From Candidatus Zambryskiibacteriota bacterium (GTDB lineage: Bacteria; Patescibacteriota; Minisyncoccia; Phycocordibacterales; DATDWN01): a DNA stretch of 64,000 nt. Of this stretch, positions 1-64,000 are shown in pieces (the first letter of the stretch is position 1; every line of letters starts with the position of its first letter). A model generated the notes under the pieces. That model made no database searches. It was not told the DNA's origin and saw only the letters and a list, made by a program, of their open reading frames with translations. Where the stretch lies: assembly GCA_023267045.1 (NCBI GenBank), contig JAHFOB010000001.1, forward strand, positions 9,593 through 73,592. Direction: 5' to 3'. Made by a program: the position numbers and the translations under genes.

Positions 1-260
1 TAACATACAAAAACGAAGTTATAAAGTCATCTCGTCAGCAGTTTGCAAGACCACGAGCTCAAGTTGAAAAAGAAATAGTTGATTGGCATGGTCCGAGTGA
101 AACAAAAGAAGCCAAAGCACCGTCGGATTTCAGATCTTCTGAACCGAGGAGATTTCAGGAAACAAGATCAAATGATAACAACGGTAGCAGAAGAGAAGTT
201 CCAAGAGAGCCGAGACAAACGGAAAATTTTCAAAAACCAGATCAGACCAAGCAGGTTTTT

Positions 261-650
261 ATGAAAGCGGCCGAGGAACTTCGTACAAAAGAAAAGTTTC
301 AGACAGAACAAAATAAACTGAAACCACAAGAGACAGTCACTTTACCTCATCAAAGAATTGAGAAAGATAAAAAAACTGTGACAAAAGAGAATATGTCGGA
401 TTTAAAGAGCGCTCTGTCTAGTGTGATAAGTAAACAGCCAAAACCAGAAGTTAAGCCAGAGATTAAACAGGAAGAGAAAAAGACTGAAAAAACGGCAGAG
501 AAAAAGCAAGAATCACATCAAGAAGTTCCAGAAAATGTTCTGAGAGATTTGCTCAAAATGGACCCCGTAGTAGATTCTGGCATTGCTCCAGAGGAGCGGG
601 CAAAGCCCAATGCCAGAATTCACTACAGGGTGGATGATACTAGTAAATGA
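261..650 (+). CDS. Hypothetical Lys/Glu-rich low-complexity protein. It may be the C-terminal part of a gene that starts upstream of the window.
   Basis: ORF in the track. The composition is highly charged and repetitive, with no recognisable domain. Confidence 0.25.
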   Translation: MKAAEELRTKEKFQTEQNKLKPQETVTLPHQRIEKDKKTVTKENMSDLKSALSSVISKQPKPEVKPEIKQEEKKTEKTAEKKQESHQEVPENVLRDLLKMDPVVDSGIAPEERAKPNARIHYRVDDTSK

Positions 651-660
651 CCAAATCCCA

Positions 661-1836
661 ATGACCAATGACCAAAGAAGGAGAATTCTGATTTTTTCAA
701 CCGCCTATTATCCTTTCGTCGGAGGAGCAGAAGTAGCAGTCAAAGAAATAACTGACAGATTGGTAGGGAGTTTTGATTTTGACTTGATTACAGCTAGATT
801 TGAAAAAAAACTTCCACCTGTTGAAAAGGTTGGAAATGTTACTGTTTATAGAATAGGTTCTGGAAAGCCAAAACTAGATAAAATATTTCTGCCTTTTAGA
901 GGTGCAGTTTTAGCTTCAAAGTTGAATAAGACACATAATTATTTTTGTTTTTGGGGGATTATGGCCACTTTTGCTAGTGGAGCTGGATATATTTACAACA
1001 TTTTTAGAACCTTGAACGGAAAGAAAAAAATTCCAATGGTTTTAACTTTGCAGGAAGGTGATTCTGAAAATCACCTCCAATACAAATGGCTTGGACTCAT
1101 TTCGCTTTCATGGAAGCTAGCCCTACGACAAACAGATTTGCTTACAGGTATTAGCAATTTTTTATTACATAGAGCTGAGAAAAATGGGTATAAAGGAAAA
1201 TCTTTTCTAATACCAAACGGAGTTGATTTTTCTTTATTTTCTAAAGAAATTTCTGATCAGGATAAATTATCATTAAAAAATCGTCTTGGTAAAAAAGAGG
1301 AAGATATATTTTTGGTCACGGTTGGAAGATTGGTTCATAAAAATGGCGTGGATGATATTATTTCGGCTACTGCATTATTACCAGAAAACATAAGCCTCTT
1401 AGTTATTGGCAAAGGTGACTTGGGTCATAATCTTCAAAAACAAGCTGATAGTTTGGGTCTTGGAAATAGAGTAAAATTTCTCGGTTTTGTTCCTTATTCT
1501 GAATTGCCAAAATACCTCTCGGTTTGTGATATATTCGTTAGGCCGTCGCGTTCAGAGGGCTTCGGTAACTCGTTTATAGAGGCCATGGCAGCCAAAATAC
1601 CGGTTATAGCCACTCCTGTTGGCGGTATTGTAGACTTTATAGATGATAGGGGTACAGGCCTATTTTGCTCCCCAGACAACCCCCAGAGCATAGTATCAGC
1701 TATAAAGGCTATATTGGAGGGCAATAGCCTAAGGGATTCTATGGTCCAGAATGCCTACAATAGGGTTAAGGGGAGCTACACATGGGATAATATAGCTCCA
1801 GAAATGAAGCAGGTTTTCAATCAAATAGAACAATGA
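661..1836 (+). CDS. Glycosyltransferase family 4 (GT-B fold)
   Basis: Translation beginning MTNDQRRRILIFSTAYYPFVGGAEV is GT4 N-terminal-like. The C-terminal half carries the RPSRSEGFGNSFIEAMAAKIPVIATPVGG nucleotide-sugar-binding motif typical of GT1/GT4. An in-frame ATG at 661 gives a more plausible start than the track start at 583. Confidence 0.7.
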   Translation: MTNDQRRRILIFSTAYYPFVGGAEVAVKEITDRLVGSFDFDLITARFEKKLPPVEKVGNVTVYRIGSGKPKLDKIFLPFRGAVLASKLNKTHNYFCFWGIMATFASGAGYIYNIFRTLNGKKKIPMVLTLQEGDSENHLQYKWLGLISLSWKLALRQTDLLTGISNFLLHRAEKNGYKGKSFLIPNGVDFSLFSKEISDQDKLSLKNRLGKKEEDIFLVTVGRLVHKNGVDDIISATALLPENISLLVIGKGDLGHNLQKQADSLGLGNRVKFLGFVPYSELPKYLSVCDIFVRPSRSEGFGNSFIEAMAAKIPVIATPVGGIVDFIDDRGTGLFCSPDNPQSIVSAIKAILEGNSLRDSMVQNAYNRVKGSYTWDNIAPEMKQVFNQIEQ

Positions 1837-2840
1837 AGATTCTTATATCTACAGGTATATATCCACCAAAAATTGGAGGTCCAGCAGAATATAGCAAGAA
1901 CTTAAAAAGTCAGTTTATAACATCTGGACACAAGGTTTTTATTGCTACGTATTCTTTGGAAAATTATTTACCGACCGGCTTAAGACATCTTTATTTTTTC
2001 ATAAAAATAATGCCGAAAGTTTTACGTTCGGATTTCGTTTTAATAATGGATACATTTTCAGTTGGTTTGCCGACGGTTTTGGCTTGCAAACTTTTTGGTA
2101 AAAAATCGATCATTCGTACCGGCGGAGATTTTTTGTGGGAGGGGTTCGTTGAAAGAACGGGTAAAAAAGTATTACTTCGTGATTTTTATGAAAAAGAGAT
2201 AAATAATTTTTCTGCAAAAGAAAGAATTATTTTTAGGTTAACCAAATGGACACTTAAAAATACTTCTAAAATTGTTTTTTCAACACAGTGGCAAAGAGAG
2301 ATTTTTAAAAAACCATATGATCTTGAAATGGGACATACAGAAATAATAGAAAATTTCTACGGGTCTAAAGAGGGAGATTTTCAGCCAAAAGAAAAAGATT
2401 TCGTCGCTTCAACACGCAGACTTGTTTGGAAAAATACAGATCTTCTGAAAGAGGTTTTTCAAAAAATTAAGTCTAGAAATAATGAAGTTTCTCTTTTCTC
2501 TGCAAATTTGCCATTTGCAGAATTTATGGAGAAAATTAAAAACTGTTACGCTGTTATACAAGTTTCTTTAGGTGATATCAGTCCTAACATGATACTGGAT
2601 GCTATACGATATAACAGACCTTTCATTTGTACTAAAGAAGTTGGAATATACGATAGGATTGGAGATGTTGGTATTTTTGTTGATCCACTTAACGAAAAGC
2701 AGATAGAAGAGGCCGTCTTGAAATTATTAGATAAAAATGAATATGAAAAGGCTAAAGAAAAAGTAAAACAGTTTTCTTTTGTTCACACATGGCAAAGTAT
2801 TGCTACAGAATTTATGGGTGTTTATAACAAAATAAAATGA
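1833..2840 (+). CDS. Glycosyltransferase-like protein (GT-B-like N-terminal domain)
   Basis: N-terminus MKILISTGIYPPKIGGPAEY resembles a GT4 N-domain, but the C-terminal E-x7-E motif is not obvious. The gene sits in an operon, with ATGA stop/start overlaps to both neighbours. Confidence 0.45.
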   Translation: MKILISTGIYPPKIGGPAEYSKNLKSQFITSGHKVFIATYSLENYLPTGLRHLYFFIKIMPKVLRSDFVLIMDTFSVGLPTVLACKLFGKKSIIRTGGDFLWEGFVERTGKKVLLRDFYEKEINNFSAKERIIFRLTKWTLKNTSKIVFSTQWQREIFKKPYDLEMGHTEIIENFYGSKEGDFQPKEKDFVASTRRLVWKNTDLLKEVFQKIKSRNNEVSLFSANLPFAEFMEKIKNCYAVIQVSLGDISPNMILDAIRYNRPFICTKEVGIYDRIGDVGIFVDPLNEKQIEEAVLKLLDKNEYEKAKEKVKQFSFVHTWQSIATEFMGVYNKIK

Positions 2841-2841
2841 A

Positions 2842-2940
2842 TCCCGTTAGAGTTTTACTAAATTTGATTAGAGTAATAATTATATTAGAAAATCAGTGTA
2901 TAATAATTGGTATTAGAAAATAATGAAAAACTCTAACGGG
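2842..2940 (+). mobile_element. 99-bp miniature element bounded by inverted repeats TCCCGTTAGAGTTTTAC / GAAAAACTCTAACGGG, flanked by a 5-bp direct repeat ATGAA (copy 1)
   Basis: Read directly: the left arm (2842-2858) and right arm (2925-2940) are reverse complements. ATGAA lies at 2837-2841 and again at 2941-2945. The spacer holds an extended -10 box TGTATAAT (2897-2904) oriented toward the downstream gene. The original ATGA stop/start junction of the two flanking GT genes appears to have been split by the insertion. Confidence 0.6.
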
Positions 2941-4056
2941 ATGAAAGTACTTTCTATAAGCACAGACAGAAAATTGTTTGAAGAAGGAAGCGCTGTTTTA
3001 GAGCGTTCAAAAGATTATGCTTCCAAAATGGAGAAATTGCACATAATAGTTTTTTCCTTAAAAAGTCATAATTTAAAATTTAAAGAAGAAGGGAATTTGT
3101 ACATTTATCCAACAAATTCTTTGTCGAGATGGTTTTATGTGATGGATGCAGTGAAAATAGGAAAAAGTATTTTAAATAAAAGTTTTGTTATTTCCACCCA
3201 AGATCCATTTGAGACTGGTTTAGTCGGCTATAAACTTAAGAAAAAGTTTAATCTGCCACTCCAAATCCAAATACACACTGATTTCCTAAGTCCATATTTC
3301 AGAAATTCTTTCTTGAATTATATTCGTGTTTTTATTTCAAAATTTACTATTCCAAAAGCAGATTATGTTCGTGTTGTCAGTTCTTCAGTAGAAGATTCTC
3401 TAAGAAAAATCTCAACAAAAGTGAAAATTCAGATTTTGCCAGTTTTTGTTGATATTCCAAGAATAATGAATTTTCAACCAAAAAAAGATATAAAAAAAGA
3501 TTTTCCTCAATTTAAATTTAGTATTTTTATGGCTTCCCGGTTGACCAAAGAAAAGAGAATAGACACTGCACTCAAGGCTTTTAGAAAAGTAGTCGATGTC
3601 CACACAGAAGCTGGTTTGATTATTTCTGGATCAGGAAAAGAGGAAGGTAATCTAAAAAGTTTGGTAAAATCTCTAGGGCTTACAAAAAATGTTATTTTCA
3701 CTGGTTGGAATGATGGTTTGATTTCATATTATAAAACAGCAGATATTTTTCTACTTACTTCACAGTACGAGGGTTATGGTATGACTCTTGTGGAGGCTGG
3801 AGCATCGGGCTGTCCTATTGTTACGACAAAAGTTGGTCTGGCAAAAACAGATCTTTTTAAAAACGGAGCAAACTCTTTTGTCTGTTCAGTTTGGGATGTA
3901 AATTGTTTATCAGAATCTATTTTAAAACTTATTTCTAATCCCAATTTAAGACTATTGTTCAAAACAAAAATGCAGGATAGTATTAGAAATACAACTATTT
4001 CAAAAGAAGAATATGTGACAAAGTATGTCAGTTTGCTTCAGGATTTATTAAAATAA
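2941..4056 (+). CDS. Glycosyltransferase family 4
   Basis: Carries the E-x7-E motif EGYGMTLVEAGASGCPIVTT. The track start at 2923 adds MKNSNG, which is encoded by the element's right repeat; 2941 is the ATG contiguous with the gene body. Confidence 0.7.
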   Translation: MKVLSISTDRKLFEEGSAVLERSKDYASKMEKLHIIVFSLKSHNLKFKEEGNLYIYPTNSLSRWFYVMDAVKIGKSILNKSFVISTQDPFETGLVGYKLKKKFNLPLQIQIHTDFLSPYFRNSFLNYIRVFISKFTIPKADYVRVVSSSVEDSLRKISTKVKIQILPVFVDIPRIMNFQPKKDIKKDFPQFKFSIFMASRLTKEKRIDTALKAFRKVVDVHTEAGLIISGSGKEEGNLKSLVKSLGLTKNVIFTGWNDGLISYYKTADIFLLTSQYEGYGMTLVEAGASGCPIVTTKVGLAKTDLFKNGANSFVCSVWDVNCLSESILKLISNPNLRLLFKTKMQDSIRNTTISKEEYVTKYVSLLQDLLK

Positions 4057-4068
4057 CTCTGTAAATAC

Positions 4069-4917
4069 ATGAAAATAGGATTTATTGGAACTGGCTGGAT
4101 CGGTAAAAATTACGCTTTAGATTTCACAGAAAGAGGCTACGATGTTACTTCATACAGTCTTGAACCAGAATACAAAAAAAATAAAGATAAAATTTCAAAA
4201 TGTGATATTGTTTTTATTGCAGTACCAACGCCAACAACGCCAAAAGGCTTTGATGACTCAATAATAAGATCTGTTCTAGGGTTGGTCGGAAAAGGTAAAA
4301 TAGCTGTTTTGAAATCTACAATCGTCCCTGGGAAAACGAAGGAATTACAAAAAAAATTCCCAAACATAACACTCCTTTATTCTCCAGAGTTTTTGTCTGA
4401 AGCTACAGCAAAATTTGACACAAGTAATCCTTTTTCAAGTATTGTCGGGTTTTCAAAAGAAACAAAAATCCAAAAAGAAGCCTGTCAGAAAGTATTATCT
4501 ATTTTACCAAAAGCTCCTTTTTCTCTGGTATCTTCAAGTACAGAGGCAGAGATTATAAAATACACGCACAATACCAGTGGTTTTGTGCAGATCATTTTCT
4601 TTAACATGATCTATGATTTGTCTAGAAAACTTGGTTGCAACTGGAAAACTATCCACAAAGCTATAATAGCTGATCCTTTTATGTCTCATAAATATGCACA
4701 ACCTATTCATAAAAGTGGTCGTGGCGCAGGCGGGCATTGTTTCATAAAAGATTTTGAGGCTTTTCACAGACTCTACGAAAAACTTTTCTCAAATGATAAA
4801 TCCGGTTCAGCTATTTTCAGAGAAAATATAAAAAAGAACATTGAACTTTTGACAAGAACTAAGAAAGACCTGGGGCTTCTGCGCGGTGTTTATGGAGATG
4901 ATATAATTAAAAAATGA
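4069..4917 (+). CDS. Nucleotide-sugar dehydrogenase family protein (UDP-glucose/GDP-mannose dehydrogenase-like), short form
   Basis: N-terminal Rossmann signature MKIGFIGTGWIGK, the FIAVPTP motif, STIVPGKT, PEFLSEATAKFD and a catalytic-Cys-like GRGAGGHCFIKD. At 282 aa it lacks the usual C-terminal UDP-binding domain. Confidence 0.5.
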   Translation: MKIGFIGTGWIGKNYALDFTERGYDVTSYSLEPEYKKNKDKISKCDIVFIAVPTPTTPKGFDDSIIRSVLGLVGKGKIAVLKSTIVPGKTKELQKKFPNITLLYSPEFLSEATAKFDTSNPFSSIVGFSKETKIQKEACQKVLSILPKAPFSLVSSSTEAEIIKYTHNTSGFVQIIFFNMIYDLSRKLGCNWKTIHKAIIADPFMSHKYAQPIHKSGRGAGGHCFIKDFEAFHRLYEKLFSNDKSGSAIFRENIKKNIELLTRTKKDLGLLRGVYGDDIIKK

Positions 4918-5333
4918 TAGAGAGAATGATTGAAAGACTAACCAGACATGTTTTCGTGCGGTTTTTTATATCTGGTGGCACTTCTGCTATGGTGGACTTA
5001 GTTTTACTATATATCCTAAACAGCGTCGTCGGTGTTCATTATCTCTTGGCAGCAACTTTGGCTTTTATTGGGGCGTTTGGAGTTAGTTTTACTTTACACA
5101 AATACTGGACATTCAAAAGTCACGCCGAGGAAACTCATAGACAAGTTGTTATGTACCTTTTCGCTTCTCTGCTTTCTCTCGTTCTCAACACGATTTTGAT
5201 TTATGTTTTTGTCGATCGTTTTCATATACAAGTTTTACTCTCACAGATTTTTGTCGGTCTGATTATTGCTAGTTTTAGTTTTTTTCTTTCGCACAAGTTT
5301 GTTTTTAAGTATAAAGGTCAAATCTCACAATGA
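4914..5333 (+). CDS. GtrA-family small polytopic membrane protein (polyprenyl-phosphate sugar translocation associated)
   Basis: 139 aa with about four TM helices and the GtrA-like N-terminal RFFISGGTSAMVDLVLLYIL. It is positioned like Rv3789, next to the dprE1/dprE2-like pair. Confidence 0.55.
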   Translation: MIERMIERLTRHVFVRFFISGGTSAMVDLVLLYILNSVVGVHYLLAATLAFIGAFGVSFTLHKYWTFKSHAEETHRQVVMYLFASLLSLVLNTILIYVFVDRFHIQVLLSQIFVGLIIASFSFFLSHKFVFKYKGQISQ

Positions 5334-6352
5334 AACTTCTTATATTTACTCAAAAAGTAGACAAAAATGATCCAACTCTAGGCTTTTTCCATACATGGAT
5401 AAAAGAGCTTTCAAAAAAGTCGGATTCTATTGCCGTCGTTTGTCTTGGGAAAGGTCAGTATGATTTGCCTAAAAACGTTACAGTTTATTCACTAGGTAAG
5501 GAAAGTGGTTTATCGAGACTCGGTTATTTGAAAAATCTTTTCCACTATCTTTATTTGATACGAGGTTCATATGACAAAGTTTTTGTTCACATGAACGAAG
5601 AGTACGTTTTACTCTGTGGACTTTATTGGAAGATAAAAAATATTCCAGTTTATTTCTGGCGTAATCATCCTAGGGGTAGTTTGGTCACCAGAGTTTCCGT
5701 TCTACTTTCCAAAAAAGTTTTTTGTACATCAAAAGATTCTTTTACTGCAAGATTTAGGAAAACAGTTATTATGCCAGCCGGCATTGATACAACCATTTTC
5801 AAACCAATAGAGGGTGTCGTTCGCAAGAAATATTCAGTTTGTATGGTCGGTAGAGTTTCTCCGATAAAAAATATTGATCTTGCTCTGCCAGCTATAAGGA
5901 TTTTGGTCTCATGGGGTTTTCAAGTATCACTTTCAATAATTGGTCCTATTCCAAAAAATGATTTGAAATATCTTGATAGTCTGAGGGCGTACGTAAAAAA
6001 TTACAATCTATCAAATTCAATTTCATTTCTTGAGGCAGTTTCTCCGCTAGAGTTAGCAAAAGTATATAGTAGTTACGAGGTAACGCTCAATTTGACTGAT
6101 ACTGGCTCGTTTGATAAAACAATCGTTGAGGCGGCGGCTTGTGGCTCAATACCTCTGGTTTCTAACAAGTCTTTCTCACTTTTACTTCCAGAGGTTTGTA
6201 TAATAGAAAAATCACAAGAAGCCGTATCAGAGGGTATCAAGAGGCTTTTGAGTGCTCACGAACAAATAGAAATCCAAAAAAATTTAGAAACTTTTGTTAA
6301 AGCACAAAGTCTCACGGGGCTGATCGATAAACTTATTGTAGAAATGAACTAA
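5330..6352 (+). CDS. Glycosyltransferase (GT-B-like)
   Basis: 340-aa ORF translationally coupled to its neighbours in the glycosylation operon. The C-terminal region is EAAACGSIPLVSN-like. Homology is weak. Confidence 0.4.
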   Translation: MKLLIFTQKVDKNDPTLGFFHTWIKELSKKSDSIAVVCLGKGQYDLPKNVTVYSLGKESGLSRLGYLKNLFHYLYLIRGSYDKVFVHMNEEYVLLCGLYWKIKNIPVYFWRNHPRGSLVTRVSVLLSKKVFCTSKDSFTARFRKTVIMPAGIDTTIFKPIEGVVRKKYSVCMVGRVSPIKNIDLALPAIRILVSWGFQVSLSIIGPIPKNDLKYLDSLRAYVKNYNLSNSISFLEAVSPLELAKVYSSYEVTLNLTDTGSFDKTIVEAAACGSIPLVSNKSFSLLLPEVCIIEKSQEAVSEGIKRLLSAHEQIEIQKNLETFVKAQSLTGLIDKLIVEMN

Positions 6353-6358
6353 TATGTA

Positions 6359-6457
6359 TCCCGTTAGAGTTTTACAAGTTTTGAAAATGGTACAATTATA
6401 TTTAATAAATTATGGTATATTTGGTCGGGAGGTATAATAATTAAGAACTCTAACGAG
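6359..6457 (+). mobile_element. 99-bp inverted-repeat element, copy 2, flanked by 5-bp direct repeat ATGTA
   Basis: Left arm TCCCGTTAGAGTTTTAC at 6359-6375; right arm GAACTCTAACGAG at 6445-6457. ATGTA lies at 6354-6358 and at 6458-6462. A TATAAT box sits at 6433-6438. The element is exactly the same length as copy 1. Confidence 0.55.
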
Positions 6458-7177
6458 ATGTATAAAAATAAAAAAGTAAGTGTAGTAATATCCACCTATA
6501 ATGAGTCAGCAAGCATTCGTGGTGTTATAGACGATTTTTTTGCTACAGGTCTTGTTGATGAAGTTGTTGTGGTAGACAACAACGCTCTTGGAAATACAAG
6601 AGAGGAAGTTGCTAAGACAAAAGCTCGTCTTATTGTTGAAAAGAAACAGGGATTGGGTTGGGGTTTACGAAAGGGGCTTGAAGAAGTAACAGGAGATTTG
6701 ATTGCAATGGTAGATGCTGATGGATCATATTTTTCAAAGGATATTGAAAAACTTCTTGCATACAGCGATGAGTTCGATGCTGTGCTTGGAACAAGAACTT
6801 CTCGATCTGCGATTTTCTCTGGGGCATTTATGCCCTTTTCTGTACGTATTGCAAATTCAATTTGGGCAAAGTCAGTAGAGTTTTTGTATAACGGACCATT
6901 ACTGAGTGACGTAGGTTGTTTATATAAACTTTTATCGAGAAAGGCACTCAACGAAATAAAGCCATTTTTTCCTATATCTACTGGTGGACCAATTTTTTCT
7001 CTGGAGATTATACTTTGGCTTTTGCGTAAAAAAGTCAAAACTATTGAGGTGCCAGTGATTTTTAAAGAAAGAGTGGGTAAGTCGAGTTATGTTGGTGATA
7101 GCATCTACAAAACGGCAAAATGGGGGTTTAAAATGATACCTTTTATTATAAGAGATAGGTTTATTTCAGTTAGATAA
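6458..7177 (+). CDS. GT2 glycosyltransferase, polyprenyl-phosphate sugar synthase-like (DPM1/GtrB-like catalytic domain)
   Basis: VSVVISTYNE start and DAD motif (IAMVDADGSY), which are GT2 hallmarks. At 239 aa it has no membrane domain. Confidence 0.7.
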   Translation: MYKNKKVSVVISTYNESASIRGVIDDFFATGLVDEVVVVDNNALGNTREEVAKTKARLIVEKKQGLGWGLRKGLEEVTGDLIAMVDADGSYFSKDIEKLLAYSDEFDAVLGTRTSRSAIFSGAFMPFSVRIANSIWAKSVEFLYNGPLLSDVGCLYKLLSRKALNEIKPFFPISTGGPIFSLEIILWLLRKKVKTIEVPVIFKERVGKSSYVGDSIYKTAKWGFKMIPFIIRDRFISVR

Positions 7178-7235
7178 TATTTTTATCTAACTTTATCTAA
7201 ATACACAAGTATAGTATATTATTGAAACAACTACA

Positions 7236-8924
7236 GTGGAATCGATTTCTAAAAAAAAAGAATATATTGTTTTTTCGCTGTTCGTGGTACTTTTTGTGGT
7301 TTTACATCTGTGGGGTGTATCAATTCCTTATCATCAAGATGAATACAAATGGGTATTTTATACGCATCCAGAATTCACTTCTTCCAGCAGTATACCGCAT
7401 CCACCCTTAACAGAATTTATTTATACCAAACTTGGACCAATGTTTGGAGATAACAATTTTCGTTTCATTCCGTTTATTTTTGGCTTTATAAATCTGTTTC
7501 TTATATTTTGGCTTGCACAGACTATATTCAAAATTAGAAAAACTACTTTATGGGTTACAGGGCTATTTACGGTTTCATTTTTCTCTCTTCTTGCTACGCT
7601 TATGGTAGACGTAGACGGAGCTATTATGGCTTTTTTCTTTCTTCTACTGTCCATTGGTTATGTTAAAGCAAAAGAAACACAATGGAAAGATTGGAAGTGG
7701 TTCATTTTGATCCTTATTGGTGCAATCGGAGGGTTTTTGGTAAAAGTTAGTGCCATTTTGCCCATTATGGCATTTGCCATAGATTTTGCTATTGAAAAAG
7801 ATATGTTTTCTGACAGGAGAAAGGTTCTCAAGTATTCATTGTATTTTTTCCTTGGGGCAATTTTTCTTTTCTTAGTTTTGTTTTTTTCAAAGTATATTTT
7901 CCCTTTTTTTAATTTGAAATATTCTCTTTCATATTGGGGGCATTTTTTAAACTCCTCAAGTTTTTTGGACAGAGGATGGTTTCAAACATTTATACAGGTC
8001 GTCAAATCTCTCTTATATGCATCTCCTCTTCTTCTTGCTCCACTGTTTTTTATTGATAAAGATATTTGGAAAAAGACCAGAGGATTTTTCATATTTATCT
8101 TTTGTGCAACATTCTTCTACATAGTTATTTTTGATTTCTCCATTGGTGCCCTAGATCGATATTTACAGTTTATGATTATTCCTCTTTGTCTTGTCTCTGG
8201 GGCGATATATTCTAAATATTTAAATGGAAAAATAAACAAAAAATCAATCATCGTAGGTATTACCATATCCATAGGGATTTTTTGTCTACAATTTTTACAC
8301 CATTTTACACCACCCTTATATCCAAAGGCCGAGTGGCTCCACAGACTAGTTTCTTTCAAATGGAACTTTTTATATCCATTTTCTGGAGGATCTGGACCAT
8401 TACCTTTTTATATTTCGTTTGTTTTCATGGCACTTTTTTGGATTGCCTCATTTGTATTAATTATTTTGTTTTTCAAAAAAAGAAATTGGAAAAAAGAAAT
8501 ACTTATTTGTGTTTTTATCTTCGGTTTCGTATATAACGCAGTTTTTATTGAAGAATATTTGTTTGGCAAGATAAATGGTAGTGCTAGAAAATTGGTTGCG
8601 GATAGTGTTGAATTTATTAAAAACGACAATAACATTGACGCAAATAAAAAAGTTGTGGTTTACAATGACAATGGGGGTTTTAATGTTCAGCAAACAGGTA
8701 AGTACAGAAAGCGTCTATACATAGATCCGAAGTTTGGAGTAGAGTCAAAAATGGATAGCCTTAACTATTACAAAGAATTTTATATGGTGGTGGATATTCC
8801 TCACATCGACCAGAATAGTTTTTACGCTAAATATTTCAATTCTTGTAGTTCAGTTTTTACTGAAAGCTCTGGTGTTATTTTGGTTCATGTTTATGATTGT
8901 AGAAAAGCCCCAGATATAAAATAA
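7236..8924 (+). CDS. Polytopic GT-C-like membrane glycosyltransferase (GT39/ArnT/PMT-like)
   Basis: More than ten predicted TM helices. It has a first-loop acidic motif HQDEYKW, as in the DE motif of ArnT/PMT-family enzymes, and a soluble C-terminal domain. Confidence 0.45.
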   Translation: MESISKKKEYIVFSLFVVLFVVLHLWGVSIPYHQDEYKWVFYTHPEFTSSSSIPHPPLTEFIYTKLGPMFGDNNFRFIPFIFGFINLFLIFWLAQTIFKIRKTTLWVTGLFTVSFFSLLATLMVDVDGAIMAFFFLLLSIGYVKAKETQWKDWKWFILILIGAIGGFLVKVSAILPIMAFAIDFAIEKDMFSDRRKVLKYSLYFFLGAIFLFLVLFFSKYIFPFFNLKYSLSYWGHFLNSSSFLDRGWFQTFIQVVKSLLYASPLLLAPLFFIDKDIWKKTRGFFIFIFCATFFYIVIFDFSIGALDRYLQFMIIPLCLVSGAIYSKYLNGKINKKSIIVGITISIGIFCLQFLHHFTPPLYPKAEWLHRLVSFKWNFLYPFSGGSGPLPFYISFVFMALFWIASFVLIILFFKKRNWKKEILICVFIFGFVYNAVFIEEYLFGKINGSARKLVADSVEFIKNDNNIDANKKVVVYNDNGGFNVQQTGKYRKRLYIDPKFGVESKMDSLNYYKEFYMVVDIPHIDQNSFYAKYFNSCSSVFTESSGVILVHVYDCRKAPDIK

Positions 8925-8933
8925 TGTAATTAT

Positions 8934-10265
8934 ATGAAAAAAAATCAGACTGAATACTCAGGTTGGGGTAATTATCCCAGACTTATGGCAGAGACGCTAG
9001 AACCAGAAAGTATTGAGGCGTTACAAGAAGTAGTTCGAAAAGCCGAAGTGGTTATTCCTCGTGGATTAGGTCGGAGCTACGGAGATTCAGCTCTATCAGT
9101 CCTGTTACTTTCCCTAAAACGCATGAATTATCCACAAAAATTTGATGAAAAAACTGGTATATTAACAACTGGCGGAGGAACATCATTCAAGACGATATTA
9201 GAGATGATTATTCCCCTCGGTTGGTTTTTGCCGGTTACACCTGGCACAAAACATATCACACTTGGTGGGGCCATTGCAGCGGATGTTCATGGAAAAAATC
9301 ATCATAAGGATGGATCATTTGGAGATTACGTGGTCTCAATGAATATTATGATGGCGGGTGGGGACATAGTAACATGCTCGAAAACAGAAAAAACTGAACT
9401 CTTTCATGCAAGTATTGGGGGGATGGGACTCTTGGGTATTATAGTGAGTGCTACAGTGCAGATGAGACCTATAGAGACGTCATTTATTTCACAAAAGATT
9501 GTTCGCACAAAAAACTTTGAGGAGACAATGAATACTCTACAAAATGCAAAAGATACAACATATTCAATCACATGGATTGACTCAGCTGCTCGTGGTAAAA
9601 AGATGGGTAGGGGGGTTGTGTTTTTGGGGGATCATGCGCCCGCTGCACTTATTCCAAGAGGAATTTCTGTTCTTCCTGTATCACGAAAGAAATCATGGCC
9701 AATATTTTTTTCTCTACCACGTTTTGCATTAAACATGTTATCTGTAAAAATACTGAATAAGTTTATTTATTTTTTGCATCCATCGAAAGAGTCGCTTGTT
9801 TCATATGATTCATTCTTCTATCCCCTCGACCAATTCTCAAATTGGAATCGTATTTACGGTAGTTCTGGGTTTTTGGAATATCAGTGTGTTGTTCCTAAAC
9901 AGGGCGGTGACCAGGTAATACGACGCATTATCGAAGAAACTGTATCGAGTGGACTACCAGCGCATCTTATGGGTTTTAAAATTTTTGGTAAGGCAAATGA
10001 CAACCTTCTCTCATTTCCTATGGAAGGATACACGCTTGGAATCGATTTTTCCATTCGCAAGGATTTAACAACTCTTTTTAAAGTTTTCGATGATATAGTT
10101 ATACGTTCTGGGGGGAGATTATATCTTGCAAAAGATACACGTATGTCGAAAGAAATATTCGATACTTCTTACAGGCGTGCTGAGGAGTTTAAAAAATATA
10201 AACGACAGGTTGACCCAACAAGTAAATTTCGTTCTCTCCAGTCAATGCGTCTTGGGCTGTATTAA
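8934..10265 (+). CDS. dprE1: FAD-dependent oxidase, DprE1-like (decaprenylphosphoryl-beta-D-ribose 2'-oxidase homolog)
   Basis: N-terminal SGWGNYP and the motif PRGLGRSYGDSAL match the mycobacterial DprE1 ARGLGRSYGDNAQ FAD-binding signature. At 443 aa the length matches. Confidence 0.7.
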   Translation: MKKNQTEYSGWGNYPRLMAETLEPESIEALQEVVRKAEVVIPRGLGRSYGDSALSVLLLSLKRMNYPQKFDEKTGILTTGGGTSFKTILEMIIPLGWFLPVTPGTKHITLGGAIAADVHGKNHHKDGSFGDYVVSMNIMMAGGDIVTCSKTEKTELFHASIGGMGLLGIIVSATVQMRPIETSFISQKIVRTKNFEETMNTLQNAKDTTYSITWIDSAARGKKMGRGVVFLGDHAPAALIPRGISVLPVSRKKSWPIFFSLPRFALNMLSVKILNKFIYFLHPSKESLVSYDSFFYPLDQFSNWNRIYGSSGFLEYQCVVPKQGGDQVIRRIIEETVSSGLPAHLMGFKIFGKANDNLLSFPMEGYTLGIDFSIRKDLTTLFKVFDDIVIRSGGRLYLAKDTRMSKEIFDTSYRRAEEFKKYKRQVDPTSKFRSLQSMRLGLY

Positions 10266-10291
10266 TAGATAGATGATATTATAGTATAATT

Positions 10292-11026
10292 ATGGAAAAA
10301 CCTTGGATACTCATCATTAGTGCTGGTTCTGATATCGCAATGAAAACAGCAGAAAGGTTTGTGGCTTTAGGTAATAATCTTTATCTAGCTGCTCATCATC
10401 CAGAAGAAATTCAATCATTCGCAGACAACCTTACTTTACGTTACCATGTGAAAATAACTGTTCTACCGTTTGATATTGTAAAGACGCAGTCACACGATGC
10501 TTTCCTAAGTAGTCTTCCAGTTGTGCCGAAAGGAATATTGATTGCTACTGGCTATGCAGGAGAGCAAGAATATTCTGAAAACAACATGAAAGAAGTAGAG
10601 CACATCATCAATGTTAATTTTATAGGTTGTATTTTTTTTCTTGAAATATGTGTGAAATATTTTGAAGGTAAGAAGGCATTTATTGTTGCCATCTCTTCAG
10701 TTGCTGGTGAACGTGGTCGTCGAAGTAATTATATATATGGCGCGTCAAAGGCTGGTCTTACTGCGTACTTGTCTGGACTTCGTGTGCGTCTCAGACCGAA
10801 AGGTATTGAGGTTATTACCATAATACCTGGTATTGTAAGAACGAAAATGTCTGCCGGAAAAGTATTTCCTCAATTCCTTGCGGCGACACCTGAGAAAGTA
10901 GCGATAGATATTGAGAAAGCGATCCGTCAAAGAACACCAGTTATATATACACCATGGTGGTGGCGTTTTGTAATGTTTAGTATAAAACTTATTCCTGAAA
11001 GAATATTTATGAGGATAAATTGGTAG
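10292..11026 (+). CDS. dprE2: Short-chain dehydrogenase, DprE2-like (decaprenylphosphoryl-2-keto-ribose reductase homolog)
   Basis: ISSVAGERGRRSNYIYGASKAGL, IPGIVRTKMSA and the C-terminal WRFVMFSIKLIPERIF align with M. tuberculosis DprE2 ([22 protein letters not shown] ... FRYVMMVLRHIPRSIF). The gene is adjacent to the dprE1-like gene. Confidence 0.7.
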   Translation: MEKPWILIISAGSDIAMKTAERFVALGNNLYLAAHHPEEIQSFADNLTLRYHVKITVLPFDIVKTQSHDAFLSSLPVVPKGILIATGYAGEQEYSENNMKEVEHIINVNFIGCIFFLEICVKYFEGKKAFIVAISSVAGERGRRSNYIYGASKAGLTAYLSGLRVRLRPKGIEVITIIPGIVRTKMSAGKVFPQFLAATPEKVAIDIEKAIRQRTPVIYTPWWWRFVMFSIKLIPERIFMRINW

Positions 11027-11064
11027 AACTCCCTCTTTTATTATAGAATTTAAGGTACTATATT

Positions 11065-12561
11065 ATGGAATATTCAGACTACATAGAGTCATTTTTCACA
11101 GAAAAAAGAAAGAAAATAATTCTAGCTATAGTTTTTGTTTTAGCACTATTTCTAATAACTTTCCAATTCATTAATACTCCAATGGTTTGGACTGACGAAG
11201 GTCTCTTTACTGAGATGTCTCGAAACGTAGCTTTTCACGGAGTGTGGGGTGTTCAGACAGCACCAGGAGTGTATTCTTTAATGAATACCACATTTGTTTC
11301 TGTAAGTTATCCAGTTATATTTGCTGTCGCGGTAAGTTTAAAACTTTTTGGTATCGGAGTTTTTCAGGCACGATTGCCCATGATCTTGTATATGTTTTTA
11401 TTAGTTGTCTTTTTTTATCTTTTTGCCAAAAAAAGATACGGTTTTTATCCAGCTGTTTTGTCAGTTCTTTTACTTTTATCTTTTTCACCTTTTTATGGTG
11501 ATGGTAGGCCTGTTCTTGGAGAAGTGCCCGGTTTAGTTTTTTTTGTTTTAGGTGCGTATTGGCTTCTTTTTTGGGAGGAAAGTGATTTTAAAAATATAAA
11601 GTGGGCGTTACTCACTGGATTTGCTTTCGGACTCTCAGCTGCTACTAAAGAAATTTATTTGATTGGGGTTCCATTAGCATTTATTGTCGCTCTCTTTTTT
11701 TGTTTTAAAAGAGAGCGACAAAAAGTAGAAAACAAAAAAACACTATTGTATTTTTTGTTAGGCTTTATTCCACCAGTTTTTGTATGGGCATATATTCATC
11801 TCATTTCTTCGAATACTGTAATGGATTTTATTCCAAACTATTTATATTTTTCTGGTAATCATGGTAGTAATTTGTCCACTATACAGACAATTGTAAGTAA
11901 TTTTATGAGATTTTTTACCGAATCGACTCCAATTCTTTTCTCTTTTTTACTTATTGTGACAATTGTCTCTTTTCTTTTTAGATTTAGGAAAGGTACATCA
12001 GAGCATTTTAGTGTTGCAGAGTGCACAATATTTGCTTTTGTTATTTTGAATTGGGCAGGATATTTGAAGGGAACAGGTTGGTATCGTTATTTTTTCCCGG
12101 CGCATATTCTACTTTACCTACTTTTTCCGGCTGCTCTTTTACTTTTTGCTAGACATTTTAAAAATCAATTTTTGAAAAAATATCTAATTGTCATTCCTAT
12201 CGTTTTGGTTATATTTCAGTTTTACTATCTAATATTTTTATCAGACACATCTTTTGTTGTTTCAAGAACTAGAAATACGGAGCTTACTCTAGTTCTTTCA
12301 AAAATTGATCCTTCAAAAAATGTTGTGTTCTATAACACTATGGAAACAATCATATTTTTTAAGGGAAATAATTATTCACAGTATTTATCAGTAGGTGATT
12401 TTATAGTAGTTGGAGACAAAAATATCTTATCCAGTACGACAGCAGACTATATAGTCAGTAATACTGATCAAAATCTTTCTGTCTCCCAATTATGTTATGA
12501 AAAAACATCTGTAAGTAGATATTATTTATTTACACGTTTGAATAATTGTAAAAAGAATTAG
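11065..12561 (+). CDS. Polytopic GT-C-like membrane glycosyltransferase (GT39/ArnT-like)
   Basis: 498 aa with many TM helices. The first-loop TDEGLFTEMSRNVAFHG resembles the DE motif of polyprenyl-phosphate-sugar-dependent GT-C enzymes. Confidence 0.5.
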   Translation: MEYSDYIESFFTEKRKKIILAIVFVLALFLITFQFINTPMVWTDEGLFTEMSRNVAFHGVWGVQTAPGVYSLMNTTFVSVSYPVIFAVAVSLKLFGIGVFQARLPMILYMFLLVVFFYLFAKKRYGFYPAVLSVLLLLSFSPFYGDGRPVLGEVPGLVFFVLGAYWLLFWEESDFKNIKWALLTGFAFGLSAATKEIYLIGVPLAFIVALFFCFKRERQKVENKKTLLYFLLGFIPPVFVWAYIHLISSNTVMDFIPNYLYFSGNHGSNLSTIQTIVSNFMRFFTESTPILFSFLLIVTIVSFLFRFRKGTSEHFSVAECTIFAFVILNWAGYLKGTGWYRYFFPAHILLYLLFPAALLLFARHFKNQFLKKYLIVIPIVLVIFQFYYLIFLSDTSFVVSRTRNTELTLVLSKIDPSKNVVFYNTMETIIFFKGNNYSQYLSVGDFIVVGDKNILSSTTADYIVSNTDQNLSVSQLCYEKTSVSRYYLFTRLNNCKKN

Positions 12562-12652
12562 AGGATATTTACGGATATCTCAAAAGATGGTAGGGTTTAC
12601 CAAAATATTTAAGGGCTTATATACAACTGATTAGTCAAACTTTTATATCAAA

Positions 12653-14434
12653 ATGAAGACATTATCAATAGTTATCCCAATATATAACGAAAAGAGTACA
12701 CTCTCCAAGACGCTTAAAAGAGTGGAGGAAAGTCCAGTAGGTGAATTAAAAAAGGAAATAATTTTAGTCGATGATTTTTCAACAGACGGAAGTAGGGAAA
12801 TTTTAGAAGATTTAGTAAAAACAGGCAGGTATAAAATTTTCTTTCAAGATAAAAATAGTGGCAAGGGTTCTTGTTTGCGGTTAGGTTTCAAAGAGGCTCG
12901 TGGAGATTTTATTATTGTTCAAGATGCTGATTTAGAGTACAACCCAAATGAATATCAAAATTTACTAGAACCGCTGACAAACGGTTTGGCCGATGTAGTG
13001 TACGGATCACGTTTTGTAGGTGATAAACAGCATAGAGTTTTATTTTTCTGGCATTATCTTGGCAATAGATTTTTAACATTGTTTTCAAATATTTTCACAG
13101 GTCTCAATCTTTCAGATATGGAAACTTGCTACAAAGCTTTTACAAAACAAGCTCTGTTAAAAGTATTACCATCTTTGAAATCCAATCGTTTCGGTATAGA
13201 GCCAGAAATTACTGCGGTCATAGCTCATAATAAACTAAGAATATTTGAAGTGGGCATATCATATGCAGGACGTACTTACGAAGAAGGTAAAAAAATAAAT
13301 TGGAAGGATGGTTTATCTGCCATCTGGACCATTGTAAAATCTAGTTTCCGTTTATCTTCTATTGGCAGAGATAGATATAAAACTTGGCTTCTTATTATAC
13401 TTTTACTTTTACCTATTTTTTCTATAACCGTACTTAAGCCAGAAATAGAAGGGGATAGTATTTCTTACGTTGAGACTTTGGGGGTACTCAAAGGGGGAAT
13501 TACGCCAACTCATTTTGTGCCAAATCGTCTTATCACGACATATTTTGGACTTTTGACGATTAGGTTTGCAGATGCAATATTTCATAATCTTAAATTTTCA
13601 TGGCTTCTAGTTAACAGTCTTCTTTATGTTATTATGGGTCTGTTTTTTTACTCACTTTTGCAAAAATTATTTCAAAATAAAAGAATATCTTTCATCAGCA
13701 CACTATTTTTAGTGACAAACTATTCTGCCGTCACATTTGGTTTAGCATATCTAATGGATATTGGAGGTTGGACATTTTATATTATTTCTCTTTATTTCTC
13801 TTCACTTTATTTGGAAACTAAAAAGACTGATTGGTTATGGCTTTCTGCTCTGGTACTTTCTTTCGGGGGGTTATTTAAAGAGTATGCTCTTTTGGGCTAC
13901 ATTGTTCTCTTTGGACTTATTTTGTTTATAAACTGGAAAGAATGGAGAAAGATTGCAAAACTCACTTTCTTTACTGGGCTCATAACTTTTGGTCCAGTAA
14001 TTTTGATAAATCTTTATTCATTGTTCGTCTATGATTACACGTATTTCTCTTGGCTTGCTGTTCAATCAAAGTATGTTTATAAATCTAGAATTTTGGAATA
14101 TATAAAAAGTTTTGGTTCGCTGTACAATTTTGATTGGTTCATCTTTTTGCCTGGATTTTACTTACTTTTGAAAAATTACAAAAAAATATTTAAAAATGAA
14201 TCACTATTGTTTATCCTACTTGTCTGTTTGTCTAGCTTACCTATTTTTCTATGGGGAGCTATAACCCAAAGAGTTTTGTTTATTACTGTTCCCGCACTCG
14301 TTTTGATTTCCAGTTTATTTCTTAAAAAAATAGATACATATTGGTATGTGGTGTTATCTCTTTTATTTCTGTATGTTTTATCTAGTTTTCTTATGGATTC
14401 TTATATTTTAAACACTGTTAATCTTGGTTTTTGA
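12653..14434 (+). CDS. GT2 glycosyltransferase (polyprenyl-phosphate hexose synthase-like) fused to a large C-terminal polytopic membrane domain
   Basis: N-terminal LSIVIPIYNE ... DDFSTDGS ... VQDADLEY (GT2 DxD region), followed by about ten TM helices. Confidence 0.6.
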   Translation: MKTLSIVIPIYNEKSTLSKTLKRVEESPVGELKKEIILVDDFSTDGSREILEDLVKTGRYKIFFQDKNSGKGSCLRLGFKEARGDFIIVQDADLEYNPNEYQNLLEPLTNGLADVVYGSRFVGDKQHRVLFFWHYLGNRFLTLFSNIFTGLNLSDMETCYKAFTKQALLKVLPSLKSNRFGIEPEITAVIAHNKLRIFEVGISYAGRTYEEGKKINWKDGLSAIWTIVKSSFRLSSIGRDRYKTWLLIILLLLPIFSITVLKPEIEGDSISYVETLGVLKGGITPTHFVPNRLITTYFGLLTIRFADAIFHNLKFSWLLVNSLLYVIMGLFFYSLLQKLFQNKRISFISTLFLVTNYSAVTFGLAYLMDIGGWTFYIISLYFSSLYLETKKTDWLWLSALVLSFGGLFKEYALLGYIVLFGLILFINWKEWRKIAKLTFFTGLITFGPVILINLYSLFVYDYTYFSWLAVQSKYVYKSRILEYIKSFGSLYNFDWFIFLPGFYLLLKNYKKIFKNESLLFILLVCLSSLPIFLWGAITQRVLFITVPALVLISSLFLKKIDTYWYVVLSLLFLYVLSSFLMDSYILNTVNLGF

Positions 14435-14443
14435 TAAAATTAT

Positions 14444-15556
14444 ATGCATCAAAAAAAAATAATTTTTGCAATTGATCAATTGGGAATGGGTGGTGCTGAA
14501 AACATGATTGTGCAGCAGGTAAATCATATAGACAGAAAAATCTTCAAAGTCTATCTGATTACTCTTTTTTCCAATCCAAAGGTCAATGTAGCAGATAAAA
14601 TTGACCCTGACGTTACATATGTTCAGTTTAATTTTCGTAGTCCATTTTCCGGGCTTTTGGATATTAGTTCTTGGTGGAGATTATATAAATTTTTTCGAAA
14701 AGAAAAATTTGATGTAGTTGATACTAATCTTTTTATCACAAATATTATTGTTCGTATCGTTGCTATATTTGCGGGTGTACCAGTCATTTTATCTAACGAA
14801 CTAAATGTGTATAAAAATAAAAAGTATTGGCAGATATGCATTGATAAAATACTAGCTCGTTTTACAAAGGTAATATTTGCTAGTTCTTCTGAAGTTCTAG
14901 AATTTACAGCAGAGCAGGAGCACCTATCCAAGGATAAATTTTGTTTGAATTATAATGCCATTCCTCTAAAACTTTTTAAAGTTAAAGAAAATCGTAATAA
15001 AGTATTGACCGAATTCGCCTTACCTACCGACTCTTTTTATATTGTTACAGCCGGCAGACTTATAGTCCAAAAAGGTCACAAGTATCTATTAGAAGCAGCT
15101 CAAATACTTAAAAAACAAGGTATTTCTAATTTCAAAGTTCTTATTTTTGGTCAGGGAGTTCTAGAAGAAGAGATTTCAAAGCAAATTATTTCTCTAGGTT
15201 TGGAATACCAAGTAAAATTAATGGGGTTAAGTTCGATGGACAATATTCTTGCTATAAGTGATACTTTTGTCTTGCCTTCTTTATGGGAAGGTTTGTCCAT
15301 AGCTCTCCTTCAGGCTATGGATTCTGGTTCAGTTATTGTAGCTACAGATATTAGTGGCTCAAGAGAAGCTATTATAAATGGCACGAGTGGTCTAGTTGTT
15401 AGTTCTGGTGATTCGGAGAAACTTGCTTCGGCTCTAAGTACTGTTATGAAAGATACACAATTGCGAACTAAGCTTTCACGTGGAGCACTTGAACAGGTGA
15501 AAAAATTTTCAATTGAAGCAAATGTCAAAATAATAGAAAGGGAAGCTCTAAAATAG
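14444..15556 (+). CDS. Glycosyltransferase family 4
   Basis: C-terminal PSLWEGLSIALLQAMDSGSVIVATD is an E-x7-E motif. The GT-B layout is evident. Confidence 0.7.
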   Translation: MHQKKIIFAIDQLGMGGAENMIVQQVNHIDRKIFKVYLITLFSNPKVNVADKIDPDVTYVQFNFRSPFSGLLDISSWWRLYKFFRKEKFDVVDTNLFITNIIVRIVAIFAGVPVILSNELNVYKNKKYWQICIDKILARFTKVIFASSSEVLEFTAEQEHLSKDKFCLNYNAIPLKLFKVKENRNKVLTEFALPTDSFYIVTAGRLIVQKGHKYLLEAAQILKKQGISNFKVLIFGQGVLEEEISKQIISLGLEYQVKLMGLSSMDNILAISDTFVLPSLWEGLSIALLQAMDSGSVIVATDISGSREAIINGTSGLVVSSGDSEKLASALSTVMKDTQLRTKLSRGALEQVKKFSIEANVKIIEREALK

Positions 15557-15573
15557 GTTATAATTAGAAAGAT

Positions 15574-16569
15574 ATGAAAAGTATACAAAAAAGAGTATTT
15601 AAGGATAAAAACGTACTTATTACTGGTGGGGCTGGGTTTATCGGTAGTTCTTTGGCTCACGCTTTAGTCAGTTTGGGTGCAAAAGTCACTGTGGTTGATC
15701 CTCTACTACCTCTATATGGCGGCAATATGTTTAACCTTGAAAGTATTTTAGATAGGATAACTTTTGTAGATGGAGATATTCGTGATGGAGATTTGATGAT
15801 GAAACTAGTAAAAGATCAGGATATAGTTTTCAACTTAGCTGCCCAGGTTAGCTATATCGATTCCAAGACAGAACCTTTCCTTGATTTGGAAATTAATTGT
15901 CGTGGACATTTGAACGTTCTTGAGGCTGTTCGTACTGTTTCACCAAAGTGTCGAGTCATTTTTTCTTCATCTCGTATGGTCTACGGAAAGATTTTGAAAG
16001 TACCTGTTTCAGAGGATCATCCAACAAATCCACTTAGTCTATACGGAATTCATAAACTAACCGCCGAAAAGTATTATAAGTATTATCACGATACTTTCGG
16101 CCTAGATACTATTGTTTTACGTATTCCTAATCCATATGGGCCACGGCAACAGATGAAACACAGTAAGTACTCAATAGTGGGGTGGTTTATCAGGCAAGCT
16201 TTTGAATCTAACCCGATTACTATTTTTGGTGATGGAAAACAGGATAGAGATTATCTATATATAGATGATATTGTTTCGGCATTTTTGAAATTGGCAGAAA
16301 GTGGAAAATCAGGGGAGATTTATAATGCTGGCACAAAAGAAAAGGTAACTTTTGTTCAAATGGTTGATGCTATTTTAGCTGAAGTACCATCTGGAACAAA
16401 AAAGCATGTTCCATGGCCAGATAATTATGAAAAAAATGAAACGGGTGGTTACGTGGCAGATGCTTCCAAAATTGAGCGAGACACATCATGGCAAGCAAAA
16501 GTAAGTTTGAAAGATGGCATTCATAAAACTGTTGCGTATTACAAAAAGAATAAAAAACATTACTGGTAA
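15574..16569 (+). CDS. NAD-dependent nucleotide-sugar epimerase/dehydratase (extended SDR)
   Basis: GGAGFIGSSLAHAL Rossmann motif and a YxxxK catalytic region (SLYGIHKLTAEKYYKYY). Confidence 0.75.
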   Translation: MKSIQKRVFKDKNVLITGGAGFIGSSLAHALVSLGAKVTVVDPLLPLYGGNMFNLESILDRITFVDGDIRDGDLMMKLVKDQDIVFNLAAQVSYIDSKTEPFLDLEINCRGHLNVLEAVRTVSPKCRVIFSSSRMVYGKILKVPVSEDHPTNPLSLYGIHKLTAEKYYKYYHDTFGLDTIVLRIPNPYGPRQQMKHSKYSIVGWFIRQAFESNPITIFGDGKQDRDYLYIDDIVSAFLKLAESGKSGEIYNAGTKEKVTFVQMVDAILAEVPSGTKKHVPWPDNYEKNETGGYVADASKIERDTSWQAKVSLKDGIHKTVAYYKKNKKHYW

Positions 16570-16574
16570 GACAT

Positions 16575-17711
16575 ATGGAAGAAACAATTCACAAACCTAA
16601 AGTTGCTTTAATGAGCTACTCGATGGACAACCGTCGGACAAAGGGAACTGCTCTCTATGCACGGAAACTTATAGAAGGTCTTCTAACTAACCAAAAGTGT
16701 GATTACTATCTAGTTCACTACGACAAAGTAGATGATCCGTTGTACAAAAAAGCCAACGAAATTTTAATACCCAAAATAAAACTTCCATATGGTTCTAGGT
16801 TTGTGTCACAATTTATATTTTTTTGGAAATATAGAAACAATAAGTTCGATGTTGTTCACTATTTCCAACCAAGACTTTACCCTTTTTTCTGGTTTGTTCC
16901 TGCAAAAAAAATAATTGTCACGGTACACGGCGCTGGAGATATCTCTGCTCCACAGTACTTTATTTTTTCTCGTACAGTTTTTAACTTTGTTATAGTTCAT
17001 TTTCAGAAGTTCGTAGAAGTGTTTATTGCTGATTCAATCGATGCCAAGGTTGAGATAGTGCAGTATTACAAGTTTCCCGAAAGTAAAGTAAAGGTTATCT
17101 ACCTCGGAGGTGCTGAAAACTATACAGTTATTCCTAAAAATGAGGCTAAAGAATTAGTTTCAAAAAAATATGGAGTAAACGGTGCATTTATACTAGATGT
17201 CTCACGTCTTGTTCCACACAAGAACATAGTTAATCTTATAAAAGCTTATGATAGTATGAGAACAGAATACAGTTCTCATACAGAGAAACTGGTTATTGTG
17301 GGCAGTTCTGTACCCAACCGTGTAGATGAATTCGAGCAGGCAAAAAGTTCACTATTCTCAAAAGACATTTGCTTTATTGGTTTTATTGACGCCGGAGATT
17401 TGAACGCTATTTACTCCGCATCAGATCTTTTTGTGTACCCATCTCTTTCCGAAGGCTTTGGTCTACCTATTTTGGAGGCGATGGGCTCTGGTACGCCAGT
17501 GGTCACTTCAAACATCACTTCAATGCCTGAAATCGCTGGAGATTCAGCGCTTTTAGTTGACCCACTGAATATTACAGAAATAGCCACAGCGATGCATAAA
17601 GTACTTACGGATAAAGAGTTGCGAGAAAAAAATATAGATAAAGGATTTGAGCGCGTAAAAAAGTTTACTTGGGCTGGAACAGTTCAGAAGACAGAGGAAC
17701 TATATAAATAA
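16575..17711 (+). CDS. Glycosyltransferase family 4
   Basis: PSLSEGFGLPILEAMGSGTPVVTSN E-x7-E motif. Confidence 0.7.
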   Translation: MEETIHKPKVALMSYSMDNRRTKGTALYARKLIEGLLTNQKCDYYLVHYDKVDDPLYKKANEILIPKIKLPYGSRFVSQFIFFWKYRNNKFDVVHYFQPRLYPFFWFVPAKKIIVTVHGAGDISAPQYFIFSRTVFNFVIVHFQKFVEVFIADSIDAKVEIVQYYKFPESKVKVIYLGGAENYTVIPKNEAKELVSKKYGVNGAFILDVSRLVPHKNIVNLIKAYDSMRTEYSSHTEKLVIVGSSVPNRVDEFEQAKSSLFSKDICFIGFIDAGDLNAIYSASDLFVYPSLSEGFGLPILEAMGSGTPVVTSNITSMPEIAGDSALLVDPLNITEIATAMHKVLTDKELREKNIDKGFERVKKFTWAGTVQKTEELYK

Positions 17712-17714
17712 AAT

Positions 17715-18539
17715 ATGAAAAATCAATGCCCAATCTGTAATAGTGAAAATACTAAAATTAGGGATAGAGAGATCGGTGTATACGAATGTCTAAAATGTAC
17801 TCACGTTTTTACTGTTATCACAGGCAATCCACTCACACCTTATACAGAGGAATATTATAATAACAAACACAAAAACTGGTTTGAACATCCTGATGTAAGG
17901 TTGTTTAGAAAAATCGTAAAACAACTTGATCTAGAAAATAATCAAGGCAAATCACTAATAGATGTTGGTTGTGGAAAAGGTGATTTTTTGAAATATGTAA
18001 AAAATACTGGATTAAAGATACAACTATACGGTATAGATCCTACTAAAAACGTATACGATGGGATTTATTTTATCCAAGGAGATTTTATGAATATTGATTT
18101 TCCAGACAGAAAAGATTTTGTTGTTTCCACGATGGTTGTTGAACACGTTACAGAACCAAATCTTTTTATGCGCAAGATCGTAGATATACTAAAACCAAAC
18201 GGAGTATTGGTGCTTAATACAATAAACAGTGGTGCACTTATACATTATCTAGCAAGATTTTTAAAAATATTTGGTGTTCGAGTAGTTTTTGATCGTTTAT
18301 ATGACCATCATCATTTGCAACACTATACAAAAAAATCACTATCCCAGTTAGTCATACAAAACGGTTTTGAAATCACTTCTCACACGATTCATAATTTCCC
18401 TTTAAAAGCAGTTGATTTACCTGAAAATCGTGCTATTATAAGGCAAATTTACTTAGCTGGTGTAGCTATTATATTTGCATTTTCCAATGTATTTGGAGGA
18501 GGATTGAGCCAGACAATAGTTTGTCGTAAACACACATGA
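17715..18539 (+). CDS. Class I SAM-dependent methyltransferase with N-terminal Cys4 zinc ribbon
   Basis: CPICNSE ... CLKCTH zinc ribbon, then LIDVGCGKGDFL (SAM motif I). Confidence 0.6.
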   Translation: MKNQCPICNSENTKIRDREIGVYECLKCTHVFTVITGNPLTPYTEEYYNNKHKNWFEHPDVRLFRKIVKQLDLENNQGKSLIDVGCGKGDFLKYVKNTGLKIQLYGIDPTKNVYDGIYFIQGDFMNIDFPDRKDFVVSTMVVEHVTEPNLFMRKIVDILKPNGVLVLNTINSGALIHYLARFLKIFGVRVVFDRLYDHHHLQHYTKKSLSQLVIQNGFEITSHTIHNFPLKAVDLPENRAIIRQIYLAGVAIIFAFSNVFGGGLSQTIVCRKHT

Positions 18540-19486
18540 AAAAAGAAATATTATCAATAGTTGTGCCGTGTTATAACGAGAGTGAGACTACAGAAAGTAG
18601 TTTCAGGATTTTACAGCAGCTTTGTAACTCTTGGAAAGAAAAAACCCTCATAGCTGACTATGAGTTGCTTTTTGTAAACGATGGGTCTACAGATGATACA
18701 TTTGATATTTTGAAAAAGATTTATAACAAAAATAAAAATGTTTCGATAGTAAATCTCCGAAAAAACTCTGGATTTCAGGCGGCGTTAACCGCTGGTCTTT
18801 TCGAGTCGACAGGGGATATTGTGGTAAGTATTGACGCTGATCTACAGGATGATCCAGAAAAAATAGAAGAAATGATACAGAAATACCATGAGGGGTTTGA
18901 GATGGTGCTCGGTATCCGAAAAGACCGTAGCACAGATACATTTTTCAAACGTTTGTTTGCAGAAACATATTATAAAATCCTTCGAAAAATTGGAGTGAAA
19001 TCTGTATATAACCACGGCGATTTTCGTTTACTGAGTCGCGGTATCATAGATGACCTCAAAAAGTTTCCAGAACGAGTGCGCTATTTGCGATCACTCATCT
19101 TTGAAATAGAACCACGATATGCTTGTGTATACTACGCTCGTACCAAAAGAAAATTTGGTCAAAGTAAGTTTACCTTTTCTAAATCTTTATCACTTGCTAT
19201 TGATGGTGTAACATCTTTTACGGCACAACCAATAAGACTTCTCTCTGTCTTGGGATTTTTTATGTTTATATTGTCTATCGTTTGTACAGTGATTGTGTTT
19301 TTTGGAAAGTTCTACTGGCACTTGGGTATTCCTGGGTGGGCATCTCTTGCACTCATCGTACTTTTTTTCGGAGGCATTCAAAACCTTTCACTAGGAGTGG
19401 TTGGAGAGTATGTTTCTAAAATATATATAGAAAACAAAGCTCGTCCACTATATCTTGTTCGTGATATTTATACACATGGAAAATAA
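18536..19486 (+). CDS. GT2 polyprenyl-phosphate sugar synthase (DPM1/GtrB-like) with C-terminal TM helices
   Basis: LSIVVPCYNE, VNDGSTDDT, SIDADLQDD (DxD), and two C-terminal TM helices, which is the typical GtrB/DPM1 architecture. Confidence 0.7.
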   Translation: MKKEILSIVVPCYNESETTESSFRILQQLCNSWKEKTLIADYELLFVNDGSTDDTFDILKKIYNKNKNVSIVNLRKNSGFQAALTAGLFESTGDIVVSIDADLQDDPEKIEEMIQKYHEGFEMVLGIRKDRSTDTFFKRLFAETYYKILRKIGVKSVYNHGDFRLLSRGIIDDLKKFPERVRYLRSLIFEIEPRYACVYYARTKRKFGQSKFTFSKSLSLAIDGVTSFTAQPIRLLSVLGFFMFILSIVCTVIVFFGKFYWHLGIPGWASLALIVLFFGGIQNLSLGVVGEYVSKIYIENKARPLYLVRDIYTHGK

Positions 19487-20342
19487 TTCACAAAAACTTT
19501 TCCGAGAATATATAGATAAACTTGCTGTAACCACTACCCAGAAAAATGTCCTACATGGAATTATTCTCAAAGATAATTCTCAAGTGCCAGAGTTTCATGA
19601 AGGGAAAATATATTTTGTTGAAAAACCGAGCATCGGGTTTAACGAGGATTCCAACGATGTATTTGTAAACAAGATTAAAATTTTTTTAAAAAAGTTTCCT
19701 GGACTTTTTTTTATTATTTATCATCTTGTAGGAGCATCTTTTGTTGGTAAAAGTTCAAAAAAATCTATACAAGAAATACCAAAAGGCAAAGTCATAATAA
19801 ATCTAGGTTCTGGAGTAACAGTAGTCAGAGAAGATGTTGTAAATATTGATTTTTATCCATTTGAAAATGTTCACATAGTTGCAGACATAAGCAATCTGCC
19901 TTTTGCGGCAGCCCAAGTGGACGCAGTATTGTGTGAATATGTTTTGGAACACGTTCCAGATCCAGAAGCGATTGTAAAAGAGATTGAGAGAGTGACGAAA
20001 CCCGGTGGCACGGTATATGTATCAGTTCCTTTTGTAGCTAGTTTCCATTCCTCACCAAACGACTATTATAGATGGAGTAAAATGGGACTAAAGGAACAAC
20101 TAAAAAATTTTGAAGAAGTTAATTCTGGTGTGCGGTCTGGGCCAGGCGCTGCTCTAGATTATATTTTGGCAGAGTTTGTTGCAACATTATTTTCTTTTGG
20201 TTCTAAAACAATACACCAAGTTCTTTTTATGACATTTTTAATCTTGTTTGCTCCACTTTGTTACCTTGACTATCTTATTGCAAGATATCCAACGAGTGAA
20301 AATATTGCATATGGTTTTTATTATATCGGTCGCAAAAAATAA
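19455..20342 (+). CDS. SAM-dependent methyltransferase (Methyltransf_11-like)
   Basis: Motifs VINLGSG, LEHVPDPE and VKPGGTVYVS. Confidence 0.5.
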   Translation: MFVIFIHMENNSQKLFREYIDKLAVTTTQKNVLHGIILKDNSQVPEFHEGKIYFVEKPSIGFNEDSNDVFVNKIKIFLKKFPGLFFIIYHLVGASFVGKSSKKSIQEIPKGKVIINLGSGVTVVREDVVNIDFYPFENVHIVADISNLPFAAAQVDAVLCEYVLEHVPDPEAIVKEIERVTKPGGTVYVSVPFVASFHSSPNDYYRWSKMGLKEQLKNFEEVNSGVRSGPGAALDYILAEFVATLFSFGSKTIHQVLFMTFLILFAPLCYLDYLIARYPTSENIAYGFYYIGRKK

Positions 20343-20344
20343 TT

Positions 20345-22105
20345 ATGGATAGAATAAAACAACTCATACGGCAACATTGGATAGCTCTATTACTCGCATT
20401 TATCATTGGTGTTTTGGTTGTGAGTCCGACTCTTGTATCTATTAGAAAACTTACCCCAAATACATTTAAGGGTATTTACCCAATGTTCAATGATGATGAG
20501 GATGTGTATTTGACGATGACTCGCGAAGCGTACGACGGACATACCAATCTATCCAATGCATATATAAAGGATTATAAGGCTGGACCATATTTACAACCAC
20601 CGCTTCCAGAGGTAGTTTATTCGGGCATAGCAAAAGTTCTACATGTTTCTGTTGCCACAGAGGCAGTTGTCAATGACTTTTTTACACCGCTTATCTCATT
20701 TCTCATTCTGTATTCTTTAATATGGATGCAAACCAAGTCAAAAAAGATTTCCCTTGCTCTTTCAAGTTTATTTTTTCTATTTTTTCTTGGATCTTTTGGA
20801 AGACCAATAAACCCACAGTTTGGTTTTATCTTTCTTTTGCTAGGATTTCAATGTATTTGGATCATTGCTACTAATACTTTCCCTAAAAAGAAAATAATTC
20901 TTTGGAATCTTGCTCTCGCCGGATGCTTTGGAGTCTTGGTCTACGCCTATCCTTTTTATTGGATGACTCTTGGAGTGGTTTATACAGTCTGGACACTTTC
21001 CATTGCTCTGAAAGAAAAAGAGTGGAGATATTGGCTTACCAACTGGCTATGGTTTTTTATTCCGGCAGGAATATGTACACTACCATTTCTCTATAACGCA
21101 AAACTTCTTGCATCAAGTCCATTTTTTATAGAAGCAAACGAACGGTTTGGATTTCTTGCTACGCATTTTCCCGGTTCTTATTTCCAGATAATTTTAATAA
21201 TACTCTGTTTTCCACTAGCTTTTGCTGTTTGGAAATTGAACCAAAAATATCTTAGTAATATTGTACTTTTCGCTCCAGCACTTATACTTTCTGGAATTAT
21301 TCTTAATTGGCAAAATATTATAACTGGCAAAACTTTGCAGTTTCCTCCGCATTTTTATCCAGTTATGGTCTTGTTTATTTTTCTCATAGCTAGTGTAACT
21401 ATACATACAGTGTGTAGAGAAGGTGTGCGTAGATTATGGAGCATTATCTGTGTAACAACTTTAGTTTTGTTGTGTATCATCATTGGCAACAGACAAAAAG
21501 GAGAAGCTATAGCGGTGATCAGAAATATATATAAACCGGTGGATATAACTAAACTACAAGATATTGGTAGAGTGACACAGTGGCTTAGTCAAAATACTCC
21601 ACCAGATTCAGCGGTCTATGCACTCGGAGAGAACTATTTCTGGGCAATACCAATATATACCAGCGATAATCTGTATTTTGCTCCAAATGCAAGTCTAACA
21701 ATGATGTCGGATTTAGAACTTGAAAACAGATGGGCAATTCAGCATTTCTTTGACGATGAGACAGAAAGTAGGGTGACACAAGCTAGTCGTGAAATATGGG
21801 CCAATAAATTCATTGATTCATATCAAAACAAAGAAGTGCGCAGAAAGATTTTAGAACTTATTACAAGAAAACAATATCCAGAAAATATTCTTATGGATGA
21901 AAGTTATCCAAAAAGAGTATTCCAAATCTACAAAAAAAATAAAGAAATGGGTTTTGAAAAAGCTCTGAAAACTTATTCTGTTGATTATATTCTTTTGGAC
22001 AATAGCGACAAAAGATACACTTCTTTGGAAGAAAAGTTTAATTCTTTTTCTTTTATAAAAGAAGTAGCGCGTTTTGGGGACACGATAATATATAAAATAA
22101 AATAA
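20345..22105 (+). CDS. Large polytopic membrane protein, possibly GT-C-like
   Basis: 586 aa with many TM helices and the acidic loop PMFNDDEDVY. No firm family assignment. Confidence 0.35.
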   Translation: MDRIKQLIRQHWIALLLAFIIGVLVVSPTLVSIRKLTPNTFKGIYPMFNDDEDVYLTMTREAYDGHTNLSNAYIKDYKAGPYLQPPLPEVVYSGIAKVLHVSVATEAVVNDFFTPLISFLILYSLIWMQTKSKKISLALSSLFFLFFLGSFGRPINPQFGFIFLLLGFQCIWIIATNTFPKKKIILWNLALAGCFGVLVYAYPFYWMTLGVVYTVWTLSIALKEKEWRYWLTNWLWFFIPAGICTLPFLYNAKLLASSPFFIEANERFGFLATHFPGSYFQIILIILCFPLAFAVWKLNQKYLSNIVLFAPALILSGIILNWQNIITGKTLQFPPHFYPVMVLFIFLIASVTIHTVCREGVRRLWSIICVTTLVLLCIIIGNRQKGEAIAVIRNIYKPVDITKLQDIGRVTQWLSQNTPPDSAVYALGENYFWAIPIYTSDNLYFAPNASLTMMSDLELENRWAIQHFFDDETESRVTQASREIWANKFIDSYQNKEVRRKILELITRKQYPENILMDESYPKRVFQIYKKNKEMGFEKALKTYSVDYILLDNSDKRYTSLEEKFNSFSFIKEVARFGDTIIYKIK

Positions 22106-22704
22106 TAAAAAAGTGCCCAGCTACTAGCGAATAGCTGGGCACTCAGGAAATACGCTCCAAATGTTGCGATCGTGATCACAACACTTGCGATTAAAACCAC
22201 CTTCTCAAATGGTTTGAGATGGAAAAGTTCTCCAGCGCTATATCTGTAGTCCTCTATGCCCATGACCTCACCGAGCTTGAGCTTTGTGAAGTACGGGTAG
22301 ATTGGCCAGATGCAACTGTTATCCGTCGAGTTCCAGATCGGATCACAGTGCGTCAGGCAGTCTATGAATGTGTGCAGGATCATCCCGAGCGAAAGGGCGA
22401 CAAAGAAGGTTCCGATCGGCTCCGATTGATACTGAAGACCGATGAGTAGTAGTAGCTCTATAACAAACGAATGACTGGTCTCCTTTGTCAGAAGAAAGAA
22501 CGGCTGGTTTTCTCCTCCTGAAAAGACTGGACGTTTGTAATAAAACTTATCCAACGCCCACTGTCCAAATGTTGGAATATCTGGCGTGACGTTGCCCATG
22601 ACAGTTCCAGCAAGGGCGCATTGTCCCAAGACTGGGTCATGTGAGGCCAGTAAAACTGCTCCGCCGATCGCTGTTCCCATAACCAAGTGCGTGTATGTTT
22701 GCAA
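21985..22704 (-). CDS. Membrane-bound metal-dependent hydrolase-like protein (DUF457/YdjM-like). GC-rich and SD-bearing, so likely horizontally acquired.
   Basis: MQTYTHLVMGTAIGG N-terminus and His-rich TM segments. TTG start preceded by AAAGGAGG. The 22140-22700 segment is about 50% GC against a ~33% background. The 3' end of the ORF, as drawn by the track, runs through the terminator hairpin and overlaps the upstream gene, so the true C-terminus is uncertain. Confidence 0.45.
   Translation of the reverse strand: MQTYTHLVMGTAIGGAVLLASHDPVLGQCALAGTVMGNVTPDIPTFGQWALDKFYYKRPVFSGGENQPFFLLTKETSHSFVIELLLLIGLQYQSEPIGTFFVALSLGMILHTFIDCLTHCDPIWNSTDNSCIWPIYPYFTKLKLGEVMGIEDYRYSAGELFHLKPFEKVVLIASVVITIATFGAYFLSAQLFASSWALFYYFILYIIVSPKRATSFIKEKELNFSSKEVYLLSLLSKRI
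22112..22143. terminator. Bidirectional rho-independent terminator hairpin between convergent genes
   Basis: GTGCCCAGCTA-ctagcgaa-TAGCTGGGCAC, a perfect 11-bp stem, with an A-run upstream and a T-run on the opposite strand. Confidence 0.5.
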
Positions 22705-22809
22705 GGCGTCCTCCTTTGTACATTATACTACCTTATACTAAATTTGTCAACAAAAAAAATAGGAAATATTCTCGTATTTAAGGTAAACTAAAGTTAATAA
22801 CTTAACAAC

Positions 22810-23937
22810 ATGAAGGGGAAATTAGTCTATATTTCAAATAGCAGAATGCCGACCCAACTTGCACACGGACTTCAGGTTATGAGTATGTGTAGGGCTTTTA
22901 CTCAAAACGGACTCCAAGTAGAGCTTTTAGTGCCTAGGCGAGTAAACAGGATTAGAGAAGCCCCTTTTTCTTATTATGGAATAGAGAAAAATTTTTCCAT
23001 AAAGAAAATCTTGTGTCTTGATCTTATTTTTCTAAACAACAGAAGTATTTTCTTTTGGATACAAACTTTGTCTTTTCTTCTTTCAGTAAAAAGTTATCTT
23101 GCCTCTAAAAAGTACGATATTTTATATACTCGCGAACAGATGGTAGGACTTTTTTTTAAAAATTTTGTATTGGAAATCCATTCTTTGCCTAAAAAAACAA
23201 GAAAATTTCATAAAAAGATTTGGGAAAAAGCCAAAGCTTTGGTTGTCTTGACACCTTTTATAAAACAAAATTTAGTTGATCTGGGAATTCCAAAAGAAAA
23301 AATAATAGTTTCTCCTGACGGAGTAGATCTAGAGCTTTTTGACATTTCAGTCTCAAAGGAAGAGGCTAGAGAAAAAACTTCTCTTCCTCAAAATAAAAAA
23401 TTAATTGGTTACGTTGGAATGTTGCGTACTCTTGGTATGGAAAAGGGAATTGATACGGCAATTTTGGCTATGAAAAGATTGGATGAAAATACCAGTCTAA
23501 TTTTGGTCGGTGGTAGTCTAGATGATATCAATTATTACAAAAAAATGGCAATGGATAAAGGTTTAGAAAATAGAGTTATTTTTACTGGGAGGGTCTCACA
23601 CCAGGAAATTCCAATTTATCTCAAAGCTTTTGATATTCTGATTGCACCTTTTCCAGAAAACCAGCATTATAGCTACTATATGTCACCAATGAAGATATTT
23701 GAATACATGGCCTCTAAAAGGCCTATAATAACGACTTCTCTACCCAGTTTGGTGGACATATTAGGGAGTGGAAAAGCTCTCCTAATCGCCCCAGGGAGCT
23801 CCGAGGGGCTTTCTTCTGGCATAGAGAGTCTCCTAGAGTTAGGTCAAAAAGAGGTCTATTCTACAGAAGCTTTCGAAGCAGTAAAAGGTTATACATGGCA
23901 AGAAAGAGCAAGGAAAATTCTAGAATCAATAAAATGA
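22810..23937 (+). CDS. Glycosyltransferase family 4
   Basis: GT-B layout; the C-terminal domain carries FEYMASKRPIITT. Confidence 0.65.
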   Translation: MKGKLVYISNSRMPTQLAHGLQVMSMCRAFTQNGLQVELLVPRRVNRIREAPFSYYGIEKNFSIKKILCLDLIFLNNRSIFFWIQTLSFLLSVKSYLASKKYDILYTREQMVGLFFKNFVLEIHSLPKKTRKFHKKIWEKAKALVVLTPFIKQNLVDLGIPKEKIIVSPDGVDLELFDISVSKEEAREKTSLPQNKKLIGYVGMLRTLGMEKGIDTAILAMKRLDENTSLILVGGSLDDINYYKKMAMDKGLENRVIFTGRVSHQEIPIYLKAFDILIAPFPENQHYSYYMSPMKIFEYMASKRPIITTSLPSLVDILGSGKALLIAPGSSEGLSSGIESLLELGQKEVYSTEAFEAVKGYTWQERARKILESIK

Positions 23938-24887
23938 GAACATTAATCATAAAAAGTGTCAAAAAGGCGGTAGTTGCTACAGCCTATAATTCTGGTCTAG
24001 CCAAGCTTTTTGGTAGCATACACTCATCTAAACTTTTTTGTGTTGGTTATCATAGTGTATGGAGTGATAAAAATAAAAAAGAATTACACAGAGAACTTTA
24101 CTCAAATATTTCTATAAAAGTTGAAGATTTTGAAGAGCAGATACTTTTTATGAAAAAAAATAATCATACTTTTATAAACTTTTCAGATTTAAGTGACCCA
24201 AATACAAAAAAATTAAAAAAAGCCACAATTATATTTTTTGATGATGGGTTTAAAGATATACTTGTTAACGCTCTTCCTATTTTACAAAAACACAATATTC
24301 CAGCTACTGTTTTTGTAACAACAGGTCTTATTGAGCGCACTCATTTTCTCTGGACATTAAAAGTTCGTCATATAATGTCTAGGAGTGGTCTAAAGAACTT
24401 TGAAGTCGAGAAAAAAATATTGGAGTTAAAAAAGATGTCAATGGCGGAAAGGGACAAAAAGATAAAAGATTTAGAAAAAGAATATGCTTTACAAATTCAA
24501 CCTGAAAAACTCGGCATTTTTCTAGACTGGAATGAAGTTAATGATTTAAAAAATGGGGGATTTGAAATTGGATCACACGGAGTAAAACATGAAAAACTCA
24601 TAGAATTATCAGGCAATGAACTTCTGGCTGAACTTTCAGAATCAAAAAAAATATTAGAAGAAAAAATTGGTCAACCTGTCTTTACAGTTTCTTATCCTTA
24701 CGGTCGTTATAATATAGGTGTAGAAAAAGCTGCACAGTCAACAGGATATTTTTATGGTATGACGACCGAAAGTGGTTGGAATAAAATTGATGATGTTTTA
24801 AATGATCCTTATAAAATGAAAAGAATTGAACCAAATTCAGGAGATAAACTAACTAGTTTTGCTGTAAAACTTTATATGAATATCTAA
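23895..24887 (+). CDS. Polysaccharide deacetylase (NodB homology domain)
   Basis: TIIFFDDGFKD and HGVKHE motifs of carbohydrate esterase family 4. Confidence 0.65.
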   Translation: MARKSKENSRINKMRTLIIKSVKKAVVATAYNSGLAKLFGSIHSSKLFCVGYHSVWSDKNKKELHRELYSNISIKVEDFEEQILFMKKNNHTFINFSDLSDPNTKKLKKATIIFFDDGFKDILVNALPILQKHNIPATVFVTTGLIERTHFLWTLKVRHIMSRSGLKNFEVEKKILELKKMSMAERDKKIKDLEKEYALQIQPEKLGIFLDWNEVNDLKNGGFEIGSHGVKHEKLIELSGNELLAELSESKKILEEKIGQPVFTVSYPYGRYNIGVEKAAQSTGYFYGMTTESGWNKIDDVLNDPYKMKRIEPNSGDKLTSFAVKLYMNI

Positions 24888-24888
24888 T

Positions 24889-25638
24889 ATGTTAATTACA
24901 CAAAATAAATTATGGTTTAAAAAAGCAATTGTTTTACTTGATGATTCTCTGGTGAAAGAGGTCGTGGCAAGTAAAATATATTCAGCGATTGATATTTTGT
25001 CTTATAAAAAAATGTTGCTTGTTGGTTTTCGAGTGAAAGAAAAAACTATTGCATTAATTGATCTTATGAGAGAGGAGCAGAATATTTTTGATTCATTCGG
25101 AGAAACAACGCGAAAGCACATACGTAGAACACAGAATAATCCAGACTTGAGATTTGATTCTATAGCGATACCAACAGATGAATGGTACGAGTTATTTAAG
25201 AAGTTTGAATATTCTCAAAACAGAGTGCCAATGCCTCGAAAGGATTTCAAAAGTTTTCGTTTGTTTGCTGCCTACTATAAAGACAGCCCCATTTCTGGTG
25301 TATCTGTTATTGAAAGTGGACATTACATTCGTACAATAACTATTTTTTCAAAACGACTTGATATCGAAGATAAAAAATTATATAAACTTACCGCTTGGAG
25401 TACAAGGCGAATCATGTGGGAGATTTGTTTATGGGGCAAGAAAGAAGGTTTTACATCTTTTGACCTTGGATCAGTCAATCTCGTAGACCCAAAGAAAGCT
25501 GGGATATCTGATTTTAAACTATCTTTTGGAGGTGGTACAATGCCAGAATATACACATATATATAAAAGTAATACCTTCGCTTTTTTTGAGAAACTAGCTA
25601 TGCTAAAAAATCAGATAAAAAAAATAATTAAGCTCTAA
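24889..25638 (+). CDS. FemAB-like / GNAT-fold acyl- or aminoacyl-transferase
   Basis: Weak resemblance to the FemAB/GNAT fold (FDLGSVNLVDPKKAGISDFKLSFGG). Assigned from context. Confidence 0.3.
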   Translation: MLITQNKLWFKKAIVLLDDSLVKEVVASKIYSAIDILSYKKMLLVGFRVKEKTIALIDLMREEQNIFDSFGETTRKHIRRTQNNPDLRFDSIAIPTDEWYELFKKFEYSQNRVPMPRKDFKSFRLFAAYYKDSPISGVSVIESGHYIRTITIFSKRLDIEDKKLYKLTAWSTRRIMWEICLWGKKEGFTSFDLGSVNLVDPKKAGISDFKLSFGGGTMPEYTHIYKSNTFAFFEKLAMLKNQIKKIIKL

Positions 25639-25645
25639 TACAATC

Positions 25646-27325
25646 TTGATGGAAATATATATTGAAAAAGCAAAGATTTTTTTGAAAACAAATAAAATAG
25701 AAATACTCGTCTTTCTGCTATTTCTTGGTGTTACTATTCTCGCGCTTTTGTATTCGTTCACACTGCCGTTCACTATTCATGGTGATACATACGTTAGTCT
25801 TCTTGGAAATAAAGTAGCTACCGACCCTACGTATCCCGACAGAGCATTTCTCCTTAACCTCGATTTCAAACCATATCTCTACACAAATCTTCTTTCTATC
25901 ACGACAAATCATTTTTCTCTCTATACTGGCAAACTCATCATCTTCTTCTTTGCTGTGTTTGGTATTGGGTATGGCGCATATATAGGTTTTAGAATGTTGC
26001 GATTTCCTAGAAGCGTCGCTATTTTAACTGCACTTGTGGCTTTGATGCCGAGAGGTGAGATATCTGGTGGTATTTTTGCTGCAATCACTCCTGACGATGT
26101 GCTCGGTAGTGCTTTGGCCATTCCAATAATGTGGCTTGTGCTTAGCTGGTTTCTACAAAGAAGATTTGAAAAAAAATCACTTTGGCCAGTTATGCTTGTA
26201 TCTGGTCTTTCGACATACATGCACCCTGTCAGTCTCATATTTTTTAACTGTGTTCTTTTTCTCACTATATTGTACTGGGCAATTATTGATAAAAATTACA
26301 AAAAAGATCTAAAAGACTTTTTTTGGAGTATCGTCTCTTTTTCTCTAGGAGCTTCTTTTTTATTGATAAAGATTTTTACTGTTTCTAGGGGTGTAAGTCT
26401 AACTAAATCTGGATTTGCAACGGCTTCGGCTCATGAATATGTGACTGCCCTTTTATATAGAATAGGATTTGATTTTTTTCCAACAAGCGCCTCATACATA
26501 GTTCAATTTTCTATTATCAACGTTTTGTTCTGGGTTGCAGTTGTGTATGTGTATTACAATATTCGCAAAGGGAAAATTGTGAAAGGGAGTTTGTTACACT
26601 TTATATCCAATTTTAGTTTCTTTGTTATTATTGTTTCTGTTTTTCTTTCTTTCTCTCTTCCGGCTTTACAGCTTTGGCTTGTACAAAAGTTTGATTTTCC
26701 GTATATACTCCAGCAAACAAGTCGTTTTTTCAGGTACTATTATCTTGGGATTTTCCTTTTATGGGGAGTTGCAGTCACTGTGTTTCTTGAGCAGTATAAA
26801 GAAAAAAGAAAAATTCTTTTTACCATTTTACTTATTTTAGGCATCGTTAGCTCCACATTTTTCTTTGAAGTATTTCAGTTTTCTGTTGGATACTATGGAT
26901 ATCAAAGAGAGTACATTCCGGCCTTCCTCCAGAAAGCAAAGGATGTTTATTCTGACGGCACAAAAGTTTATCCGGCTTTGTGTGATCAGATTACACAATC
27001 AGGCATCACCAGAAACGATCTTATTTTATATGATGATTTTACACTGCGTTATTGGTGTGAGAGCCGACTGTATACAACGTTTGAAGAAGGTACCATTTAC
27101 TTGCTTTCAGGTAAAAACCAGCTTGTGTGGTGGTATAAAACTTATCTAGAGCAAGAACATGCGTTACATTTTGGTGATGTCGCCGAATTAACAGCTTTTG
27201 CCAAAAAGGTCGGGGCACGCTATGCTTTCCTCAATATTGATTCACCGATTATTTCTACACTTGAAAAGAAGGGTGAAGTAGTCTCCAAAGGTTCTCGATT
27301 CGATATTATACGATTCAAACAATAA
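25646..27325 (+). CDS. Polytopic membrane protein with C-terminal soluble domain (GT-C-like candidate)
   Basis: About twelve TM helices, then a ~170-aa soluble domain. No firm motif. Confidence 0.35.
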   Translation: MMEIYIEKAKIFLKTNKIEILVFLLFLGVTILALLYSFTLPFTIHGDTYVSLLGNKVATDPTYPDRAFLLNLDFKPYLYTNLLSITTNHFSLYTGKLIIFFFAVFGIGYGAYIGFRMLRFPRSVAILTALVALMPRGEISGGIFAAITPDDVLGSALAIPIMWLVLSWFLQRRFEKKSLWPVMLVSGLSTYMHPVSLIFFNCVLFLTILYWAIIDKNYKKDLKDFFWSIVSFSLGASFLLIKIFTVSRGVSLTKSGFATASAHEYVTALLYRIGFDFFPTSASYIVQFSIINVLFWVAVVYVYYNIRKGKIVKGSLLHFISNFSFFVIIVSVFLSFSLPALQLWLVQKFDFPYILQQTSRFFRYYYLGIFLLWGVAVTVFLEQYKEKRKILFTILLILGIVSSTFFFEVFQFSVGYYGYQREYIPAFLQKAKDVYSDGTKVYPALCDQITQSGITRNDLILYDDFTLRYWCESRLYTTFEEGTIYLLSGKNQLVWWYKTYLEQEHALHFGDVAELTAFAKKVGARYAFLNIDSPIISTLEKKGEVVSKGSRFDIIRFKQ

Positions 27326-27329
27326 AGTT

Positions 27330-28271
27330 ATGAAAATTTCCGTTATCCTGCCGGTCTATAATGAAGAGAAAAGCATTCCTACTTTGCACGAGGAGCTAAA
27401 AGAGGTTTTTCTTGGTCTCCAAAAAGAATACGAGGTTATTTGGGTCAACGATGCGTCAGAAGACGGAAGTCTGGAAGTTTTAAAGGAGCTTGCTTTTAGA
27501 GATAGACGTATCAAAGTCATAAACTTTAGATTTAATTCCGGACAAACAGCTGCGATGTCTGCGGGCATAAAACATGCAACAGGTGAAATTATAATTCCAA
27601 TGGACTCAGATTTACAAAATGACCCCAAGGATATCCCCAGATTTCTAGATAAGTTGGATCAAGGTTTTGATGTAGTTTCCGGCTGGAGAAAAAATAGAAA
27701 AGATTTTGTTCTAAGCAGACGTCTCCCATCAGTTTTAGCAAACGGACTTATTCGTTATATAACAGGGGTTAAGATTCATGATTATGGTTGTTCAATGAAA
27801 GCTTACAAGAGTGATATAATAAAAGACGTTATTTTGTATGGTGAGATGCATAGATTTATTCCAGCTTACACGGCTTGGCATGGAGGAAAAATAACAGAAA
27901 TCGTTGTTAATCATCGTCCTAGAAAATTTGGCAAAACTAATTACGGTATTGGGAGGACTTTTAATGTAATCCTTGATCTAATTGTTGTGAAGTTTCTTTC
28001 TAAATATATGGACAAGCCTATGCACTTTTTTGGTGGGATAGGATTTTTATCTTTGGGTTTGGGAATTTTTTCAGGTCTATGGTCTGTTTTTCTTAAAATA
28101 GTGCATTTAAGAGATTTTGTTACTACACCACTTCCTGTATTTTCAGCACTGTTTATTATTGTTGGGGTGGTCTTAATTACTATGGGAGTGATAGCTGAAA
28201 TGATTATGCGTGTTTACTACGAGTCACAAAATAAAACTCCTTATCAAGTGCGCGAAACTATTAACTTTTAG
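27330..28271 (+). CDS. GT2 polyprenyl-phosphate sugar synthase (DPM1/GtrB/ArnC-like) with C-terminal TM helices
   Basis: ISVILPVYNE, NDASEDGS, PMDSDLQND (DxD), and two C-terminal TM helices. Confidence 0.7.
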   Translation: MKISVILPVYNEEKSIPTLHEELKEVFLGLQKEYEVIWVNDASEDGSLEVLKELAFRDRRIKVINFRFNSGQTAAMSAGIKHATGEIIIPMDSDLQNDPKDIPRFLDKLDQGFDVVSGWRKNRKDFVLSRRLPSVLANGLIRYITGVKIHDYGCSMKAYKSDIIKDVILYGEMHRFIPAYTAWHGGKITEIVVNHRPRKFGKTNYGIGRTFNVILDLIVVKFLSKYMDKPMHFFGGIGFLSLGLGIFSGLWSVFLKIVHLRDFVTTPLPVFSALFIIVGVVLITMGVIAEMIMRVYYESQNKTPYQVRETINF

Positions 28272-28292
28272 AACCTATATTAAAAACATACT

Positions 28293-30173
28293 ATGTGTGG
28301 AATAGCAGGATATTGGGGAAAAGGAGATGAGCAAGTCCTAGACAGTATGATAGATGCTATTTCTTATCGTGGACCAGATGATAAAGGTTTGTTCGTAAAA
28401 GGAAATATGGGTCTGGCTCAAAGAAGACTTTCTATTATAGACCTGACTTCTGCAGGTCATCAGCCGATGTCAAACGAAGACAAGACAGTTCAAATTATTT
28501 TTAACGGAGAAATATATAATTATAAAGAACTCAAAACATCACTAAAACAAAAACATACCTTTAAAAGTAGTACTGATACAGAAGTTATTCTTCGTCTATA
28601 TGAAGAATATGGAGAAGAAGTTTTTTCTAAAATTCAAGGAATGTTTGCTATTGCTTTGTTTGATTCAAAAAATAACAAACTTTTTTTAGCTAGAGATAGA
28701 ATGGGTAAAAAACCATTATATTGGTATAAAAATGATAAAGTTTTTCTTTTCGGTTCAGAATTAAAAGCACTCATGAAGCACCCATCTTTTGAAAAAGAAA
28801 TTGATTTAGTTTCACTCAATAAATATTTAACATATGAATATGTACCAACTCCGCATTCAATTTTTAAAAATACATATAAATTAGAACCAGGAACGTATCT
28901 GACTTGGGATGGAAAAGAAACTCTGAAAAAGGTTTTTTGGGAGCCAAAGTTTCTACCAAAGTCTGACTCTTTCGAACAGTCTCTGGAGTCTCTAGATAAG
29001 GCCCTAGAGCAGTCTGTCGAGGACAGGCTAGTTTCCGACGTTCCTATAGGTGTTTTCCTCTCTGGGGGAATAGACAGCAGTACGGTGGCTTACTATGCTT
29101 CTAGGGCACAAAAGAACAAGCCAGAAGGCAAAATAAAGACCTTTTCCATAGGATTTAAGGAAACCTCCTTTGACGAGTCTTCCTACGCAAAGCAAGTAAG
29201 TAAACACCTGGGTACAGAACATTATGAGAAAATACTAACAAGTGAAGACAGTCTTTCTCTCGTGCCAAAAATAGGGGAAATACTTGATGAGCCAATGGCG
29301 GATTCATCTCTTATCCCGACATACCTTTTGTCTAAGTTTACCAAAGAAAATGTTACAGTGGCGCTCGGTGGTGACGGGGGAGATGAACTTTTTCTCGGCT
29401 ACGATACGTTTCTTGCACATCGACTTGCTTCTCTGTATGAAAAAGTGCCACGTGTAATTCGTACGAAAATTATACAGCCACTAGTAAAACTACTTCCCAC
29501 ATCGTTTGTAAATATGAGTTTGGACTTTAAAATCAAAAAGTTTGTAGAAGATTTTGAAGGTAATAAAAATTATCGTAACGATCGATGGCTCGGAGCTTTT
29601 AGTCATATAGATAGAGCAAATCTTTTCAAAAAAGAAATATCTGAAAAGCTCAAGAGTAAAAATGAGTTTGATGATATTGATACGTATCTCTCCCATCTAG
29701 ATTCACAGGATTTCTTTGATCAAGTCACCCTACTTCACCAGAGGATGTATATGATGGACCAGGTTTTGGTAAAGGTTGACCGGGCCAGTATGGCGAACTC
29801 TCTGGAGGTTCGTGCGCCGTTTCTCGATACTCGAGTGGTTGATTTGGCGAACCATATGCCGATAGAGTTCAAACTAAGAGGTCTAGAGCGGAAATATATT
29901 TTGAAAAAGCTTATGGGGGGTAAGTTGCCTGATAATATTGTCTACAGAAAGAAAAAAGGCTTTGGAGTACCCATAGCGGAATGGATTCGTGGGGGTTTGA
30001 AACCTGTCATACTCGATTTTTTAGGTAGAGAATCGGTAGAAAAAATGGGGTTGTTTAATTATGATTATATTGAAAAAATATTAGACGAACATTTCTCTGG
30101 CAAAAAAGATAATCGGAAACAAATCTGGACTCTTTTTGTCTTTGCAATATGGCACAGAAAATGGTTACAATAG
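28293..30173 (+). CDS. asnB: Asparagine synthase (glutamine-hydrolysing)-family amidotransferase, WbpS/AsnB-like
   Basis: MCGIAGYWG N-terminal nucleophile-Cys glutaminase start and the SGGIDSS PP-loop. Its position inside a glycan locus suggests sugar amidation. Confidence 0.8.
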   Translation: MCGIAGYWGKGDEQVLDSMIDAISYRGPDDKGLFVKGNMGLAQRRLSIIDLTSAGHQPMSNEDKTVQIIFNGEIYNYKELKTSLKQKHTFKSSTDTEVILRLYEEYGEEVFSKIQGMFAIALFDSKNNKLFLARDRMGKKPLYWYKNDKVFLFGSELKALMKHPSFEKEIDLVSLNKYLTYEYVPTPHSIFKNTYKLEPGTYLTWDGKETLKKVFWEPKFLPKSDSFEQSLESLDKALEQSVEDRLVSDVPIGVFLSGGIDSSTVAYYASRAQKNKPEGKIKTFSIGFKETSFDESSYAKQVSKHLGTEHYEKILTSEDSLSLVPKIGEILDEPMADSSLIPTYLLSKFTKENVTVALGGDGGDELFLGYDTFLAHRLASLYEKVPRVIRTKIIQPLVKLLPTSFVNMSLDFKIKKFVEDFEGNKNYRNDRWLGAFSHIDRANLFKKEISEKLKSKNEFDDIDTYLSHLDSQDFFDQVTLLHQRMYMMDQVLVKVDRASMANSLEVRAPFLDTRVVDLANHMPIEFKLRGLERKYILKKLMGGKLPDNIVYRKKKGFGVPIAEWIRGGLKPVILDFLGRESVEKMGLFNYDYIEKILDEHFSGKKDNRKQIWTLFVFAIWHRKWLQ

Positions 30174-30754
30174 ATGTCACAATGACCGAAAACCTTAAAA
30201 AACTTAATCTCGGATCTTCAGGAAGAAAAAAAGAAGGATATATAAATGTTGATTGGCTTTCACTCGTAAAGCCAGATGTTGAGCATAATCTAAATGTCTA
30301 CCCATATCCATTCAAAAATAATGAGTTTGACGTGGTGGAGGCAAATCATGTTATTGAACATTTAGAAAGACCGTTTGAAGTTATGCGAGAGATTTGTAGA
30401 ATTTCTAAACCAGGTAGTAAAATCATCATTCGTGTACCGCATTTCAGTCGGGGAATGGCTCATCCAGAACATGTACACGGTTTTGATGTTACCTTTCCAA
30501 ACTATTTTAATAAAAAATATGCAGATGTTGGATACTTTGGAGTTGATTTGCAGGTAGAAAGTTTAAGGCTAAAATGGTTTGCCTTTCCGCATATCACACA
30601 GAAAATGGGTTTTGGTGCTGTAACTTTATTTTTTGCGAAGTTAGCTAATAGTATTATTAATTTCTTTGCGAACTTGTCTCCAAGTTTTTGTAGTCGTATC
30701 TGGTGTTTCTGGGTCGGAGGATTTGAGGAGATAGAGTTTGTTTTTATTAAATAA
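30149..30754 (+). CDS. SAM-dependent methyltransferase
   Basis: Methyltransf_11-like region (ANHVIEHLERPFEVMREICRISKPGSKIII). Confidence 0.5.
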   Translation: MAQKMVTIDVTMTENLKKLNLGSSGRKKEGYINVDWLSLVKPDVEHNLNVYPYPFKNNEFDVVEANHVIEHLERPFEVMREICRISKPGSKIIIRVPHFSRGMAHPEHVHGFDVTFPNYFNKKYADVGYFGVDLQVESLRLKWFAFPHITQKMGFGAVTLFFAKLANSIINFFANLSPSFCSRIWCFWVGGFEEIEFVFIK

Positions 30755-30771
30755 TGTTATTATAAAGTTCC

Positions 30772-31458
30772 ATGACACAAATAACGAAAGAAGAAATATC
30801 AAAGGGGTATGATGCTGTGGCTGATAAAATCCATCACGGAATGACTGGTAAGTTCTATACTCGAGTAGTTGCTATGCAGTCTAACTACCACGGAAAGATC
30901 CTTGATATTGGTTGTGGGGGTGGGAGTCTGATTAAAAAAGTTAGTGTGATTGCACAGTCTGGCACGCAGTTTTTTGGTCTAGATATTTCTGAAAAGCTTT
31001 GCCAGATAGCAAGAGAAGGTAATCCTAATGCACAAATTACAAAAGGAGATGCAGAGAACTTACCATATGTAGATAATACGTTTGATATTGTCTTAATGAC
31101 GGAAGCGCTTGAGCATATGCTCGATTATAAGAAAGCTGTCTTGGAAGCGAGAAGAGTTTTAAAACCAAAAGGTATATTTATAGTCACTGTTCCAAACAGA
31201 GATTGGCTTCAGTATGATTTTTATAAACCATATATTGATAGACACGAGTTTCAACCTGTTCAGGATCACTACTTTAGGTTCAAAGAAATAACTAGCTTGC
31301 TAAAAGATAATGGTTTTAAAATTGTAAAATATAAGGGTTCAGATAATCTTTTTTACTACGGAACTATACACACCTTTGAACAAATAGCCGCTTTCTTTCT
31401 ACCATCCCTAAAAAAACGGATGAAACGTCTCATTTTCAAATGTGTGAATGAAAAATAA
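30772..31458 (+). CDS. SAM-dependent methyltransferase
   Basis: ILDIGCGGGS motif I, then LMTEALEHM and LKPKGIFIVT. Confidence 0.6.
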   Translation: MTQITKEEISKGYDAVADKIHHGMTGKFYTRVVAMQSNYHGKILDIGCGGGSLIKKVSVIAQSGTQFFGLDISEKLCQIAREGNPNAQITKGDAENLPYVDNTFDIVLMTEALEHMLDYKKAVLEARRVLKPKGIFIVTVPNRDWLQYDFYKPYIDRHEFQPVQDHYFRFKEITSLLKDNGFKIVKYKGSDNLFYYGTIHTFEQIAAFFLPSLKKRMKRLIFKCVNEK

Positions 31459-31473
31459 TAGTCCGGTTCATTT

Positions 31474-32490
31474 TTAGAAAAATTGTTTGAATCTTCGGAG
31501 TGAAGCTGATGTGTTTGCTATGAGTTTTGGTGCGATGATCATACTTAAAAACTGAATATTTTCTGGAAAAATATCGAAATAAATACTAAGTGCATTCAAC
31601 GAAAATTTACGCACCCTTACCCCATTAAATGATTTTAGCAAGAGTCCTCCCATGAGAAGTGATGCCCAGTGTTTTCTGTATTTTCTATATTCACTTGGTA
31701 AATACTCTTTTATAATTTTTGCCACTTCAGGTGGGTCAAATGTATCTATCCAAAAATCGAGTGGGATATTATGTGTCCAATTTGTTTCGTTTTTTCGATG
31801 AAGTACAAAACACTGTCCGATAATAAGCAGTTTTCCATATTTGCCAATACCTATAAGTAATGGCGCTTGAAATATATACACATTTTTTGGTTTTAAGTAT
31901 TTTCTTGTAGTTTCAAGTTCTTTGTTAAATATATCCTTTTTAAAAACGACAGCTGTAGCCAAGTTTGTCATATGAATCCAATTGTTAACATCCCTCAGTT
32001 TGTTACAATCTCTTTCAAAATCTTCTATAAAGATATCTTTTGTAATATTGAGTCTGTTTTGTAGAGAGATCTCATACTTTTTATTTGAATCATCAAGCGA
32101 CATCATATTTGATGTGTTGATCAAAATAATATTTGGTTTTTTTTCTCTAATACAATCAATAATATATTTCAGTGCTCCATCTGTAAGCAAATCATCGTCG
32201 CAACATATAAGAACATAGGGGCCTATCGCTTTATCTATAAGCCATAATATGTTTGGCGAAACCCCAAGATTTTTCTCTTGGACATATCCATCTACAAAAC
32301 CATATTCGTTGTCAGCGTGTTTGACGTATGTGGCTGTATCATCGCCAGATGCATCATCGCTTATAATTATTTGGACTAGGTTTTCCAGTCCAGCACTTTT
32401 GATTTGATTAGCTAAAGTGGTAACTATAGTTTCAAGAAATTTTACTCTCTTGTACGTAGGAATAACTATACTAAGTAAAATATTTTTCAT
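31474..32490 (-). CDS. GT2 glycosyltransferase
   Basis: LLSIVIPTYKR start and a DDD region (ICCDDDLL). The track start at 32508 adds MNDSNG from the repeat footprint. The ATG at 32490-32488 is contiguous with the gene body. Confidence 0.65.
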   Translation of the reverse strand: MKNILLSIVIPTYKRVKFLETIVTTLANQIKSAGLENLVQIIISDDASGDDTATYVKHADNEYGFVDGYVQEKNLGVSPNILWLIDKAIGPYVLICCDDDLLTDGALKYIIDCIREKKPNIILINTSNMMSLDDSNKKYEISLQNRLNITKDIFIEDFERDCNKLRDVNNWIHMTNLATAVVFKKDIFNKELETTRKYLKPKNVYIFQAPLLIGIGKYGKLLIIGQCFVLHRKNETNWTHNIPLDFWIDTFDPPEVAKIIKEYLPSEYRKYRKHWASLLMGGLLLKSFNGVRVRKFSLNALSIYFDIFPENIQFLSMIIAPKLIANTSASLRRFKQFF

Positions 32491-32503
32491 CCCGTTAGAG
32501 TCG
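32491..32503 (-). repeat. 13-bp footprint or solo terminal repeat (CGACTCTAACGGG on the minus strand) of the 99-bp element, flanked by ATGAA direct repeats
   Basis: Plus strand reads TTCAT-cccgttagagtcg-TTCAT (32486-32508). The footprint sits at a TGA/ATG stop-start junction, the same target context as the full copies. Confidence 0.5.
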
Positions 32504-32504
32504 T

Positions 32505-33581
32505 TCATATTTTCCAGCTTATTCTTCGAGGAATAAAATGTTTATCATCTTTCCACTCTTTCAGTGTTGCTTCTCTGGCTGCAGTCCAAATACTCATATT
32601 CCAGCTTATGTTTCCATTCGTGTCCATTACTGGTGGTATATTATGTTCTTGACACCATTTTTTTGCAGAGTCAGCATATATTTTTTCGTCTGTTGATGTT
32701 TGGCCACTTAAATGTTCACAGGCTAATCCAAGTACTGCCACGGTATAACCTTTTTCTATTGCTTGAAGACAAATAAGTCGGTCATAGTAGTGGTTAATAG
32801 GGAAGTTTGGTCGATAACCAATCTCATTCCAGACTTTTCTAGGGAAGGCAATTGCGCATCCATCTAGTAAAATTGCTTCGGTCAGTCCATCAAAACGCTC
32901 ACCATGTACCTTTGCGTCTGTGCCAGTCCATTTTTTGTCTTTGTATCTATATGTTCTCGCGGCAAAGTTTGAAGTTGTCCCCCATCCTCGTCCACCAGTT
33001 TTGTTTATTTCATCAGAACCTACAAAACCAACTACACCAAGTTTCGGATCGCGTGCAAACAAATATTTTAGGAGAACATCAAAGTTGTCTTCATCGACTA
33101 CGATATCGCTGTGAATAAAAAGTATAATATCTCCCTCCGTGTTTTTCATACCAACATCGAAACACGGATAAACGCTTATATTTCCTTCTGGCGGGCAAAT
33201 CACTTTTACTTTGATATCTGCTGGTAAGTGCGAAGTTTCTGGTCTGAAATCACCCCCATTGTCTATCACAACAATTTCAATTGGTTCGCTATGGTGTTTT
33301 ACAATTTTATTAATACAAAATTGTGCCAAATCATGTTGTCCCAACACCGGAATTATAATTGAAAATGTAAGGTGGTGAGTTTTTTTGTGGCCATATTCTT
33401 TTGCCGCTTCTCGCAACTCCTTTCCAGGATTTTTGCCTACATAAAGTCCGATCTTTCTTATGAGGTTTTGAGTTTTGTGATATATAAATCTATACGTCTT
33501 ATACAAGAGTGGACTAAATCCTTGTTTTCGGAGCATACGATAGGCATTCTGGATTTTAGTTGTGAGTGGTATTTTCTGCAT
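32505..33581 (-). CDS. Glycosyltransferase, GT2-like
   Basis: FSIIIPVLGQ ... VVIDNGGD and SDIVVDEDNFD motifs. Confidence 0.5.
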   Translation of the reverse strand: MQKIPLTTKIQNAYRMLRKQGFSPLLYKTYRFIYHKTQNLIRKIGLYVGKNPGKELREAAKEYGHKKTHHLTFSIIIPVLGQHDLAQFCINKIVKHHSEPIEIVVIDNGGDFRPETSHLPADIKVKVICPPEGNISVYPCFDVGMKNTEGDIILFIHSDIVVDEDNFDVLLKYLFARDPKLGVVGFVGSDEINKTGGRGWGTTSNFAARTYRYKDKKWTGTDAKVHGERFDGLTEAILLDGCAIAFPRKVWNEIGYRPNFPINHYYDRLICLQAIEKGYTVAVLGLACEHLSGQTSTDEKIYADSAKKWCQEHNIPPVMDTNGNISWNMSIWTAAREATLKEWKDDKHFIPRRISWKI

Positions 33582-33587
33582 TTGTTT

Positions 33588-34955
33588 TTAGTTTGTTAGT
33601 ACAGGCTCAGGATTTATAGAGGCTTTATTATAAAGTATAATCACAATAATAGCCCATACAAGACGAATAATCACTCGAGCAATGACAAGACCAATAAGTC
33701 CCCACCACATAATACCCATGGTCAAAAGTATCATCTGTACTATAACTCCAGAAATACTATTTATATATTGTTCTTTTATTTTTTTCTTAGCTGACAGATA
33801 CGCATTTGCTGGTATAGAAAACATATATAGAAGTGAAAGGGAGAAAATCTGTGAATAGAAAACTGAACTCATGTATTTTGGAAAAAATATCTGGAAAATA
33901 TACGGAGCTGTAATCCAATAAGTAGCAATAAAAACAACACTGGTTATAAACAAAAGCATATACTTATTGCTCATTCCAGCTTTTATTTCTTTGTCAGAAC
34001 GTTCGGTGAATTTTGGTAAAATCAAATTACCGAGGTTTTGGATGGGACCTTTGATTTGGTTTGGTATGGCAGTAGCAAAGTTGTAGATTGCCAGTTGGAC
34101 TGGACCGATAAAATGGAACACCAAGATCTGGTCGATGTTGTCAGAGAATCCACCGAGAATACTAATCAGACTTAAGTGTTTACTGTAAGTCATCATGTTA
34201 GGATCCACCTTATTATTTGGTTTATAGATTTTTACTATTCTTTGATAGAGAATAAGACCGATGAGTGCATTTGAAGCAAAGTATACAAAAACTAAAACAA
34301 CAGGGTTGCTCGTTCTCATTATCGTCAATAGTAAACAAAGGTATGGAAAAAGATTACCAATTATTGTGAAGTATATTGCGATTCGTCTGAAATCTTTTTT
34401 TGCTGTCAGATATGAGCTATAAAAATTGGTGCTACTAAAAATTGGCCATAGACATCCGACGATAAGTATCGATATGCCAAGCGATGCATTTCCGTTCACA
34501 AAATAATATATTGAGGTACCAGCAGCTCCAATGAAAAACAACACAGACCATTTTATATTTTGCCAGAAGGCATAGTGGAGTGTTCCTTCAAATCCTCTAC
34601 TTACAGACTCAAATGTGGCAAGCCCTAATCCTGTCATTGTAAATGTAGCCAGGATACTACCTATAGATAGGATGTATTTATATTGACCATAAGCTTCTTT
34701 TGATACGAAATGCGCAAAGGCAATAGCCATTAGAAATGTGGCGAGAGAGGAGACCACCTGACCTATTGTTGACCAAAAACTACCCCGAGCGAGGTAGATC
34801 ATATCTATCTTGGCGTAACGCTCAAGCCACTTAAGCGTACGAAAGCCTTTTTCTCTGATGCTTTGCATATCGAGTACCGCTTCAATATATAACAAAAAAG
34901 CTATAAAGTATAGGGAAGAAATATTATTCAAACCACAGAATTGTGTAGGGTGCAT
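33588..34955 (-). CDS. Wzx-like polysaccharide/oligosaccharide flippase (MOP superfamily)
   Basis: 455 aa, about twelve TM helices, with the typical Wzx length and topology. Located inside the glycan locus. Confidence 0.55.
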   Translation of the reverse strand: MHPTQFCGLNNISSLYFIAFLLYIEAVLDMQSIREKGFRTLKWLERYAKIDMIYLARGSFWSTIGQVVSSLATFLMAIAFAHFVSKEAYGQYKYILSIGSILATFTMTGLGLATFESVSRGFEGTLHYAFWQNIKWSVLFFIGAAGTSIYYFVNGNASLGISILIVGCLWPIFSSTNFYSSYLTAKKDFRRIAIYFTIIGNLFPYLCLLLTIMRTSNPVVLVFVYFASNALIGLILYQRIVKIYKPNNKVDPNMMTYSKHLSLISILGGFSDNIDQILVFHFIGPVQLAIYNFATAIPNQIKGPIQNLGNLILPKFTERSDKEIKAGMSNKYMLLFITSVVFIATYWITAPYIFQIFFPKYMSSVFYSQIFSLSLLYMFSIPANAYLSAKKKIKEQYINSISGVIVQMILLTMGIMWWGLIGLVIARVIIRLVWAIIVIILYNKASINPEPVLTN

Positions 34956-35988
34956 CGCCTGGAAAAGTTATATTACCAAAAACTTTTCCGAGGCGTTGTT
35001 TCCATTTTGGCAGACTAAAAGATGGAGTAATCTCTACGTCAGGATGTTTTTGATGCAACTCTTTTTTTGATGAAAATTTTTCTACACTTTTTACAGTTCG
35101 TTCAAAAGTTGGAACGCCGACCTGGGCTACAGTTATACGAAATAATCTGTAGACTATTTTGTGACCAGGTAGGACAGGTATAAGTTCTGTCAAGTCTGCA
35201 GCTATTCGACAGTCATAATTTTTCTCCCTACTTGCAAGTTTTTTGTAGTGTGGAACCTGAACTGGTTTTGTGACGAGAACCTGAACTGTGCCGTCGTAGA
35301 CAGGGTATTTCCTCATAAAATCCACGAAATTATCTAATTTTTGCTCAAAAGTTTCCTTGTATTCAGGGTTTTGAGAAAGCCATTTGGAGATATCTGTGGA
35401 TCTTAATCCGTGCCAACCAAACTGCCCGTTCCATACTACTCCGTGATTTCCACCTTCTATACTAAAACGTTCCGCTACTTCAACTGGCGCAAACGTCATA
35501 TCTTCTTTTTCCAAAAAAGGTCTAGCCGTTTCGCATATCCACAAATCTTCCGGATGAAATTTCCCTCCGATTTTTTTGTAATTTTTCGAAATATAATCTA
35601 AGAGTCTTTTGCTACGAATACTAAATCCTCCACCACCAACATGTGTTTTTCCGAGATGGTACCATGGTGCTCCAATATAATCGTATGTTAAAAATTCATC
35701 TTCCCAAGCTGAAGGGTTGGCTATAAAGCTGTCTGGATGGAAACAAAGGGCATATTCTGTTTCTACATGTTTAGCAAATTCACTGATATAAAATTCCGAA
35801 TACTTTTGCCAATCGTTGAGAATTTCTGGGACTTGTATTACTCGAGGATCACTGTCCGGAATAGATGAAAGTATTTTCACCGCACCGAAAGAAAATTCTT
35901 TTTCGCATATGTCCGCTGCAACTTTTGTTGTTTTTAGATTTATGCAATCAAAAGTAATAAGGGTAACATTTGGCAAATATTTTTTCAT
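34924..35988 (-). CDS. Hypothetical soluble protein of the glycan locus
   Basis: Intact 354-aa ORF with no motif I can confidently name. Confidence 0.3.
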   Translation of the reverse strand: MKKYLPNVTLITFDCINLKTTKVAADICEKEFSFGAVKILSSIPDSDPRVIQVPEILNDWQKYSEFYISEFAKHVETEYALCFHPDSFIANPSAWEDEFLTYDYIGAPWYHLGKTHVGGGGFSIRSKRLLDYISKNYKKIGGKFHPEDLWICETARPFLEKEDMTFAPVEVAERFSIEGGNHGVVWNGQFGWHGLRSTDISKWLSQNPEYKETFEQKLDNFVDFMRKYPVYDGTVQVLVTKPVQVPHYKKLASREKNYDCRIAADLTELIPVLPGHKIVYRLFRITVAQVGVPTFERTVKSVEKFSSKKELHQKHPDVEITPSFSLPKWKQRLGKVFGNITFPGDAPYTILWFE

Positions 35989-36004
35989 TTTTTTATTTTT
36001 GGGT

Positions 36005-37063
36005 TTATTCTATCTTAAACAAGCTTTCGAAGAAACGTATTTGAATTTTGCATTCTCGCCAGTAGATTTTTTCCCAGTTTTTGTATACAGGATAGTCACT
36101 TTCTCGGATAGTCACGTTTTCGTTCGGTATCTCGGAAACCTTCCATTGCTTAGAATAAAAATAACCTGATGTAAGACGATCGATCAGTTTATAGTAGTAC
36201 GTTATCTGGTCCATACGCATTTCATGAAGTGAAGATATGTTAACAAATATATCTGTGCATTTAGACGGAAGTAGTTCAAGTTGACTTGAAAGAAGGAATA
36301 TAATGTCAGCATTTTGGAATTCATCCTTGATATCTTCAAATGAATTCCAATCTCTGAATTTGAATATTTTTCTCTCTGGAAATTGCTCTGAAAGATATTT
36401 TTGAGCTATCCATAAGGCGGGAGGTATGTCGACGATAATATAGCGTATTTTTGGCATCGTTTTCAAAAATACATACGCTGTTCTTCCGTATCCAGCACCA
36501 AGCTCAATTATTGTTTTTATTTCTTTTTTATCTTTTACGTTTTCTATTGCAGAATAATATTCCAATACAGAATGTGCTAGGTCTTGTGATATTAGTTTCT
36601 TGCCACGGTAGATTTGTGGGGGGTTACCCTCAAGTGGTTCGTCCAAAGAATCAAGCAAGTTTTCCTTATCATTTTTTTGTGTGAAATCCCAAAGTAGATT
36701 GCTAAAATAGTTATATGCAAGTGATTGTGTCAAGGTAAAGAATTTATGTTTTTTTGGAAAAAAGAGTACACGGAAAATATTACCCAGAACAATACCCGTG
36801 GAGAGATTTTTCCTAAGTTCTCTAATCTGTCTGTCTTTTGGGAAACTTCTTACTAGGTATCTTAGTGGTGCACTGGGTCCAGCCATAGTCCAGGTAAAGT
36901 AGTTGAGTGCAATAGTTTGTTTGAAATTTTCATACCCGTGCTCCTCAAGCTGCTCTAGGTTTTTTCGGTTGAGTTCAATCCAGTATTTTGAAGGTAAAAC
37001 CTCTGTAGGTGCTCCGGAAAGGGCGTCAAACATTTCTCTGATCTCTTTTTTCTCCTTTTCCAT
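36005..37063 (-). CDS. Putative SAM-dependent sugar O-methyltransferase
   Basis: IELGAGYGRTAYVF glycine-rich SAM motif in the C-terminal half. The architecture resembles glycan-locus O-methyltransferases. Confidence 0.4.
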   Translation of the reverse strand: MEKEKKEIREMFDALSGAPTEVLPSKYWIELNRKNLEQLEEHGYENFKQTIALNYFTWTMAGPSAPLRYLVRSFPKDRQIRELRKNLSTGIVLGNIFRVLFFPKKHKFFTLTQSLAYNYFSNLLWDFTQKNDKENLLDSLDEPLEGNPPQIYRGKKLISQDLAHSVLEYYSAIENVKDKKEIKTIIELGAGYGRTAYVFLKTMPKIRYIIVDIPPALWIAQKYLSEQFPERKIFKFRDWNSFEDIKDEFQNADIIFLLSSQLELLPSKCTDIFVNISSLHEMRMDQITYYYKLIDRLTSGYFYSKQWKVSEIPNENVTIRESDYPVYKNWEKIYWRECKIQIRFFESLFKIE

Positions 37064-37123
37064 AATAAATGATATAGTATCACACTAAAGGGGGATTTAT
37101 AAGAATCTATTAAATATATAATT

Positions 37124-37669
37124 ATGGCAAAATTTAAGTTTACACCACTTGCAATTCCAGAAGTTATTATGATTGAGCCAACAGTTTTTTCTGATTCTCG
37201 CGGTTTTTTTACTGAAACGTATAATAAAAAAGAATTTGCTGATGCCGGTATTTTTGAAGATTTTATTCAAGATAATCATTCGTATTCAACAAAAGGTGTG
37301 GTGCGAGGATTACATTTTTCACTTCCACCACATGAAACAGCAAAGCTTGTGAGGTGTGTAGAGGGTGAAGTTCTAGATGTAGCAGTGGATATTAGAGCCA
37401 ACTCGAAAACTTTTGGAAAATGGGTGGCAGAAAAGCTTTCTAGGGAAAATGGCAAGATGCTTTTTGTTCCAAAAGGTTTTGCTCACGGTTATTGCGTATT
37501 GAGTGAAACTTCTAGTTTTCTATATAAAGTAAGTGAGTATTACTACCCAGAAAGTGATCGCGGAATTCTCTGGAATGACTCTGATTTGGCTATAGATTGG
37601 GGGGTAGAAAACCCTATTTTGTCTGAAAAGGACTCAAAACTACCTACTTTTAAAGATTTGTCAAAATAG
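37124..37669 (+). CDS. rfbC: dTDP-4-dehydrorhamnose 3,5-epimerase
   Basis: RmlC cupin signatures: FKFTPLAIPEVIMIEP, RGLHF, and the catalytic His/Tyr region AHGYCVLSE. Confidence 0.8.
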   Translation: MAKFKFTPLAIPEVIMIEPTVFSDSRGFFTETYNKKEFADAGIFEDFIQDNHSYSTKGVVRGLHFSLPPHETAKLVRCVEGEVLDVAVDIRANSKTFGKWVAEKLSRENGKMLFVPKGFAHGYCVLSETSSFLYKVSEYYYPESDRGILWNDSDLAIDWGVENPILSEKDSKLPTFKDLSK

Positions 37670-37695
37670 GTTTGTGGTGCTAATATGCTTTACTT

Positions 37696-38562
37696 ATGAA
37701 GACCAAGGAAGACGCTATCTTGTCCCAAGTACTAACTACAGGGGGAAACGGAATGGTTGGCAGCTATGTGGATTTTGGTATCAAACTTGACCGTCGAGCT
37801 CTAGATGTTACAGATTTAAATGATGCACTGTTTGTGTGTAGACAACATAAACCAAAGGTCATTATTCATTTAGCCGCTGAAACTGACGTTGGTCGTTGCG
37901 AGCGAGACCCACAGTACGCGTACCTTGTAAATACTATAGGTAGTTATAATATGGCGCTTGCAGCAAAGGAAATTGGTGCAAAGCTTATCTATGTTTCCAC
38001 ATCAGCTGTTTTTGATGGTTCAAAAAAAGATCCATATATTGAAACAGATGAATGTAATCCACAGAGTTACTACGGACGTTCTAAGTTTCTCGGAGAAGTG
38101 GCAGTAAAAAGCGTTTTGAATGACTACATTATCGCACGAGTGTGCTGGATGTTTGGGGGTGGTCAAGAAAAAGACAAAAAGTTTGTTGCAAAGATTATCG
38201 AACAAACAAAAGGGTCCGAAATCAAGATTATTAGTGGTAAGTATGGTTCTCCAACATATGGTAAGGATCTTGTTGGTGCTCTGAAAAAACTGATTCTCCA
38301 GGATGCCACAGGAATTTTTCATTTATCCAACAAAGGTTCACCATCTCGATTTGATGTGGCAAAAGAGATTATAAAAATTACTGGTTCAAAAACAAATGTG
38401 ACAGAAGTAGACCCGAGTTTCTTTAGCAATATTCATTCTGAAAGTATGCCAAACAACAATAATGAAAGTTTGTCTTCAAAAATAGATCTTATAAGAGGAT
38501 GGCAGGAGGCAGTGCGAGAGTATATATTAGAAGAGTGGCCAACGTATGTTAAAAAATATTAA
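37696..38562 (+). CDS. rfbD: dTDP-4-dehydrorhamnose reductase-like (RmlD family)
   Basis: SDR-like fold with YGRSK (YxxxK) and RmlD-like length and layout. Adjacent to rfbC. Confidence 0.6.
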   Translation: MKTKEDAILSQVLTTGGNGMVGSYVDFGIKLDRRALDVTDLNDALFVCRQHKPKVIIHLAAETDVGRCERDPQYAYLVNTIGSYNMALAAKEIGAKLIYVSTSAVFDGSKKDPYIETDECNPQSYYGRSKFLGEVAVKSVLNDYIIARVCWMFGGGQEKDKKFVAKIIEQTKGSEIKIISGKYGSPTYGKDLVGALKKLILQDATGIFHLSNKGSPSRFDVAKEIIKITGSKTNVTEVDPSFFSNIHSESMPNNNNESLSSKIDLIRGWQEAVREYILEEWPTYVKKY

Positions 38563-39799
38563 TTCCATGAAAGAACATTATCACAGAACAACATGTCGAA
38601 TTTGTAATTCTTCAGATTTGAAGAAGTTTTTGGATTTAGGAAAAAGTCCTCTTGCAAACGCTCTTGTAAATAAGAAAAATCTAAATAAAAAAGATAAAAC
38701 CTTTCCTCTGGCTGTTTATTTTTGTCAAAATTGTTCACTCGTTCAAGTTTCTGATGTAGTTGATCCTAGGATGCTTTTTAGTGATTATTATTTTATAACC
38801 TCAGCTTCTTCCCCATCAGTCGACCACTTCAAGAAATATGCTCAGGATATTCTAAAAAACTTCATCAAGTCATCTGGAGATTTAGTGGTTGATATTGGTG
38901 GAAATGACGGAACACTTCTCAATGAATTAAAAAACGATTCTCGAGTATTAAACGTTGACCCAGCTACAAACATCGCAAAAATATCAAAAAAGAAAGGAAT
39001 CAAAACTGTAAACGACTTTTTCTCAAAAAAACTAGTAACGGATCATCTTCTTAGAAATTTTGGTAAAGCAGATGTTGTTACAGCCAACAACATTATTGCT
39101 CACACAGACACAGTTATCGATTTGTTTAAGGGGGTAAAAGAGTTCCTTACACCAGGTGGTGTTTTTATATTTGAGACTCATTGGGTTCGAAATTTGGTAG
39201 AAGAGAGGGCATTTGATCAGGTGTATCATGAGCATCTTTCTTATTACTCACTTCACGCACTGAAACACCTTGTAGAATCTGTCGGACTTTCTGTCTTTGA
39301 TGTCAAAACAGTCCCAATACAAGGAGAATCCATTCGAATCTATGTTTCAAATAATCGTAAATCAAAACCTTCTGTCAAAAAATTTTTGGCACGAGAGAAA
39401 AGTCTTGGCCTACACAAATTCAAAGTTTTTTCAGATTTTTCTAAAAAAGTACTTGAAAGTAAAAATATAATGTTAAAACTTCTTGCCTCACTTAAAGAAA
39501 ATGGTAAAAAGATAGTAGGGTATGGCGCTCCAGCAAAAGGAACAACGTTTCTCAATTTTTTTGGTATTGGTAAGGACACCATTGATTACATTATAGATAC
39601 AACGTCCATAAAACAAGGACTCTTTATGCCTGGTGTTCATATCCCCATTTATCCCCCAGAGAAACTTCTTGAATCAAAACCAGATTATATATTGATTTTG
39701 GCTTGGAACTACGCCGATAGCATTCTCAAGAAAGAAAAAGATTTAATAGAGTCTGGTGTAAAATTTATCATACCTGTTCCAAAAATAAAGATAGTATAG
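38546..39799 (+). CDS. NDP-hexose C-methyltransferase (TylCIII/NovU-like) with N-terminal zinc ribbon
   Basis: CRICNS ... CQNCSLVQ zinc ribbon, SAM motif VVDIGGNDG, and the C-methyltransferase C-terminal domain. Confidence 0.6.
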   Translation: MLKNINSMKEHYHRTTCRICNSSDLKKFLDLGKSPLANALVNKKNLNKKDKTFPLAVYFCQNCSLVQVSDVVDPRMLFSDYYFITSASSPSVDHFKKYAQDILKNFIKSSGDLVVDIGGNDGTLLNELKNDSRVLNVDPATNIAKISKKKGIKTVNDFFSKKLVTDHLLRNFGKADVVTANNIIAHTDTVIDLFKGVKEFLTPGGVFIFETHWVRNLVEERAFDQVYHEHLSYYSLHALKHLVESVGLSVFDVKTVPIQGESIRIYVSNNRKSKPSVKKFLAREKSLGLHKFKVFSDFSKKVLESKNIMLKLLASLKENGKKIVGYGAPAKGTTFLNFFGIGKDTIDYIIDTTSIKQGLFMPGVHIPIYPPEKLLESKPDYILILAWNYADSILKKEKDLIESGVKFIIPVPKIKIV

Positions 39800-39804
39800 G
39801 TTTT

Positions 39805-42015
39805 GTGTATAGAAAGTTTGTTGGTATACTACTTGTTGTTATGCAAATGACAAAAAATGTAATTAAATATCTAGTTTTGGCAGGACTTTTTGCTGTACCG
39901 TTTATTGTATTTATCATTCCGAGTGGCATGTTTTTTCCTTTTATTTCGGGAAAAGGTTTTACCTTTAGGATTATTATAGAAATAATATTTGGGGCGTTTG
40001 TTGTTTTGGCTTTTTTGGATGCACAATATCGTCCAAAATTTTCATGGATTACAAAATCAGTTCTATTTTTCACTCTGGCTATTCTAGTTGCTGATTTATT
40101 TAGTGTAAATTCTTACAAAAGTTTATGGAGTAACTACGAGCGTATGGAAGGTTTTGTTTTGATCGCTCATTTAGCTTTGTATTATATCGTTGCTTCTTCC
40201 GTGTTTAGAAATCTTAAAAATTGGAATACCTTTTTCAATGTTTCAATCATTTCTAGCGTTCTCTTGTCTTTCTATGGAGTTTTACAATTAGCTCGAAAAA
40301 TTACTATCAATCAAGGGGGAGTTCGTGTCGATGGAACATTTGGAAATGCTACATATTTTGCAATTTATCTAGTCATTCACATTTTCCTTTGCCTATATAT
40401 GTTAGTTGATTCTAGTAAGCCAAAATGGCAGAAATGGCTATACGGTCTCATCGCCTTATTTGAAGCAGTTATACTATATTACACAGCAACAAGAGGAGCT
40501 ATCCTTGGTCTTATTGGCGGGCTTGTACTTGCAGCAATACTTATAGTTTGGAAAGAAAAAGAAAATCTGTTACTTAAAAAAATAAGTTATGGGGTTATTA
40601 TTTTTATAGTCATTTTTAGTGGGTTGTTTGTATCTTTGAGGAATACATCTTTTGTAAAAAATAGCCCCGTTCTTTCAAGATTTTCTTCTCTTGGTCCAGA
40701 GGAGTTAAAAACCCAAGGACGATATTTTGTCTGGCCAATGGCAATAAAAGGATTTTTGGAAAAACCAATATTAGGTTGGGGGCAGGAGAGTTTCAACTTT
40801 GTTTTCAATAAATATTATGACCCACGAATGTACAATCAAGAGCAGTGGTTTGACCGAACACACGATGTATTTTTAGACTGGCTTATTGCCGGTGGATTAG
40901 TTGGTTTTTTGGCCTACGCAAGTATGTATTTTGCCTTATTTTATTACATCTGGCGAAAGAAAAGTACATTATCTATTCCTGCCAAAAGTGTTTTAACTGG
41001 AATGATTTCAGCATATATATTTCACAATATATTCGTTTTCGACAATCTTATAAGCTACATATTATTCTTCTCAATTCTGGCTTTCGTTCATTCTATTAGT
41101 TCGGAAAATGAAGTTAGTACAAAAAAGTTTTACACAAAAATTTTTTCAAATGATGTAATACATTACATTGTTTTACCAGTTGCCGTTGTCGCCACATGCA
41201 CTGCAATATATTTTGTTAACGTTCCTGCAATAGAAGAAAACAAAGCTCTAATACAAGCCATAACCACCCAAGGTGATTTGGAAAAAAACTTTACATTGTT
41301 CAAAAAAGTTTTTGATTACAACTCATTCGGCAATTCAGAGGCGGTTGAACAACTACTCCAGGTCACTTCACAGATCTATTCTTCCCAAGCGCCAGATAGT
41401 GTAAAACAGGAGTTTTATGATTTTTCAAAAACAAAAATAGAAGAAAAGATTAATCAGACTCCAACAGATGCAAGATATCTAGTTTTTGCTGGGAGTTTCT
41501 TCAACCGTTTTGGCCAGTTTGATTTAGCTATACAGTATTTAGAGCGAGCAATAAAAGAATCTACAAATAAACAGACAATATATTTTGAACTTGGTTCTTC
41601 ATATCTTGGAAAAGGTGATAGAGCAAAGGCTTTTGAAACTTTCAAAAAAGCCTATGATCTCGAACCAGATTCACAAGAATCAAAAATTATTTATGCCGTC
41701 GGTGCTATATATACTCAAAATAATTCTGTTCTCAATCAAATAATTAAAACTATAGACCAAAATACTCTGATTGGGGATAACAGAATTATAAAAGCATACG
41801 CCGATATTGGGGACTACACTACAGTCATAAATATATTAAACGCTAGACTACAAAAAAATCCTACAGATAAAAATAATCGTCTGTCTTTAGCCTCCGTCTA
41901 TTCAACAATCGGGCAAAAACAAAAAGCTATAGATATTATTCAAGCAATGATAAAAGAGAATCCTAATTTCAAAGATGAAGGGGAAGGTTATATAAAACAA
42001 ATCCAATCTCAATAG
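39805..42015 (+). CDS. O-antigen ligase/polymerase-like (Wzy_C) membrane protein with C-terminal TPR repeats
   Basis: GTFGNATYFAIYLVIHIFLC ... TATRGAILGLIGG Wzy_C core, about eleven TM helices, and a C-terminal TPR-like helical repeat region. Confidence 0.55.
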   Translation: MYRKFVGILLVVMQMTKNVIKYLVLAGLFAVPFIVFIIPSGMFFPFISGKGFTFRIIIEIIFGAFVVLAFLDAQYRPKFSWITKSVLFFTLAILVADLFSVNSYKSLWSNYERMEGFVLIAHLALYYIVASSVFRNLKNWNTFFNVSIISSVLLSFYGVLQLARKITINQGGVRVDGTFGNATYFAIYLVIHIFLCLYMLVDSSKPKWQKWLYGLIALFEAVILYYTATRGAILGLIGGLVLAAILIVWKEKENLLLKKISYGVIIFIVIFSGLFVSLRNTSFVKNSPVLSRFSSLGPEELKTQGRYFVWPMAIKGFLEKPILGWGQESFNFVFNKYYDPRMYNQEQWFDRTHDVFLDWLIAGGLVGFLAYASMYFALFYYIWRKKSTLSIPAKSVLTGMISAYIFHNIFVFDNLISYILFFSILAFVHSISSENEVSTKKFYTKIFSNDVIHYIVLPVAVVATCTAIYFVNVPAIEENKALIQAITTQGDLEKNFTLFKKVFDYNSFGNSEAVEQLLQVTSQIYSSQAPDSVKQEFYDFSKTKIEEKINQTPTDARYLVFAGSFFNRFGQFDLAIQYLERAIKESTNKQTIYFELGSSYLGKGDRAKAFETFKKAYDLEPDSQESKIIYAVGAIYTQNNSVLNQIIKTIDQNTLIGDNRIIKAYADIGDYTTVINILNARLQKNPTDKNNRLSLASVYSTIGQKQKAIDIIQAMIKENPNFKDEGEGYIKQIQSQ

Positions 42016-42186
42016 TTTTCTTTTTTAAAAATTAAAAATTTTAAATTAAAAATTCTTTTTTGTCTCAAACAAAAAAGTTATCCACACTTTTGCTTAAAAA
42101 TAACATTTATTTATTTTTTCTGTACTATAATAAATTTAGGTCGTAAAATACTTTTAGTTTTATAAAAAATAATCTCACTAAATAAA

Positions 42187-42258
42187 ATGAAGAAAAAAAT
42201 GAAAAAAGTTGCAAAGAAAAAGAAAGCAACAAAGAAAAAATCAAAGAAAAGAAGATAA
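42187..42258 (+). CDS. Micro-ORF encoding a 23-aa poly-lysine peptide (MKKKMKKVAKKKKATKKKSKKRR)
   Basis: ATG..TAA ORF in an A-rich intergenic region, followed 15 nt later by a perfect terminator hairpin. It could equally be chance in A-rich DNA. Confidence 0.15.
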   Translation: MKKKMKKVAKKKKATKKKSKKRR

Positions 42259-42273
42259 ATAAATTACTTTTCC

Positions 42274-42299
42274 AAAAATCCGCCATCGTGCGGATTTTT
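42274..42299. terminator. Rho-independent terminator hairpin AAAAATCCGC-catcgt-GCGGATTTTT, potentially bidirectional
   Basis: Perfect 10-bp stem with T/A runs on both sides. Confidence 0.5.
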
Positions 42300-42325
42300 G
42301 TTTCCCAGTAGTAGAGTTTTGGTGT

Positions 42326-42457
42326 TGCACAGATTACCGTGCGTATGAAATGACACCAAACTCACTACCGGGTTTGCCCCGTAGTGAAGTTGGCATTATG
42401 TGTATCACGCAGGGTAATCCCTGCCATGACAACTTCTACTACCGGGGTTTTTGTGTT
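42326..42457 (+). promoter_or_regulatory. Structured secA 5' leader: hairpin GTTTTGGTGT...ACACCAAAC, then a long terminator/attenuator-like hairpin CCCCGTAGTGAAG...CTTCTACTACCGGGG followed by a T-tract
   Basis: Inverted repeats read directly. TTTTTGTGTT immediately follows the second stem, and the secA ATG at 42474 follows. Confidence 0.35.
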
Positions 42458-42473
42458 AAAATATCCTCTATCT

Positions 42474-45038
42474 ATGTCAATTTTGACCAAGATATTTGGT
42501 GATGAATCAAGTAAGACTTTGAAGGAGATTCAGCCTTTAATTGTCAAAATAAACGCTCTAGAGAGCGTTATTTCTGGTTTGTCAGACGCAGAACTTAAAG
42601 ATAAAACTACAGAATTTAAAAAAAGATTGTCTTCCGGAGAAACTCTTGAAGATATTTTGCCAGAGGCTTTTGCTGTCGTTCGAGAAGCGTCAAAAAGATG
42701 TCGTGATCAAAGACATTTTGATGTTCAACTTTTGGGAGGAATTATCCTTCATCATGGCGAAATTGCTGAAATGAAAACTGGAGAAGGAAAAACTTTGGTG
42801 GCAACTCTTCCAGCTTATCTAAACTCACTGACTGGAAAAGGAGTTCATGTTGTAACTGTAAATGATTATCTTTCTCGGCGTGATGCCGTTTGGATGGGAG
42901 AGATTTATTCTTTTCTAGGAATTTCTGTTGGGGTTATAAATCATGATGAATCTTTTTTGTATGATCCAACTCATACCAAAGAATATGAACAGCTTGATAA
43001 AAAAAGAGATGAAGTAGGTTCTTTCAAAGTGGTCAATGAATTTCTCCGACCAGTTACTCGGCGTGAGGCATATCAAGCTGATATTACTTATGGAACAAAC
43101 AATGAGTTTGGTTTCGACTATTTACGTGACAATATTGAATATGAAGAGTCACGATTGCGTCAGCGTGAACCAAACTACGCTATTGTTGACGAAATCGACT
43201 CAATATTAATTGACGAAGCAAGAACTCCACTGATTATTTCTGCACCGACGTCAGAATCAGAGGATTTGTATAATACTTTTGCTCAAATTGCTACCAAACT
43301 AGAGAAAGGCGAGCACTATACTGTAGATGAAAAGTTTAAAAGTATTGCCTTAACTGACTCTGGAATAACCAAAGCTGAGGAACTTTTGGGTGTGGAAAAT
43401 ATATATACAGAGAAAGGAATAAAATATGTTCATCATTTGGAAACTGCTGTCAGAGCGGCGGCACATTTTCATAAGGATAAAGAATATGTTGTAAAAGATG
43501 GAGAGATCATTATTGTTGATGAATTTACCGGACGACTGCAGCCAGGTCGTAGATGGTCCGAAGGCTTGCACCAAGCCATAGAAGCAAAAGAACATGTGCC
43601 AATACAGAAAGAATCAAAAACTTTTGCTTCTGTTACATTCCAAAATTATTTCCGTTTGTATAAAAAACTTTCTGGTATGACTGGAACAGCTCAAACTTCA
43701 TCCGAAGAGTTTTACAAAGTTTACGGTCTCCACGTTATCTCGATTCCGACAAACAAGATTACCGCACGTCTTGATCACAACGATCTTATATTTCAAACCG
43801 AAAATGGAAAGTTCAAGGCAATTGCTCGAGAAGTAAAGTTACGTCACGCAAATGGCCAGCCTGTTTTGATTGGAACAGTTTCGATAGAAAAAAATGAAAT
43901 GCTTTCTGAATATTTGAAAGCTGAAGGCGTTCCGCACGAGATATTAAATGCCAAAAATCACGGAAGAGAAGGAGAGATTATTGCTCAAGCAGGCAGACCA
44001 TCTGCTGTAACTATTGCTACAAACATGGCAGGACGAGGAGTGGACGTAAAGCTCGGTGGAAATCCCGGAAGTATAGATGCCTACGAAAAAGTTAAATCTG
44101 TCAGTGGACTTTTTGTTCTTGGTACGGAGCGACATGATGCACGCAGAATAGACAATCAGCTTCGAGGACGATCTGGTAGACAAGGTGATCCGGGTGAAAC
44201 ACAGTTTTTCGTTTCTCTAGATGATCATTTGATGCGTGTTTTTGGCGGAGATTCAATAAAAAATATGATGGGTCGGCTTGGTATAAAAGAAGATGAGCCG
44301 ATAGAAAACCGTTTGATCACGCGTTCTCTTGAAAGTGCTCAAGAAAAAATAGAAGGACTTAATTTTGACGCACGAAAACATGTTTTGGAATTTGACGATG
44401 TTCTAAATTTTCAAAGAAAAATAATGTATGGAAGACGTAGAGAAATATTGATTGGCAATAGTCAGACTATAAAATCGTACGTTAATGAACTTTTGCAAAA
44501 CGCCGAAGAAAAAGATAGAAAAATCGTGGAAGATAAGTTGCAAAATATTGATCAAAATTACACAAATGCTCTTCGTGGAGCAATACTTCAGGCAATGGAC
44601 ATGTACTGGGTTGAGCACCTAGAAGTAATGGACTACATGAGATCTTCTGTAAACTTGCGCGCATACGGTCAACGTGATCCACTGGTCGAATACAAACGTG
44701 AAGGCTTGAAACTTTTCAAAGAAATGGAGATTTCTATTGGTAACGAGATTTTGAAATTGATTCCACAAATACAATCTAATAAAGTTTTTCTTGATACGCC
44801 AACTAAACTAGTGGAAACAAGACAGGATGCTGAAGCGCTTACGGCAGAAGCGCCAAAGGCCTCTGAATCCAGCAGAACTCCAGATGGTCACCCCAGTAGC
44901 AGAGCACAGCACGCTACAGGGCAAGGAAAAATTGGCAGAAATGATCCGTGTTTCTGCGGAGCGATTAATCCAGAAACAGGTAAAGTTTATAAATACAAAC
45001 AATGTGGTATGATTAACGCGCCTTATCACAAAAGTTAG
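42474..45038 (+). CDS. secA: Preprotein translocase ATPase SecA
   Basis: Clear SecA motifs: Walker A MKTGEGKT, DEAD-like IVDEIDSILIDEARTPLIIS, helicase motifs, and the C-terminal RNDPCFCG...KQCG zinc-finger-like tail. MSILTKIFG at 42474 is the conserved SecA N-terminus. The track start at 42384 is an upstream in-frame extension. Confidence 0.9.
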   Translation: MSILTKIFGDESSKTLKEIQPLIVKINALESVISGLSDAELKDKTTEFKKRLSSGETLEDILPEAFAVVREASKRCRDQRHFDVQLLGGIILHHGEIAEMKTGEGKTLVATLPAYLNSLTGKGVHVVTVNDYLSRRDAVWMGEIYSFLGISVGVINHDESFLYDPTHTKEYEQLDKKRDEVGSFKVVNEFLRPVTRREAYQADITYGTNNEFGFDYLRDNIEYEESRLRQREPNYAIVDEIDSILIDEARTPLIISAPTSESEDLYNTFAQIATKLEKGEHYTVDEKFKSIALTDSGITKAEELLGVENIYTEKGIKYVHHLETAVRAAAHFHKDKEYVVKDGEIIIVDEFTGRLQPGRRWSEGLHQAIEAKEHVPIQKESKTFASVTFQNYFRLYKKLSGMTGTAQTSSEEFYKVYGLHVISIPTNKITARLDHNDLIFQTENGKFKAIAREVKLRHANGQPVLIGTVSIEKNEMLSEYLKAEGVPHEILNAKNHGREGEIIAQAGRPSAVTIATNMAGRGVDVKLGGNPGSIDAYEKVKSVSGLFVLGTERHDARRIDNQLRGRSGRQGDPGETQFFVSLDDHLMRVFGGDSIKNMMGRLGIKEDEPIENRLITRSLESAQEKIEGLNFDARKHVLEFDDVLNFQRKIMYGRRREILIGNSQTIKSYVNELLQNAEEKDRKIVEDKLQNIDQNYTNALRGAILQAMDMYWVEHLEVMDYMRSSVNLRAYGQRDPLVEYKREGLKLFKEMEISIGNEILKLIPQIQSNKVFLDTPTKLVETRQDAEALTAEAPKASESSRTPDGHPSSRAQHATGQGKIGRNDPCFCGAINPETGKVYKYKQCGMINAPYHKS

Positions 45039-45182
45039 CGAAGTCCTGTACCGAGCTTCTTGCCGTGTACTGAACTTTGTTCTAGTACTGCGGTGCTCTG
45101 GTACTGGGGTGGTTCAGGAAAGAAGTATAAAAAGTGCGGTGAATTGAATACGGAAGAGCATCAGAAGAGGATGGTAAAGTAG
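45039..45182 (+). other. In-frame 47-codon open extension after the secA TAG stop, encoding a second SecA-type C-terminal tail (…PCTELC…GSGKKYKKCGELN…)
   Basis: Codon-by-codon read from TAG 45036-45038 to the next stop TAG 45180-45182. GSGKKYKKC matches the canonical SecA C-terminal metal-binding motif. Confidence 0.4.
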
Positions 45183-45209
45183 AAACTGAAAGATAATGCA
45201 TAGTTTGCT

Positions 45210-45238
45210 TTGACAATAATACCCCTAGGGGGTATCAT
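45210..45238 (+). promoter_or_regulatory. Copper-operon promoter with a CsoR operator palindrome ATACCCCTAGGGGGTAT in the spacer
   Basis: TTGACA (45210-45215), 17-bp spacer, then TATCAT (45233-45238). The perfect 17-bp palindrome at 45219-45235 resembles known CsoR boxes (TACCC-N-GGGTA). Confidence 0.6.
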
Positions 45239-45247
45239 TGTCTGTAT

Positions 45248-45514
45248 ATGAAAATAGATATAAAAAATAAAGCTATTAAGCGTTTGAAAATTGCTGAAGG
45301 ACAAATAAGAGGAGTTCAATCTATGGTTACTAATGAGAAGTATTGTATAGATATTATTACTCAAGTTTCTGCCATAAAAGAAGCTTTGTCAGGTATTGAA
45401 GATTTAATTTTGGAAAATCACATATCTACACACGTAGTTCACCAAATAAAGCATGGTAATGAAAAGAAAGCTACGGAAGAGATTCTAAAAGTCTATAAAC
45501 TCAAAAGAAAATAA
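45248..45514 (+). CDS. csoR: CsoR/RcnR-family metal-sensing transcriptional repressor
   Basis: RLKIAEGQIRGVQSMV...YCIDIITQVSAIKEAL matches the CsoR (DUF156) signature, including the Cys and His ligand positions. Confidence 0.7.
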   Translation: MKIDIKNKAIKRLKIAEGQIRGVQSMVTNEKYCIDIITQVSAIKEALSGIEDLILENHISTHVVHQIKHGNEKKATEEILKVYKLKRK

Positions 45515-45515
45515 T

Positions 45516-47852
45516 ATGAGCAATACTAAAACTTATAAAGTTAAGGGTATGCATTGTGCATCATGCGCAAGTATTATCGAAAAAATATTCAAAAAAACTC
45601 CAGGTGTTCATAACGCAGAAGTAAATTATGCCACCGAGACTGCAAAGGTTTCTTTTGATGAATCCAAAACAAATCCACTCCATCTCTCTAAAAAAATCGA
45701 ACCACTCGGATATTCTTTAAACATCCCAACGGCACAATCAATGCATATGTCAGAGAGTGAACATGTGGCACATTTAGGCCTCAACCAATCAAAAGCTGAG
45801 AAACTTTCTGAACTTAAAGATATGAGGATAAAAGTTTTGTCTGCTTTACCTCTTGCAGTATTTAGTATTTTTATAATGGGCTGGGACACTTTGATTCAAT
45901 TCAAGACAGTCCCAGAAATGCCTATTATATGGAATGAGTTTTTTCATCATTTATTGCCTATATTTGCCACTTACACACTTTTTATTGTTGGTAAACCATA
46001 TTTATTGGGGTTTTATCGCTTTGTACGTTTTGGAAAAGCAAATATGGATACTCTTATTGGTATCGGTACTTCCGTAGCTTTTCTTTATAGTTTTGTAGTA
46101 ACTGCTTTTCAGGAGACTTTGAAACCTTTCATAAATGTAAATCAAACATATTACGATGTAACAATTGTTGTCATTACTTTTATTGCTCTTGGTAAATATC
46201 TTGAGACAAGATCAAAACTTAAAACTGGTGATGCCATAGAGAAACTCCTTAATCTACAGGCCAAGACAGCTTTGGTGGTGAGAGACCAAAAAGAAATCGA
46301 GATTCCAATTGGCCAAGTTGTTCATGGAGATTTGATTATTGTAAAACCAGCGGCTCTAATACCAGTAGATGGTGTTATAACCGAAGGGTCATCATACGTT
46401 GATGAATCAATGCTCACAGGAGAGTCTATGCCGATAGGAAAGAACATTGGAGACAATGTGATTTCTGGAACAATGAATACATCTGGCTCGTTTACTTTCA
46501 AAGCTACAAAAGTCGGTTCGGAAACTATGCTAGCTCGTATAGTAAAAATGGTAGAAGAAGCGCAAGGAAGTCGCGCTCCAATACAAGCACTGGCTGATAA
46601 AATATCTAGCATATTTGTACCTATCGTTTTGGCACTTTCTTTTGTTTCTTTGAGTGCATGGTTATTTATTGGGACATCATATTTCGGTTTCTCACAAGCT
46701 CTTTCGTTAGGCCTAGTATCATTTGTCGGCATTCTTGTCATAGCTTGTCCTTGCGCTCTTGGACTTGCCACTCCTACAGCAATTATTGTTGGAGTAGGTA
46801 AGGGAGCGAAAGAGGGCATTTTGATTAAAGATGCTGGTACATTAGAGAAACTTGGAAAGGTTGATATCGTGGTTGTAGATAAAACAGGGACGTTGACCAA
46901 AGGAAAACCTGAACTTGTATCAATCAAAAATTTTTCCCGAGGGGAAAATAATTTAAATGACGATGAGCTTGTTACTATTTTAGCTTCGTTAGAAAAAAAA
47001 TCAGAACATCCAATTGCTCTGGCTATTATTTCTTCAGCAAAGGAAAAAGAACTTCCTATTTATTCTGTGGAAAAATTTGAGGCAATTAAAGGTAAGGGTT
47101 TGAAAGGGATTATTAATAATGTTCAGTATTTTGTCGGTAATGCAAAACTTGTCAAAGATCTGGGCATTTCGTTTGATACAGAGTCATTTGTAAAAGATAC
47201 TAAGGAAGGCAAAACTCCTGTTATTTTAGCAACAAAAGAAAAAGTACTCGGGATCGCATATGTGGCAGACACAATCAAGACTGAAACAAAAGATGCAATA
47301 GTAAATCTCCATAAACTTGGAATAAAAATAGTCATGCTTACAGGGGACGATAGAAATACTGCGGAGTTTATTGCAAAACAAATCGGTATTGACGTTCGTC
47401 CCGAGTCCTCAGCCCCGAGGGATGAAGTAGTGGCAGAAGTTATGCCTGAAGACAAACTTAACAAAATAAAAGAATTACAATCAGAAGGAAAAATCGTGGC
47501 CATGGTTGGAGATGGAGTAAATGACGCGCCAGCTCTTGCTCAAGCTGATGTTGGTATCGCTATGTCAACGGGGATTGATGTTGCCATTGAAAGCGCTGGT
47601 ATTACACTCTTGCATGGAGATATCTCAAAACTTGTAAAAGCAATAAAACTTTCAAGGATAACAATGCGAGGTATTAAACAAAATCTTTTCTGGGCTTTTG
47701 CCTATAACATCATAGGCATTCCGCTTGCAGGAGGATTGTTTTATCCAATTTTCGGTTGGCTACTTTCTCCAGTTTTTGCTGGCTTTGCAATGGCCATGTC
47801 CAGTGTTTCGGTCGTATCAAATTCACTCCGTATTAAAGCTAAAAAAATATAA
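45516..47852 (+). CDS. copA: Copper-translocating P1B-type ATPase
   Basis: N-terminal HMA GMHCASCA; CPC motif (IACPCALGLATP); phosphorylation motif DKTGTLT; the HP motif region; and the hinge GDGVNDAPAL. Confidence 0.9.
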   Translation: MSNTKTYKVKGMHCASCASIIEKIFKKTPGVHNAEVNYATETAKVSFDESKTNPLHLSKKIEPLGYSLNIPTAQSMHMSESEHVAHLGLNQSKAEKLSELKDMRIKVLSALPLAVFSIFIMGWDTLIQFKTVPEMPIIWNEFFHHLLPIFATYTLFIVGKPYLLGFYRFVRFGKANMDTLIGIGTSVAFLYSFVVTAFQETLKPFINVNQTYYDVTIVVITFIALGKYLETRSKLKTGDAIEKLLNLQAKTALVVRDQKEIEIPIGQVVHGDLIIVKPAALIPVDGVITEGSSYVDESMLTGESMPIGKNIGDNVISGTMNTSGSFTFKATKVGSETMLARIVKMVEEAQGSRAPIQALADKISSIFVPIVLALSFVSLSAWLFIGTSYFGFSQALSLGLVSFVGILVIACPCALGLATPTAIIVGVGKGAKEGILIKDAGTLEKLGKVDIVVVDKTGTLTKGKPELVSIKNFSRGENNLNDDELVTILASLEKKSEHPIALAIISSAKEKELPIYSVEKFEAIKGKGLKGIINNVQYFVGNAKLVKDLGISFDTESFVKDTKEGKTPVILATKEKVLGIAYVADTIKTETKDAIVNLHKLGIKIVMLTGDDRNTAEFIAKQIGIDVRPESSAPRDEVVAEVMPEDKLNKIKELQSEGKIVAMVGDGVNDAPALAQADVGIAMSTGIDVAIESAGITLLHGDISKLVKAIKLSRITMRGIKQNLFWAFAYNIIGIPLAGGLFYPIFGWLLSPVFAGFAMAMSSVSVVSNSLRIKAKKI

Positions 47853-47857
47853 CCGCT

Positions 47858-48904
47858 ATGAGCACACACGATGAAAATAATTTACTAAAGACTTACACAT
47901 TTCACGTTAGTGGTATGCATTGTAATGCTTGCATATTAATCACCGAAAGTGAATTAGAAGAAGTACCTTATGTTACAAAAGCAAAGTCTAGTCTCAAGAA
48001 TCATTCAGTAGAAATAACTGGGAACTTTGGTAGCAAAGAAAAAACTTTGATCGCCGAAGAACTAACACAAGTTTTAATTAAGCACGGATACAGTCTTTCT
48101 GTAGAGAAACAAATAAAAACAAAAAATTGGTCAGATTTTAAAATTGCTATTCCAATTACTTTCGGTTTTGCTGTTTTGTTTGTGATTCTTCAAAAAATAG
48201 GTTTGGTAAATCTAGTTGGTGGCGGAAATGTATCATACGGAACAGCGTTTGTTATTGGAATTATTGCTTCTCTTTCTACTTGCATGGCTGTGGTTGGTGG
48301 ACTTCTATTATCAATGTCGGCAACATTTGCAAAAGAGGGAGATAAAATAAAACCTCAACTCCTTTTTCATGGCGGCCGCATTGTTTCTTTCTTTGTTCTC
48401 GGAGGTGTAATAGGTGCTATTGGATCTGCATTTACTCTGAATACGGAAATGACGTTTATGCTTAGTGTAATTATTGGGGTCGTCATGCTTATTCTTGGTG
48501 TAAATCTTCTCGACACATTTCACTTTGCTAAAAGATTACAACCTAGTATGCCCAAGTTTCTTTCCAAACACGCTCTCGGTATATCAAAATTTAACCACAC
48601 ACTTACTCCACTTTTTGTCGGTATTGCAACATTCTTTTTGCCTTGTGGTTTTACTCAATCAATGCAGTTGTATACTCTTACGACAGGAAGTTTTATAGAA
48701 GGCGGACTAACTATGCTGGCTTTCGCTGTTGGAACATTGCCAGTATTAGGTCTTATTAGTTTTAGTTCTTTCAGTATCAAAAATAGTTCTAAAGCAGGAG
48801 TTTTCTTCAAAACTGCTGGGCTTATTGTAATTATGTTTGCACTTTTTAATCTGATTAACAGTTTAGTAGTTATCGGTTTGATACCACCCATATTTAGTTT
48901 TTAG
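47858..48904 (+). CDS. HMA-domain protein fused to a polytopic membrane domain (CcdA/DsbD_2-like or permease-like)
   Basis: N-terminal GMHCNAC metal-binding domain, then about eight TM helices with paired conserved Cys (SLSTCMA...). Part of the copper cluster. Confidence 0.45.
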   Translation: MSTHDENNLLKTYTFHVSGMHCNACILITESELEEVPYVTKAKSSLKNHSVEITGNFGSKEKTLIAEELTQVLIKHGYSLSVEKQIKTKNWSDFKIAIPITFGFAVLFVILQKIGLVNLVGGGNVSYGTAFVIGIIASLSTCMAVVGGLLLSMSATFAKEGDKIKPQLLFHGGRIVSFFVLGGVIGAIGSAFTLNTEMTFMLSVIIGVVMLILGVNLLDTFHFAKRLQPSMPKFLSKHALGISKFNHTLTPLFVGIATFFLPCGFTQSMQLYTLTTGSFIEGGLTMLAFAVGTLPVLGLISFSSFSIKNSSKAGVFFKTAGLIVIMFALFNLINSLVVIGLIPPIFSF

Positions 48905-48916
48905 TATAATGAAAAT

Positions 48917-49309
48917 ATGAAATTAACTATCATCTCAGTCTTTATAGCTATTACACTAATTGGTGGGGCTATCGCACTCTCTGGTAATAATAAATCTGCA
49001 TCAACAAATAATATTCCCGCAAATAATGTAACCCTTAGTCAAGGAAAACAAATAATCGAAATTGATGTAAAGGGTGGTTATAATCCAACAAAAAGTTTTG
49101 CTAAAGCTGGCATGCCTACAGTTCTTAGGTTTATAACTAATGGTACTTTTGATTGCTCTTCATCAATTCGTATTCCGAGTTTAAATGTAACTAAAATACT
49201 TCCACAAACAGGGAATACTGATATAGATGTTGGCACTCCACAGCTTGGTATTCTTTCTGGGACTTGCGGTATGGGCATGTATCGATTCCAAATAGATTTT
49301 CAGAGTTAA
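48917..49309 (+). CDS. Secreted/anchored cupredoxin-like domain protein (copper-cluster associated)
   Basis: Signal/anchor helix, then a ~90-aa beta-rich domain with Cys/Met residues (CSSS...CGMGMY), resembling cupredoxin-like domains often encoded next to copA. Confidence 0.35.
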   Translation: MKLTIISVFIAITLIGGAIALSGNNKSASTNNIPANNVTLSQGKQIIEIDVKGGYNPTKSFAKAGMPTVLRFITNGTFDCSSSIRIPSLNVTKILPQTGNTDIDVGTPQLGILSGTCGMGMYRFQIDFQS

Positions 49310-49393
49310 TTTTGTAAAATTACCAAAAGGTTGATTTGACAGGTGTCTATTTGACATGTTAAAGTCAGGTTGGACTAGAAAAGGAGGTGGGGC

Positions 49394-49933
49394 ATGAAAG
49401 TCAAAAACGAACAAGCCCTGCGTTCTGGCAGGGAGTTTGAGGAATTGGTATTTGGTCACGTGGCAAAACAGGACCAAATAAGCATTTCGGAGTTGGGGGC
49501 TCCTACGTACCTCCACTTTAAGAACAGTCTTCAACAGCAGATCTACCATAACTGGAGTATTGCTGAGGCTGCCGTAGAACAAGGAAGAAGTGATTACTAT
49601 AATCCATCAAATCCTCGTACCGGACAATCTCACAAAGTTTGGGAATCGGTAAAAAACTTCTTACCAACTGAAGAATCTGGCAAGAAGGAACCTCTCCATT
49701 TCTACATGTCAATCGGAAGGAATTCTCTTGACTATTGGCATGGGGTTGACGCTTTCTTTGTTTGGAGAGGTACTTTTGTAACAATAGACCTCTCTTTGGG
49801 GCGTAAGAAGTATCCAAGCGCCGATTTCATCTTAACTCCTGCTGATATGAATGACCACAAAAGACTTTTGGTTTTTGGCAGAAAGGCTGCTGATCTTTTA
49901 ATAAAGCGCCATGAGAATAATGAAACACTATAA
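49394..49933 (+). CDS. Hypothetical protein; GC-rich single-gene insert with a canonical Shine-Dalgarno
   Basis: AAGGAGGTGGGGC-ATG start context, about 43% GC, followed by a long 14-bp-stem hairpin at 49932-49967. No family recognised. Confidence 0.4.
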   Translation: MKVKNEQALRSGREFEELVFGHVAKQDQISISELGAPTYLHFKNSLQQQIYHNWSIAEAAVEQGRSDYYNPSNPRTGQSHKVWESVKNFLPTEESGKKEPLHFYMSIGRNSLDYWHGVDAFFVWRGTFVTIDLSLGRKKYPSADFILTPADMNDHKRLLVFGRKAADLLIKRHENNETL

Positions 49934-50008
49934 ATCCGGGTCGGGACGCATGTTCCCACCCGGATTTCTTAATGGAAATTTTTTGTTCAATATGTTAATC
50001 TGATCAGT

Positions 50009-50395
50009 ATGAAAAAAATAAGCTATATTGTATTAGTTTTGGCTTTAATAGGGGGGGTCGCTTGGCTTGTTATAACACCAGGCAAGGACGGTAAATACGA
50101 CGTTTTTGCCAAGTGTATAAAAGATTCAGGCACTATATTTTACGGTGCTTTCTGGTGTCCTCACTGTCAGGCCCAAAAAGCTCGGTTTGGTAAATCCGCA
50201 GACCTTCTTCCATATGTAGAGTGTTCAACTGCCGATAGTCAGAGCCAGACGCAAATTTGTAAAGATAAAAATATACAGACATATCCGACGTGGTACTTTG
50301 CAAGCAGTACTGCTGTTGGTGGTTATGAGATCGTGGTGGGGGAGTTGGAACTAGCCCAATTATCTGAAAGAACAAGCTGTCCTTTAGCTCAATAA
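50009..50395 (+). CDS. Thioredoxin-fold thiol:disulfide oxidoreductase (DsbA/BdbD-like), membrane-anchored
   Basis: N-terminal TM anchor and a CPHC active site (FWCPHCQAQK). Confidence 0.55.
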   Translation: MKKISYIVLVLALIGGVAWLVITPGKDGKYDVFAKCIKDSGTIFYGAFWCPHCQAQKARFGKSADLLPYVECSTADSQSQTQICKDKNIQTYPTWYFASSTAVGGYEIVVGELELAQLSERTSCPLAQ

Positions 50396-50398
50396 AAC

Positions 50399-50962
50399 AT
50401 GACATCTTTAATTCAAGCAAGTGCCACTCCAGTAATAGGATTTCTGACTTTATTATCGAACATTATATTTGTTGTTGTTTTAATTGTTGTTTTGGCCCAC
50501 TCTGATTCTCGTAAGCATTTGTATAATTTTGTACATAAATATGTTTTAGAGTTATTGTTTTTTGCCATTCTTTCTGCAGTTGTAGGAAGTCTGATATATT
50601 CTGACGTTGTCGGGTTTCCTCCTTGCGATTTGTGTTGGTGGCAGAGGATTTTCATGTATCCTCAGTTGATTATCGTTGCTTTGGCTATGTATAGAAAAGA
50701 CAAGACGGTTATTGATTATCTTGTTCCACTATCCGTTTTAGGTGCTTTGGTTTCATTATTTCAATCCTTCGTTCAATGGGGTTTTTCTTTCGGTGTCAGT
50801 GGCGGTTGTACTGTTCTCGGCGGCGAGTGTGCGAAAGTTTATTTCACTCAATATTCATACATTACCATTCCTTTCATGTCTTTCACCGTTTTCATTTATA
50901 TTATCGCTATAAAATTTATTTATTATCATAAGAGTTGGAAAACAAAAAATGGTTGGGAATAA
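50399..50962 (+). CDS. Disulfide bond formation protein B (DsbB/BdbC family)
   Basis: Four TM helices, the CDLCWWQRIFMYP motif of BdbC-type DsbB, and a second Cys pair in loop 2 (GGCTVLGGEC). Confidence 0.6.
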   Translation: MTSLIQASATPVIGFLTLLSNIIFVVVLIVVLAHSDSRKHLYNFVHKYVLELLFFAILSAVVGSLIYSDVVGFPPCDLCWWQRIFMYPQLIIVALAMYRKDKTVIDYLVPLSVLGALVSLFQSFVQWGFSFGVSGGCTVLGGECAKVYFTQYSYITIPFMSFTVFIYIIAIKFIYYHKSWKTKNGWE

Positions 50963-51848
50963 AAAGATAACGATAGTTACACATAGTTCTGGTTTTCATA
51001 CTGATGATATTTTTGCTGTAGCGACACTACTTTTGACTTTAGGGGGGGGCGATAATATTTCCGTTGTTCGCTCTCGAGATAAAAGCATTATTGAAAGCGC
51101 TGATTATGTTACAGATGTTGGAGACCTCTACGATCCATCTAGAAATAGATTTGACCATCACCAAAAAGGTGGAGCTGGAAAACGAGAAAATGGAGTTCCG
51201 TATGCGTCTTTCGGTCTGGTTTGGAAAGAATTTGGTCAAAAATTATCTGGGGATAAAGCTGTAGCAGATAAAATTGATCAGATGATTGTCCAACCTATTG
51301 ATGCTGGTGATAATGGAATGAAGTTTTTAGACGCAAGAATTCCAGGATTGTATCCTTTTGATATAGAACTCTTAACTTCAATATTTTATCCAACATGGAA
51401 AGAGGATCCAGACAATTTTGACGATATCTTTAATACTTTGGTTTCTTATGCGAAAACTATCATCAGTCGTTTAATAATTTCTGTTAGAGACGATACTGAA
51501 GCAGAAAGTTTGGTGGTGGAGGCATATAAAAATTCTCCAGATAAAAGATTAATTGAAGTAGGTGATAGGTATCCTTGGGAAGAAGTACTTTCAAAATTTC
51601 CAGAACCTATTTTTGTTATTTACAAAAATAAAGACAATAACTGGACTATAGAAGGTGTTCGTAGTGATCAATTTTCCTATAAATCAAGAAAAGATCTTCC
51701 AGAATCATGGGCCGGTAGAAGAGATGAAGAATTAGAAAAAATAACTACTGTAGCAGGAGCAGTTTTCTGTCACAACGCTAGATTTATGGCAGTTAACAAA
51801 ACAAAAGAGGGAATTCTGAAAATGGCTGAAATAGCATTAAATTCTTAA
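50949..51848 (+). CDS. MYG1/UPF0160-family metal-dependent hydrolase
   Basis: ITIVTHSSGFHTDDIFAVATLL and DHHQKGG motifs characteristic of MYG1 (GAMM1) proteins. Confidence 0.6.
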   Translation: MVGNKKITIVTHSSGFHTDDIFAVATLLLTLGGGDNISVVRSRDKSIIESADYVTDVGDLYDPSRNRFDHHQKGGAGKRENGVPYASFGLVWKEFGQKLSGDKAVADKIDQMIVQPIDAGDNGMKFLDARIPGLYPFDIELLTSIFYPTWKEDPDNFDDIFNTLVSYAKTIISRLIISVRDDTEAESLVVEAYKNSPDKRLIEVGDRYPWEEVLSKFPEPIFVIYKNKDNNWTIEGVRSDQFSYKSRKDLPESWAGRRDEELEKITTVAGAVFCHNARFMAVNKTKEGILKMAEIALNS

Positions 51849-51850
51849 CC

Positions 51851-51961
51851 CTAGCTAAATAAACCCGGTAGATAGAGTGCTATCATACCAACGATAACTA
51901 GGACGCAGATGACTGTCCAGATTATTTGAAATGTTTTTTTGTTCTTTTTTTGAAAAAGCAT
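51851..51961 (-). CDS. Possible 36-aa single-TM micro-protein (MLFQKKNKKTFQIIWTVICVLVIVGMIALYLPGLFS)
   Basis: ATG..TAG on the minus strand with a hydrophobic core. Not in the track because it is under 60 aa. Confidence 0.15.
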   Translation of the reverse strand: MLFQKKNKKTFQIIWTVICVLVIVGMIALYLPGLFS

Positions 51962-51963
51962 AG

Positions 51964-52009
<46 letters not shown>

Positions 52010-52013
52010 ACTC

Positions 52014-52397
52014 ATGATGCTTGATTTCTCACAAAAACGCAAGTTTAGAAGTCTACTATATAACTGGATAACTATAGGTATTTTGGCTATTATTGTTTTG
52101 TTTTTTTTACATTCTACCTGGTCTGTTTATAAAAAAGATAAAGAAAGTGAACAAATGAAACAGGTCTCACTCCAGAACGTAGAGGAGTTGAGGGCCAGAA
52201 ACGAGAATTTGCAGACTAAAATAGATAGACTGGCAACTCCGGAGGGTGTCGAAGAGGAGATTCGTTCAAAGTTTAGTGTGGCAAAGGAGAATGAGAATAT
52301 GGTTTTGGTTGTAGAGAGTGAGCAGAACTTAGAGCAACCAACAACAACGGAACAAGTTACATTTTGGCAAAGGATACGAAGTTTCTTTGGAAATTAA
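52014..52397 (+). CDS. FtsB/DivIC-like septum formation initiator
   Basis: N-terminal TM helix, a coiled-coil with leucine heptads (NVEELRARNENLQTKIDRLA), then a PEGVEEEIR motif typical of the FtsB/DivIC family. Confidence 0.45.
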   Translation: MMLDFSQKRKFRSLLYNWITIGILAIIVLFFLHSTWSVYKKDKESEQMKQVSLQNVEELRARNENLQTKIDRLATPEGVEEEIRSKFSVAKENENMVLVVESEQNLEQPTTTEQVTFWQRIRSFFGN

Positions 52398-52474
52398 AAA
52401 TTAAAAATTGAAAAATTCTAGTTGATATATATTATGTAGTAGTATATACTTCCAGAAATAACCATAATAAAAAG

Positions 52475-52732
52475 ATGAAGAAAGTCACGATATACTCAAC
52501 ACCTGTTTGCCACTACTGTGCAATGGCGAAAGAATACTTCAAAGCAAACGGAGTCGCATATGAAGAGTTTGACGTTGCAAGTAATGCCGACAAAAGAAAA
52601 GAAATGATGGAAAAGTCAGGTCAGCTTGGCGTACCTGTAATACTAATTGACGATAGTGTTGTGGTCGGTTTCAATAGGCCTAAACTAGCTCAACTTCTAA
52701 ATATTGGCCAACCCGCTCCACAGACAGCGTAA
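52475..52732 (+). CDS. Glutaredoxin-family protein
   Basis: KVTIYSTPVCHYCAMAKEYF with CxxC, and GVPVI toward the C-terminus. 85 aa. Confidence 0.6.
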   Translation: MKKVTIYSTPVCHYCAMAKEYFKANGVAYEEFDVASNADKRKEMMEKSGQLGVPVILIDDSVVVGFNRPKLAQLLNIGQPAPQTA

Positions 52733-52808
52733 ATCTCACGATACTAGTGGATAAAACGATACATAACTAGTATTGTTTTGGTTTATCCAAATAGTGTATA
52801 ATTGATTA

Positions 52809-53432
52809 ATGGGTAAAGCATTATTATTAAAATCAGAGATTGATAAAATAAAAAAGCTAAGAGAAACAGGGCATTCTCTGAATGAGATAAAAAGCGTTGT
52901 TAATCGAGGATATGGAACAGTGTATCGTTATATGAAAAATGTTCCTGTCATCTCAAAGTACCAAGATATTTTAAAATCTAAACAAGGTGGTAGTAGTGCG
53001 AGATCTCAAAAAAATTGGAACAATGCTAGAAAAAATGCCAGTAAAATTATAAATGATCTTAATTTCAAAGAAAAGATGGTAGCACTTTCTTGTCTTTATT
53101 GGGGTGAGGGTAATAAGACAGAATTAAGTTTAATTAATAGTGATCCTAGTTTGCTTAAAGTTTTTCTGTCATGTTTAAGAGAGTTGGGTATTAAAGAAAG
53201 TGATTTGAAAATAAGTTTGAGATTATTTGAAGATATAGATAGAAATAAAGCAACAGATTTTTGGTTGAAAATTCTACATCTACCAAACGGGAGTATTACA
53301 AAATATGACATAAAAAAAGGAAGTAAATCGGGAAAACTTAAATACGGTATGTGTAGAATAAGAGTGAAAAAATCTGACAAATATTTCAAATTGATTATGA
53401 GTATGATAGATTTAATTAAATTAAAGGTTTAA
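52809..53432 (+). CDS. HTH-containing DNA-binding protein with a single LAGLIDADG-like motif (putative free-standing homing-endonuclease-like)
   Basis: N-terminal HTH-like IKKLRETGHSLNEIKSVV. ALSCLYWGEGNKT resembles a degenerate LAGLIDADG helix, followed by a basic beta-rich region. Confidence 0.3.
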   Translation: MGKALLLKSEIDKIKKLRETGHSLNEIKSVVNRGYGTVYRYMKNVPVISKYQDILKSKQGGSSARSQKNWNNARKNASKIINDLNFKEKMVALSCLYWGEGNKTELSLINSDPSLLKVFLSCLRELGIKESDLKISLRLFEDIDRNKATDFWLKILHLPNGSITKYDIKKGSKSGKLKYGMCRIRVKKSDKYFKLIMSMIDLIKLKV

Positions 53433-53435
53433 AAT

Positions 53436-53507
53436 GCCGTCGTAGTTAAATGGATATAACTCCTTCGTCCTAAGAAGGAATTGACCGTTCGATTCGGTCC
53501 GATGGCA
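53436..53507 (+). tRNA. tRNA-Arg (anticodon CCT)
   Basis: Manual fold: acceptor GCCGTCG/CGATGGC, D-stem GTTA/TAAC, anticodon stem CCTTC/GAAGG with loop GTCCTAA, T-stem GACCG/CGGTC with loop TTCGATT, discriminator A. CCA is not encoded. Confidence 0.75.
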
Positions 53508-53537
53508 CAAAAAAAAGAGAGCTCCACTCTCTTTTAA

Positions 53538-53752
53538 AGGGGTGCTCCCTGTCTGGTCCCTACAAGTTCTCTGTTTTGAGATACTTTGTCCTCACCACGC
53601 TCTGGATGATAACCTAGGATTAACTCATCACCCAAGGTGGAAGCCTTTGCGAGTTACGCGCCTCGTTGGCGGTCTTGGATTTTCTCTCGTCAAGAGACTT
53701 ATGAGGGATCTGATCGCGCGATCAAGATTAACCTTAAAGGAGCACCCCGTTT
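53538..53752 (+). ncRNA. Candidate ~215-nt structured RNA closed by a terminal helix GGGGUGCUCC / GGAGCACCCC. Identity unknown; it could be a 6S-like or other regulatory RNA.
   Basis: GC about 48% against a ~33% background. The 10-bp terminal helix and internal imperfect complementary strands were read directly (UCCCUACAAGUUCUCU vs AGAGACUUAUGAGGGA). The track ORFs across it are low-complexity and lack start context. Confidence 0.3.
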
Positions 53753-53819
53753 CATTCTAAGGGTCTCTAATTTTTTGTCAACTTATTTACTTTTCTTCAT
53801 ATTTTGCTACTATAATCTC

Positions 53820-54056
53820 ATGTCACCAGAGGAAAGAGAGCTCCTTAAAAGAACAGCTGATCTTGCAGAAGATAACAATAAAATGTTGCGCTCGATGCAA
53901 CGTTCTATGCGTTTACAAAGGATAATGACTCTATTTTATTGGGTTTTTATAATAGGCTCGGCCATAGGAGCGTATTATCTTATTCAGCCATATATAGATA
54001 GTATTAAAGGGGCATATGGAGGTGCTAGTAGCGGTTTCAAGGATCTTTTTAACTAA
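53820..54056 (+). CDS. Small membrane protein (78 aa) with an N-terminal coiled/charged segment and one TM helix
   Basis: MSPEERELLKRTADLAEDNNKMLRSMQRSMRLQRIMTLFYWVFIIGSAIGAYYLI. The ATG is preceded by TATAAT. The upstream part of track ORF 53637 overlaps the GC-rich structured region and is probably not translated. Confidence 0.35.
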   Translation: MSPEERELLKRTADLAEDNNKMLRSMQRSMRLQRIMTLFYWVFIIGSAIGAYYLIQPYIDSIKGAYGGASSGFKDLFN

Positions 54057-54478
54057 AATTTAAGAGTTCGCCCTTTATAATTCAAAGCTTCTTTAACAAA
54101 TTTTTCCCCAAGTTTTGTGCTATGTTCTATCATGTGACAGTTTGCACAAAGTAAAAGACATTTTTGCATCTCGGCTTTAATTGAATCCCAACTTTTATTT
54201 GCAACACCCCCGATAATGAATTCTTTCTTTGAAGAGTCTTTGTGGTGAAATTGCATTGCTGCTTGATTCCCATGCCATCCACATTTCTCACACTTTCCTC
54301 CCAATAATTTAATAGCTGCGGCTTTAGACCGAAATCTTCGAATTTTTGTATTACATGAACCACAACGATTTCTTTGTCTATTTTGGTAATCTTTAAATGG
54401 TTTATTACACAATTTGCATATTGTCATATTGGTCAGTATAACATATATGGCTCTACCAAAATCAAGAATGGGTTGCAA
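54053..54478 (-). CDS. HNH endonuclease
   Basis: Cys4 zinc site plus the HNH core: CEKCGWHGNQAAMQFHHKD...N...LLCANCHMIEH. Confidence 0.7.
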   Translation of the reverse strand: MQPILDFGRAIYVILTNMTICKLCNKPFKDYQNRQRNRCGSCNTKIRRFRSKAAAIKLLGGKCEKCGWHGNQAAMQFHHKDSSKKEFIIGGVANKSWDSIKAEMQKCLLLCANCHMIEHSTKLGEKFVKEALNYKGRTLKF

Positions 54479-54503
54479 AATAGGTATTTTTTAGTAATAT
54501 ATC

Positions 54504-54579
54504 CATACCACATGCCGAGGTAACTCAGTTAGCAGAGTGCTTCCCTGAAGAGGAAGAAGTCGCCAGTGCAACTCTGGCC
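54504..54579 (+). tRNA. tRNA-Phe (anticodon GAA)
   Basis: Manual fold: acceptor GCCGAGG/CCTCGGC, D-stem ACTC/GAGT, anticodon stem CTTCC/GGAAG with loop CTGAAGA, T-stem GCCAG/CTGGC, discriminator A, and an encoded CCA. Confidence 0.8.
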
Positions 54580-56132
54580 CTCGGCACCATAATCCGACTT
54601 TCGTCGGAAGAACCAACGGATGCGTGGGACGCGCGAAGTGCGTCCCACGGAGTTCCGCCTGAATCTGCGAGGGAATCTGTCAAAAATGAATCTGAATTTG
54701 GAGTGCAAGCACTCACGGTTTTTTCGCGGAGGAGGAGGTTCGAGCCAAAGACTTTTTTGGCAGCAACCTTTTTATTCAAAAGGTTGCTATCCAATGCAAT
54801 TTTTTCCATATTCTGGGCTTCTTTTATCCATTCTGACATCGGTTCGAGCCAATGTTTTTGCTTTTGTTCATTCCGAGATATTTCTTCTTCCAGCGACTTT
54901 TTCTCGGATAACAATTTTGCTTTTTGTTCACGATATACTTCTTTTTCTACATCTTGGTCTAAATATCCATCTAAAAGTCGCTGGAGCTTCACAGTAATAT
55001 CTTTTATACGATTTTGATTTTTTAGAACAAAAGCAGAAACAGATTGGGCGGATTCCGTTTTGTCGTTTTCTAAACGACCGAACATATATTCCGCCCAATC
55101 TTGTGGCAAAGAAACTTTTTGAAGAAGTGATGAAATTTGTTCGTCCAAGACTTCCTGGCGAATACAGGGTTCAGGACACTTAATATCTCGTCGCTTTTTG
55201 GAACAGTGATAGTAAGTGTAATAATGTTCTTTACCACTGACTTGTTTCTTCACCCTGTATTCGCCAGTGATCATCATTCCGCAAGTTCCACAGGATAACA
55301 AACCACAATATGCTTGGGGTTCATTTTTCTGTTTGTGTCTTGGACGACCTCTTTGCTTCATCACTTCTTGGACTCTATCAAAAAGTTTCTTGTCCACGAT
55401 TGGCTCAAACTTTCCTTCATAGACTTCACCAGAATATCTAAAGTGTCCATAGTAAAAAGGATTAGACAGAATAAAAGTAGCTCTGGTTCTATGGATTCTC
55501 TTTCCGTGTTTTGTTAAAAGATTGTGCTTCGCCAAAAACATACCGATAGTATTAAGAGTTTGATTACCTTGTGAATACAGTTCGAACGCTTGTCTTATAA
55601 CAGGCGCGGATTTTTTGTCCACCACGATTGTCTTTGTTCTACTATCGTTTATATATCCCACTGGTGAAAGTCCTGGATATTCTCCGCGCCTAACTTTTTG
55701 GCGAAGTCCTCTTTTGGTATTTTCGGAAAGAGAATCCACATAGTATTTACTTTGTCCGAAAGCCATGTTGAGCATGAATTTACCTTGACTCGTAGAATCA
55801 CACCAAAAAGTAGGAAACTTCAAGCTCGCAAGTTTCCCTGTGTCGAGGAGGTATATTATTTTTCCACCATCAATACTATTTCTTGCGAGACGATCCGGAT
55901 GCCAAGAGAGGATAGAATCTGCATCGCCATTTTCGATACATCTCATCATTTCGTTGAAAATAGGACGACCTGGAATCTTGGCAGATTGTTTTTCTATAAA
56001 CTCAAGGGCGATGTTCAGATTTTCTCGCTTGGCATAGTCTCGCAATTCGTTGAGCTGTGCCTCAATCGAAAGAACTTGTTTGTCCTCGACATCTGTTGAC
56101 TTGCGAGCGTATAAAAAGAATTTTTGTTCCAT
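54525..56132 (-). CDS. Large serine recombinase (resolvase/integrase family)
   Basis: N-terminal catalytic domain FFLYARKSTDVEDKQVLSIEAQ (Ser nucleophile context) ... WHPDRLARN, a recombinase domain, and Cys-rich zinc-ribbon CGTCGMMITGEYRVKK...CSKKRRDIKC. M at 56132 is the likely start. The 3' end of the ORF runs through IR-A and antisense through tRNA-Phe with no stop until 54525, so the true C-terminus is uncertain. Confidence 0.75.
   Translation of the reverse strand: MEQKFFLYARKSTDVEDKQVLSIEAQLNELRDYAKRENLNIALEFIEKQSAKIPGRPIFNEMMRCIENGDADSILSWHPDRLARNSIDGGKIIYLLDTGKLASLKFPTFWCDSTSQGKFMLNMAFGQSKYYVDSLSENTKRGLRQKVRRGEYPGLSPVGYINDSRTKTIVVDKKSAPVIRQAFELYSQGNQTLNTIGMFLAKHNLLTKHGKRIHRTRATFILSNPFYYGHFRYSGEVYEGKFEPIVDKKLFDRVQEVMKQRGRPRHKQKNEPQAYCGLLSCGTCGMMITGEYRVKKQVSGKEHYYTYYHCSKKRRDIKCPEPCIRQEVLDEQISSLLQKVSLPQDWAEYMFGRLENDKTESAQSVSAFVLKNQNRIKDITVKLQRLLDGYLDQDVEKEVYREQKAKLLSEKKSLEEEISRNEQKQKHWLEPMSEWIKEAQNMEKIALDSNLLNKKVAAKKVFGSNLLLREKTVSACTPNSDSFLTDSLADSGGTPWDALRASHASVGSSDESRIMVPRARVALATSSSSGKHSAN
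54622..54756. repeat. Inverted repeat IR-A (~135 bp, left copy) flanking the serine recombinase gene
   Basis: About 85% identical to the reverse complement of 56185-56317. It contains the hairpins CGTGGGACGC-gcgaagt-GCGTCCCACG and GAGTGC-aa-GCACTC, and ends in a T-arm-like GGAGGAGGTTCGAGCC. Confidence 0.7.
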
Positions 56133-56184
56133 ATGTTTGTAGTATAGCAAAAATTCTTTTTGTAAAGAAAAGTAAAAATTGTAT

Positions 56185-56317
56185 TGGATTCGAACCTCCT
56201 CCTCCAAAACAAATTAGTGCGCGCTTGCGCGCCAGATTCAGATTCATTTTTGGCGGATTCCATCGCAGATTCAGGCGGGAACCCTTGGGATGCACTTCGT
56301 GCGTCCCACATTATGGC
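56185..56317. repeat. Inverted repeat IR-A' (right copy, about 50 bp upstream of the recombinase start)
   Basis: Reverse complement of 54622-54756. The hairpins are conserved with compensatory changes (GCGCGC-aa-GCGCGC against GAGTGC-aa-GCACTC). Confidence 0.7.
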
Positions 56318-56334
56318 TTCTTCAAAACCGATTT

Positions 56335-56575
56335 GTTCTATTTTGGTGTGTCTTTACGACTTCGCTCGAACTTATTTCATTAAAACTGTTTAAGTGGTGA
56401 ATCTGACAATGAATTCCGTCACGGCTCGGCATCCGCTCCAGAACACGCTGGAAAGCGTGTTCTTCCGCTTCTGCCTTACCGTGTCCGCCCTCGCACCCAT
56501 CGCTTCCAATCCTAAATCTGTTTTGCGCGGGATTTCTTTTTTCGGAATGGGCGATTGGTTCTCGGGCTACTTGCC
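56335..56575. repeat. Inverted repeat IR-B (~240 bp, left copy), GC-rich, with internal hairpin GAACACGCT-ggaa-AGCGTGTTC and a terminal hairpin plus T-tract
   Basis: Near-identical to the reverse complement of 59355-59598. The identical 61-aa track ORFs (56394-56579 + and 59347-59547 -) are a consequence of this repeat. Confidence 0.75.
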
Positions 56576-56611
56576 GTGACAAAAAATTAACCAAAATGTT
56601 ATACTTAAAAC

Positions 56612-58228
56612 ATGGATGAACAAACTCCTACTATTATTCCTCCCCCGATACCCCAGGAAGAACCTCAAAAAACTAAACAGCCATTATGGTTAGCGGTCTC
56701 AATTCTGGCTGCAGTTTTTGTAGTTGTCGGTAGTTATTTTATATATCAAAAACTAACGACAAAATCACAGATTCAGAATGTAAATTTTGTAAATATTGCT
56801 ACGACCACAGATCAATTTGCAAATTGGAAAACATATACCGATGAACAGTATAAATTTGAGTTTAAATATCCAGCTACACTTGAAGTTTTTAAAGATAATA
56901 CGGCGATTATTCACATTATTCATCCCGAAGATAAGGACGTAGATTTAAGTAAAACTGGGCCAGTAGATGGCATGTGGATACATGTTGTGGATAATACAGA
57001 TAAATTATCCGTCACTGATTGGTGGAATAAATACGGACCTTATACTCCAAAAAGAAATGGTACTGGACTTAAACCCGACACTTTTCCAATTAAGAATATG
57101 AGCGTGGGTAATTTAAACGGTATTTACATTGGTGGTTCAGAGGGTGTTTTATCGAATTACCTCATTTTGCCATATATGGATAAAATCCTTGAAATTAATG
57201 TAATGACTAAAGATTTCAAGGAAATTCTCTCTACTTTAAAATTACCAGAATCATTAACAAAAGATTGGCAAACCTACAGAAACGATGAGTTTAAAATTTT
57301 TGAAATAAAATATCCTGGAGGATGGGTAATTCAACAGGAAGATCCTTACCAGCTTATTTTATCAAGTGCTCCAAAAGAACAATATTTGAAAGATGTTGGT
57401 GTCGCTCCTTCTGGAAATATGTCAATAACCGTGTCAGAGGGTGTAAATTGCTCTAGTGATGATTTCAAAAGCCTTCTCGGTTTTACGAAGTCAAACATTT
57501 CAGTTAAAAGAGTTTGTGTTGATGGATTTCAGATCTCAGCAGTTATTTGGAATGATGATACGCAAATAATTTCTCATAAAGAACTACTGAATGAAATTAT
57601 TTCCACATTTAAATTTATTGAGAAAAAACGACTTAGTAAAGAAGAACTAGCAAACAGAATATTACTAACTTCAGAAAATATTCCTACTTACGCAAAATAT
57701 AATGAACCATATAAAAGCGGGAGTTTACCCTCAGCATGTACTGAAAAATTTAATTATGACGAGCCAAATAGTACAACTACTTATTCTAATACAAAATGGG
57801 GCATATCGTTTGGAGTTCCATATAATGTAAATTGGGGAAATAGTAAGTACAGAATAGATCCGTATGAAGAAATTGAGGTAAATAATAAATATAACAACGA
57901 TGTCTTATCTGCTATTTCATGGGGTTATATTAGTGGTGGTGAGGGATGTTCATGGGGAAGACAATATTTTGTTGATATTAAATCAAAAAAATCAGCGGAG
58001 GATCTTATGACATCAATGAAACCGGATAATCTTCCTTACGATATATTTCATGCTAAAATCGAGACAATAAATAACTTACAGGTTGTAAAATATAGTACTG
58101 CCGATATGTGTGCATATTACTATATAGTAGTTATTGGTAAAAAATATAATTATGAATTCACATCTTCATGTAATGGAAGTTTTGATGACGTTGAACCGGT
58201 AGTTAAAACAGTAAAACTACTTGATTAA
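56612..58228 (+). CDS. Secreted or membrane-anchored protein of unknown function (N-terminal TM/signal anchor, Pro-rich linker, ~480-aa extracytoplasmic domain)
   Basis: KQPLWLAVSILAAVFVVVGSYFIY anchor. No recognisable catalytic motif. Enclosed between the IR-B copies. Confidence 0.4.
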   Translation: MDEQTPTIIPPPIPQEEPQKTKQPLWLAVSILAAVFVVVGSYFIYQKLTTKSQIQNVNFVNIATTTDQFANWKTYTDEQYKFEFKYPATLEVFKDNTAIIHIIHPEDKDVDLSKTGPVDGMWIHVVDNTDKLSVTDWWNKYGPYTPKRNGTGLKPDTFPIKNMSVGNLNGIYIGGSEGVLSNYLILPYMDKILEINVMTKDFKEILSTLKLPESLTKDWQTYRNDEFKIFEIKYPGGWVIQQEDPYQLILSSAPKEQYLKDVGVAPSGNMSITVSEGVNCSSDDFKSLLGFTKSNISVKRVCVDGFQISAVIWNDDTQIISHKELLNEIISTFKFIEKKRLSKEELANRILLTSENIPTYAKYNEPYKSGSLPSACTEKFNYDEPNSTTTYSNTKWGISFGVPYNVNWGNSKYRIDPYEEIEVNNKYNNDVLSAISWGYISGGEGCSWGRQYFVDIKSKKSAEDLMTSMKPDNLPYDIFHAKIETINNLQVVKYSTADMCAYYYIVVIGKKYNYEFTSSCNGSFDDVEPVVKTVKLLD

Positions 58229-58272
58229 TAATTTGTTGCTTAAAAATTGGTATTTGATATAATGTCAGTAAT

Positions 58273-58755
58273 ATGGCTCGCGATGTACTAAATGCACAAC
58301 AAATAGCCGAATACTTCCTCTGGAAAGCGCAAAACGAGAAAAAGGCAATTACGAATAAGAAACTGCAGAAATTACTTTACTATGCTCAAGCATGGTCTTT
58401 GGTTTTGCGTGACAAAAAACTTTTCAGTGACAAAATTGAGGCGTGGGTACATGGGCCTGCTGTTCGTGATGTATATTTTGAATACAAAAAATTTGGCTTT
58501 GGGCCAATCACAAAAACTGTAAAGGAAAATGACTTAGAAAAAATTTCTATAGATACAAAAAAATTCCTCGATCAAGTTTGGTCTGTATATGGTAAAAAAG
58601 ATGCAGCTTATTTGGAATATCTTTCTCACTCTGAAACTCCTTGGCAAAAAGCCCGCGAAGGACTTGAACCACATATTGGGTCTGAAAATGAAATTTCTCC
58701 TAAAGACATGAAGGAATTTTACAGTTCTAAACTCACAACACAGAAACATACTTAA
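58273..58755 (+). CDS. Panacea-domain (DUF4065/SocA-like) protein, a putative antitoxin-type component
   Basis: ARDVLNAQQIAEYFLWKAQ...ITNKKLQKLLYYAQAWSLVL...AWVHGPAVRDVY matches the DUF4065/Panacea core. Three nucleotides separate it from the next ORF. Confidence 0.45.
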   Translation: MARDVLNAQQIAEYFLWKAQNEKKAITNKKLQKLLYYAQAWSLVLRDKKLFSDKIEAWVHGPAVRDVYFEYKKFGFGPITKTVKENDLEKISIDTKKFLDQVWSVYGKKDAAYLEYLSHSETPWQKAREGLEPHIGSENEISPKDMKEFYSSKLTTQKHT

Positions 58756-58758
58756 ACT

Positions 58759-59187
58759 ATGACAATACCATCACCGGACGAGAAACTTCCAGAAAGTCCA
58801 ATACCATTGACCGCTGTTGAAATTCCACAACCTGAAGAACCGCCAGAAGCGAAACCTTTTCTGATATCTTTCGAAAAGTATAACGATAAGGAGTGCCAGC
58901 TAGACGGAATGGAGAGCAAAATGGCTAAAAAAGCTTTTAAAACTATTCGTGATATTGGTGTAAATATAAGAGACGAAAGCGATTTTGGTAAATATTTACC
59001 AAAATTAGAAGTTGTCCCTATAGAAAATAGTGGAGATTACAGAAAATTATACAAAGGACTAACAGATATGCCAGATGTTGAAGTGAAAGAAGCAAAAATT
59101 GATCGTCATACAGGTCGATTATTCTTTTTCTTGGTAGGTAAAATTTTTCATATTATCGCGGTAAGAGAAAGTCATTACCAAACATAA
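58759..59187 (+). CDS. Hypothetical protein with a RelE/ParE/Gp49-like C-terminal region; putative toxin partner
   Basis: C-terminal KIDRHTGRLFFFLVGKIFHIIAVRESHY resembles the RelE/ParE-superfamily C-terminal strand-helix. The Pro-rich N-terminal extension is unusual. Tightly coupled to the upstream Panacea gene. Confidence 0.25.
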   Translation: MTIPSPDEKLPESPIPLTAVEIPQPEEPPEAKPFLISFEKYNDKECQLDGMESKMAKKAFKTIRDIGVNIRDESDFGKYLPKLEVVPIENSGDYRKLYKGLTDMPDVEVKEAKIDRHTGRLFFFLVGKIFHIIAVRESHYQT

Positions 59188-59354
59188 AAAGCACAGCAGT
59201 TTACTTGTAGCCTCGGACATATTCCGTTTTGGGCGTCGTCACATAACTACAAAATGATACATTACCACTAGCGCAAAGGAATGTCTGAGGCGAATGATTA
59301 TGTTAGAGTAAAGATATAGGTAGGTAGTACAGTAGTTTGAATTCCGTCAGTTTC

Positions 59355-59598
59355 TCCCTTTAAGGAGAAACCCGCCCGAGAACCAATCGCCCATTCCGAA
59401 AAAAGAAATCCCGCGCAAAACAGATTTAGGATTGGAAGCGATGGGTGCGAGGGCGGACACGGTAAGGCAGAAGCGGAAGAACACGCTTTCCAGCGTGTTC
59501 TGGAGCGGATGCCGAGCCGTGACGGAATTCATTGTCAGATTCACCACTTAAACAGTTTTAATGAAATAAGTTCGAGCGAAGTCGTAAAGACACACCAT
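59355..59598. repeat. Inverted repeat IR-B' (right copy)
   Basis: Reverse complement of 56335-56575. The match breaks at TTCTCGGGC on both sides. Confidence 0.75.
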
Positions 59599-59663
59599 AA
59601 TCAAAAACCATCCTGAGTTTATCGAAGGATGGTTTTTTGATTGCGGTGCCAAATATGGAAGTT

Positions 59664-60140
59664 CTACCCCTTAACCTTTAGTCTTGTTTGTCTATTTTTA
59701 TCTATCTTTGGTAGACGTATTATAAGCAGTCCATGTTTTTCCACAGCATCTGCTTCATCCACTTGGACTTCGGCTGGGAGCATAATAGTTCTTGAAAATG
59801 AACCCCAGTAGAGTTCCTGGTGAAAATAGTCCTCATCTTTTACAAATCTTTCCGTCTCTCGCTTGCCTTTTATCGTAACAACATCACGAGTAATAGAAAT
59901 ATCCAAATCTTCTGGTTTTACACCAGCAACCATGCTTTTTATGACAATCTCCGAAGGTGTTTGATAGACGTCAACCGTCAATTCTCCTTCCGAAGCTTCT
60001 TCGTCAAACCAAGCTTCACCAGAAGGTGAAGTTTTGTCTTTACTAGGTAGTTTACTTACCGTAGGAGTCTCTTCTGTGTCATTTTCATCAACTCTGCTAC
60101 TACCAGTTAGCTTCTCAAAGAACGATCGGTTATCTTTCAT
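59664..60140 (-). CDS. Hsp20/alpha-crystallin family small heat-shock protein
   Basis: Alpha-crystallin domain (DVYQTPSEIVIKSMVAGVKPEDLDISITRDVVTIKGKRE...LPAEV...A..E.GLLIIRLPK). Confidence 0.8.
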   Translation of the reverse strand: MKDNRSFFEKLTGSSRVDENDTEETPTVSKLPSKDKTSPSGEAWFDEEASEGELTVDVYQTPSEIVIKSMVAGVKPEDLDISITRDVVTIKGKRETERFVKDEDYFHQELYWGSFSRTIMLPAEVQVDEADAVEKHGLLIIRLPKIDKNRQTRLKVKG

Positions 60141-60154
60141 TTTTATTTTATTTA

Positions 60155-60895
60155 TTAAATTATTTTTCTAGGTTCTGTATATTTGCTATTATCTTTGATA
60201 TGCTTTACTTTCTCAAAGAGTAACAATAGTATCACTATGCTTACCCAGACCATTCCGAATACAAAGAAAATATTTCCAGACGATTGCCTAATTATAAATA
60301 AATTGAACGTAGTATGCAACACCACTGCCATCAAAATACCGAATAAAGTGTAGAAAACTCGAGTTTTTCGATTTTTATAGTAGGACAGAGCCATACATAT
60401 ACCTATTGTGGCCGATGACATTGTGTGCAGTAGACTTGCACCGATAAATCGCAGATTGCCGTGTATTATAGTGTTAATAATCTCACCATTTTTTATTGGG
60501 TCTATTAAAAAAAGAGTGTTTTCAAATGTTACAAAACCTAGGGCTGACACAATAAGGTAGATTATGTCGTCTACGGGCTCATCTGCCAGAGCTTTGTTCC
60601 GCAAAGCTATGAACCATACAAAACCAAACTTAGCCAGCTCTTCTATCATTGCCCATAAAGTAAATGCTAGAGTTTCGTGGTCGTTTATATTATTGAAATA
60701 GTAGTAGATTTTTTCTTGAAGAGGCAAAGAAAACATAACAGCTACCATTCCGCCTAGAAATGCCAGCGTTATCATTTTTGATGGTTCATGGTGTCTATCT
60801 TCTTTGAGCCAAAACCAAAGCCAAATGAGCGCTGGGACTAGTCCAAGAATGAAAGCCAGTATAAACGGATATTCTTTTATAAAATCAAGGAACAT
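60155..60895 (-). CDS. PrsW-family (or related) intramembrane metalloprotease-like protein
   Basis: Six to seven TM helices, an EELAKF (EExxK-like) motif, and conserved His in later helices (HGNLRFIGASLLH). Confidence 0.4.
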   Translation of the reverse strand: MFLDFIKEYPFILAFILGLVPALIWLWFWLKEDRHHEPSKMITLAFLGGMVAVMFSLPLQEKIYYYFNNINDHETLAFTLWAMIEELAKFGFVWFIALRNKALADEPVDDIIYLIVSALGFVTFENTLFLIDPIKNGEIINTIIHGNLRFIGASLLHTMSSATIGICMALSYYKNRKTRVFYTLFGILMAVVLHTTFNLFIIRQSSGNIFFVFGMVWVSIVILLLLFEKVKHIKDNSKYTEPRKII

Positions 60896-60900
60896 ATTTT

Positions 60901-63033
60901 TTACTTAGGCCACATCGATATCATAAGCATCTCTTTTTCTTTGCCAGGAAGGTTTTGCCAGATTTCTTCTGTTATAAAAGGCATGAACGGGTGTAGTATC
61001 GTAAGGCAAGTTTCCAGAATATGAGTCAATGTATATTGTATCGATGAAACCACTTCAGGATCTTCACTTTTTAATTTTTCTTTTGATTGTTCTATTATTT
61101 TATCAGCAAATGTGTGCCAAACATAGTGATAAAGTTTTTCTGTAGCTAGATAAAATCTAAAGTTGTCCATATCACTTGTAACATCTTGAACTAAAAGATT
61201 TAGTTCATCGAGCGTAGTTTGGTCACTACTTTCGATTTTTCCGGGTCTTTTAGCATCCCAGTTTTCGGTATTTGATAATACAAATCTAGTTATGTTCCAA
61301 ATCTTATTAGCGAAAAGTTTATAAGCCTTAACTTTGCTTTCTTGCAGTGCTAGATCTGTTCCTGGCGTATTTCCGACAATGAGAGCCATTCGCAAAGCAT
61401 CTGTTCCGTATTTTGAAGTCAGATCGAGTGGATTTACGACATTACCTTTTGACTTACTCATTTTTTTACCTTTGGCGTCGTTTACAAGTCCATGAAGATA
61501 GACAGTATTGAAAGGTACTTTGCCAGAAAGATAGAGACCAAAAATGACCATACGTGGGACCCATTTGAAAATCAAGTCATGTCCAGTTTCCATAACGTCT
61601 GTCGGATAATACTTTTCAAAATCTTTTCCATCTGGGTAGCCGGTGACAAATAGTGGCCATTGCCCAGACGAGAACCATGTATCAAATGTGTCAGAGTCTT
61701 TTATCCAACCGTCACCTTCCGGTTTTTCTTTGCTTGCTGTAGCTTCATTTTCTTTGAGCCATGCTGGTATAGGTATACCCCAAACTATCTGACGAGAAAT
61801 ATTCCAATCTATTGTATTGTTCATCCAATATCTAAAGATTTTTTCGTAGTTATCAGGTATAAATTTCACTTCCCCTCTATCAACTGATTCCAGAGCTTTT
61901 TTTGCCAGAGGTTCCATTTTAACAAACCATTGATCTTTTATTTGAGGTTCGATTATTGTATTGCATTTGTAGCATCTTTTAACAACATTTTTATATTTGT
62001 CATCTATTTTTACAAGCAGTCCTTTTTCTTTCAATTTATCAACTATTTTTGGCCGAGCTTCTTTTATATTTATTCCAGCAAATTCTCCCGCAACAGGCAA
62101 AAGTTTCCCACGCCAGTCGATTATTTGTTCAACATCCAAGTTATATTTTTGAGCTAGCTCAAAATCCACCTGCGAATGCCATGGTGTGATAGTCATAACT
62201 CCCGTTCCAAACTCCATATCAACGACTGGGTCTTTTATGACAGTTGCTTCGATCGGGCCATTTATCCATTCGACCATCATTTTCTGTCCATGTTTATATT
62301 CGGAATATCTTTTGTCGTCTGGATGCATTACCACATATTTATCAGCAAATTTTGTTTCTGGCCTAACAGTTCCTATTTCAAATGGCCCGTATTTGAAATA
62401 ATAAAAAGGATTTATCTCTTCAACAGATTCAGTTTCAACTTCAGATAGGGAAGTCTGATGTTTTGAACACCAGTTCACAGTTCGTTTGCCTCTGTAAACT
62501 AAACCATCGTTATACATTTTTATAAACGTATCTTGAGTTTTTTTTACAATGTCTGGATCAAGTGTAAATTTTTCACGCGACCAATCACATGAAGCCCCAA
62601 GAGATCTGACTTGAGTCTCCATATTCTTTTTATTCTCTAAAGTAAAATCTAGAATTTCTTTGTATAAATCTTTTGGATCCATGCCAAATCTAGATCTCCC
62701 TTCTTTCTCAAGTTTCTTTTCATAAACAACTTGTGTTTCAAATCCAGCATGGTCTGCACCAGGAATCCAAAGACTTCTAAATCCCTGCATTCTTTTGAAA
62801 CGAGTCAGTATGTCTTCAATAGTTATAAACAAAGCATGTCCAGCATGGAGGTTGCCGTTTGCATTAGGTGGGGGCATAACTATTGTAAACGGTTCAGCTT
62901 TTGAGTTAGTGTTGTTGTCTGGACTAAAAAATCCACTGTTTTCCCACATACTGTAGATCCGATTTTCCGTATTTTCTGGTTTGTATGGGGATAAGAATAT
63001 TTCTTTCATCCCGTTAGAGTTTTTCATAATCAA
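60901..63033 (-). CDS. valS: Valyl-tRNA synthetase (compact form lacking the long C-terminal coiled-coil)
   Basis: PFTIVMPPPNANGNLHAGHA (HIGH region, with the ValRS-type PPPN context) and KMSKSKGN. The track start at 63033 includes MIMKNSNG encoded by the 99-bp element. MKEIFL at 63009 is the ATG contiguous with the gene body. Confidence 0.8.
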   Translation of the reverse strand: MIMKNSNGMKEIFLSPYKPENTENRIYSMWENSGFFSPDNNTNSKAEPFTIVMPPPNANGNLHAGHALFITIEDILTRFKRMQGFRSLWIPGADHAGFETQVVYEKKLEKEGRSRFGMDPKDLYKEILDFTLENKKNMETQVRSLGASCDWSREKFTLDPDIVKKTQDTFIKMYNDGLVYRGKRTVNWCSKHQTSLSEVETESVEEINPFYYFKYGPFEIGTVRPETKFADKYVVMHPDDKRYSEYKHGQKMMVEWINGPIEATVIKDPVVDMEFGTGVMTITPWHSQVDFELAQKYNLDVEQIIDWRGKLLPVAGEFAGINIKEARPKIVDKLKEKGLLVKIDDKYKNVVKRCYKCNTIIEPQIKDQWFVKMEPLAKKALESVDRGEVKFIPDNYEKIFRYWMNNTIDWNISRQIVWGIPIPAWLKENEATASKEKPEGDGWIKDSDTFDTWFSSGQWPLFVTGYPDGKDFEKYYPTDVMETGHDLIFKWVPRMVIFGLYLSGKVPFNTVYLHGLVNDAKGKKMSKSKGNVVNPLDLTSKYGTDALRMALIVGNTPGTDLALQESKVKAYKLFANKIWNITRFVLSNTENWDAKRPGKIESSDQTTLDELNLLVQDVTSDMDNFRFYLATEKLYHYVWHTFADKIIEQSKEKLKSEDPEVVSSIQYTLTHILETCLTILHPFMPFITEEIWQNLPGKEKEMLMISMWPK

Positions 63034-63107
63034 TTTTTAATTTTAGTCTATATTTTGCGCGATAGATAATACATATCCACATTCGTTATAAGTAAAACTC
63101 TAACGGG
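63009..63107 (-). mobile_element. 99-bp inverted-repeat element, copy 3, immediately upstream of valS, flanked by ATGAA direct repeats (minus-strand sense)
   Basis: Plus-strand arms TCCCGTTAGAGTTTTTC (63009-63025) and GTAAAACTCTAACGGG (63092-63107). TTCAT lies at 63004-63008 and again at 63108-63112. Same length as the other two copies. Confidence 0.55.
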
Positions 63108-63399
63108 ATTCATGTAATAAGATTAACATATAGACGTCGTAGTTAGTAGGTTTTGTTAAAAAAGACTATTTTCATATAAAGGACATAGCATATCGACTCT
63201 AAATCTAATGTCCTTTATAAGTCTTTTCTAAAATAAGTCGCAAAATAATGTCTTAATAGAATCTAAAGGACATCAATTTTGGCATAAAAGACAAATATTA
63301 AAATACAGCTCAGATTAGCCATATAATAAAAATCACTAAAATTTTCTAGCTATTGACGACATCGCAAAGCAAGTGTATCCTTTACGAACTAAAGTTTTT

Positions 63400-64000
63400 A
63401 TGATGAATTTTCTACGAATACAGAACAATAATTCTCTAGGCAAAAAAGGATTATTCTCTTTTATTGTTTTGACTCTACTTTTATCTACTTTTGGCGTTTT
63501 TCAAACGGCAAGAGCTACTACTGTTTCTACTTGCTTTAACCCAGACACACTAGGTAATAGTTCTAACCTAACTATTGGTCAGAGTTGGGATGATGGAGAT
63601 ATAGTAAATCTTCAAGATATACTAAACAGTCTCGGTTTTTCTATCGATACTGTAAACAATCAAACTCATTATCAAACATGGATTCCGACTACAAACAGTA
63701 CAACAATAAAAGTTAAAGCTCTTTCACACAATAGTGATTGGAAAGAAGTTTTTGGATATTTTCAAAATGGAACTTTTCACCCAATATATAAAACTACAGA
63801 TGGGACAATCGGATTTGAATCAACTCCACTTCTTAGTTCTGGAGGTCAGATTGATGTAACTATTTCTGGAACAGATATTGTTACTTTTGCAATGTATGTT
63901 TCCGACATTGATACTTTCAGATATACTCAAAATTCACTTAACAACCCAAATAGCGAATATTTTTCTGTTGTTTACAATGCAAATAATAGTAATGAAAGTT
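63400..64000 (+). CDS. Secreted protein of unknown function (5' partial within the window)
   Basis: ATG at 63400, with signal peptide MMNFLRIQNNNSLGKKGLFSFIVLTLLLSTFGVFQTARA, then a Thr/Asn/Ser-rich domain. Open to the window end. Confidence 0.4.
   Translation, partial: MMNFLRIQNNNSLGKKGLFSFIVLTLLLSTFGVFQTARATTVSTCFNPDTLGNSSNLTIGQSWDDGDIVNLQDILNSLGFSIDTVNNQTHYQTWIPTTNSTTIKVKALSHNSDWKEVFGYFQNGTFHPIYKTTDGTIGFESTPLLSSGGQIDVTISGTDIVTFAMYVSDIDTFRYTQNSLNNPNSEYFSVVYNANNSNES

Follow-up and report, generated by a model that had tools for sequence, protein, structure and literature searches.

Two adjacent genes on the plus strand of the window (the whole 64,000-nucleotide stretch of DNA that was analyzed) probably form a PanA-PanT toxin-antitoxin (TA) module, judging from their sequences and a structural model. 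The first, panA (58273-58755), encodes a Panacea-domain protein that is presumed to be the antitoxin, and the second, the panT candidate (58759-59187), encodes the presumed toxin and belongs to an unannotated family. PanAT systems are an established class, of which nine pairs have been validated and 88 PanT clusters published (Kurata et al. 2022, PMC8832971). What sets the present pair apart is the combination of a candidate toxin family that lies outside the profile libraries, a conserved disordered extension, a strict one-to-one link to a short PanA, and a distribution that is essentially limited to bacteria of the Candidate Phyla Radiation (CPR). Panacea is the best-known single antitoxin domain that neutralizes unrelated toxins, and a well-populated, strictly Panacea-linked family with a predicted RelE fold and an extension could reveal how Panacea recognizes its partners. 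If the module is genuine, it also adds a TA or defense module to the CPR/Patescibacteria, which have very small genomes and few known defense systems.

The gene pair and its conservation

The panA gene encodes 160 amino acids, with no additional N-terminal domain. The Panacea (DUF4065) domain named in the initial annotation was borne out by the Pfam profile SocA_Panacea (PF13274), which matched over the whole domain (profile positions 1-113 of 113) with an E value of 2e-20 and a score of 74.2 bits (cut-off, 25.7). PanA additionally matched PHROG 1281 (E 1.5e-49). Both open reading frames lie where that annotation had placed them and are as tightly coupled as it described, with 3 nt separating the TAA stop codon of panA (58753-58755) from the ATG of the partner gene.

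The same Pfam check, which was positive for PanA, gave no RelE/ParE family match for the 142-amino-acid partner, and searches of Pfam, NCBIfam, PADLOC, and PHROG returned zero matches for it. Comparison with PDB sequences (phmmer and two profile searches) produced only chance-level matches to ribosomal proteins and Mcl-1, and nothing was found in a viral structure library. A word-indexed search recovered 28 close relatives only; an exhaustive profile search at E<=1e-3 yielded a family of 242 clusters at 50% identity, nearly all of them 135 to 170 amino acids long and matched over their full length. None of the 62 matches from a further search carried a Pfam domain, and every existing name among them was "hypothetical protein." Weak matches to Gp49 (HigB-like), the most frequent Pfam family among the members with weak matches, were seen in 4 of 140 members, with a best E value of 0.007.

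When the window was compared with locus L097, pN and pS were 0.06 and 0.46, respectively, for the C-terminal 64 codons of panA and 0.09 and 0.66 for the partner gene, and both genes are under purifying selection. Since homologues exist and pN/pS is low, panA and the panT candidate are real genes rather than chance open reading frames.

A Panacea gene stood directly upstream of every member of the partner family whose context was visible, down to a toxin identity of approximately 25%. The upstream open reading frame was confirmed as PF13274 in all eight genome loci, which came from a search with an alignment narrower than the diverse family alignment; toxin identity in these loci went down to 33%, and the flanking sequences were unrelated. 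They are labeled Vogelbacteria, Saccharibacteria (two), Kazan, Parcubacteria, Patescibacteria, a MAG, and Berkiella; seven of the eight labels read CPR/Patescibacteria, uncultured bacterium, or bacterium, and the eighth is Berkiella. The pair lies between a helicase gene and a small open reading frame on a 278-kb MAG contig (L001) and within a second recombinase element in locus L003 and its near-identical copies (L004 to L008), and it is also present outside recombinase elements (L001 and L009 to L016). PanA is likewise upstream of the partner in L100, and in two far members of the family (P0100 and P0177) the panA and partner genes overlap. No third gene was conserved beside the pair across the loci compared. 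The antitoxin-first order, the spacing, and the lack of a conserved third gene thus give the pair the form by which PanAT loci have been recognized, with the antitoxin gene first and a gap of <100 nt (PMC8832971).

Predicted fold of the PanT candidate

The structure of the partner was modeled with AlphaFold. A shallow alignment of 23 close homologues gave a pLDDT of 46.7, and that model was discarded; with an alignment of 140 sequences, the pLDDT was 87.7 and the pTM was 0.75, and the core, residues 34-142 (58858-59184, plus strand), was mostly above 90. The model has the arrangement that characterizes the RelE/ParE fold, two helices packed on an antiparallel sheet. RelE toxins ranked at the top of a Foldseek search of the model against the PDB, with weak E values. 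The highest scores in the fold comparison were those of YafQ, Escherichia coli HigB, and HP0894 (8.4 each), followed by RelE3 (8.1), P. vulgaris HigB (7.9), and YoeB (7.9 and 7.3), and the ParE proteins scored 6.6 and below. Sequence identity between the partner and the RelE/YoeB/YafQ/HigB toxins was 6 to 18%.

Profile alignments were also made with hhalign. Neither the comparison of the partner family with a 17-member ParE_toxin family from CPR genomes nor that with E. coli YoeB was significant (E of about 0.2 in both cases), and both of these nonsignificant alignments set R120 on the conserved arginine of RelE-type toxins, in the "G-x-Y-R-I-x-Y" strand. We hold with good confidence, on the strength of the predicted model, that the partner core has a RelE/ParE-like fold, and sequence-level homology of the partner to RelE/ParE is not demonstrable. 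The initial annotation had described a RelE/ParE-like C terminus. Its structural half is upheld by the predicted fold and, because that fold covers residues 34-142, the resemblance spans the whole core and not the C terminus only; a sequence or profile link to RelE/ParE was not found.

Across the 140-sequence alignment, H139 is invariant, and Y41, C46, Y94, E111, R120, and F122 are conserved in at least 90% of the members. The catalytic set of YoeB comprises E46, R65, H83, and Y84, and by analogy the conserved Glu, the Arg, and the C-terminal His-Tyr of the partner appear to resemble it. The partner in the window ends in H-Y-Q-T, without the basic C-terminal tail (xKxRR, e.g., D-K-Q-R-R) that is common to most members. 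The C terminus lies no more than four residues past the invariant His in 24 of the 140 members, and this tail-less lineage is still constrained.

These features bear on what kind of toxin the partner would be. A TA pair whose toxin is a ParE-type poison of DNA gyrase, rather than an mRNA endonuclease, is quite unlikely, given that every RNase-type toxin outscored any ParE in the fold comparison and that the invariant His near the C terminus, together with the conserved Arg, Glu, and Tyr, follows the order in YoeB-type RNases. We considered also that the two proteins might form a partnership of another kind altogether, such as that of a factor in RNA processing or regulation and a Panacea protein that resembles a chaperone, in which the RelE-like protein would be harmless. 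The partner belongs to no toxin family by sequence profile, and about half of the Panacea proteins are found outside TA-like loci (PMC8832971), which is in keeping with such a partnership. However, the two-gene synteny is strict, with the antitoxin first and the genes overlapping or nearly abutting, the predicted fold is mainly a toxin fold among solved structures, residues of catalytic type are conserved, and location on a mobile element suits a TA module, so we rate a partnership of this kind as improbable. The evidence is better accommodated by a candidate PanA-PanT module with an RNase-type toxin.

The RelE/YoeB/YafQ/HigB ribosome-dependent mRNA endonucleases nevertheless differ from the partner in more than its low identity and its lack of profile-level similarity to them. 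The partner is extended at its N terminus and contains an inserted strand-helix (residues 84-98), and its presumed antitoxin is a Panacea protein instead of RelB, YefM, DinJ, or HigA.

The pair shares with the published PanAT systems the position of the Panacea gene in front, a small, toxin-like protein encoded a few nucleotides away, and a RelE/ParE-type fold (here predicted), as well as the character of a mobile two-gene unit that is conserved across species (PMC8832971). Two of the untested PanT clusters come closest. According to the published cluster descriptions, T14 resembles HigB-2/YoeB/ParE in HHpred at 99.7% and includes two Saccharibacteria with an HTH-PanA, and T28 resembles YoeB/ParE at 89% (PMC8832971). 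Because T14 and T28 are listed there as RelE/ParE-type PanT proteins, the pairing principle is already known. Thus, the suggestion in the initial annotation of a new toxin variant holds for the family, which the profile libraries do not match, but not for the principle, since RelE/ParE-like partners of Panacea have already been catalogued. In contrast to T14 with its 99.7% HHpred result, the present partner has no RelE/ParE profile match; it is set apart from T14 and T28, as these are described, by a conserved disordered extension of approximately 30 to 40 amino acids; and its PanA lacks the HTH N-terminal domain given for the Saccharibacteria partners of T14.

N-terminal extension and proposed mode of action

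The Pro/Glu-rich N-terminal extension pointed out in the initial annotation is a trait of the whole family. In the window it comprises residues 1-33 (58759-58857, plus strand), contains 10 Pro and 6 Glu, and is predicted to be disordered (pLDDT of 57 to 76 in the AlphaFold model). It was found in 140 of 140 aligned members, with a median of 38 residues ahead of the first strand, and the family extensions are rich in Pro, Glu, and Lys and carry short conserved motifs (M-x-I-P, I15-P16, and E30). For the 33 N-terminal codons, pN was 0.06 and pS was 0.49 between the window and L097, so the extension is translated and under purifying selection.

A constrained, disordered extension that is present family-wide and absent from ordinary RelE toxins raises the possibility of indirect neutralization like that in SocA-SocB, the Caulobacter type VI TA system, in which case PanA would be a protease adaptor and the extension a degron or handle. 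The two systems share a Panacea-domain antitoxin, and the best NCBIfam match for PanA is indeed the SocA antitoxin (NF047745; E 4.5e-19). However, the score of 68.8 bits is far under the equivalog cut-off of 190, and the partner, with its predicted RelE fold, is unlike SocB, an inhibitor of the replication clamp. The PanAT pairs tested to date, moreover, all form direct complexes (PMC8832971), and we give neutralization through a protease adaptor a low probability.

We outline the module as a candidate PanA-PanT pair that acts by direct binding. A promoter-like site was picked out by eye just upstream of panA (58236-58263, plus strand), consisting of TTGCTT, 16 nt, and TGaTATAAT (an extended -10), and it may be the promoter that drives both genes. 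It was not listed by a consensus scan because its -35 hexamer fits at three of six positions only. As the site stops 9 nt short of the PanA ATG, the mRNA would be almost leaderless. Translation of panA and panT would be coupled across the 3-nt gap, and PanA would hold PanT inactive by binding it directly, which is how validated type II PanAT pairs work, with the conserved disordered N-terminal extension as the likely PanA handle. Free PanT would cut mRNA in the manner of RelE, YoeB, and HigB, probably on the ribosome, with E111, R120, and H139(-Y140) as its putative catalytic residues. Carried as element cargo, the module could act by addiction, with a penalty for cells that lose the element, by aborting phage infection, or in both ways. 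An addiction role would not be general for such elements, since the pair is absent from the related loci analyzed, the best 80 of more than 516 recombinase relatives.

The mobile element that carries the pair

The initial annotation had placed the pair, with a secreted protein, in inverted-repeat cargo on a mobile segment, and both parts of this were substantiated. Perfect 228-nt repeats enclose the pair and a 538-amino-acid protein with an N-terminal hydrophobic segment, and the whole is the cargo of an element of approximately 5 kb with a large serine recombinase, inserted at the CCA end of a tRNA-Phe gene. This tRNA-Phe(GAA) gene (54514-54589, plus strand) has an encoded CCA (54587-54589) that forms the left att junction, and the element starts directly after it. 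The sequence CACCATAATC at the tRNA-Phe end (54585-54594) is repeated at 59593-59602, at the outer end of repeat B.

The recombinase gene (54708-56132, minus strand) encodes the Pfam domains Resolvase, Recombinase, and Zn_ribbon_recom, and CcrB is the NCBIfam model that matches it best (E 1e-36). The conserved part is approximately 475 amino acids long and, as far as residue 474, shares 43% identity with the L003 recombinase; the open frame then reads on across the outer arm of repeat A and stops within the tRNA gene, at 54525. That outer arm, A' (54624-54758, 135 nt), overlaps the 3' end of the recombinase frame and is 80% complementary to 56175-56309, in the inner arm. The inner arm of repeat A, together with an inverted core, TGGTG (56345-56349), occupies 56175-56349, and the core abuts arm B. 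The inner arm of repeat B (56340-56567, 228 nt) forms the recombinase-side border of the cargo and is 100% complementary to the outer arm, B' (59374-59601), which ends at the right-hand att core, CCA (59595-59597). The mapped repeats and cores thus give the layout tRNA-CCA, A', recombinase, A, core, B, cargo, B', CCA over approximately 5 kb. The first cargo gene (56612-58228, plus strand), which encodes the 538-amino-acid protein, includes a PsbP_2-like stretch and is preceded by a promoter-like site of its own (56576-56605).

The inner A arm, the inverted core, and B look like an attP-like site in inverted orientation. The L003 element, at a tRNA-Glu gene, has an identical layout, and its internal junction reads exactly as the join of the two ends would. 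We set aside a description of the recombinase unit and the cargo unit as two separate elements with palindromic ends; a B-type arm adjoins the inner A arm even in two loci without a distal B'.

Independent contigs with the neighboring Hsp20 gene all end inside arm B' and thus gave no empty site. Among the related loci and the Hsp20 contigs, no empty site, circle junction, or inversion isomer was found other than possible assembly artifacts, which include the palindromic contigs L026 and L041.

More than 516 relatives of the recombinase occur in metagenomes. Among the 80 best, the repeat A pair was present in 54 of the 59 loci where it was detectable, and the repeat B pair was present in 16 of the 18 whose upstream sequence exceeded 3.5 kb. 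A tRNA gene adjoins 62 of the related loci, and in most of these the element begins right after the CCA; the targets include tRNA genes for Thr, Lys, Gly, Leu, Arg, Glu, Val, His, Tyr, Asp, Ala, and Met. The conserved end of the element, n-A-A-T-C-A-A-A-C-T-T-T-C..., is followed by a GC-rich hairpin in which the stem sequence varies and the pairing is kept. Beside the core, the B arm carries a T-loop-like GTTCGR motif, and the GTTC-to-CCA span measures 28 nt in 41 of 42 elements versus 24 nt in 50 of 52 target tRNA genes. In serine integrases, the zinc-ribbon motif is displaced in attP relative to attB half-sites, and the difference of spans would fit such a displacement.

Recombinase modules that are 90 to 93% identical in DNA are found at different tRNA genes, and their cargo is unrelated. 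It includes genes for proteins that are secreted or located in the membrane, ABC transporter genes, and small HTH-like genes accompanied by a partner; genes for phage functions, conjugation, or replication were not identified in the listed cargo open reading frames, most of which were without a domain scan. PanA and the partner toxin were absent from all 80 related recombinase loci examined, and no two of the related loci had cargo in opposite orientation. Since the cargo differs between such closely similar modules and these 80 loci lack PanAT, the pair is but one among many cargos that can be exchanged.

The A118, Bxb1, and phiC31 integrases and the SCCmec Ccr recombinases share with the present family the Resolvase, Recombinase, and zinc-ribbon set and a precise insertion point with a short common core. 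Unlike them, however, the present family targets the CCA ends of many different tRNA genes, and its elements are only approximately 4 to 8 kb in size and have an extra attP-like site between the recombinase gene and the cargo. Because this extra site is inverted, both segments are flanked by long inverted repeats. In the literature searched, no description of this layout was found, which does not prove that none exists.

One joint reading would connect the module with its carrier, and as a whole we advance it tentatively and consider it doubtful. The pair would be a cassette of exchangeable cargo, and the CPR mobile elements of its kind would form a very abundant class that has apparently gone undescribed. 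In this class, a large serine recombinase would insert at the CCA terminus of practically any tRNA gene by means of an element half-site that copies the T-loop motif of the tRNA 4 bp further out. The second, inverted attP-like site would place long inverted repeats on either side of the recombinase gene and of the cargo, a natural layout for cassette exchange or inversion, and the disordered extension would be the adaptor that lets Panacea control a RelE-fold RNase. To our reading, the element family is more unusual than the pair. It may also matter more, as an apparently common vehicle for accessory genes in CPR/Patescibacteria, and its recombinases seem to accept the 3' ends of many tRNA genes, which is unusual for serine integrases and of possible interest for genome engineering.

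A 3,272-nt contig from another assembly contains the same three cargo genes; its right end maps uncleanly, and it was left out of the definition of the element ends. Between the partner gene and arm B' lies a conserved, GC-rich noncoding stretch (59188-59373). An Rfam search of the window at 52000-64000 (E<=1) gave no family for the repeat arms or for this stretch, and nothing was found at E<=10 in the homologous stretch of L003. The stretch aligns with positions 3884-4314 of L003, and a remnant of it is present in L097. It folds together with the adjoining repeat arm, and the folding z-score for 59188-59610 was -6.8 on the plus strand and -5.6 on the minus strand.

Layout of the element family and its internal attP-like site

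The order of parts is constant across the elements, running tRNA-CCA / A' - large serine recombinase - A - core - B - cargo - B' - CCA; the loci behind this are the window element (54514-59602), L003, the second element carrying PanAT, and the 80 best related recombinase loci (L017-L096). Across these same loci the elements were about 4 to 8 kb in size, and they occupied the 3' ends of tRNA genes of many kinds. The family is abundant, with more than 516 relatives of the recombinase in metagenomes, and near-identical recombinase modules were paired with unrelated cargo.

An inverted attP-like site separates the recombinase gene from the cargo; it consists of B arm, CCA and A arm (56175-56567 in the window) and was present in all 42 of the internal junctions that were readable among the 80 loci. 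As the site is inverted, long inverted repeats, mostly 95 to 100% identical, bracket the recombinase gene on one side of it and the cargo on the other. For the origin or role of the internal site we considered an inversion switch and cassette exchange, as well as a circle carrying two inverted attP sites. Short-read contigs often ended within the repeat arms or folded back on themselves (L026, L041, and many others of L017-L096, together with L102-L104, the contigs with an Hsp20 neighbor gene), the L041 contig having a perfect inverted repeat of 1718 nt. Such contigs could reflect misassembly caused by the inverted repeats, or they could have been left by alternative isomers or by circular forms.

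Repeat arms, att half-sites, and the recombinase frame

In 41 of 42 elements the B arm carried a tRNA T-loop-like motif, GTTCGR, spaced exactly 28 nt away from the CCA core; in the window it is read on the minus strand of the B arm next to the core (56348-56380). In 50 of 52 target tRNA genes the genuine T-loop was 24 nt away. The two thus look like attP and attB half-sites that have a recognition motif in common, with its spacing shifted.

The A' arms of L017-L096 kept a GC-rich hairpin some 35 nt away from the CCA junction, found at 54624-54648 in the window. Its stem sequence varied between elements while the pairing was retained (GGGACGCGC/GCGCGTCCC, GGCGGCGC/GCGCCGCC, and GCCGCGC/GCGCGGC), and this covariation points to a function of the hairpin, in either DNA or RNA. 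In the window, the 34 nt closest to the core differed between the two A arms, with only about 11 of 34 positions identical (54590-54623 versus 56310-56344); the outer copy resembled an end of the L018 type and the inner copy one of the L027 type. This suggests that the window element was pieced together as a mosaic from two subtypes, and it explains why repeat A is just 80% identical in this element.

The open frame of the recombinase extended about 60 codons past the conserved end of the protein (54525-54707 in the window; 51-200 in L003), crossing arm A' and the att junction and entering the tRNA gene on its antisense strand. Since the frame crosses the att junction, the C-terminal tail of the recombinase would differ between the integrated and the excised state.

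Cargo transcription and the region downstream of the toxin gene

In both cargo transcription units of the window (56576-56611 and 58236-58272), a -10-like hexamer ended 6 to 9 nt before the ATG and a Shine-Dalgarno sequence was absent, which suggests that the cargo mRNAs are leaderless or nearly so. A GC-rich noncoding stretch 3' of the toxin gene (window 59188-59610; L003 3884-4481) was conserved in both PanAT-carrying elements, i.e., in two independent sequences. It folded far above the level of shuffled sequence (z-scores of -6.8 on the plus strand and -5.6 on the minus strand), and it matched none of the Rfam families. The closest toxin homologue with available DNA, P0002 (83% identity; L097 201-617), had four residues deleted in the last strand ahead of the invariant His. 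Its gene adjoins the chromosomal genes for HU and RNase Y, and the downstream noncoding motif in L097 was reduced to a remnant.
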